NCBI RefSeq assembly: GCF_009914755.1
Contig: NC_060927.1
Reading direction: 5' to 3' (one strand)
Source: the human T2T-CHM13v2.0 reference genome, Homo sapiens
Length of the DNA stretch: 64,000 bases
The first letter of the stretch is position 1; each line of letters starts with the position of its first letter. Of the stretch, positions 1 to 64,000 are shown one piece after another. The notes under the pieces were generated by a model. The model did not search any database. It was not told where the DNA came from and saw only the letters and a program-made list of their open reading frames with translations. A program made the position numbers and the translations under genes.

Positions 1-12600: not shown

Positions 12601-12896
12601 GGAGTGATCCCAGGCCTTCCTTTTGGCACCAGACACATATTTACTTGTTCAAGTGGAGCTCTGTGTAAGATTTCATGACCAGAGTTTAGGTGTGGGGTGG
12701 GGAGACTTCTGCTCTGAATCATGGAAGATGGCAGTCAAGTATGAAAATGTATATTCTTCTTCAGTTTTGAAAACAGATATAAAATAAATTAACATTTTTA
12801 TATTTATCTATATTTGCTTGGTAAGTAAACTTCTGGTTAAGCTCAATATGATTCCTAGGAGAAACAGAATTAGATGCATAGAGAACATCCATCCTC

Positions 12897-12922
12897 TGTG
12901 TGTGTGTGTGTGTCTCTCTCTC
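12897..12922. repeat. (TG)n(TC)n microsatellite
   Basis: Direct reading. Confidence 0.9.
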
Positions 12923-15876
12923 CCCTCTCCTTGGCAAAGAGCTCTCTGTCATGCTTCTGCACAGGCCAGTGAAAGCTCTGACCAGGCTAAACTAGTGTGA
13001 GATGGCAAGGCCATGACCTTATTAGAAAAGCCTCTCTCTGAAGTCTCAAACGACCCTAATACCAACGTTGAATTTGCCTGAGCCTGTCCTTTCTGATTTC
13101 CCCCAACACATTACACAGGAGCTCTCTGTCAAATTTGGTGCTGCCGATAATGAGCTAGTCTCTCAGACTTTTGTATTAAACGCAAGTTCTCCAGGAAACT
13201 TTTGAAAGTGCACAGGAAAAATACAGAGAAAATTGAAGACTAAAGGGAGTATGTTTCTGTTCTACAGCAATACATTTACCATGCAAAGCAATGTGTTTAT
13301 CTATACTTATGCTTTTTGCTTCTATTCTATATTAACCTCATCTGATTTATGCTAATTTTTGCCCAAGATGACAACAGAAGCAGAGAGTTATAGTCACACA
13401 GAGTATTTCCTTTACTATTACTCCACCTGCTGGAATTGCCCTTCACTGACCACAGATTCCTAGGACTGAGATTTGAAAAATGTGAAGAGAAAAGGAATTA
13501 GAATTATTTACATGCACGGACAAAACTGTTTTCTTAATATTGTTTTATTTAATATGTTAGTAATTTGACAAGAAATGAATAATTTTACAGTTTGAGACTG
13601 CTCAGTAACAATATAGACTGTTTTTATTATTTTATATTCTCAGATTCTGAGTCCTAGTTGCATCATGTAAAGTCTTATTTTGATATTAAAATGCTGAATT
13701 ATGCATTATACAATATGTATCATTTGCTTATCAAACAGGTATGCATGCTTTTGTTATCATAAAAATAAAATGGAAATATAATATGTATTCGCTGATGTTT
13801 CAGAAATGTGTTTACATAAAACAATTCTGGAGGAACACAATATTTTATGCAGACTAGTCCTATATATCAAGGTAATTAAAATAACTTTGTTATGAATATA
13901 ATATAGGAAATTTTGAAGTACTACAAAGTATAGATTCTAACTTAATAGGCTTTCCAGTTTATTTAGATTATATCATGGAAACCCTCACCTATATACATAT
14001 TTGCATTTATTTTTAGAAGCAGTTTACCTAATTTGCAATTTTGGGGTATCTGAAGAACACAATATAATTTTATTGCATTTAATTAGAATTTAATTGGAGT
14101 TAGTCTCAAATATGATGTGTGCATGGGGCACCTAATTGAGCAGGTAATTTGTCCATAGTCACACATATTTAAAATTGTATCTTAAAATAACATGGTGAGG
14201 TAAAATATTCTGAGATACTGCCAGTTATTTAGCTGACTCTACTTTACATTTTATTTATAAATGAATCAAAGTCAGCTGAATTTATGTATAAAGTCAATTT
14301 GAAAGTGATGTCTCTTTTCAATAATGTGGAAACAAATTGATACTTAACTAATGCTGAATGGTGTGTGTGTACCTGCATGTGTGTGTGTTTATATATGTGA
14401 ACTCTTATGTCGTCAATTTCCACATTTTCATTATCTTTTCTTGAACGCACATAAATAAAAATAACAGGACAGATGACTTTATAATAGGATATAATGTCAT
14501 TTTGGGCATCTTTCAACATATTCTTCTAACCAATAACTTAAGGAAGAGGCTGTTGATTTGATATTTTAAATTATTAAATAATAAAACAGATTAAAGACAT
14601 TTTATATTCTAGTAAGGAAAAATGTTTATTTCAAATTAGTTATGGACTAACGTAAAAGATGCAAATAATGTGATTATTAATTACTGTCATAAGAAGTGTG
14701 GCAAAAATAAAAGATGGCCCTGTGTTGTTTTTGACTTAAAAAGTACCCTTGTTTGAGCACATAATAAAATTAAGTTCTTTTTCTCTGCAACCCAATAAAA
14801 CATGTACCAAATGCAAGTGAATCAACACAGCTGGTTGCTAGCATTATGATTAGGGATGCACTAGTTTGGATAAAATAAGAACTGGCCTGAATCTCTGCCC
14901 AAAACTTGAACTAAAATGACATCAAAAAAAAAAAAAAATTAAAATAGTTTCAGAAACTCATTTTTTCTTCAAATTTCATATGCCCTGTTTTTACAATGAA
15001 AATTTGAGGACATCTTGTTACTTGATTAAATAGGAAGTACTAAAAAAATCAAATGAAACATATACCAAAATTTAATAATCCAAACTTAAAACCCTAAGTT
15101 GGATGAGTTTTACTGTTTTAAGTCCATTCATTTTGGGGTCTTTTTCTCTTTTTCTCAAGTAAACATTAAAAAAAAAAAGAAAGAAAGAAAAAAACTTTTA
15201 CTTAAAGACAAAAAAAACCTTAAACATTTAAGTTTTCAACAAGATTTTTGGGGAAGAGTATTGGATATTTTATTGCATGCCAATGTACATTTTGTTTTAT
15301 TTCCCATTTCAATGATCATTGCAGCATTGTTTAGATGAGTCATGTTCTGAGTAGACTGAATAAATACACAGCTGCCTGTTCTGCAATATGGATTAAAGTA
15401 GGGGTAAGGATCTCAATGAAAAGAAATGTGATTCAAGGTTGTATATTAGTATCAGAAACTCAATTGCCAAAAGAAGAATTAATACAGATGAGTAATCTAG
15501 AGGAATTCGCCTTACAGAATTAATTATTAAGGTTCCAACACTGCCACTTGCACTATCATTCACTTAAACTGGGACTCAGTAATAAATTAGGAACCACGTC
15601 ATAACACTTCAGTCTTCTTCCACCTACTGACCAATATCTCAGCATAGGGTCACATGAATTAAGGCCAATCAGCAGTTACTGGAAATATAGATTTTTAAAT
15701 AGAGCATGTAGAGAACCTCTGAGAAGCATATTACTCCTTGGACCAGAACAGGCTGAAAAGGTCAAACACAACTCTCCCTTTTTTATGGGAGGTGGTCAGC
15801 AATGTTCTGGAAAAGAGAAGGAAGAAAATGAGAAAAGTTAAAAAAAAAAAAAAGAAAAGAAAAAAAAAAAGGAGGA

Positions 15877-16850
<974 letters not shown>

Positions 16851-17346
16851 TTAACAAACATTAACTCAAGTTCTATGCTTAGGTCAGAAGATAATTTTGT
16901 ACAAACCATGTATACAAGGTACTGTCTGATCCTCACTGTGTGTCCCTTGAGGAACTTGGGCATGGGATATCAGAGCTAAGATTGTTACACGAGTAAATAA
17001 TTGGAATTTTTCTAATCCAGAAAACTTGTATTTTCTATCAGGGTAAATAAATAAATATTGATATTAAAACAGTATGCATTTTTCAAGTCCTATCATTTTC
17101 AACTCTCAATTACTTTCCACTTACTCGTTTTGTCATACCTATTCTAAAAATCTATTCAGCTAAAATATCTTTGTCCCATGAACACTTCTGGAAAAGACCT
17201 CAAGAATGTGCTTATTGTTGCCACTGAGGAACTATGGCCTGCAACCTCAAGTGGATACTTAGCACCATTTTGTGGTCATTCCAAAATTATCTAGGCTGAG
17301 CTTTCTCCAAAATTCCTAACAATTGCTGTTCTAAATGTTTACTCCG

Positions 17347-17718
17347 TGTTATGGACTGAATACTTGCTTCCCCCAAAAATGTATGTGTTGAAGCCCTAAT
17401 CCCCAATGTGATAACATTAGAAGTGGACACTTTGAGTGGTAATTCAGTTTAGAGGAAGCCATTATATGGGCGCCCCCATGGATCAGTGTCCTTATAAGAA
17501 AAGTAAGAGATCAGAGCTCTTTCTGTATCTCTGCCATGTAAGGACATAGTAAAAAGGCAGCCATTGGCAAGGCAGGAAGATAGTTCTCATAGGAACCAAA
17601 CTGGCTAACACCTTGATCTTGCACTTCCAACCCTCCAGAACTGTGAGATACAAATTTCTGTTGTTTCAGCCACCCAGGCTACGATATTTTGTTATAGCAG
17701 ACTGAGCTGACTAAGACA
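17347..17718 (+). mobile_element. MLT1A0-like MaLR solo LTR
   Basis: TGTTATGGACTGAAT...GTTGAAGCCCTAATCCCCAATGTGA...CCTTGATCTTGCACTTCC...CTCCAGAACTGTGAGA...GACTAAGACA. Confidence 0.9.
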
Positions 17719-18050
17719 CCCTGTTCCACCAGATCCTTCATGTCTCAAAACACATGACTTCACTTTCTAATTTTCATGTAAAATAGAGATAATGTTTCCT
17801 GCCTTTCATATCTGTAAATGTATCTTTTATTTGTATGCACCTCAAAAGGTGAGACTCATCTTTTGATGAGTCATCCTTCAAGTTCCACATCCAGTTCACT
17901 TTAATGCTATGTTGACTCTATCCTCTAAATATATCATAAATACTTTTTTTCCCTTTGAAGCGTCTTGGCTACTGCTCTTGACTTAGTGAAGCCCCACATT
18001 ACTGTTGGATAGCACTAGTGAATCACACACTTTAAAATAAAATTGGATTA

Positions 18051-18348
18051 GACCAGGTGCAGTGGCTCATGCCTGTAATTTCAGAACTTTGGGAGGCTGA
18101 GGCAGGATGGTTTCTTGAACCTAGGAGTTTGAGACTAGTTTGGGCCACAGAGCAAGACCATTTCTCTACAGAATATTTAAAAAATTAGCCAGGTATGGTG
18201 GTGTGTGCTTGTAGTCCCAGCTACTTGGGAGGCTGAAGTGGAGGATCACTTTAGCTAAGGAAGTTGAGGCTTCAGTGAGCCATGTTCCTGCCACTGCACT
18301 CCATCCAGGGTGACAGAGTGAGACCCTGTATCTCAAAAATAAATAATA
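18051..18348 (+). mobile_element. AluJ
   Basis: Dimeric Alu with GGAGGATCACTT; TSD AAAATAAAATTGGATTA / AAAATAAAATTGAGTTA. Confidence 0.92.
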
Positions 18349-19724
18349 AAAATAAAATTGAGTTAATTCTGATGCTCCACAGAATGGAGTAAAATTAAAA
18401 ATTGCTTTAAATATATATACACACATATATTTTTCTTGAGAGCAATTACTTTGCAATAGAATAACAGATGTTTAATTTCCTCTAAATAAATGTTATATTT
18501 ATCTGTTCTAAATATATAGTTAACACTAAGTGGAGGTAATCAAAGTATTTATTTGTTCTTTTAAACTCTTGATTATTTTATGTTGAACCTGAAAACTTAT
18601 TTATGTGTTGAGGTTCTAGAATTTGTTATGCCAATTACTTTATGAAAATAGCTACTATTTTACCCTGTTACCGATTCACTTACCAAAATTTGCTTACTAT
18701 TTAGTAGTATATTTGCCAGTTGGCAAAAACTTTAAATACTTTGCAGACTGGTAGAAAGTCTAAATCTGGGACAGTTCACATTTATCCCATAAAACATTAA
18801 ATTGAATATAGCAATTAGTTTTAGAATCCAGGAAAAGAATATAAAAATTTACAGTATTCTTTCTAGGCAATTGTTTTTACAAATGCTGAATTCATTACAA
18901 TGTTTTAAATTCAACAACAACAAAAGAATAATATTAACCATCTATGTGTTGTAGAGTACAAAACTTCCTATTCTGAAACAGGAGTATGTGCATCCAGTAA
19001 ATGATGATTAGAGATACATAAAATATCTTTCTATTCTTTGCATTCTCTTGATAGTTATGACACATCTGAGCTGAGCTTGAAAGTAAGGTCAGGAATTAAA
19101 AATAAATGTCTAAAAAAGTCAAAGAAAATACCTGGATGTTTAAGAGTGAAAGGAAGGAGAAAATAGTTTTAGAGAGAAGGGATATGAGGAGCAAAAAAGA
19201 AAAGATACACGATTGGGACTCTATGTGGGGAAAAATTTAAATATATATATATATATATATTCCAGTGTTGGAATACCTAAAAAGATGTTTAAGTGGTTAT
19301 TTCTGATTTTTCTTTTAAAGCTGTTTTATTTTTGTATTCTAAACTCATTTCATTGATCTAAGACCCAGAGAAGATGTATGGCAAACACAAGTGCTTTGTG
19401 TGATTTTGTATGTGTGTGTGGTTTTTTTTTTTTTTTTGAAATTTAGGAAATTGAGTAAATTCCATGTATAGACAAAATGAGGAATAGAAATAGCATTCAT
19501 AGAAAAGAGAGGCAGTGTTAAGTGGGATAATACAAAGCAGAACATCAAAAATCTAGGCAACATGAGAATTCATATCTCTAATAAAGAGGGTTGTAAACTT
19601 TTTCAGATTTAGCCTACCTTTCAGAGATCTGAAGGGCAAAGATAACCCAGTAGACATCAGAGTTATACATCAATATAAAGTATACACTTTCAGCTGTAAA
19701 TATTTGTTGATTTAAAGTAATAAT

Positions 19725-20125
19725 TAATAATTCATTCAACAAATGTCTACCAAACATTTGCTGTGTGCTAAAGCCTGTGAATGAAAAGCTAATGTAAACA
19801 ATACCTTATCTTCAACATCTCGACAGGGAAGAAGCATGTAGAAAGAGTGACAGTTGTGACAGGTGCTGAATTATAGAAATGCATAAGGGTCAGAGGAGCT
19901 CTGAAAATTTCTACCTTGGAACAAATCAGAGTTTTCATTAAGATATTAGCTTTTGAGTTAGGTAATGAAGAATTAGCAGGGCTTCTTGAAAAACAGAAGA
20001 TATGAGGGCCAGTGCAAAAACACAGAGGAATGAAAATAAAACACAATGGTATGTTCAAGATGACCTAAAGTTTGCTGTAACTGGAGTAAGGTGTACATTT
20101 GACACAGAGGCTGGAGATAACTGTA
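19725..20125 (-). mobile_element. L2 3' fragment
   Basis: TTCATTCAACAAATGTCTACC...TGTGTGCTAAAGC antisense L2 terminus followed by purine-rich L2 body. Confidence 0.65.
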
Positions 20126-20127
20126 AG

Positions 20128-20433
20128 CAATGCTGCCCAATTGAAATGTAATGCAAACCACACAGGTATATGTTTTCTAGAAGCCACACTTAAAAGGTAA
20201 AAATTACTAGTAAATTAATTTTAAGAATATATTTTATTCACCCAATATTCCCAAAATGTTATCATTTCAACATAGTCAATACACAAATTATTAATGAAAC
20301 AAATTGCACTGTTTTTGAATTCAGTCTTTGAAACCTGATTGTAATTTCTATTTATAGCACATCTCGATTCTGCCTAGCCATATTTCAGTGCCTTTTAGAC
20401 ATGGTGTTAGTGATTTCTCATTGGACAGCTCTG
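20128..20433. mobile_element. MER33 (hAT-Charlie MITE)
   Basis: CAATGCTGCCCAATTGAAATGTAATGC...TTTTCTAGAAGCCACA...TATCATTTCAACAT...TAGCACATCTC...ATTGGACAGCTCTG. Confidence 0.88.
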
Positions 20434-20496
20434 TTAATAGTACATGACATAGTTCCTTAATTAAGGTAATATAGAGATCCATTTTAACAGAAAAAA

Positions 20497-20576
20497 GCAT
20501 CACATACATGTAACAAAATTTCTCATGTACCCTATAAATGTGTACAAGTTTTTAAATAAATAAATAAAAGAAAAAT
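20497..20576 (+). mobile_element. Very short L1P 3' end with A-rich tail
   Basis: CATGTAACAAAATTTCTCATGTACCCTATAAATGTGTACAA...AAATAAATAAATAAAAG. Confidence 0.6.
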
Positions 20577-21740
20577 ATTCTCAGGAGTTCCCTACTTGGA
20601 CAAATTATTTTTATTTCTGATTAATTTTATATACACTATTAAATATGTGCAAGCATAAACCTAGTTGAACATCTCTCAAGCTTACAGCCCTTATATGTTT
20701 ATAGGATCCACACAAGTGTACATTTGTATAAAACGCTTACATGCCTATAATCAACATACATTTGATATGATGAATATGTTTTGCTTAAACGTAACCAATG
20801 CTTGAAGCATGCATAAAAACTTGGCTTCTTTGAGCATGTTCTTTTTAGCTCAACATCTGTCACATACTGATTTAAACTACTACATGGTTGCTAGTAAACC
20901 ACGTAGTGTTATTATTTGTTCTTTCTAGGCAAGAATGGATTTTTTTCTATATGGAGTCACCACTTTTCTTTTATTGGTTAATCTGCAAGTTATAATAGTT
21001 CAATAAGGTGTCAGTGTGATTTTAACAAACTCAAGCAATGAACTTCTTTGTCAGTTGGCTTTTGGCTGTATGAGCAATCATTCAGAAGATCCAGATATAT
21101 TAAATCTTGTAGATTATATCAAAGTGAAAACAAAATATTTATAAAATATGATAGAGAAGTCTTGAATTCCCTGTGATTTAGTTTGCAGATGCCCCTGCTT
21201 GGGAAATTCTGCTGCACGCTGCACTAGACTCTTTCTATGATATCTGAGTGGTAACAAGGAATCATTTAAAGTCCTTGGAGGTTTACAACATCATCTTTTA
21301 GTTTTAGGAAGAGAAATGCCTGTGAATGTAGATAGAGGTTGTACATATATGCAAGAAACATAATTCCAAACTCATGATATGTTTGATTGAGGGCTACAAC
21401 ATAATTTAAATATCCAAGTAGGTGTTAGCTTACTCACTGTGGGAGAGTAGCACTGTTAAAATACTGTTATTCAAGCCACATTTTTACATCCTTTTGGGGG
21501 GAATTGCCTTTAAAATGGCTTAGAGTTCTGAGAGAAAGTAAATTCCATTGTTTGTAATCTCCAAACTTTTACTACCAAATTATTTTCAAAAAATGAAAAC
21601 TCTTCACTACTGAGCATGATCAGCAGAGCAGTGAAATTTGAACGAGTCTATGGTCAGCCTGGGGTACTATTTTGAGAAAACAATATTCACTTGAATATAT
21701 ATGACTGGGAGAACTTTTTTTCCACGTTAAACAGAGTTTT

Positions 21741-22046
<306 letters not shown>

Positions 22047-22371
22047 AAACACAGTTTTTTAGCCAAGATTTGAGTAGCTCCTTTTTCAAATTTCTGATTC
22101 TTGCTGAGTACTTAAAAAATTGGTTATCAACTCTACCCTTAGTAAAATTAATAAATTTATTAAGTTTGATTATGTATAGCTTATTTGCTTGTGAAAAAAG
22201 AAGTCTAGAAAACTATTCAGTACCAGCTTCTAGACAGACTTCTCTTGCTAAATATTGATATATTCTTTGTCTGCACATATATGTGAGCACAAATTTGACT
22301 TGATGCACATCCACTCAGAAATGATATAACTTTCTTTTCCTTGTAAAAAGTTACTCAGAAACTGTTATATA

Positions 22372-22696
22372 TGTTACTGAAAGCAAGAGTTCCCTGACCC
22401 CACTTGCAGGTCGTGCGACAGCGGTATGGCTCCTCTCTTAGGCCACTGTGTGTGCTCAAAACCCTTATGGGATGGGGAGCACACAGATGGGCAGGCGCAG
22501 GAGCCCAGGGTCTGGGGTTTATATGGGTACAAGATAAGGGGGCGTGGCGGGCCAAAAGGCAACTTTGGGGCAAGAAAACAGGAATGTCTGTTTCCATTTA
22601 GGCATTTCAGGCCTGAGTTTCCAGGCTTGAGGGTGGGGCCTCTGCCAGGGAAGTGCCCTCTTCTACCCAGTATTTCCCTGTTTCCTGTCCATATCA
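22372..22696 (-). mobile_element. MER50-type ERV1 solo LTR, internally deleted
   Basis: TG...CA ends; minus strand TGATATGGACAGGAAACAGGGAAATACTGGGTAGAAGAGGGC...GGCCCCACCCTCAAGCCTGGAAAC. Confidence 0.8.
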
Positions 22697-23468
22697 TTAT
22701 TAAATAACATATTGACAAATTCACAGTCTCCATGATAAGATGCTAAATGTTACAAAATTTATGATTCCCTAAATACGATATTGATGACACATTCTCCTCT
22801 AAAATAATTTTCTCATACATCTATTTCTTGAATTTTATATTGAACACAAAATTCTCAATGTACCAAACAAATCAATAACATATTTATGTATGTTCAATAG
22901 AATTTTAAGTCCATGGTATATCAATTTGCTTTAGGAAAGTAAAAAAGTTCCAGGTTCAAATGATTTGAGGAAATTGTGAATTAAACCCCATTAAATAGAT
23001 TAATACTGAATATCTTTATTCTCATATTATAATAATTTGTTTTGTGTCTTTTGGATAGGAGTCTATATCCTGCAGAGCTTTACAATGTTTTGACCAAGCT
23101 ACCACTTTATTTTTCTACAGGATCACATATCAAGACCACTAAAAAAAAAATAATAATTCCTATTTTTTTAACATAATATTACCATCTGATGCTAATATGG
23201 ATATTTACTGCATAGGTGGGAGATTTTCTCAATGTTCGTATAAAGAGTTTTTATGCTCATACCAAGGACCAACATAAAATTAAATAATATATTTGTAATA
23301 TATCTGGTTTTATGTCATTGTATAAATTAATAACTATCATTAAATGACCTAAAAATAAATATTAGATCCTCAGCAGAACACGAAGTCCTAACGATAAAAT
23401 AAGTTTGCTTATCATTGATTGAGAAAATTAATGCTTTAAACTATTTATATTAATAAGAAAATAGAATC

Positions 23469-23860
<392 letters not shown>

Positions 23861-23934
23861 CTAAAAAAATAGTTAATTACCTTTGTTTGCTCTTTAATGA
23901 CTTGAAAATATTTGTCTCGGATCTGCTATAACTG

Positions 23935-26010
23935 GATCAATTCATCCATTATTCAAGAAGTATTTATTAAAAATCTACTATTTGCAAACATGTCCTAAAT
24001 GCTGAGCATAGAATGGGAAATAAAATCAAGTCATTATATCATGAAGTGGGGTTTTTTTGCATACTATAGTCAATAAGGAATAAACCAATAACTCTAATAT
24101 TTCTAATATTGACAAGTGCTTTGGAAAAAGATAAAGCAGAGAAGAGGGCAAGGAAGTACCAGGGTAGGGAGTAGGGTTACAATGTTAAGTAAGATTGGTG
24201 GGGAAGTTGTCAATTAGAAGGTAGAATTTGAGCAAAGTGCTGGAATAGATAAGAAAACAAGCATTTATGTGTCTCTGTAGTGGAAGAATATTTCAGACAG
24301 AAGATAAGAAAGGACAAAGTCACCCAGGAGGAAATTTGTCTAGTGTTCTCAATAAGCAGCAGGTATGAACTGAGTAAGGGGAGGAGTAGTTGGGGAAGAG
24401 GTCAGAAAAGTAATAAAAAGGAAAATAGATCATGTAGGGCCCTGTAGGGTATTGAAAAAAAAAACTTGGCTTTTACTGTAAGTGAGATGGGAAGCCATTG
24501 GAGGGTTTTGGGCAGAGAAATAACGTTATCTGACTTATATAAGAAAACAGTTTGAACATTGTTGGGACTAGGCAGTAGGGGAGAAAAGAGGACTAGAAAG
24601 ACAAGTTGGAATCGATATCAGTAATCCAGATTAGCAGTAACAATGGTGGGAACCAGGGTGTTCATGGTAGAGACAATGTAAATGGTCAGTTTCTGAGCAT
24701 GTTTGAAAATAGAGACAATAGTATTTTCTGACAACAGGCTGTGGGTATGGCAAAAATATTTTAGCTTAATCACTTAAAAAGATCTAGTTTCCGTTTATAA
24801 AAAATAAACAGACACACCAAAAACAAAGACTGGAGAAGGTGGAAGGACCATGGGAGATGACTATGAGACTTCTGAATGGAAATATTGAATTGATAACTGG
24901 AACTCAACATAGAGTTCAGAAGAGAAGTCTGAAGTAGTGATACCTGTACGGGGGTTGTCAGCATGGAGTAGGTCTTAAGGCAATGAGACTGAATAAAATT
25001 ACCAAGCGAGTGAAGACAGAGAATTAAAGAGGAGAAAGGATTAATCCTTAAGGCCCTCCAATGGCAAGACAAGAGAATAAAGAAGTGCTCAAGAAGAAAA
25101 CGAAATAACCAGGAAGGTAGGAAAGAACTATAAGAGTGATCTGGAAGCAAAGTCAAGAGTATGTTAAGATAGGCCAAGTCATAGGAGAATTGAGAACCGG
25201 TGACTGGTAGCTTTCATAAGAATAATCTTAAATGAAGTGGTAAAGACAACAGGCTGAACACAATGAATTCCAGAGAAAATGGAAGAAAGAAAATTAGAGA
25301 ACCAATAAAGGGAACTAAACGTTGAAAGTTTTTGCGTTAAAAATAGAGCAGGGAAATGGAGTATTGTCAGAAAGACATATGGAGCCAAGAAGTTTGTATT
25401 TTAATTTTATTTTTTTAAATAGGGAGAATTACAGATAATTGATATGCTGTTGGAAGTAATTCAGTAGAGATTAATTAATAATGATGTACCAGAATGAGAA
25501 AAGAATTACTAAAGTCATGCCTTTTTGTGGATGAAAAAGAACAGGGTGAAATGCATATGGGAAGGATTGATCTCAGAACATAATTCATGCATAATAACAG
25601 AAGGGAAGGAGCATGGAGCAGGTAGATTGGTTGAAGCTGGTGAAAATTCTTTCCTGATTGCTCTTTTCCTGCTCAGTGAAATAGGAAAGAAGGTTACTGG
25701 GAGTGATAACTCGGGAGACAGAGCTAGAAGTCTGGAGAGAAAAAGAAAAACAATAGCTTTCTGAAGAGCATGGGGTATTAATTGGATTTAGGAAAAAGCA
25801 GTTTGATTGTTTAGCACCACTAAAGGGCACACTGGAAGTTTAGTGATTATGAATTTAAAGTGTGCCCAGCACCATGGTTGGCTATTTTTCTCCAAGCATA
25901 TTCAGCTGTATTGATACAGACATAGAATAAGCAGTGAGTTGTACTTAACTAGAGGTGGAGTTTTGCTAAATTAGTATGATGAGTAATAACAGGAGTAGAA
26001 AGTGAAAGGT
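23935..26010 (-). mobile_element. Long L2 fragment (about 2 kb)
   Basis: TTCATCCATTATTCAAGAAGTATTTATT terminus; GTGAGATGGGAAGCCATTGGAGGGTTTTGGGCAGAG and other L2 hallmarks. Confidence 0.8.
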
Positions 26011-26059
26011 CAGTGATCAATTTCCCACATGTATAACTTATTCACCTGGTACTGCTCAT

Positions 26060-28180
26060 TCTAATATCATTATTCTTTAAATAATATTAGTAGTGAAATT
26101 CAACACTATAAAGGGGTATAAAGGTAGAATAAACAAATTCTCATTAAAACCCATTCTAATTCCAGGTTTCAGAGGTAGCCACTATAAATAGTTTTGTGTC
26201 TATCCTTCTAGACATTTTCTATGAATACATAAATAGGTAGTTTTTTTAAGCAAAATATTGCTTCTCACTATTCATATGGTTCTGGTACTTACTTTTTTTC
26301 ACTCAGCAATAAATCACAGGCAGACTTCCATGCTGGTACTTAAAGATCTATCTCATTCTACAGTGACATAATATGCTATTGTTTTTGTGAGGCGTAATTT
26401 ATTTAAATAATCACTTTTTGATTTAGGTTATTTCCAGTTTTTGCTATTATGGGTAATGCAAAAGTGAACATCCTTATTCACAGAAGTTTATTTGTCCTTG
26501 TATTATTTCTCTAATGCAGATTACTTGAGGAAGGATTGCTTAGTCAGAGTATGTACTATTTCATAGTTTTTAGTAAATGAGTAGCCGAAAAGCATAACCA
26601 TTTATTCTCTTCCACATTCTCATCAACACTAGATATTTAAAAAAAGATAATTCATTTAAGTATATATTTATTATTCTAAAGAGTTTCAGCACCACTTTTT
26701 GTTTTACATTTTTAAAACTATGAAACATTTTAAATATATCAAAAAATTATATAAAATACGTGTAGGTACTGATAAGTTTGAAATGATTTTAATAGTTGAC
26801 CATTGCTGTCTCAGGTCTCTAGTTTTTTTTTTTTTTTTTTCTATTTATGTCCTTTGGAAAATAGAATTTCCATATACAGTTTAATTCTGACCCTATATTT
26901 TCTCCTTTCTTTTCCCCACTTCAGGTAAACATTATCCTGAAGAATTTTTTTCTGTTTAACGTATTATATTTCTTACAGTTATCTTTTCGTCTTCATTCTC
27001 CATTAGTATGTAAGCAACATTATGGCAGTGACTCATGTTCACTTTGAATCCCCAGTCCCTAGGATGAAAACGGCATATTTTAGGTACTCAATAAATAAAT
27101 GTCAAAAGAATATTGAATGATTTAATAGGGGTATGTATTCACACTCATGTTTTACTTTTACCAAAACATATGTAACAATATTTTGTATATTCTACAAAAA
27201 ATTATAAATGTAATCATAATGTATATTTGCTTTTGAAAATGTTTTTGACTTAACATTAGGTTTTTGAAACCTAGTCATGTTAATACTTTTTGATATAGTT
27301 CATTCATATGAAACTTTTGGTACTATTACAATACTTATTCTCATTAGAATGGTTTATTCATTTCCATACTAAGGAGCAGTTAGGTAGTTCTATTTAGGTT
27401 GTTTCTTACTTTTTCACTTACAAATGAGATAGCCAAAAAACAATTGCCCGGCCATAGAGTAATTATACTAGTATTGCTCATTCTTCTTTAAAGTTTTTGT
27501 ATTAATTTATATCCTTCCAGAATTTGAGTGCGTCTACATCTTCACCAACTCTTTTTACACAAATTGTGCCAAACTAGTGAGACTAAATTGCACATAATTA
27601 TTATTGTTTTATTACACATTTGCTTAATTCACTATCTGATTGAGGATCTTTCAAATTTTATTGGTTATTTGGATACACTGGGTTTTTTTAGGGGCCTGTT
27701 TATATTTCTTTTTTCCCCACATCATCACATCATTGCCTCTTCCTTACTAACTGAAAATATATCACATATAGTAAATATATGTATATACGTTGTATATACG
27801 TGTGTGTATATGTTTGTGTGTATTGGATACTATTCCTCTACCTAGAAATAGTCTATTTTGGTGATAGCACTTTTGATGCAAAATGATCATTTTTCAGAAT
27901 TTTCTCTTTTCCTTTATAAAGCTATTTTTTTATTTTTTCTTACCCAAGGACATAAATGTTGTTTTATTTTCATCTAAAAAGTTTTATATGCTTGTAATAA
28001 ACCTTTATTATTGATAAGTGTACATCTCCCATAATTTTTATAAACAAAATGAAGAAGTATCTGGAGATGATGAAGATCTGAAGGTATCTTCACCTGTCCT
28101 AGAATGCTCACTGATCAGTTCATCCTTTGTTATCTGACCTGTAATGTTCACAAGATTACATACAAAGCACCCACATATTT
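26060..28180 (-). mobile_element. Fragmented ancient L1ME 3' region, with an L2 piece at about 26980-27120
   Basis: TTTAGGTTATTTCCAGTTTTTGCTATTAT...GTGAACATCCTT; CCACATTCTCATCAACACTAGATATT; boundaries approximate. Confidence 0.55.
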
Positions 28181-28181
28181 C

Positions 28182-28679
28182 TGTGTTAGTTACTTATTGA
28201 TGTGGTAACAGAATACCACAAATTTCAGGCTTTTAAAGAATGCACATTGATTGTCTTAAAGCCCCAAAAATAGAAGTTCTAAATCAGTTTTACCATCTAC
28301 AGTCAAAGTAATGGCAGGCTGGTTTCTCTTGGAAGCTCTGGTAGGAAAATCCATTTCCTTGCCTTTCTTTTAGCTTTTTGTGGCTGCCTGTTTACTTTGG
28401 CTTGTGGCCTCTTCCTCCATCGCCAAAACACAACATTCCATTTGCTACTTTCATCATCATATCACCTTCTCTTTTATGGTAATAAAGCCCTCTGCTTCCC
28501 TCTTATAAGGATACTTCTGTTTACATTTAAGACCCACTTGATGATCTAGATAATCTCCCCATCTTGAAATGTGTGATTCAATCACTTCTGAGAAGTTCTG
28601 TCTTCCATAAAAGGTATAATTCATAGATTCCAGAAATTACAATGCAAATATCTTTAGAACCATTATTTAGCCTACCACA
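28182..28679 (-). mobile_element. MLT1C/D MaLR solo LTR
   Basis: TGTGTTAGTT...GGAAAATCCATTTCCTTGCCTTT...CCCTCTTATAAGGA...GATAATCTCCCCATCT...CCATTATTTAGCCTACCACA. Confidence 0.88.
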
Positions 28680-28829
28680 ATTACTTGTATAAAATATTTT
28701 TCTTTAATCAAGAAGAAACATTGACTACTATAAAATAGAAAGAGATGTCCTTCTCTAATGAGTTGATAGTACTCTTTGTCTCTTAAATATTTTAAATATA
28801 AAATAATGTATTCCTCAAATAATTTTGAC

Positions 28830-29560
28830 TTAGTGATGATTTGCTAATATTTTATTCATTTAAATTATATTCTTACAAAACTTTTACACTTGTATTTTTA
28901 TTTGAAACTTACCTACAATTTTTCTTAAAATGTCCTTATCTAGTTTTTATATCAAAGCAAGAATTAGTTGGGTATATTTCCTTTTGTTTTCTAATGTCTA
29001 AGTTTGAATAAGACAAATATCTTTTTCTAAAAGACTTTCAGATACTTCCTTGTAAAATGGCTGGATTTAGATATTTTTGAAATATTTATTGTAGAAGATG
29101 GGTAAGAAAGGATGAAGAATTGTAACTAATGACTTGAGTTTCTTAATGGCACAGGGCTGCTGAGATTTTCCTATAGCTTTTTAAGTAAGTTGTGAATAAT
29201 TATATTTTGTCCAAAAAATCATTGACTTATGCTATTTCCAACATGATTTGTACTTGCTTTTTACAAGCCCTATTTTATTTACATTTATAAAACATTTGGT
29301 TTTAGGCCAATATTATTTCTGGACCATTCCCACAATGGCTTTCTATGTATTCTTTATTTGCATTTTACAGGCATTGATGTGTAGAGATTTCATGGTTGAG
29401 TTCTGAATATTTTTAACGTACATTTTAAGGTAAGTTCCCATAGAATGATTTAACATTATCACTATTATTGTTATTGATTTCTTAATTTTTCTGGAGTCAG
29501 ATAATTAGGTCTGTTTGATTACTCTTTGCCATTTATGGAGACGTGGGTTTTGGTGGTCAA
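28830..29560 (-). mobile_element. Ancient L1 ORF2 fragments
   Basis: TTTGCTAATATTTT...GTCCTTATCTAGTTTTTATATCAAAG...GAATTAGTTGGG; GATAATTAGGTCTGTTTGAT. Confidence 0.45.
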
Positions 29561-30704
29561 TTTTTATTTCTTTTTAACTGGCATACTTGATTTAGCAAAG
29601 AATAAACTAAAAATCTCTAAAATTAACTAAAAAATTTAAGGATACTATAATGATGTTAAAGTAAATTTTCTTCTATCTTACATGTTACTTTTTACCAGTG
29701 TTTTAATTCCATCTTCGTTTCGTAATTGAAATATTTTTTGTTATAATATTCCTGCTGTATTCAGTCAGTTTTGGATTCATTTTTAACTAAATGTTTGACA
29801 ATTTATATAATTAATTTTTTTCTCCTGTCTCATTCTGTTATTCAGATAGAGGCCATCACAAGATTTGGTGCATCAGCAGATTTCCAACTGATATGGAATT
29901 ATTTCAGTATTCTAACAGCTAATACAATTTTTCTGGTATACCTGTTGAATAGCAGGCCTGGGTCCAGAAACAGTAACTATTATGCAGTCACCATTTGAAA
30001 TTCCATTTCAACCTCAGTTTTTAGTGGGTTTCTCAAAGTATAGACATCTAGATTTATATATCTTTTCACTTAGTAAGTTGAAGATTTTTTTGGTCATCTT
30101 TTAATGCTGTGATTGAGGTTCAAGTTTGAATCTAAGTGTGATTTTTTTTTCAAATAAGTGGTTTTTTTCTCCAGTGGCTTCAATAGCATTTTGTATGTTT
30201 TATTATTATGTAGTTTCACTGTGGTGTGACAAAGAATACATGATGTAATAAGAAATGTGTGTGCTATTGTGTTATCTTCGCATTTGGCCTCTTTTTCATA
30301 CTTTCCTTAAGAAATTAAGTGTTTTGTTAGATTATCTCATTTTAGTCCTAATGTCTTTATGTCTTTTCACTATTCTGTGATATTTTCTGTCTCTCTCTGT
30401 TGCATTCTAGCTAATTAGTGCAGTGACTCAGTTATCCAATTATCTTTGGACTATTTATAATTTACATATTACAAACATAAATCTAATTTTGTTTTTTTTT
30501 AATTTCACTGTCTATATATTTTTATTTGTAATTGTTCTATTTGTGTCTTTCTCAAATCTTCCTGGTAGTTTTTCTTCCTCTTAAGCATTCAAGTATGTTT
30601 TTTATGACTGTAATAATATTAAATATACTTATTTTATGTTCGATTTCAGATTACTATAATATTACATAGGGTATATTACCATATTACTGATGTTATTCAT
30701 ATTT

Positions 30705-31003
30705 AAAAGCACCAGGCTAGCAGGCTGGAGCACAGGCCAAGGAGGAAGAGTAGCAGTTCAAGTCCAAAGCAGTCTCTAGGGAGAATTCCCTCTTCTTTGA
30801 GGCAGATTGGGCTTTTTCTTAAGGCCTTCAGCTAATTAGGTGAGACCTATCGACATTATGGAGGGCAACTGACTTTACTCAAAGTCTACTATTTTACATA
30901 TTAATTCCATTAAAAAAATACCTTTACAGACACATTGTGAAGTTTGACCAAATATCTTGATTTCATGACTTAGCAAAGATGAATCATAAAATTAACCATC
31001 ACA
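30705..31003 (-). mobile_element. MLT2 (ERVL) LTR fragment
   Basis: GCAGGCTGGAG...GCAGTTCAAGTCCAAAG...GAATTCCCTCTT...AAGGCCTTCAGCTAATTAGGTGAGACC...CATTATGGAGGG...TAAAATTAACCATCACA. Confidence 0.85.
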
Positions 31004-34000
31004 CCTGCTGGAACAAAATTTTACATTGATTTCTTAACTTGAGGATTTCCAGACCTTGAAAGTTATTGTAAAGTTTCATGCCCTGTCTGTGGGTGTCACT
31101 GGCACAGCTACACGTCAAATTCTCAACAAAAAGATACAAGGTTCTTTGGTATTTCCCTCCCCCTGTGGGTATTGTTATTGTTGTTTTTGCTTTTTCTCAT
31201 CAAGCCATCTACGTACTTGTAAGCTCTTCAAGGGTTGGTCACATTTCTACTTCTCATCCTTTACAGATTTATGGCCCTTTCATCTACCTGTATAAAGTCA
31301 AAACTAATCCTTTAGCTTCCCTAGGGCAATATATGCTTCCCTGGGTAATGAGAGTATTTGCTTACATTCTTACCATTCTACTTTTGTGTTTCCTTTCTCT
31401 TTCTTATTTCCTCCTCCTCCTCCTCCTCCTCTTACTCTTCTTTATGAATTAAATTATGATTCTAAAATAATTTTATCTCCAATTTCCAGATGCATTTAGT
31501 GGGCAAAAGTTTTGCCAAATGATTTATATTTAAAAGACAGAGAAGCATTTTTAAACATCTTATTCATGTTTAAAATATACTTAAATATATTTTAATAGAT
31601 TTCTTTCACTTCTTGTTGTCTTTATCTCACTGCTATCAATATTGTGCTCATTTTTTATAGTTTAAAATTTTGATCACTGATTTTAAGAGCATTTGACATA
31701 TTAAGGACATTAGATGCTTTTTGCTCATTTTATTTTCTGTATATTTAATTTAATTTATTTTTTGTCCTTTAAAATTGTATATATTTTGTTAAAGGATTTT
31801 TTACAAGTTGTGTGGTCACATTTATCAAATACATTCTTTTCTATGTAGCTTTTGGGTTCTCATCATGGGTATAAAGGATTTCCTCAACTCTAAAATATAC
31901 ATATATAATAACCAAAGTAAAATAATTTTAGTTACTTTATGGTTTTGTATTTAGATTTAAATCTTTAAACACAAGGGATTTATTTTGGTTTAAGGCATTT
32001 GGTATCCATGTTTATTTTCTCACAAATAATTAGGTAGTCATCTTCAAACTCATTTTAAGTAATCTATCTTTTTCCCTCTCCAAACACTAATTTTACAGAT
32101 GAAGGAGCTCAGCCAGAGTATGACTTACCTACTGTTATAGGTAATTAATAATTAAAATGGGATTTAAACTGAGCTCTGTATACAAAATTCAGGTCTCTAA
32201 CAACTATTCTTTATTTTCTGTTAGTATAGTAAAAATTATATTATCACTTATAAGATTTCTGATATTACTATACAATATTTTCGGTAAAGGATTCAAGTTT
32301 GTTAAAACATACAAGTACCAGTACTAGTACAGAATCCTTAAGTGTGTATTTGTGTGTGTTTGAAAATTAATTCTCTCAATGAAGGATATCATAAAAATTA
32401 ATAAGAACAAGACCTTTATTAAGCAGCAGCAAAGTAATGGCCACAATAACAAGTGAGTGTAGATTGTAATAAAGCAAGTGACATTAAAAAGATGTTGGAT
32501 ATATGTAGGGAAAATTTAATTGGTGTATGTTCATAACATGACGTTTATATCCTCTTAAGAATGTGAGTTTACAGTAATGGGATGTAAAAATTCAACTTGT
32601 TGAATTATTTGTGGTATACTTGTTGTCTGTTGTAATATAATTAATATACATACTCAATTACAAAAATGCATCCTGATGTAAACATAGAGGAAGGTGTTGT
32701 CTTAAATGTTTCTTTCCATTAATTGGTTATAATATCCCTGAAAATGAATAAAGAAAATATTTATAAATATAAATATGAATAACAGAATTTGTGCTCAATA
32801 AATGATTATTGCATTAAGGCAAATGAAATCTGTGCATATGGATATGTTCATTATGCTGCCATGTCTTTTTTAAATAAATTAATTAGCACGTTTTTGGGGG
32901 TAATGTGTAAGGAAATATAAGACATTGCTTCTGTTCTTAAATAATTTAATATTTGTCTAGGAACTTAACATATTAACACACAGAGATTAATAATGCACAT
33001 ATATGTTATGACTCAAATTTATAGGAAAGAAAGCTATGGGCATTGAAAGAAGAAAGGGTTGTGTGATCAAAAAATAATGGGTGAAAATGAGATCTGTATG
33101 ATTATTTTGCCTTTTTAAATAACTTAATATTCCAGTTGATGCATGACTAAGTGAAATAAATATGATGTTTTAAAATTAAACGAAGTAAAGGAGACATATA
33201 CATCTGAAATAGAAGAGCCAGGAGTTTATGGGCCTCCATTCAAGCACATATAGGTGCTAATAGTAAAAGATTAAATTTAATCTCAGTAGAAAAAGATGAA
33301 AATCAAAATGAGGCAACGTTCAGACAGAATAGAAATGGTAAAGCCAGAAGCATCCTCAAGGCAGTTAAATAGCAAAGTGCCTGTTACCTAACAATGAAGA
33401 TATAGGACCCAGTGCAATGCCCACTTTATGTAACAAGAAGCCTCAGTTTTTGTTTTTTGAGAAGAGGGTAAATTACCTTTTATACTTTAATCTTAAAAAG
33501 CATAAATTTATATGTATACTCTTAATGAATATAGTGTTTAAAAGATTGTAAATAACAAGTACAAATATTTTGTAGAGAGTTATCTTGACCAGTTTACTGT
33601 TATACTACAATATTCAAACCAAAAGGATTTAATACACTGAAATTTAAACGCAAAGACCATTTTTAACATGTCAATAGGATGTATGAACATTTAATACATT
33701 TAGTGACATTCATTAACATACTTTATTTTAACAGAATTATGCTATACTATGATAAAATAGTAGCAAGTATCTATAGCTAAAATAATTTCTTAAAATTGAC
33801 AACATCAAATTGCATCCATTAAAAAAATTAATGATTAATTCACGTTTTTATATTGGTCTTCGGGTTGAGGTTCATGTTTCTAATGCCTTTGAATCTTGAT
33901 ATTTACAGTTTTTTCAGTAGCACATTAAGAAAGACTTTTGCTTCTTCAAAATAAAGACTTGATTCTTATTTTGAATTTTGAATTTATGCTTTTTCTTATT

Positions 34001-34439
34001 CATAGGTATTTAATAGGACTGCCTGATAATATTAGTGCCAACCGCCAGGATTATCATGCAACAATATAAAAATATCACATTGTTTTCTAGTCTTGTAAAT
34101 GTCATATCAGCAGTCAAAGTGTCCATATATTTCACTGAAACACCTTGTTTCTTTCTACACCACTGCTTCCTAATAACAGGAGATGTGACTATCTGAGACT
34201 TTTCAGGGCCATTTAGCACAAAGTATGGCTATGAATTTCAAACTTAGTTTTAGTCTGATTTGTAAAAATATAGTAAAAGTACTATATTTAAACATTAGGT
34301 ATTGCATCTTCTACCATTTATTGATTTTTTTCTACATTATTATCATGCTATATATATACATATATATGTATATATACACACATTTATATTTTTACACTTA
34401 TATTTTTTTCTCCTGTATCTCAGTTGTCTGAAGAGCACA

Positions 34440-34744
<305 letters not shown>

Positions 34745-34747
34745 TCA

Positions 34748-35006
34748 GTGAAGTTTTCTCTGGCCAATGACATCCTCCCTGACCATCTTCTGTAATAATA
34801 TAACCACACTGTTAATCCCTTCCCTTACTAACCTGTATCATCAGACGACATTATACATTTTCCTTCGTAACTCCTATTTCCTCTGAGTGGATAGTAAGCT
34901 CCATGAAAGCAAACATATTTTCATCTTGTTTTTTAATGTTTATCTCTAATTCCAATGTATGGCAACTTGTAGCCACTAATAATTACTTTTTCAGTGAATA
35001 AATGGA
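34748..35006 (+). mobile_element. L2 3' end
   Basis: GTAAGCTCCATGAAAGCA...GTGAATAAATGG. Confidence 0.65.
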
Positions 35007-35068
35007 AAAGAAGATGGAGCTAGAAAACTTATGAAAGAGCAGGTACTGCTAAGAAGATGCAATTTTAA

Positions 35069-38000
35069 AATTTTACCTACTGTAAAATTTACCGATTTTG
35101 TGTAGTTTTATAAATTCTGATAAGTACATAGTGTTATGTAATCACAACCATAATAAAAATACAGAACAGCACCATCAACCCAAGACTTTTTCTTGTGTGG
35201 TTTCATTGTAGTTGATCAGTCTCCCTACTCCTAACTCCTAGCAACCATAGAACTGTGCATTCTTATAGTTCTACCTTTTTCTAGAATGGCATAAAAATGG
35301 ACTTACATGGTTTGTAGTCAAGTTAGTCTAGCATAATTTTACTTATAATGTATTTGTGGTTTATACATGTTGTATGTAATAATAATTTATTCTTTTTATT
35401 GTTGACTAGTGTTTTATCACATGAATATGCCATGAAGTGTTTATTTTTTCACCAGTTGAAGAAAGACTGAGTTGTACCCAATTTTGGGCAATTAAGAATA
35501 AAGCCATTGTAAACATTCACTTGGAGCTTATCATTTCTCTAGGGCTTACATACACAGTCAAAATTACTGAGTCATATAGTCAGTACATGTTTAACTTTAT
35601 AAGAAACTACTGAACTCCTTCCTAAAGAGGCTGTGCTATTTGGCATTCCCACTAAGAATATATGAAAGTTTGAGTTGCTCTGCATCTTCACCCATATTTG
35701 TGTTGTCAGTTTTGCTATTGCTATTTGTGTTACTTAATTTTTTGATATTTACTTGTTTGTTTTGATAGAAATAAATATGAATTTGATAAATTTCTAATTT
35801 ATCAATTTTGGGGTAATGAGTCATGCTTTTGTGTGACATCTAAGACTATTTTGCTTACAACATGGTCATAAATATTTTCTCCTATGTTTACCCTTAAAAG
35901 TGTAAATTTAGGTCTATGATATATTTTAAGTTAATTTTTGCATAAAGCATGAGGTACAGGTAGAGGTTCAATTTATTGTACATGGAGGTCCAATTTTTCC
36001 AAGCACATTTGTTGAAAAGACTGTCCTTTTACCATTAAGTTACCATTTCACCTTTCTGAAACAAGAATTGTTCTTAACCCGTTGAGTTTATTTATGAACT
36101 CTCCGTTCTGTTCCATTTATGTATATGCCTATTCTTTTGATAAAACCACACAGTCCTGGTTACTGTAGGTAATAGTAAATCTCGAAATCAGACAGTGTGA
36201 ATCCTTTCGCTGTTTTTCTGATATATATTTTGGAATCTTTTTGATATCAATAGAAAAAGTATACTGGGAATAGGACTTGGATTACATTGATATATAGGGA
36301 AATTGGGGGTGTTAAAATATAATATTCCTGAGACTTCCAATCATAAACTTAGTGTATCTCTTCATTTATTTGTTTTCTTTGATTTTATTCATCAGTGTTT
36401 TATGGCTTTTAGCATTTCAATCCAGGCCATATCGTGTAAAGTTTGCATCTAAGTACTTTTTTTGTGTGCTCTTGTAAACGATACTGTTTTTAAATTTTGA
36501 TTTCCAAATGTTCAATGTTATTATTCAGAAACACAATAGATTTTTTAGAACCGACCTTGTATACTGCCATGTTGCTAAACTCACCTATCAGTTATAGGAG
36601 ACTTTCGTGTTGATTCCATTTGAAAATTACCGTATAGATGTTTATGTTGCAAAGAGAGACAGTTTTATTCCCTCTTGCCCATCTGCCATTGCGTTAATTT
36701 CCTTTTATTTCTTTGCTGCACAGTCTAGGACTTCCAGCATGATATTGAATAAGAGTTGGAGAGGCCAATTTGTTATATTTCAATCTTTTATTTTCTATGT
36801 TTAAGATTGCATAATTTCTACTAATCTATCTTCAGGTATACTAATTCTTTCTTCTGTCATCTCTATTCTGCTACTGAGGCCATCTAGTATTTTTAAAATG
36901 TCAGATATCATGTATTTACTTTCTAAATTTTCATTTAAATGTTTTCCATTATTCTGATTTACCTTCTATAAAACTACTTTTCATTTCTTTTAAGAGTATT
37001 CATCTTTACCTCATGGAGTATGTATTAAAGGCTTCTACAGAGTCTTTGTGTGATAAACCCATCATCAAGGCAACCTTGAAGTTAATATCTAATTGATTTT
37101 TTCCTAATTCTTTATCAGCTTCTTCTTTATGGTATGTTATTATTTTGGATTGTACTCAGGAGATTTTGTACATCATGAAATTCTGGACCCTGATCAAATC
37201 CTATGGAGAATGTTTGTTGTAACATTGTTATTGTTGTTTTAGAAGGTAATTGACATGCATGGGTTAAGACTGAAACTTCTATCTCACCTTCTGTGGGCAC
37301 TAGCTACAACGTCAGCACACCTTCAGACTTTGCTCTGCCATTTGTGTATTGCCTGTTCTTGAGCCACTCTGAAGTTCATCTGGGAACAATCTGGTTGGTA
37401 GTTTACAGTACAGTTCAATTCTCAAATATTTTGCTCTGCCTTATTTGCTCTGCTCCATGTGTGCTGACCCTGAGAGTGAGCCTAGGTTCACGTGTTTGTT
37501 TATACACAGGATTTGGGATCTGCTTCTCTAGTGCTGTCTTTGTCTATATTTTCTCCACAATTTCCAGTTCTGAGGTGCCTAATTTCCCAGATCCTGTAGG
37601 TGGAAAAATAGCTTCTCAGAATTTTAGCCCCTCTGCTGTCAAACAATTCCACAATACTAAGTCTATCTTTGGGGCAAGATGTCAAATAAAAAGAGAGAGA
37701 AAAAAATAGTAGGAATTTCTGGCATACACTTTAGACTTTTGTCTTTCCAGTGTCTATGGCTAATGATAAAGGTTGTTTCTCTTTACGGTTTTAGGAGCCC
37801 ATGACACTGCCAGCACGATAGCAGCACAGCTTTGAGATTGGGTCTGGCCTCAGAGCAGGGAGACAGGAAAAATCTAAAACAAAAAACAAAAAAGGATTTC
37901 TCTCACATCCCTGGGATCTAAAAATTCCTCTTTTCTACCCTTCTGGCCAGACAGAGGGGTTTTTCCCAAGAGATTTTGCTGTCTTTTCACTGTGCAATTC

Positions 38001-38229
38001 TGCAATTCATCTAGTAAAAGCCGAGTAATAAAGAAAGAAAACAACAAGAGCAAGCTGACTACCCTTCCAGTCATTCCTTAGGTTTTGATTTTTCAATCTG
38101 TCTGCTATTGTTTACTTCTCAGAGTCCTTGTGGAGTTACTTTTTCTACTCTATCCAGACTTTTTGTTGCAATCAGTAGAGGGAAATGGATTATAGTGGGT
38201 TTGCTGCATTTTAGCCTGCACCAGAAGTC
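35069..38229 (-). mobile_element. Ancient L1 (L1MC/MD-type) with 3' UTR, late ORF2, early ORF1 and 5' UTR; internal deletion near 36762
   Basis: 3' UTR motifs at 35070-35700; ORF2 TCTAGGACTTCCAGCATGATATTGAATAAGAG; ORF1 ATAATTTCTACTAATCTATCTTCAGG; 5' terminus ...CCAGAAGTC; flanks AGAAGATGCAATTTTAA / AGAAAATGCAGACTTAA. Confidence 0.75.
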
Positions 38230-41200
38230 AGAAAATGCAGACTTAACTCCACACTGGCAATCTCAAATACTTTTGGGGACTTTACGATGCACATATTAAT
38301 GTTATTAATGATTCATATATTTAACTTTATGATTCACATATTAATATTATTAATAGGCCATGAATACTGCTCTTATAAAGCTCCTACTCTAATATAGAAG
38401 GTGAATTTGCAAATCAATACACAATTACAAGACAGTGTGATTAGTGCTATGGCAAAGTTAAGTGTAAATCTCAGAAGCAGCACAGAATGGCAACATTTCT
38501 CTCTCCCTGAAGAGGGAAAGTTAGAAAAAATTTTACTAAGACCTTGCCCTTAAACAATGAGAATGAAAACAGATATGAAACAGGAAGTTCCAGAAGGCAC
38601 AACAGCATGAAAGAGAAAATAAAGGACCAACATTATTTCTATTCTTATGGCAAGAGGTGAGCAGATTGTATTATCAAAATGGATTGTTACTACATTATCT
38701 GTGTTAGGTCCAGAACGGCATTATCTTATGATAAATTTAATAGGCTTTTAAAGCTAAAAATGGCATCATAATCACTCATCTGAACTCTTTAATTAAAAAT
38801 TGGTTTAAAATCTAAACTTTATATACTTGTCTGACCATCATGGAAATTTCAAATGTAGAAGTCAGATGTCCTGTCTCCCAGCCCAGAACTTCCTCTGCTA
38901 CATGGTTTTATTTTTTGGCCATTTTTAACTGCCAAACAGAAAGTCAAAAATGAACAACCTAAGGATTATTATCATATTAATTGATATATTTATTTGTACT
39001 TTGACATGAAATATGGTCGGGTTCAATTTTCATTTGAAGGGTCTGACAGGATTTGCCAGCTATTGCCTTGAATATGAAACCAAATGCTTATCCTTCAATC
39101 CCAGGCAGTGAAAACTGTGACTAAAGGATTTAACTAGCTATTTCCAATGGAATTAATAGATACCTCATCAGAATAAATATGCTTAGCTTTTAATATAAAG
39201 GCTCCATTTTTATAATCCTCTATAGTTTTGAAAATTCTAACTTAGCTTTCTTCTCTTTCTTGTTAGGCAGCTGGCTGTATATTTACCCCCTTAAAAATCC
39301 TTGGCCATTTCCCTGAAGGGGATAGAGTCAGTGGACTGAATAGGATTAGCATCAAAAGTCACCACTGCTTTCCCAAGCAGAGTTTAAAAATAGGATCATT
39401 GAATAATAAGGGATTTAAGTCTCAACCGAGCAGGTGTAGAAGGAAATTATTTGGATTTAGACCAATAGAGATTAGGGTGTTATTAGAGACTACTATGTCC
39501 TTTATATCAGATTGAGGGACTTGAAAGAGAAGACTTGCAGGGAAAAAAAAAGTCAGGTCACAAAATATTCTACTTGCTTCCCTAAATCAATCAAAGAAAG
39601 ATTGCTCTTTCCCTATACATTTCTGAGTCTGAGAGTACTGACTGAAATGAACACAAAGAGGTGAAGGTCTAGCAGTGTAACAGTGTATGGTTTAATGAAA
39701 ATTACCTTTGGGAAATAGTCAGTATAGGAATCAAGGAACCAAGACAGATAACCAATACTAATAACTTCTATACAGATCTTTTATCTTAAAGAATCCCAAA
39801 ACAATTTCCAAGAAAGAAAATGCTTCATACTCAGCTGAAGTCCATCCACCCCAGAGTATGGTATTTATATTTAATATAGAATTCTTGCCAAAAACAAACA
39901 ACAGAGAAAATTTTTTCTTCAATATAAGGCTAGTTTACATTGCTTAATCAAAGCTGGGATAAAAGAAATTGTTCCTCTTTGGTATTGCTGAAATATTTTG
40001 GAGGAGGAAAGTGTCTATATAAAATCACTTTAAATTTTTTTCCCAATCAAATTGAAGTAGATGTCAATATATTTTATTAATATAGTTTATTAAGAAGGCA
40101 ATTAGTGATGAGGCCAAATCAGGTGACATACACCATTTAAGTCTCAGCAAGTGTTTGCAGGAAAAAACTTATTTTAAATTTGCAAAACACTTTACTTATG
40201 TAAGTTTATAACTTTGAAATAATGCTGGACATGTATTTTGTAGAATCGATTTGTTTTCTTTACGAAGATAGTAATGGTTCTTTGAAGAGAACCTATTAAA
40301 ATCTATTTGAACAAGGTAGGACATGAATAATTCTTGTACATCTTCAAAACATATAAGTGAAACTGATATTAGAACATTTTTTTCTACCTAAAATGTCATT
40401 TATTTGCAAATCTGTAGAAAGTTTCAGAGCCGCAAGAATATAAACCTTTAACATATAGTTAAAAATTCCAATGTGGCTGGGTGTCTGTCAGGTTTTCGTT
40501 GCTGTAGTTATCTGTCTTTATTTTAGTGAATTTCAGATTTAATTTTTAGTTGAGAATTGAAATAGAGAATATGATCTAGAATGCTATGCACATCAACTTT
40601 TATGTAAAGTAAAGAACAAATGATAGACCTTTTCCTTCCATAGGAGTATTTAGTTTGTGTTTATTGCATCACAAATAGGTTGAGTTTCTACCATAGACTG
40701 AAAGCATTAACAAATATAATTGATAAGAATTTACTAAAATATAGTGAGGTAACTAATATTTTTCTGAAATTAACCTGGAGTCTAGGTATTGCGAGATCTA
40801 TTAGCATAATCACGTCCATCACAATGAATGTCTGACTTAAAAAAAAAAAACACACTAGATTGATTGGTCATGTACCCAGACATGGGTAATTGGGTACTGT
40901 ATATGTACACATGTGTATGTGTACATGTGGGTGTGATTATATATGTAAGTGTGTTTAACTGTGTGTGTATATACATACAAATATATATATGTTCTATTAA
41001 TCAGAGATAACTTAGTTATGTAGTTAGATCCAGAGTCCATGAGAATCTTTAACAGCTATCTTAAAACATGATGTTGTCACAGACTGACCAGCTTTCTGCT
41101 TTCATTGTTTACAAGTTTTAATATTACTTACTATGTTAATAATTCAGTAAGTAGTTCTAAATACGAATCACTACTCCACACTGTCGATCTTTCAGAGAAG

Positions 41201-41369
41201 ACGATTTCACTCTGAGAAAAAAAAAAATTTTCATCATGATCTGTTATGTGTCCTAAAATTAAAGAGAATGTTTTAACATGACATAAAAATCCAACACTAC
41301 TTTGAAAATATTTGTTCATCTTTAACCTATTATTTAATTGGATAACAGCTTAGTATAACAGAAAGAAAA

Positions 41370-41560
41370 CTGTGCTTAGAAAAGGACCTCAAACATAATA
41401 AAATCCCAGTAAACATTATTATTCCTATTCATCTTAAGGTTTTTTTTTTTTTTTATTTTTCATCATCAAATTAGGGATAATAATAGTTCCTTGGATGTCT
41501 TTTGGAACAAATGTGTTAATACACATGTTATACTTCTCTTGTGTCTTGAACTACATCAAC
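41370..41560 (+). mobile_element. MIR fragment
   Basis: TTTTCATCATCAAATTAGGGATAATAATAGTTCCT. Confidence 0.5.
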
Positions 41561-41588
41561 AATAGGTAGTAAAATAGTTATAGAGTTT

Positions 41589-42075
41589 TGAGGTAAGAGG
41601 CTGGACTCAACTTTGGAAGCAGGGCTTGGACATTAGACCAAATTGAGGACCAGCTAAAACAGGGCCTGGGCAGAAGCAGTTTTCCATGAGACACACCCAT
41701 CAGCTTGCCATGTCAGTTTATCATTGCCATGGCAACACCTGGAAGATACTGCTCCTTTCCATGGCAACAACCCAGAGACCCAAAAGTTACCACCGTTTTC
41801 CTAGAAATTTCTGCATAATCAGCCCTTAATTTGCATGTAATTACAAGTGAGTATACATGTGACTGCAGAACTGCCTTTGAGCCGCTACTCTGGGCACACT
41901 GCCTAAGGGGTAGCCCTGCTCTGCAAGGAGAAGTACCTCTGTTGCTGCTGTACACTGGCGTTCCAATAAACATTGCTGTTTAACACTATCAGCTTGCCCT
42001 TGAATTCTTTCCTGGGCAAAGCCAAGAACCCTCCCAGGCTAAGCCCCAGCTTGGGGGCTCTCATGCCCTGCATCA
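41589..42075 (+). mobile_element. MER66-type ERV1 solo LTR
   Basis: TGAGGTAAGAGGCTGGACTC...GACCAAATTGAGGACCAGCTAAAACAGGG...CCCTGCATCA; 4-bp TSD GTTT. Confidence 0.88.
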
Positions 42076-43225
42076 GTTTGATAAAAACCTACCTTATTGT
42101 TATCACTATGGATGGAGGAAGACATTATTTTGCTTGAGTCATTTTTAGTGAGACTTTTATGGATGCTTTAGATATAACCACTATGTAAGGAATTGGGATA
42201 ACGTGTGATGTGGAAGGTATACACCAACAAAGCCTTGGAATGGGTATTTGGAGCACAGGAAGAGGTTTTCAGTGCCGACAGAAAATTATGATTTAAGAAA
42301 ACATTAAACTTGCTGTAAAAACAGATGATAAGATTAAGAAAAAATTATGTAAAGTCGTAAGAGTCAGGTAGCAGTTTGGGTTTTTCTACATCTTGCTTAA
42401 ATTCTATTTTGTGGAAGATGAACTTTCTTTTTGTAAAATGATACATTTTGGCTTAGAAATAAAATGTCCAAATGCTTTGAAGTTTGAATTGATCAAAAGA
42501 AAAGTCACCACAGTGACGTGAAAGCTCTAAAGATTATAAAGAAAAGGACAATCTCTAAAACAAAAAGCTTAGGTTCTCTATTGGTAACGAGCCTTATATA
42601 CTGTGCAAACCATTTCATTTGTGTTTGTTTACCAACTAGAGTTTTACATTTACAGCAAGAAAGAATAAATGCATTTTAAAACAGAGATTTAGTAGGTTGC
42701 TCCTGATCAAATCAGCTACCATATATTTTAAAATGTTTCAAACACAGGTCTTATTAGAAAAATAAAAGAATTATTGCTTGTCAGACGTTGCACACACACA
42801 CAAAAGTGTACCAAAAACTTTTGCCTACTTGAGATATTTTGCTTCTCCTAAATTCTGGGGCTGGTTATTTTGATTAATATTGAGAAGCTGTGGGAATGAC
42901 TTCCCTAGAAATCTTGACTAGGTTAGAAGCACATCTGTCTTACATGGCTTAGTTGTAGTCCTGCCTGGAGGCAAAGGACAGATAACCTGAAGTAGAATAA
43001 GAGGCCCAAAGGAGAGGATTAAGTCACTAGATTAGTGGTGACCATATGCTCTTTAGAAGGGTCCCGAACTTGCTCATTTCCATGGGAAAAATATGTTTTT
43101 CTCAGTGGTCTTGAATTTTAATGAAAGAACAATGCTACCAGTTTCCTTTGAAATGCTTGCTATCAAATCATCATTCAAGAACATTTTTGTTCCATATATA
43201 AAAATGCAAAATTATTGTTATGAAA

Positions 43226-43407
43226 ACTCTCTCCCCTCCTCTTTCCCTTGTCTCCACTGCTTGCTTCCTTAACCTCTCTTTTCCCCTTTCTCCCTTTCTT
43301 CTTCCTTTCTCTCTCCCACTTCCTACCTGCCTCCTTTTCTTAGTTCTTCTTTCCTGCTCTGCTCTCTCTCTCCCTTCCTTTCTTCCCTCCCTCCCTCCTT
43401 CCTTCCC
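43226..43407. repeat. CT-rich low-complexity tract
   Basis: Polypyrimidine run including (CCTT)n/(CCCT)n. Confidence 0.85.
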
Positions 43408-44019
43408 AAATATTTAGAAGTACTTCACTAATATTGTGTTTCAGATGATGTTTTATTAGATTACTGAACAGTAAGAGAATAACCTAAAAAAAACCTTTGA
43501 ATTCAAAACACACAATCGTGTTTACATTGATTCTTACTTTTTTACTGTTAGTAGCAAAAGGTTTCAAGCGTGAAACAAAATGGATAAAACTAATTGTTAA
43601 TTTTCTACAAGTCATCCTATACTGCTATAAAATACTGCACTGCACTGTACTGCACAGGTAGAAAATGATTTCTGAACTTATTTGAAGGCTTCTCTTGTGT
43701 TTAACCTATAATATAGAACTTTTCTTTATTCTTGCTGAAAATGCATTTTTTTGTGAGAGCCCATTAACTCAAAAGATAAGAATTTATTGTAAACTGGGAA
43801 AGGTCTAACTTAAGTGTTTCGTGTTTTCTTCTTCATGTTTTAATTAGGACTTTAATTCTATTAAAGTGTACTATAAGTTAATATTCAGAATAAAAGAAAA
43901 AATAGAAATTCATTAGTTGTAGTTATGTTTAAATATTTCTATTATCCAAGATAATTTATTTGCTAATTTACTTTAATTTCACTCAAGAGAATCAAATGCC
44001 ATCGAATTTCTCTGGCCTT

Positions 44020-44385
44020 CACATCACTTATCTTTTTCTCTGCTTCTCCTTAGATTATTCCTCCTGCCTGGAATGTTCATCTCTCTTTATCTTGTCTATC
44101 TTTTATTTCCCAACTGAAAATGCCAGCTGTCTTATGTATGATGCTTTCCTCGATACGTCTCCCCACTACTTCCCTGTTGAATGTGAAAGTCTCAAATTCC
44201 AAAATACTTTATCATGAAGTTTCTTTTCACTACAGAATATACATGCTTGTGATAAATCTTTTCTCATCCATAGACAGTAAACTCCGTGAGGGCAGGGCCA
44301 GTTTCATATTTATGTAGGTATGGCTGAGAACATAAGGCCCAGTGTCAGTATATTGGTGCCTCATGAATATTTGTTAGATGAGTGC
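44020..44385 (+). mobile_element. L2 3' end
   Basis: CTGCCTGGAATGTTC; TAGACAGTAAACTCCGTGAGGGCAGGG; GAATATTTGTTAGATGA. Confidence 0.75.
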
Positions 44386-44709
44386 CCAAAATGCCTTAAT
44401 TTCAGATCTGAAACATAGAGGGTTTACCTCTTGTTATAAAGCCTCCACTTATTATTGTAAAGAAAGTCTTAAGAGTTGTACTTTTCTTCTTCTCATTCTC
44501 TTATTGTGAAAGGAAGTAATAGGCATATTTTAATGATATATGTTTAGTTAAATAAAATTTCCTTTTGTCCAAGCAATCCATGTTAAAACAAAACAAAGCT
44601 AAAAACTTCAGTGTAACTTGTGAAAGTCATAACCTAAATATGGAACTTTGCTAGAGATATGAAAAATTCGTTTCCTCTGTAGTCACATAATTTTAAAAGC
44701 TTTAAAAAA

Positions 44710-44950
44710 GTAATAACAACTAATTACTATATGAAGCTAGAACTTGTATAGTACTAACATGTGCCAGGCATTGTTCTATGTACTTTGTATATACAACACA
44801 TCTACCCTCACAAAACCTGTGTGAAGAAACTGAGTCACAAAAAGCTCATTTTACTTATCCAATATCTCACAATTAGAAGTATCAGAGACTGGAACTGGAC
44901 CTAGTTAATGTGGCCCTCAAATCCCTACTCTTAACCACCATACTATATTA
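44710..44950 (-). mobile_element. MIR
   Basis: ATGTGCCAGGCATTGTTCTATGTACTTT; GAAGAAACTGAGTCACA; ACTCTTAACCACCATACTATA. Confidence 0.75.
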
Positions 44951-45974
44951 CTTTCTAATTGGTAGCACAAGTACAAAATAAAAGTTCCAGTATAATGTAC
45001 ATAATTTATTCAAAAAATTATTGGGCATCTATTAGGTACCAATATGTTAGATGTAATTTAGAGGCAGTATAACATAAATGTAATCTAGATATTATATTAA
45101 ATATAAATTATATCTCTTTTTAAAATATTCAGTTTTCTTTTATTAAAGTATTGTGATTTTAAAATACATGCTGGAGTTAAGATGAAGATAACTGAACATT
45201 TTATAAGCCAAGGTTTGCTAATGTTTTCTTCATTCATCTCTCCTTTTTACTGCATCCTGAATCATATTCTTATTTTTCTGACCATGTCTTTTGTAATAAA
45301 ACTTGAGAATGATCAATATAATATTTATCATTGAAATGTTTTATAATTATTAAATAGGCATTTATATGTCTTTGTGGAATACTAAGTATATATTAAATAT
45401 ATTACCATTTGGTAAGTTTTTATGTAAGAATTTTCAGACTGTAAAATGCACATGCTTTGGGGATAGTGAAAGATAGTGGAGTTTCTCAAACATAGCTCCC
45501 TAATTTTAGAGCCAAGACTGAGATGAGAAGAGGCTAAGATCTTGTCCAAGGTCACACAGCAGTAAGTGACATGATGATTAAGTGAAGTCATTCAAAGCAA
45601 CCTTTTAACAGAATGGTACAAAATAATTAATCTAGGCTGACTCTCTTATGAATGTCTACTTTCCTTAGTTTATCTGAGTTTCTCTGACTCACATGTTAAA
45701 TAAAGTTTCTTTTCTTTGTTACAAACATATAAACACACTATTCAAATATTTTGTGGATACCATACAGGCATACATTATGCTTACAAATTTATTATTTTCC
45801 TGAAAAGTTTTTTAAACTGTCATTTCATTTTGTGAAACAGTCAAACTGATAAATATATATGAATACATCAATATATGCACAGTTAATTATTGATGTGAAC
45901 ATTAAAGAAATGTTCACATCAATATAACAATATAAAACAAATATAGATAAATGTATATACATATATAAGTATAT

Positions 45975-46460
45975 TGATGGGATTCAGGACATGGTATCCC
46001 AACATACAGCACCTGGGCATTTGAGAAAACGGTAAAAACAGGAAGGTCTCTCAGACATTTTCTTGCCATTCTCCCCAAAATAAGCCATTAAAAAGTTATC
46101 TGACCAGCCTCTAAAGTAGGTCATAGGACCCTCATTCCCAGTTGGGTGCTCCCTATACTTGGAGGAAAGGAAGGCAGACACAAAAGATGCCAAGAAGAAC
46201 CTGAACAGGCCTTGCTAAGTTTCTCCCAATATGTTACCATTAGATCATACCTTTTTATTGCCCAGTCATACTTCTGTACAACTGTCCATAAAAATACACA
46301 AGTTTCTCTGTTTCTTTGGGTCTTTATATCTGAATGCTCCCATGTTGTGTAAAACTTATATTAAATAAATGTGAATAACTGTCTCTTGTTAATCTGTCTT
46401 TTGCTACAGTAGTCTTAGCAATAAATCTAGCAATGGGAAAAGAGATATGATTATTATGTC
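45975..46460 (+). mobile_element. MER39-type ERV1 solo LTR
   Basis: TGATGGGATTCAGGACATGGTATCCCAACATACAGCACCTGGGCATTTGAGAAAAC...GTAAAACTTATATTAAATAAA...TCTTGTTAATCTGTCTTTTG. Confidence 0.8.
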
Positions 46461-48110
46461 TATATAATAGAGTACAGAAAATACAAAGGTTATGTACCTT
46501 TGTACTTAAATTTGAATTTAAGAGACTGATATTCTGTAAATTCAAATTAAAACTACCAAAAGCCCACAGTGACAAACTGAAAACTACGCTGCTTTTTAAT
46601 TAAGCTATTTGCTAACATCCTGTTAGAAAGCAATTCAACCAATTGACAATGTGCTCAGAATAATACTCACTTGAAGAGCAATACCTAAACCTTTTCTAGA
46701 AGTAAAAATTTAAAGCCTAAAAACAAGAACTGTTCATAGAAGGAATTTTACCTTAAGACGTATTTTAAGAACAAAAAAATAAAGCATACTAAATCCTATG
46801 TTAAAGGATGGAAAACAATGTAATATAATATTATGTGTAATTTATTGGGAAACGAGATGGATTAGTGAAACATGAATACTCTCATCAAAATTATACATTT
46901 CTTCTATTTGGACAAGAAAGCCTTTTTATTAATGAACCATTAGAAGACATAACTAAAGCGAAGACTTATGCATGCATGACTTCTAAGTTAAAACCAGAAA
47001 AACTCTCTAATAATGGAACTATCAATGTTGAATATTTGTGTAGAAGGCTCTTCTGCACTGAGAGGAAATAGACTTATTCAAATCAAGAGTCCCTTCTTGC
47101 TTGGATTGTAGGATTCCAGATCCAATTGACAATCTCTCTATATATACTATCTCTTTATCTCTCCCCGCCACCCCACCCACTCTCTTAACATGTATGGGTC
47201 AAAATATGTTGTCCTCATGCTCAGTCATGCCTCCATACTGCTTTTCATGGTTTAAACCTGCTTATTAGTGATGTAAGTTTTCTTCCTGGATGCCATGGTG
47301 TGGTTTTTTCCTGCTTGAAGTAATTTTAACACCCATTGGCCTGTGACCTCTACAAATGACTACTGTTCAGCTGCTTGCAGTGTCTTATGGTTATTATAGT
47401 TGTTTAACCACACATACAAAGGTTTTTACACAAATAACTGTATACCTACCACTTGAATAACGCTGTTTTCCCCCAAACCGCTAGATTTTAAAGCAGAGTG
47501 CTTTATTCTGCTTGTAAGCATGAGCAAATTTAAGTTCATCTTAAATGAAAACACCATAGATGTTCCTTTTGCGTTTGCATTTTCAATGAATGGTGGCCGG
47601 AACTGGTTTCACATTACTATTTCACACAGACTGATGGATAGGCATTTTTATAATCAAGATTGTACAAAAGATACAATATGAAAGTGACAAAATGCATTCA
47701 ATAAACTAAATAGAGACATTAACAGTGCCCTCCTGTTTTAATAAAGAAGTCTTTGATGTATGTTTATTCCTTTACATATTGACAGCCGTCAGACCTCTTC
47801 TTCTACTACAAATTAAGTAACAAAACTTAGGTTATGATAATTAATATCTCATGCCACCCAAACTCTTACAATGTGAATATAATCATACGCTAAGCCAATT
47901 GAAAGGTTAATTAAGGTTCTTGCCCTCAAGGAGTTTATAATCCATAAGAGACCTAAATATTTTTGTTATTATGGATGGACTTATTCATTCTAATTATTAC
48001 TTTAAGCAAAGAGCAGTTAAAAGAAACTATTTTTTGTAATAACTTGAATGCTTCCTTAATTGAAGAAAACTTTGTTCTCTTCACTTCTCCTCTTCAAGAA
48101 TCCTTCCTTC

Positions 48111-48443
48111 TGGCCATAATTAAAACGTCAAAAAACAATTGATGATGGTGTGGATGTGGTGAAAAAAGAGCACTTTTACACCGCTGTTGGGAGTGTAAAT
48201 TAGTACAACCATTATAGAAAGCAGCATGGAGATTCCTTAAAGAACTAAAAGTAGAACTACCATTTTATCCAACAATCCCACTACTGGATATCCACCTCCA
48301 CCCAAAAGAAAGAAGTCGTTATATGAAAAAGATTCATGCACACGTATGTTTCTAGCAGTGCAATTTGTAATTGCAATTACAAATATATGGAACCAACCTA
48401 AGTGCTCATCCACCAACGACTGAATGAAGATGTGGTGTGTGTG

Positions 48444-48476
<33 letters not shown>

Positions 48477-48667
48477 CATAGAATATATATATATATACCA
48501 TAGAATATATATATACCATAGAATATATATACACCATATAATATATATACCATAGAATATATATACCATAGAATATATATACACCATGGTATATATATAT
48601 ACCATAGAATATATATACACCATGGTATATATATATATACCATAGTGTATGTATATACCATAGAATA

Positions 48668-48707
<40 letters not shown>

Positions 48708-49093
48708 CATAGAATACTACTCAGTCATGAAAAGGAACGAAATAATGTCTTTTGCAACAACTTGGATGGAAGCTATTATTCTAAGTGAAATAACTCAGGA
48801 ATGGGAATAACTAAGGAATAACTTAGGAATGGGAAACTAAGTATGGTATGTTCTCACCTCTAAATTGGAGCTACGCTATGAGGATGTAGAAGCATAAGAA
48901 TAATATAATGGACTTTGGGGACTCGGCAGGAAGGGAGGGAGAGGGATAAGAGATAAAAAAAACTATATATTGGGTACAGTGTACACTGCTTGAATGATAG
49001 GTGCACCAAAATCTCACAAATCACCACTAAAGAACTTATTGATGTAACCAAAAACCACTTGTATCCCTAAAACTATTAAAATTAAAATTAAAA
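48111..49093 (+). mobile_element. 5'-truncated L1PB (L1PB1/2-like)
   Basis: GGAGATTCCTTAAAGAACTAAAAGTAGAACTACC; GGGTACAGTGTACACTGCT...CACCACTAAAGAACTT; TSD AAGAATCCTTCCTTC / AATAATCCTCCATTC. Confidence 0.9.
48435..48716. repeat. TA-rich minisatellite, about 12 units of (AC)ACCATAGAAT(AT)n, inside the L1PB
   Basis: Repeated CCATAGAAT / CCATGGTAT anchors separated by (AT)n. Confidence 0.9.
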
Positions 49094-49893
49094 AATAATC
49101 CTCCATTCTTTTTGAACTAAATTCTTTTCTAGCCTTTGCAGCACCTTTCCCCAAACCAGTTATGACGGTGCAAAACATCCTACTCCATTATCATTCTCCT
49201 TTCTCTTGTCTTCTCTCTTCCCATACGTTTTCCTTCTGTCTTTCAATTGCCAATTAAGTTATAGTAAATCCACACCTAAAGTACTCTTTCTTCTTTTTCT
49301 CACCAGTTGTCTACCTAATAGCTGCTTTCAACCAAGAGGTACAGCAATCTTTTCCTCCTCAACACCTCTATGTTCCTTTGCTTTCTTCCTGATAGTTTGC
49401 ATATCTCCTGTTCTTTATTTTTCAATATAAATTTATCCAAGGTAAAAGACCCTACGCTCAACAATCTCAAGATCCTGAATATCACGTGTTAAATAGCTAA
49501 AACAGTGAGGGGGTAAAACCTACAATAAACATTTAAAATAGGAGATAATGAATAAAGTTTCTGTTTGAAACTAATCAAATCACACTCAGTGGATTCATGA
49601 AGCTACACTATTATTATTATCATCTGTGACTTTTCAGGGATGGAGATGGATAAAGAAAATCAACAATTTAAAGGAAATATATTAAATATATACTTAATGC
49701 AAGAGAAAATAGTCATTCTGGGAATGCAGTCCTAGAGTTGAAAATCGATTCCTCACTAAGCACCGCAACTAAGTAAAATTGTTACCTCTTACTGTTTTGT
49801 TTCTCTTGAATTAGTATCTTCCTCATTTCTGGTAGAAATTATTTTTATCCTTCTCATGGTGGCACTACGCTTTCTCTCTTCTGCTGCTCATAT

Positions 49894-51443
49894 TGAGAGG
49901 GGACAGCGTACTGGCAGCCCTCACAGCCCTCGCTCGCTCTTGGTGCCTCCTTGGCCTGGGCGCCCACTCTGGCCACGCTTCAGGAGCCCTTCAGCCCGCT
50001 GCTGCACTGTGAGAACCTCTTCCTGGGATGCCTGAGGACGGAGCCGGCTCCCTCAGCCAGCGGGGAGGTGTGGAGGGAGACGCACCTGGCGGGAACCCGG
50101 TCTCCCAGGCGCTTGCGGGCCAGCTAGAGTTTCGGGTGGGCTTGGGCTTGGCGGGCACCGCACTGGGAGCAGCCTGCCCGCCTGGGCAGTGAGGGGCTCA
50201 GCACCGGGGCCAGCAGCAGCGGAGGGTAAGCTGGGTCCCCCAGCAGTCACTCGATTTCTTGCCAGGCCTTTGCTGCCTCCCAGTGGGGCAGGGCTCAGGA
50301 CGTGCAGCCCGCCATGCCTGAGCCTCCCCTCATTCCCTCCACAGTGGGCTTCTGCGTATGGGAGCCTCCCAGACAAGTGCCGTCCCCTGCTACATGTGCC
50401 TGGTCCCATCCACCACCCAACGGCTGAGGAGTGCGGGCACACAGGGTGGGACTGGCAGTCAGCTCTACCTGCGGCCCCACTGCCGGATCCACTGGGCGAA
50501 GCCAGCTGTGCTCCTGAGTCTAGTGGGGACTTGGAGAACCTTTATGTCTAGCTAAAGGATTGTAAATACACCAATCGGCACTCTGTATCTGCTCAAGGTT
50601 TGTAAACACACCAATCAGCACCCTGTGTCTAGCTCAGGGTTTGTGGATGCACCATTCGGCACTGTGTATCTAGCTAATCTGGTGGGGACTTGGAGAATCT
50701 TTTATGTCTAGCTAAGGGATTGTGATTACACCAATCAGCACTCTGTATCTAGCTCAAGGTTTGTAAATGCACCAATCAGCAATCTGTGTCTAGTTCAGGG
50801 TTTGTGAATACACCGATCAGCACTCTGTATCTAGCTAATCTAGTGGGAACTTGGAGACCTTTTGTGTCTGGCTCAGGGATTGTAAATGCACCAATCAGCA
50901 TCATGTCAAAATGGACCAATCAGCTGTCTGTAAAACAGACCATTGGGCTCTCTGTAAAATGGACCAATCAGCAGGATGTGGGTGGGGCCAGATAAGAGAA
51001 TAACAGCAGGCTGCCTAGCCCACAGTGGTAACTTGCTCCGGTCCGCTTCCACACTGTGGAAGCTTTGTTATTTTGCTCTTTGCAATAAATGTTGTTGCTG
51101 CTCACTCTTTCAGTCCACACTGCCTTTGTGAGCTGTAACACTCATCGCAAAGGTGTGCAGCTTCTCTCCTGAAGCCAGGGAGACTACAAACCCACCAGGA
51201 GGAAGGAACAACTCCAGACGCGCCATCTTAAGAGCTATAACACTCACCATGAAGGTCTGCAGCTTCACTCCTGAGCCACCGAGACCACGAACCCACCAGA
51301 AGGAAGAAACTCTGAACACATCCGAACATCAGAGGGAACAAACTCCGGACACGCCACCTTTAAGAACTGTAACACTCACTGCGAGGGCCCATGGCTTCAT
51401 TGTTGAAGTCAGTGAGACCAAGAACACACCAATTCTGGACACA
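49894..51443 (+). mobile_element. LTR12 (LTR12C-like, ERV9) full solo LTR
   Basis: TGAGAGGGGACAGCGTACTGGCAGCCCTC...GTGAGACCAAGAACACACCAATTCTGGACACA; 4-bp TSD ATAT; GC-rich U3, tandem U3 and U5 repeats. Confidence 0.95.
50520..51010 (+). promoter_or_regulatory. ERV9 LTR enhancer/promoter repeat array (NF-Y CCAAT and GATA motifs)
   Basis: Intact CCAAT at 50571, 50611, 50731, 50772, 50891, 50916 and 50964, plus ATTGG at 50942; TATCT repeats; GATAAG at 50991. Confidence 0.7.
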
Positions 51444-53386
51444 ATATCATCAGATAATATGCCATGCACCATTGTATAATATCTGTATCATTTTATAAAG
51501 CACGACAGAGTATTGGAATGTAACTATACACACACAAAATGTACATTTTACACATATTGAAATATGCATAAAGCATACATATCTCAAGGTAGTCATTACA
51601 TGACCAAAAAAGAACGAGATTTAACTGGGAAATGAAAAGAGTGCATCACATTCTGTTAGTTCTATTTGACTTAAGAGTATCTCTCTCAAGAATTACTGTT
51701 TACTATAAAGGAAAAGAAAGGTATCACTGATTCAAAAACAATCCAAACTATATACATACGAAGCAAAATTCAGTAAAACCTGTTTGGAGGAAAAGAAGAC
51801 AGAACAGTTATTTTCATAAAACAAAGTCGATAACCACTGTATAGCCAAAGTTGTTTTTAATAACTTTACACCAATAAGTTTAGTTCCTTCATAAACTGTG
51901 AAAGGCAGAAAAGTAAAGCCTCCCATGTCTGATCACAGAGGAAGTCCTCTATATTATTCTTGTTGCATTCTATTATGACTCAATTCTTTAACCTTTAGAA
52001 AAATCCGTAGTCATATCTTTAAATGGCTCAAATCTTTCTCAGCTAGTCTAGTACCTTTTTTTAGATAAATCAATATATTGTAATAAAATAATTTTGCCTA
52101 GCTCTTCCAGGTCATTGTTGAAATTAACTTTGCTCATATTAGGAAATAGATTTGACTGCAAGGGATTATTTCATTTAGAATCTGTAGTCCTGATACATAG
52201 AGAATGTAATTACCTCAAACCAGCTCACCCAATGGTAAATTTCAATAATTAGCATTAGCAAAAAAATACCAGCACACACTTTTCAGCTGGCAGTTTCTAG
52301 AGTCACATGAAACCACAGAGGAAAAGTATATATATTAGACAATATAATTATCTATGCCTACAGGATAAATAAATAATCGAATTTATTTCTGACTGTGGTG
52401 TCTTTTATCTGATGAGAAGACCTGAGTTATATGTATTATCTGATGTTTTCCATAATATTGGTTTGATATAACAACTGTAACAATCAAAGCTCATGGGTAA
52501 CAAGTGGTAAACATGAGTCGGACTCAATTTCTAGTGTTTTCATGGTGCAATTTAGAGATGGAAATAATGAGTTTTGGGTTCATTTTCTGAACTGCGTTGA
52601 TTAAACCTGTAGCTGTGAAAAATCTATTTCATCTAGGAATGACTCTACGTTTTGACATACATATCTAATGAAAATGCATTGTGAAAATAATTATGTATTT
52701 TGTATTCTTAGGGAGTTAAAATAATTTGGAGCAACATTGATAGCGTTACTAAGTAAACATCCAAATAATTTGTGGCATTGAAAATGATTATGCCATTCAG
52801 AAATATAGAGGTGTATTTAAATAATAAACACTCTCATGTGCTTACAAAATGTACTTATTTATCTAACATATTTTAGGGAATGTTTTATTTCGTGACATAA
52901 TAAAATTTGTTTGTTATCAAGAGGAAAAAAACGGTTGACTGGAATTCAAATTTTATTAAGCATGTGATTTAATTCTTGCAAACCTAAATACTTTCAGATA
53001 TCATAGGAACACTATACTGTGTTGAAATCTTCGCTCTTCATTAAACATATTTTATACATTATGAGAAGTATGCGTTCTATGGGATTGCTAATGGGGTTGC
53101 TCACCATTTAATTATAGTAGGACTCCTATCTTTCATTTTAAAGTTTCACAGAGAAATAAAGCACAAGTAATCTAGAAAATATTATTGCACTCAATATTTG
53201 TAGTTATGGCAACCTTAAATTTTCTTATCTCTGAAAAATAATATGGCTGATAGCAAAAAGTTTTTAGCGAAACTGCTAATATGATTATGTACTATTTGTC
53301 GGGAGAAATAAATATATCATCCTGAAAATAACTATATCACAACTATAAATATTTCTAAATGATATTTCTGAGTAGCATGCTCCTGA

Positions 53387-53567
<181 letters not shown>

Positions 53568-54171
53568 TGAGATTACAAAAGATTTTTTTTTCTCTTCTTA
53601 TTTAATTTAGATAAGAATCTGCAGTACAGCCAAAGTACTCTCCACTCAAAAGGAATTATTCTTTGGCATAATTAGGAAACAAAGATAAATATTAGGAATG
53701 CCATCTAGGTGAATGTCTTCCTTAATAGTTTTTTTGTAAATAACTTTCTCTAAAGAAGAAAACAAAACTGAAAATAATATAGAGTTGTCTACCGTATTTT
53801 ATGATTATTTTGCTATTAACCTAACGTTACATTTCCAAGAAAATGGAGGTAGAAGTTTACGACCAGGCAAGAAGTTACTGCAACAGAGTTGTGTTTCCTT
53901 TTAATAAAGAACACACACAAACACAAAAAAAGTCAAGAATTTGTGATCTCAAGAAAAAGCAAATACATATATTGATATAAGTCGAATCATGTTACTTCTC
54001 TGCTCAGAACCCTGCAAAAGCTCCCATCTTATTCAGTGTAAATTTCAAAGTCCTTACAAAGATCTTCAAAAGCCTTCACCCTTTACCCCCTACCCACACT
54101 TATCAACATCCTCTTATCCCCTCTTCCTAACCGCATTTATTACCTCTTGGTTAGCCCTTGAATCCCATGTT

Positions 54172-54893
54172 TATATTCTGGTTGCTATGGCTGCATAACA
54201 TAGTAACCCAAAATGAAATGGAAGAAAGCAGCTATATCTTAGTCCATGTGTGCTGCTATAACAAAATGCATGAGACTGGATTTATACGTATATAAATAGC
54301 TCTGGAGGCCGGGGAGGAAGTCCAGATCAAGTCACCAGCAGTTTCTGCATCTGGTGAAGGCTGGCCCTTTCTGCTTCCCAAATGGAACCTTGTTACCGTG
54401 TCTTTATGTGTCGGAAAGTAGAAGAACAAAATAGGGGATGTGTTACCTTCTCCTAAAGTCACACTTCTTAAAACTATCATATTGGTTATTAAGTTTCAAC
54501 ACATAAATTTTGGAGAAGACACATTCAAACCATAGCAAATTATGTTCACGGATCCTGAGGGTCATGATTTTGGAAAAAGTACTGCAGGGATGGCTTGTCA
54601 CTCCTTCATGGGCTGGAATCATCTAAAGGCTTATTCACTTACATATCTAGCAATCGATAATGACTATCAGCTGGGGACCTTGTTTCTCTTCATATGTTCT
54701 TCTTCACGTGGTTTTAGCATGTGGGATAGTTTTGCATTCCTCACATAATGCTGATGAGTTTCAAAAGTGAGAGTCTGGAGAAAGAGAACCAGGAAGAAAG
54801 CGTATTTCATATTGTGACTTATCTTTGGAAGTCATATAGCATTACTTCCTTCATATACTATTCATTAAAACAATCACAACATCTAGATCAAGG
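54172..54893 (-). mobile_element. Old MLT1 (MLT1G/H-like) LTR interrupted by a younger MaLR LTR
   Basis: GCTATGGCTGCATAACA...; resumes at 54538 with TGTTCACGGATCCTGAGGGTCA...GGGCTGGAATCATCTAAAGGCT...GGAAGTCATATAGC. Confidence 0.7.
54235..54537 (-). mobile_element. MST/MLT1A-type MaLR LTR nested in MLT1
   Basis: TCTTAGTCCATGTGTGCTGCTATAACAAAAT...TCTGGAGGC...AAGTCCAGATCAAG...AAGTTTCAACACATAAATTTTGG...CATTCAAACCATAGCA. Confidence 0.8.
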
Positions 54894-55099
54894 AAAAAGT
54901 TAGGACAATGTTCTTGTCAAGGTCATAAATGACCTTGGTAAGATTTCTTTATCTTATTTTCTTATTTGAAATGTCAGAAACATTAAGCACAATGGACCAC
55001 TCTTTCCTTCTTGAAACAATACCTTCTCTTGAGTTCCATAACAGCACATGTTAAAAGTCTTATCTTTAATAAAGGCAGCTCCTTTTTAGTTTCTTTTAA

Positions 55100-55408
<309 letters not shown>

Positions 55409-55922
55409 TACCTTCTTTTTGTCCTCCAAAATATCAGTAAGCCCCTGGATATCAGGCTGACTTCTCTTTCTTTATCTGCTCATTTTCCCTAGAAAATCTT
55501 GTCTGTGGCTTTAAATATTAGCTCCATGCTAATATCTTCTAAGTGAATATATCCAGACCTTTACTGATCTCTAGATATGTATTTAAATACTTTATATGTT
55601 TATATATATAAAGTATTTATATATATACTTTATATTTTCATTTGGGCATCTAAAAATTACCTCAAAATTAGTGGGTCAAAAATTAATTTATTCATTAATC
55701 CTCAATCCATCTTTTCATTTGTTTGTTTTTAAATTTTTTTTGCATATCAGTAAATAATTTTACCATCTACAGTACACCTCACATTTCTTTATCAAATCTA
55801 TTATTTTATCTTTATAATATTATAAATCTATCCTTTCCTCTACCTCTTCTACTACACTGCTAGCCTAAGTCATTAAATTCTCTAGCCTAGATTATTAAAA
55901 TACTCTCCTAAAATGTGTTTTA

Positions 55923-56357
55923 TATGACAGAAACAACTTGCAGTCCACCAAATATTTAGGCTTCCTTTCGATTGTGTAGAATTGTTGCATTAGCTACCCA
56001 GCTAGGTGCTACATTTTGAAATTCCTTGCACCAGCACACAGGGAAATGATGAGACAATTTCTTGCCAATGGGTGATGTGTTGAAAGGAACAATGTTACTT
56101 CTGCCCTAGCTGGCTTAGAAGCAAGTGACTTCTCTTAACCTATCTTTGTTCACCCACCAGCTAAAAACAAAGGATTGTGAAGTCCAAGAGATGGAGGAGT
56201 CAAGATATGGAAGGAGCTAAGTCTCTGAGTCACTGCCTTAAAAAGTGCCAGGCAAACATCCATATTGAGTTACATGTCATAAAAAAATTATTGTGTTAAA
56301 CCACTCATATTCTGCAGCATTATTTTCTATAACAGTCTCTTCACCTAATTTAATACA
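55923..56357 (+). mobile_element. Old MLT1 (MLT1I/J-like) LTR
   Basis: GATGGAGGAGTCAAGATATGGAAGGAGCTAAGTCTCTGAGTCACTGC...TTGTGTTAAACCACT...TAATACA. Confidence 0.65.
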
Positions 56358-56369
56358 ATATGATTTCTA

Positions 56370-56897
56370 AGTCCTAAAGCAACCCCCAAGAAAGTAACTA
56401 AAAATAGTTAAAATTATTAAATGAGTTAAAATACCTTAATAGGAAAATATACACTTCATAAAAATAAATTAGTAAAGAAGAAACAGGGGAACAAATTAGT
56501 AATGGAATATATAGACAAAAAAAGCATGACAGCAGACACAAATCTAATCATATCAATGATACCAGGACAACCATATTGTTCTGATAATAATTCAATCAGA
56601 AGACAGAGGTTGTCAAACGGGTTAAAAAAAACAAAAGAAACAGTATCTAACAATATGCTTTTTACAGGAGACACAATTTAGATCCAAAAATATCAGGTAC
56701 TATCTATGTTCACTACTTGGGCAACAGGATCATGAAAAACCCAAACCACAGCATCACGCAAGATATCCATACAGTAAACATGCAGCATGTATCCCCTGCA
56801 TCTAAAATTAAAAAATAATCCCATGAAAAATAAATATATTTATACTGAAAATAAAATAAAAAACAAACACAAAAAAAGATAAAATAGGTTGAGAGTA
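56370..56897 (+). mobile_element. L1M inter-ORF/ORF2 start fragment containing a nested old L1PA 3' end (about 56690-56870)
   Basis: AGACAGAGGTTGTCAAACGGGTT...TTTACAGGAGACAC; nested GGTACTATCTATGTTCACTACTTGGG...CCCAAACCACAGCATCACGCAA...ATCTAAAAT. Confidence 0.65.
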
Positions 56898-57571
56898 CAC
56901 TTTGCTTTCAAACTCTACTCCTTCCAATCCATTCTTTATTCGGAGTCTACTTCTTGAAATCACCTATGGCTTTCAATTACACTTAGAAACAATAAAATAA
57001 ATTCCAAAGTTTGCCTTGTGTTTAAAGCCCTACAACATTGTTCAACAGGTGGATGTCCAGATTAGAAGCATCAGTATCACCTGGGAACTTGTAAAAAGTA
57101 CAATCTGTTTCTGTAACACTCTCCTGTTTCGCTCAAGTACAAAAACCACTCCTCTACATGATTAATTAACTGTCCAACTGCTCTGCCCTCATTTTATGTC
57201 TCTATTTTTTTATTGCCCTAGAGCCATAGTTATTTCCTTTTGTCTTTTTGAACAGGCTAAATCAGGTCCAGTTTAAAGCACTTGGAGTATCTGTTTCCTC
57301 TGCCTGAGGAAATCCTTCTTTGGTATTTCTATGGTTCCTCTCTATTTTCACGTCTCCAATCAAATTTCACTCTCTTCAAACATTTTTTTCCATACTCCAG
57401 TCTAAGCAACCTTGTTCCACTGCTTGCGTCTTTTCCTATCCCCTCGTTCCATTTATTTTCCTTGCAGTTGCTTACCATTTTCTGAAATTACCTTGAGCAC
57501 CCATTGGTTGACCATTTTTATGTATTCCCTTCCCCCCTTTAAAATATAAGATTCAAGAAACAAGAACTTCT

Positions 57572-57899
57572 TGTTCTTGTGATAGTTTACTGAGAATGAT
57601 GATTTCCAATTTCATCCATGTCCCTACAAAGGACTTGAACTCAGCATTTTTTATGGCTGCATAGTATTCCATGGTGTATATGTGCCACATTTTCTTAATC
57701 CATTGTTGGACATTTGGGTTGGCTCCAAGTCTTTGCTATTGTGAATAATGCCACAATAAACATACGTGTGCATGTGTCTTTATAGCAGCATGATTTATAG
57801 TCCTTTGGGTATATACCCAGTAATGGGATGGCTGGGTCAAATGGTATTTCTAGTTCTAGATCCCTGAGGAATCGCCACACTGACTTCCACAATGGTTGA
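57572..57899 (-). mobile_element. Inverted L1PA2/3 segment (ORF2 C-terminus) of a twin-primed insertion
   Basis: Minus-strand ORF WKSVWRFLRDLELEIPFDPAIPLLGIYPKDYKSCCYKDTCTRMFI is the L1 ORF2p C-terminus; 8-bp deletion near 57702. Confidence 0.95.
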
Positions 57900-58142
57900 T
57901 ATTCTCACTTATCGGTGGGAATTGAACAATGGGATCACATGGACACAGGAAGGGGAACATCACACTCTGGGGACTGTTGTTGGGTGGGGGGAGGCGGGAG
58001 GGATACCACTGGGAGATATGCCTAATGCTGGATGATGAGTTAGTGGGTGCAGCGCACCAGCATGGCACATGTATACATATGTAACTAACCTGCACAATGT
58101 GCACATGTACCCTAAAACTTAAAGTATAATAATTTAAAAAAA
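57900..58142 (+). mobile_element. L1PA2/3 3' end, sense part of the same insertion
   Basis: ATATTCTCAC...GGGAATTGAACAATG...GAGTTAGTGGGTGCAGCGCACCAGCATGGCACATG...CCTGCACAATGTGCACATGTACCCTAAAACTTAAAGTATAAT; GAG rather than ACA at the Ta position. Confidence 0.95.
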
Positions 58143-58181
58143 GACAGTAGATATATTAAAAGAAAATAAAAATAAAAAAAA

Positions 58182-58371
58182 TAAAAGAGCATGGCAACCC
58201 TCCCTTTCTCTCTTGCTCCTTCTCTCACCATGTGACATGCCTGCTCCCCCTTTGCCTTCTGCCACAAATAAAAGCTTCCTGAGGCCTCACCAGAAGCTGA
58301 GCAAATGCTGGTGCCATGCTTGTAGAGTCTGCAAAACCTTAAGCCAAATAAACCTCTTTTCTTTATAAATT
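58182..58371 (+). mobile_element. MSTA/MSTB LTR fragment carried as an L1 3' transduction
   Basis: TAAAAGAGCATGGCA...CCATGTGA...AAGCTTCCTGAGGCCTCACCAGAAGC...GCCAAATAAACCTCTTTTCTTTATAAATT, then an A tail and the TSD. Confidence 0.88.
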
Positions 58372-60272
58372 AAAAAAAAAGAAAGAAACAAGAACTTCTA
58401 TATCAACAGTCTCTATAACAGTGCCAGACACATAGGATAATGGGTATCTAAGTGTTCATAATTATATTTCAATACATTTTATGTATATATAGTTACATGA
58501 AAACTTAATTACAAATATCTTTCGACACTGAGCATCATTTAGAACACCCCCTATTAAAGCCATCTTCTAGTATAATTGAGAAACTAGATGACCATTCCCA
58601 AATCAGATCTGCTGGCATTGTTGCTCTGACTTTCTTCCATTTGTTTTCTATTCTTCCTTAGGCAATGTCTTTCTTTGTCCTCTTCAACTCATGAGCTGAA
58701 GTTCACAAGAGATACACCTCTGCAGCTTCTAAAAGGGCTTCCAACATGCATTTCCTGGGGCTTTTCATAGGGCAGGCTATCTTTTCTAGATTGCCCTTTA
58801 CTTTTATTCACAGCATCCATATGCTGCAGGTATTGATGTGCCATATTGATGTGCCATACTTTATTAATGAGAAAGAAAGTATTGCCACAAATGCGGTAAA
58901 GAGATTTTAAATTACACTCTTTATATAGATTTTCATCTAATCTGAACAAAAACCTCAAGAAAATAAATAGTTATGGAAGAGAACTTTATGGATGCACCCA
59001 GTTCCTAAGCTAATTTCTTTGTCCTCAAGTTCACTGTCTTCTTTGCAACTGCTCATCTTGTATCTTAGTGCAAATTTCTAACAACATTTTGAGGAACCCC
59101 ATAAGGGCTGAGTTTACCCCCAAGTGCAATTTCCTTCCCTAATCAGTGCATCCTACCAAGCGGTCTCTAGTAGAATTTATTCTCCAAAGGAGACAAGGGC
59201 AGCATTTCTGAGCCTGCTTCCCTTCAAGGTCTCCCAACTAGATATTTTTTATTATTGTCATTGTTGTTGATATTGTTATACCTTAAGTGTTTCTGGTTTC
59301 TTTGTAGAAAGTATTAGACATGAAAATGGAGGTGGACTTTGGCTGGCGGGCTTCAGTGAGGAAGCCACTGCTGGTAGGCCACATTTAGTTACAGAGCTAG
59401 AAAATTAATTTTAAGTTCACAACTTTACATTGGCTTTCCATTTGAATATATTATTGCTATACATTTTTTAAAAGTAAATCTTCCTTGACCACCAAGATAT
59501 TATACTCCATTGACAGTTACTTAAATCATTTCTCTTACCAGAATATAATTTTTGTGTCTAGGTGGCTAAGATATCAGTAGTGAAAGGAATGTTTAGGTGG
59601 CCATTTTAGTCACTCCTTTTAGGGTTGAGAAACTGAAGCCCAGTGAGAATTTCAAAAACAATACATATATAGCACATTTTCCCGTTGTTTGTATGGAAAA
59701 AATAATACCTGGAGGAGGTACATAGTCAGAGTTAAAAGAAGGTTATAAGTTTCAGTGATTAGAACATAAGATAAAGAGCAAAACAAATGTGTATATTACC
59801 CAATCCATCAATACATTTAGTAATTTTGTCTTACAAAAATACTCACAGAATTGCAGAAAATACCTTTAAGAATATTCATTGCAGTGTGATGGGCATATTG
59901 CAACATAGGAATAAACCATATAGCAATTAATGAAATAATGAGTAAATTATTGGATAAAGAAATATGGAATAATAAAACCCTCAAAAGAATATGTATAGAT
60001 AATTTTACATGTAATGTATTGTTAGGTAAAAAGTAGATTGCATCACAGAACAAGATATATAGCATTATTACACTAAATAATGTGTGCATACATACAAACA
60101 TGTAAGAGTTCATATGATCTATGTGTATGTGTACAGGAAAAGGTCTCAGAGAACATATGGGAACATACAAATGCTATTATTTTCTTTTTATTGAAAAGTG
60201 AATTTGTGTATGATGAAGTTTACAGTCTTCCATATTTTTTAAAAAATATATTCCATTAGAATGTATTTATTT

Positions 60273-60277
<5 letters not shown>

Positions 60278-60343
<66 letters not shown>
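60278..60343. repeat. Compound microsatellite (TA)15(GA)18
   Basis: Direct count. Confidence 0.95.
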
Positions 60344-60346
<3 letters not shown>

Positions 60347-61769
60347 CATATGTACAGAAGTCCGTCCTTTGTTGGGGAGATATTAAAGGTAGTAGATCAT
60401 AATACTAATAAACAATGATTATACAGTGCCATGTATTAGCTTTAATGACTGTGGCCTAATTTAGATATTTCTGCGTTCCAGTTTTGCTAAAATGTCTTTG
60501 TTCAATATCAATTATTTAATGCTTTCTGTGAGCATATCAGTGCATTCATTAATAACTTGAAGTATAAACTATCATAGTTTGCATGCAGAAGTTCAATTTT
60601 TTGCTAAAGTGTTATACAACATATTTGGCCAGTTTGCTATAATCGTTTTAGTTGAGCATTTCCGATTCATGGCATTTTCTTGCCAATGGCAATTTCAAAA
60701 GTGTAATTGAAAACATATTAAAACATAACACTTAGGAGCTCATGTTAACAAAATACATTTTACATTTGGTATGCTTTCACATGAGTATCACATATGCTTT
60801 TAAATATATTAAAAAATTATTTAAAGTACATATTTATATGCAATTTATTTTAAATATATTTCTAAATGTTAAAAGGTTCTATTGGTTTTCTGTTTAAATT
60901 CTGAGGCAGTAACAATAAAGAGAAATTATTGAAAGTAGTAATTTAGAATAAAGAAACATAAAAGACCAAGGTCACTATAGAAATGCAACTCTTATAAAGA
61001 GTCTCAATAAATATTGTTTGTTAATAACACATATTGGGACTATGGTAATTTCATTACTTTATATCTGCATTTAAATGTGCTAAGCAGAGCCAGGAAAATT
61101 AAAACCTTGTGAAATTGGTATTTAAGTGAAAATAAATGTGAAGATGAGAGTTGTCTATGTGTTATTTGAAATGAAGTCTGAAGTCTTGCAATCTTCTTCC
61201 CTGGAGGGTTACTGAATGAGAAAAGAGTGATAAGAAAGAACTTAGCATGAACCCTTAAGTTAGTATTAAAAAAGCCAACCAAGAGCACTTTGCTTCATGA
61301 ATCTGTACAATGCAGTGAAGATATCCAAAGTGTCTGGCAGTACACAATAAACTTAAAAATAAATGTTGATAAATGTATTTATTTTTAAAATAGAATTTTT
61401 CTTCTTAAAACTCACATCCAACTCACCTGCTACAGATGATAACTGTGACACTATGGACATCAGATTTGGTTGTTTATACAGACATTCATTTCTTGAATGG
61501 CTTTTTAACCCAAATTATTGTCAACCTATTTTTCCAAGCCTTTTTCACCTATAGAATCTGTTCTCTGAATCTGTGAAATCAGTTCCTCTCAATTATTGAC
61601 TAATTTATGACCAAGGCTTTCACAGACTTACATTTACCTATTACAAAGTCTCCAATTAGTCTTGGAGCTAGAAGCACGGTGTTTAGATATAAAGTACTAA
61701 CTTCTCGTAATAAATAAACAAAAACAGAAAAACATATACACATACTATAATTTTAAAATATTATAAATA

Positions 61770-62064
61770 GACCAGGCGCAATGACTCATGCCTGTAATCC
61801 CAGCACTTTCGGAGGCTGAGGCAGGCGGATCACAACGTCAGGAGATCAAGACCATCCTGGCTAACATGGTGAAACCCCGTCTCTACTAAAAATACAAAAA
61901 ATTAGCCGGGCGTGGTGGCGGGCACCTGTAGTCCCAGCTACGCGGGAGGCTGAGGCAGGAGAATGGCGTGAACCCCAGGAGGCAGAGCTTGCAGTGAACT
62001 GAGATCACGGCACTGCACTCCAGCCTGGGCGACAGAGCAAGAATCCATCTCAAAAGAAAAAAAA
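61770..62064 (+). mobile_element. AluY
   Basis: GGCTAACATGG, GGCGTGAACC, GAGCTTGCAG; TSD ATTATAAATA. Confidence 0.93.
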
Positions 62065-62186
62065 ATTATAAATAATATGTTTATAATGTTATAAATAATA
62101 TTTTCATATGCAATGGTGTTTATGCCATGTTATTGTCAGTATATTTTTCTTTCTTAACTTTTAAATTCCAGGTGTTTTGACCTGAG

Positions 62187-62228
62187 TACTGACACATTAT
62201 TAATTCCTCCTTTTTCTTTCTCCGCAGG
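62187..62228 (+). other. Candidate strong 3' splice site (branch point, polypyrimidine tract, CAG)
   Basis: TACTGAC (A at 62192)...TTCCTCCTTTTTCTTTCTCCGCAG|G with AG at 62226-62227. Confidence 0.45.
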
Positions 62229-64000
62229 GGTTGGACTTCAGCTTTCATAATTCTGGGTATTGAATTGTGGCTATCACTATCCTACTGCATAGTGACTCAC
62301 CAATGAAGAATCACATTTTTGTTCTAACTTACTAGAAGCAGAATCTACAACATCTTGGTGGGGCAAAAATGGTTGTGGTGCTCAACAGTGAAAGGGCCAA
62401 TGCTTGGTTGGGTCCAGGCCTCAGACCTAAATTGGGTAAAAAACGTTGTACAAAATATCCAGTAGCAGCAAACGCCAGAGATTAAGAATTATGTGTAAAC
62501 CTTGTCCTAGAGCACACTATAAATTAAAATGGGGAAGGAAACTCTTCTCTTAATTTCAAGGGATTTAAGGGGGACAAGAAGCCATTGAAATGAAGCCAAC
62601 AGTGGCAAAAATAAACAAACAATAAATCAGATAATTTTCCAGTCATTTTCTAGAAAGGAGTCTACAGAGCCTGAGACACCTTGATTGACCTTTAGGTGAC
62701 TTTACGTAGTTGGGCTGTGATAGAAGCTAAGCTTATTTTAGCTGCTCTTGAAGACGGATGAAAAGTGTATAGTGGCTGAAACATGTTAGAAATTTATTTC
62801 TTGTTCACCTAACACTACAAAAAATAGTATTTGCGCTCCACAGTCTATACAACCTAGTAATAATTCAAGGATTACTGTCTGTGCACCTAGGTAAAAGAAT
62901 AAATGGGTGTGGTGAATTAGCTAGTCATTGTTATAAACACCGTTATTTAAAGACACATGACTGACATTGATCTATCTAGAGAACTGGGTTTAAATGTTCA
63001 ATCTGCACCTCTTTTGATTGGTGATGATCTTGATCTGTACATATTTTTCATGTACTATAGCTGGATTCGCTGTCTACTATTTCTCAAGTTTCCTTGAGGG
63101 TAATCTAGATTACCTATTCCTATTCTATCCCAACTCTGAAATCCTTTCCTTTTTTTTCTGCAATTTCCTTTAAGGTCACTGAATACTCTCTAATAATGAT
63201 TGCTTGAAATATGATTGTCAATGTGTTAAGGAGGTTAACATAATTAATATGACATCTGTTAGCAATCTACAACTTGGAGATAATTGTTATGCATTTCTAA
63301 TGACATGTGAAAATGCTTTGAAAAAGCATGAGTTACTATGTAAATGCAAGTTAATATTAAGGGAAACCACGAGGTACTGTGAGTCTACTTTATTCCAATA
63401 CAAATGCTGTCTCCTTTCTATTGTACTTTCCTGTGCTACTATGTACTCTAGGTATCCATTGTTTTGTGCTTTGTGGGAGAGTAGACCCCTGAAGTGACCT
63501 CTGTGGACAAAAGATATAGATGACAGGGATGAAGTTGGAATGTCTGCCTAGTCTCTAAAATATAGAAATGATGAGAACTTTTTAATACATGGCCTTGCAG
63601 GTTGCCTCAGTGTGGCCTCAATGGCCTTGGGACATCATTATGAGTATGAGATTATTTAGGAAACGATATCCTTATAGTTCTCTATATAGCATTGTTTGCC
63701 CTATACCTTCTACCTCCCTACCCCAGCAATAATCAGCTTCATCAATATCGAAATGTTAAAAGTGTGGGAGAGAATAATTGAAATGTAAAAACTGAATCTT
63801 CATTTCCTTTCTTTCCTCTTTCCTTTCTTTCTACATCATTTTGTAAACATCCAATTCAATACGTAAAGTCACCTTATGTTGATTTTGACTGGCTTCCTCT
63901 CAGTTGACGTCTACATTTTTGAGGTATATAAGATTCCTAAATGTGTGGAGTCATGTCAGCTTCCCTCTTATCACCCTTATTAGTCTTCTGTGAGTTCAAT

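What the first reader, a model, noticed from the sequence alone, without database searches (positions are those of the whole stretch)
57555..58399. One L1PA2/3 insertion combining a twin-priming inversion and a 3' transduction ended by an MST LTR polyA signal
Seen: a perfect 17-bp TSD AAGAAACAAGAACTTCT (57555-57571 and 58383-58399) brackets, in order, an antisense L1 ORF2 end (57572-57899), a sense L1 3' UTR (57900-58142), an A-rich spacer, about 190 bp of MST LTR, and A9GA. About 17 nt of L1 (AAAAACCAAACACCGCA) are missing at the inversion junction. The MST piece stops about 19 nt after its own AATAAA (58347-58352). The whole cassette interrupts an L2 3' end. Established: this inversion geometry is twin priming, and 3' transductions come from read-through of the weak L1 polyA signal. 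Inference: the donor was a full-length L1 inside an MST LTR, integrated at the LTR's T/A-rich TAAAAG, and it borrowed the LTR's polyA site. The L1's own end reads AATAATTT, with no AATAAA. The MST tag should identify the source locus.
Basis: partly seen in the sequence, partly recalled or inferred. Interest (0 to 1): 0.8.

Follow-up and report, generated by a model that had tools for sequence, protein, structure and literature searches.

The report
Inverted L1 carrying a borrowed LTR tail
This is one L1 jumping-gene insertion that flipped part of itself as it landed and carried 191 bases of an old LTR from another place on chromosome 3, which is a well-documented and ordinary kind of event.

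Summary
A perfect 17-bp target-site duplication brackets an inverted L1 ORF2 end, a sense L1 3' end, a 46-nt A-rich spacer, 191 nt of a MaLR/MST-type LTR and a short poly(A). Exactly 17 nt of L1 are missing between the two L1 pieces.

The LTR piece has one near-identical match in T2T-CHM13, at chr3:123,098,677-123,098,867 on the minus strand (190 of 191 bases). All other copies scored are 90% identical or less, so the piece was copied in and is not an old local resident.

At the source, homology starts at the LTR's only TTAAAA (an L1 endonuclease TTTT/AA site). It ends 19-20 nt after AATAAA.

The source LTR is uninterrupted in CHM13, so no donor L1 is present there. I found no sibling insertion and no second copy of the spacer tag.

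Best reading (about 0.8): one L1 retrotransposition with twin priming and a 3' transduction, from a donor allele absent from this genome. Main rival (about 0.12): a template-switch chimera of an LTR-terminated RNA and an L1 RNA.

The same architecture is already tabulated for dozens of polymorphic human L1s. Interest is low.

The parts
57555..57571 (+). 5' target-site duplication, AAGAAACAAGAACTTCT
   Evidence: Perfect 17/17 with 58383-58399. The bases outside it differ (c versus a), so it cannot be extended.
57572..57899 (-). Inverted L1 piece (C-terminal ORF2 region). Its L1-3'-most end abuts the 5' TSD. It carries an 8-nt deletion between 57702 and 57703.
   Evidence: 96% identical to genomic L1 copies, 328 versus 336 nt. 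Aligns to L064 5213-5552, just 3' of the 1107-aa endonuclease/reverse-transcriptase ORF of a full-length L1.
57900..58135 (+). Sense L1 piece: the last ORF2 codons (by recall) plus the 3' UTR, ending AATAATTT with no AATAAA or ATTAAA
   Evidence: 95-96% to genomic L1 3' ends. Polyadenylation-signal comparison with 34 copies.
58136..58181 (+). A-rich spacer: A7, then GACAGTAGATATATT, then A4GA4TA5TA8. It is most simply the donor L1's interrupted poly(A) tail. The 15-nt non-A core is unexplained.
   Evidence: Read. The 27- and 31-nt tag patterns are unique to the window in CHM13 at up to 3 mismatches. No match within about 33 kb of the source locus. It contains ATTAAA at 58155 and AATAAA at 58165, 58171 and 58180.
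58182..58372 (+). Transduced piece of a MaLR/MST-type LTR (family name by recall), copied from chr3:123,098,677-123,098,867 minus strand. AATAAA used at 58347-58352; the single difference is G at 58325.
   Evidence: 190/191 identical to the source, next best 90%. The source LTR is continuous across the start point. The window base at 58325 is the derived one: C in 15 of 19 other aligned copies.
58372..58382 (+). Terminal poly(A), A9GA. The first A is shared with the source.
58383..58399 (+). 3' target-site duplication

Best explanation
This is one L1 retrotransposition event.

Inferred donor: an L1PA element older than L1HS sat in sense orientation inside a MaLR/MST-type LTR at what is now chr3:123,098,867/8 of CHM13. 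It had been inserted at the LTR's TTTT/AA endonuclease site.

Inferred RNA: its transcript ran past the L1 end, which lacks AATAAA, and through its interrupted poly(A) tail. It was cleaved at the LTR's own polyadenylation site 191 nt downstream.

Shown by the anatomy: that RNA was reverse-transcribed at chr3:86,361,555, at window position 57555. The bottom strand primed on the new poly(A) and copied the LTR piece, the spacer and about 236 nt of L1. The top-strand 3' end primed internally 17 nt further upstream on the same RNA and copied 328 nt in the opposite sense. This is twin priming. The two cDNAs were joined almost blunt at 57899/57900, and a 17-bp TSD was left.

The donor allele is not in CHM13. 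I infer that it was polymorphic and was lost, or that it is still polymorphic.
For: - A single perfect 17-bp TSD brackets everything.
- The L1 pieces are contiguous in L1 apart from a 17-nt gap, in 33 of 34 reference copies. Their orientation and order are those of twin priming.
- A 17-nt gap is typical. In 132 of 287 inverted L1s the two cDNA ends lie within 20 bp of each other (PMC12016303, passages read).
- The LTR piece is 190/191 identical to one locus. The next best of the 40 scored (of 5822 first-look candidates) is 90%.
- At the source, the homology starts at the only TTAAAA in the 427-nt LTR.
- The same homologous site holds an independent Alu plus poly(A) in 1 of 18 other LTR loci examined (L014). 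So it is a site that the L1 endonuclease actually uses.
- Homology ends 19-20 nt after AATAAA, where the window has poly(A) and the source continues as LTR.
- An A-rich tract separates the L1 from the LTR piece, as expected for a donor's own tail. Interrupted first tails also appear in published rows.
- The window's L1 end lacks AATAAA and ATTAAA, whereas 28 of 34 relatives have one.
Against: - No L1 lies at the source site in CHM13. The LTR aligns continuously across the point with 17 of 18 other loci.
- The only L1 nearby starts about 490 bp downstream and is only 93-94% identical, so it is not the donor.
- No sibling carries the LTR tag or the spacer tag.
- No genomic L1 shares the 8 private 3' UTR substitutions. 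The best identity is 95-96%.
- The start at TAAAAG would also suit annealing of a nascent T-rich cDNA to a poly(A) tail, so it does not exclude template switching.
- There is mild tension in dating. One difference in 191 nt over two lineages is fewer than expected if the insertion were as old as the private load of its L1 relatives suggests (mean 1.4%). The Poisson P(<=1) is 0.03 at 1.4%, and 0.08 to 0.003 over 1.1-2.1%.
- The RNA bypassed five earlier AATAAA or ATTAAA hexamers.
Confidence: 0.8

Rival explanations
1. Template-switch or RNA-ligation chimera. L1 reverse transcriptase started on the poly(A) of a cellular RNA that ended at this LTR's polyadenylation site and copied 191 nt. At the A-run TAAAAG it then jumped to the poly(A) tail of a separate L1 RNA. 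No L1 ever sat in the source LTR.
For: The source LTR is an empty site in CHM13. No siblings were found. The switch point is an A-run that could pair with a tail. L1 chimeras made by template switching or RNA ligation are documented, within single TSD pairs and at TT/AAAA sites (PMC13174262, passages read).
Against: - Documented chimeras in that paper carry the foreign RNA on the 5' side of the L1, not 3' of its tail.
- The breakpoint falls on the one TTAAAA of a 427-nt LTR. That site is proven to be used by L1 endonuclease in another copy. This is expected under transduction and is a coincidence here.
- The L1 part, with its private variants and unique tail, is also absent from CHM13. So a missing donor has to be assumed under this model too.
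- 3' transductions are far commoner: 466 of 5311 polymorphic L1 insertions carry a transduction, 82.2% of them 3' (PMC12350158, section read).
Confidence: 0.12
2. Retrocopy of a spliced or read-through host transcript that contained an old L1 3' end as an exon, joined to an acceptor-like ...tttaaaAG|AGCATGG inside the LTR.
For: The LTR sequence before the start point, cttgttgtttaaaag, resembles a weak 3' splice site by my own reading. Spliced L1-host RNAs are known on the 5' side.
Against: The putative upstream exon (L1 end plus tag) does not exist anywhere in CHM13 at up to 3 mismatches, nor within about 33 kb of the source. The shared TAAAAG would have to match by chance.
Confidence: 0.03
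3. Two separate events, or a resident LTR fragment: an old MST fragment was already at this locus and an L1 landed beside it. Alternatively, a DNA-level duplication moved the LTR piece.
For: None beyond adjacency.
Against: - One TSD pair encloses both, and neither part has its own TSD.
- The piece is 99.5% identical to a single paralogue, in a family whose copies are otherwise 76-90% alike.
- The piece ends in poly(A) exactly at the LTR's cleavage site. That points to an RNA intermediate and not to a DNA copy.
Confidence: 0.02

Closest known systems
L1 3' transduction: read-through of the L1 polyadenylation signal, with flanking DNA carried to the new site. First descriptions are recalled, not read here. 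Population data come from PMC12350158, section read.
   Same: The order is L1 3' end, first poly(A), unique non-L1 sequence, second poly(A), all inside one TSD pair. The carried sequence maps to one other locus and ends a canonical distance after AATAAA.
   Different: The progenitor L1 is not present at the source in this assembly, and no sibling shares the tag. The carried sequence is itself a repeat (an LTR), so it is recognisable only because of its 99.5% identity to one copy.
Twin-priming 5' inversion of L1 (Ostertag and Kazazian 2001: seen only in reference lists, and the paper was not held). Features taken from PMC12016303.
   Same: The inverted upstream piece is next to the 5' TSD and the sense piece is next to the poly(A). 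The gap is small (17 nt). The internal joint is almost blunt.
   Different: Only 1 nt (3 of the last 4) of the top-strand 3' end is complementary to the RNA at the priming site. Instead, 8 nt of the TSD are identical to the L1 RNA just 5' of that site.
[quoted passage not shown]
   Same: The architecture is exactly the same. In the held part of the table there are 27 occurrences with DEL and 9 with DUP at the inversion. The file was cut when stored.
   Different: Those are young, polymorphic insertions, mostly traced to known source elements. This one is an older L1PA copy in the reference genome.
L1 chimeric insertions by template switching or RNA ligation, such as U6/L1 and mRNA/L1 (PMC13174262)
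   Same: Two RNAs are joined in the same orientation inside one TSD pair.
   Different: There the partner RNA sits 5' of a truncated L1. Here the non-L1 part sits 3' of a complete L1 end with its tail.

Membership tests
L1 insertion by target-primed reverse transcription | Sequence homology to L1 ORF2 and 3' UTR | tested here: met
   95-96% to many genomic copies. 93-94% to the 3' end of a full-length element with Transposase_22 (E 1.5e-63), Exo_endo_phos (1.8e-10) and RVT_1 (9.6e-48). Pfam found nothing in the two short window peptides themselves.
L1 insertion by target-primed reverse transcription | Target-site duplication and a 3' poly(A) | tested here: met
   17/17 TSD. A9GA directly before the 3' TSD.
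L1 insertion by target-primed reverse transcription | Endonuclease-type first-strand nick site (TTTT/A, TTTT/G or TTTC/A as used in PMC12016303) | tested here: inconclusive
   The bottom strand reads 5'-GTTTCTT/GAATC. It is T-rich but TCTT/G is not one of the three listed motifs. Only 63% of germline L1s in that paper show a listed motif.
Twin-priming inversion | The upstream L1 piece is inverted and abuts the 5' TSD by its L1-3' end. The downstream piece is in sense and ends in poly(A). One TSD pair encloses both. | tested here: met
Twin-priming inversion | Small gap or overlap between the two cDNAs on the L1 map | tested here: met
   17-nt gap in 33 of 34 reference copies. Within the published range.
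Twin-priming inversion | Complementarity of the top-strand 3' end to the L1 RNA at the internal priming site | tested here: inconclusive
   One unambiguous nt. TTCT-3' against AAAA pairs at 3 of 4 positions.
L1 3' transduction | Non-L1 sequence lies between the L1 tail and a second poly(A), inside the TSDs, and maps to one other locus | tested here: met
   190/191 to chr3:123,098,677-867 minus strand. Next best 90%.
L1 3' transduction | The carried segment ends at a polyadenylation site of the source flank | tested here: met
   AATAAA at 58347-58352, end at 58371/2. The source continues ATCCAGCC....
L1 3' transduction | At the source, the segment begins directly 3' of a sense-oriented full-length L1 | tested here: inconclusive
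   There is no L1 there in CHM13. One haploid genome cannot exclude a lost or polymorphic donor allele. The start point is a perfect TTTT/AA site, the only TTAAAA in the LTR, and the same site is used by an Alu in another copy.
L1 3' transduction | Other offspring or the progenitor share the tag | tested here: not met
   No second 99% LTR copy among the 40 scored of 5822 candidates. The spacer tag is unique at up to 3 mismatches. This is supportive when present but is not required.
MaLR / MST LTR | Membership of a high-copy LTR family with a polyadenylation signal near its 3' end; subfamily assignment | not testable with these tools
It is a high-copy repeat with 5822 first-look candidates. The 427-nt unit is shared at 76-85% with 18 other loci. 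No repeat library was available.
L2 (context of the insertion) | The flanks belong to one L2 3' end that is continuous across the empty site | tested here: inconclusive
   A recalled L2/MIR motif hits 58418-58435 with 2 mismatches and 0 expected by chance. The search with the left flank returned only itself.

The most novel reading that the evidence does not exclude
The place on the L1 RNA where the inversion was primed may not have been random. Eight nt of the target duplication (ACAAGAAC, 57560-57567) are identical to the L1 RNA immediately 5' of the internal priming site. The bottom-strand overhang could therefore have base-paired with the RNA there and tethered it at the break. The first cDNA stops 17 nt before this point, and the second cDNA starts right beside it. 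If this is general, homology between the target and the RNA, and not only complementarity of the top-strand end, would help to set twin-priming sites.
Probability: 0.12. Interest if true: 0.45.

Novelty: already known. Interest (0 to 1): 0.13.

Why it matters
It matters little. The locus is a clean, fully resolved textbook example of twin priming combined with a 3' transduction, in gene-poor DNA with no functional annotation nearby.

Two things were not obvious from the sequence alone. The transduction tag points to chr3:123.10 Mb, and that site is empty in CHM13. So the tag is the only trace, in this genome, of a progenitor L1 allele that has otherwise vanished. This illustrates how transduction tags can record extinct or polymorphic source elements, and it gives a direct handle for dating the event in ape genomes.

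Tried and rejected
- Nearby full-length L1 as donor. It starts about 490 bp downstream of the source LTR, not upstream. It is only 94.4% and 93.2% identical to the window's L1 pieces. Rejected.
- Serial transduction as the origin of the spacer core GACAGTAGATATATT... No other genomic copy of 27- or 31-nt patterns at up to 3 mismatches, and none within about 33 kb of the source. Not supported, and the core stays unexplained.
- Siblings or orphan transductions with the LTR tag. None among the 40 scored of 5822 candidates.
- Closest L1 relatives that share the 8 private 3' UTR substitutions. None, with best identity 95-96%.
- Insertion-associated hypermutation near the inversion joint. All 8 private substitutions of the sense piece lie in its first 131 nt. 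Fisher's test of sense against inverted piece gives P = 0.02. But unbiased relatives carry a similar load in this region (about 5 per 232 nt) and show a 96:56 split between the same two halves. Not compelling.
- L2 continuity across the empty site. The genome search with the left flank found only itself.
- Pfam on the two ORF2-like peptides of the inverted piece gave no family. A first attempt on raw frames failed on stop codons.
- Published tables. No row near chr3:123,098,xxx or chr3:86,361,5xx-86,362,4xx in the held supplements of PMC12350158. The spreadsheet was cut when stored, and the L1 source-element catalogue (Table 19) is not in the held part. This says nothing either way.
- The Genome Biology 2003 paper on L1 transduced sequences and the twin-priming paper were not held.
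Full report
**What is there**

The window sequence and the repeat scan confirm a perfect 17-bp direct repeat, AAGAAACAAGAACTTCT, at 57555-57571 and 58383-58399. The only other direct repeats of 12 nt or more in 57300-58700 are A-rich.

Between the two copies lie, in order:
- 57572-57899, antisense L1;
- 57900-58135, sense L1, ending ...AAAGTATAATAATTT;
- 58136-58181, an A-rich spacer (A7, GACAGTAGATATATT, A4GA4TA5TA8);
- 58182-58372, LTR sequence;
- A9GA.

**L1 identity and the inversion**

Both L1 pieces hit very many genomic copies. The best non-self identity is 96% for the inverted piece (40 scored of 1109 first-look candidates). It is 95-96% for the sense piece (40 scored of 3225).

I aligned 34 of the fetched copies. 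In 33 of 34, exactly 17 nt separate the end of the inverted piece from the start of the sense piece. In 23 of 34 those bases read AAAAACCAAACACCGCA.

The inverted piece carries an 8-nt deletion between 57702 and 57703.

The window pieces align at 94.4% and 93.2% to the 3' terminus of a full-length element at chr3:123.09 Mb. The open frames of that element carry Transposase_22, Exo_endo_phos and RVT_1. L1 membership therefore rests on tools and not only on recall.

The inverted piece touches the 5' TSD with its L1-3'-most end. The sense piece runs to the tail. This is the twin-priming geometry. A 17-nt gap is ordinary: in 132 of 287 inverted L1s the two cDNA ends lie within 20 bp of each other (PMC12016303, passages read).

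Complementarity of the top-strand 3' end to the RNA is weak, at 1 nt, or 3 of the last 4. The 57899/57900 joint is essentially blunt.

**Subfamily and age**

At the triplet that separates Ta (ACA) and pre-Ta (ACG) elements, the window has GAG within GATGATGAGTTAG. The diagnostics are as stated in the Methods of PMC12350158. So this is not L1HS Ta or pre-Ta.

The window shares the GTTGTG and GCACTGG variants with the group of relatives that has the higher private divergence. From this I infer an L1PA3-like lineage. 'L1PA2/3' is acceptable but not proven, because no repeat library was available.

Against the majority of the 34 relatives, the window has these private differences:
- inverted piece: 1-2 private non-CpG substitutions, 2 CpG changes and the 8-nt deletion, in 328 nt;
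- sense piece: 8 fully private substitutions in 232 nt.

The relatives themselves carry a mean of 1.4% private differences.

**The LTR piece and its source**

I searched CHM13 with 58143-58382. Apart from the window itself, there was one 99% match, at chr3:123,098,677-123,098,867 on the minus strand. Every other scored copy was 82-90% identical (40 scored of 5822 candidates).

Base by base the match is 190/191 over window 58182-58372. The one difference is G at 58325. That base is derived in the window, since 15 of 19 other aligned copies have C like the source.

The source LTR is about 427 nt long. It aligns continuously across the start point with 17 of 18 other family loci, at 76-85% identity. 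This has two consequences. The LTR at the source is intact. And the 99.5% identity cannot be old family resemblance, so the piece was copied from that locus.

No such genomes were available here.

**The two boundaries of the copied piece**

Homology begins at ...GTTGTT|TAAAAGAGC. This is the only TTAAAA in the LTR. On the opposite strand it reads CTCTTTT/AAAC, a perfect TTTT/AA endonuclease site.

In one of the 18 other loci (L014, chr6), a 5'-truncated Alu with its poly(A) sits at exactly the homologous site. The L1 machinery therefore does use this motif.

Homology ends at ...TTTATAAATT(A), 19-20 nt after AATAAA at 58347-58352. There the window has poly(A) and the source continues into the rest of the LTR.

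An L1 endonuclease site at one end and an RNA cleavage site at the other are what a 3' transduction from an L1 inserted at that TTAAAA predicts.

**What is missing**

The donor is not there. In CHM13 the LTR is uninterrupted.

The nearest L1 is a full-length copy that starts about 490 bp downstream, in the same orientation. It is only 93-94% identical and cannot have been the donor.

I found no sibling with the LTR tag. The spacer tag is unique in the genome at up to 3 mismatches, apart from two 3-mismatch hits at control level. No L1 copy shares the window's private 3' UTR variants.

I therefore infer, and have not shown, that the donor allele was polymorphic and was lost, or is still polymorphic. 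In the long-read survey I read, source elements are annotated by presence or absence in the reference (PMC12350158, Fig. 4 legend). A progenitor missing from one assembly is therefore an expected case.

**Points against the simple story**

Among 34 relatives, 23 have AATAAA at the L1 end, 5 have ATTAAA and 6 have neither; the window has neither. But the RNA also passed ATTAAA at 58155 and AATAAA at 58165, 58171, 58180 and 58267 before the site it used.
- One difference in 191 CpG-free bases over two lineages is fewer than expected if the event were as old as the relatives' private load suggests. Poisson P(<=1) is 0.03 at 1.4% per lineage, and 0.08 to 0.003 over 1.1-2.1%. Within the window lineage alone, however, 10/560 against 1/191 is not significant (P = 0.31). 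Part of the L1's private changes may predate the event.
- The TAAAAG start would also suit a template switch onto a poly(A) tail.

**Rivals**

A template-switch or ligation chimera is the only serious rival (about 0.12). In this model an LTR-terminated cellular RNA is copied first and the enzyme then jumps to an L1 RNA. It explains the empty source site. But it makes the coincidence with the single TTAAAA accidental. It still needs an L1 RNA source that is absent from CHM13. And the chimeras described in the paper I read have the partner RNA 5' of the L1 (PMC13174262, passages).

A spliced host transcript (about 0.03) fails because the L1-plus-tag 'exon' exists nowhere in CHM13.

Independent insertions, a resident fragment or a DNA-level copy (about 0.02) fail on three counts: the single TSD, the poly(A) at the LTR's cleavage site and the 99.5% identity.

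**Comparison with what is known**

- 3' transductions accompany 8.8% of polymorphic human L1 insertions (466 of 5311, 82.2% of them 3'). The same study reports 1,047 twin-priming inversions (PMC12350158).
- Twin priming affects 18.4% of germline L1 polymorphisms, 165 of 897 (PMC12016303).
[quoted passage not shown] The DUP variant occurs 9 times. The file was cut when stored, so these are lower bounds.

The kind is therefore already known. Only the particular link between source and offspring may be new, and no search here can show whether it is in print.

**Verdict**

My confidence in twin priming plus 3' transduction from a now-absent donor is about 0.8. Interest is 0.13.

Noticed in passing
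window 57560-57580: ACAAGAAC inside the 5' TSD is identical to the L1 sequence just 5' of the internal priming site. The product therefore carries an 8-bp perfect palindrome (ACAAGAAC / GTTCTTGT) with a 5-nt loop at the junction between the TSD and the inverted L1. In a 5,050-nt reference L1, only 0.16% of possible priming sites have an 8-mer of this TSD ending within 3 nt. This was noticed post hoc, so the real significance is weaker.
   Followed up: partly
L014 1210-1520 (chr6:109.996 Mb): Another copy of the same LTR family carries a 5'-truncated Alu plus A13 at exactly the homologous GTTAAAA|GAG site. This is an independent L1-endonuclease hit on the motif where the window's transduced piece begins.
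   Followed up: yes
window 57900-58030: All 8 fully private substitutions of the sense L1 piece lie in its first 131 nt, next to the inversion joint. None lies in the following 100 nt. Relatives show a 96:56 split over the same halves. This is mild clustering of unknown cause.
   Followed up: partly
L064 4950-10000 / L002 1-1010 (chr3:123,092,150-123,098,186, minus strand): A full-length L1 lies about 490 bp downstream of the source LTR in the same orientation. It has a 1107-aa stop-to-stop frame with endonuclease and reverse-transcriptase domains and a 208-aa ORF1 frame. It is not the donor (93-94% identity).
   Followed up: partly
window 58143-58157: The 15-nt non-A core GACAGTAGATATATT in the spacer has no identifiable origin in CHM13.
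   Followed up: yes
window 57702/57703: An 8-nt deletion in the inverted L1 piece relative to all 34 reference copies.
   Followed up: no
window 44757-44774: A second, weaker match (3 mismatches, minus strand) to the recalled L2/MIR motif. It is presumably another old MIR or L2 fragment.
   Followed up: no
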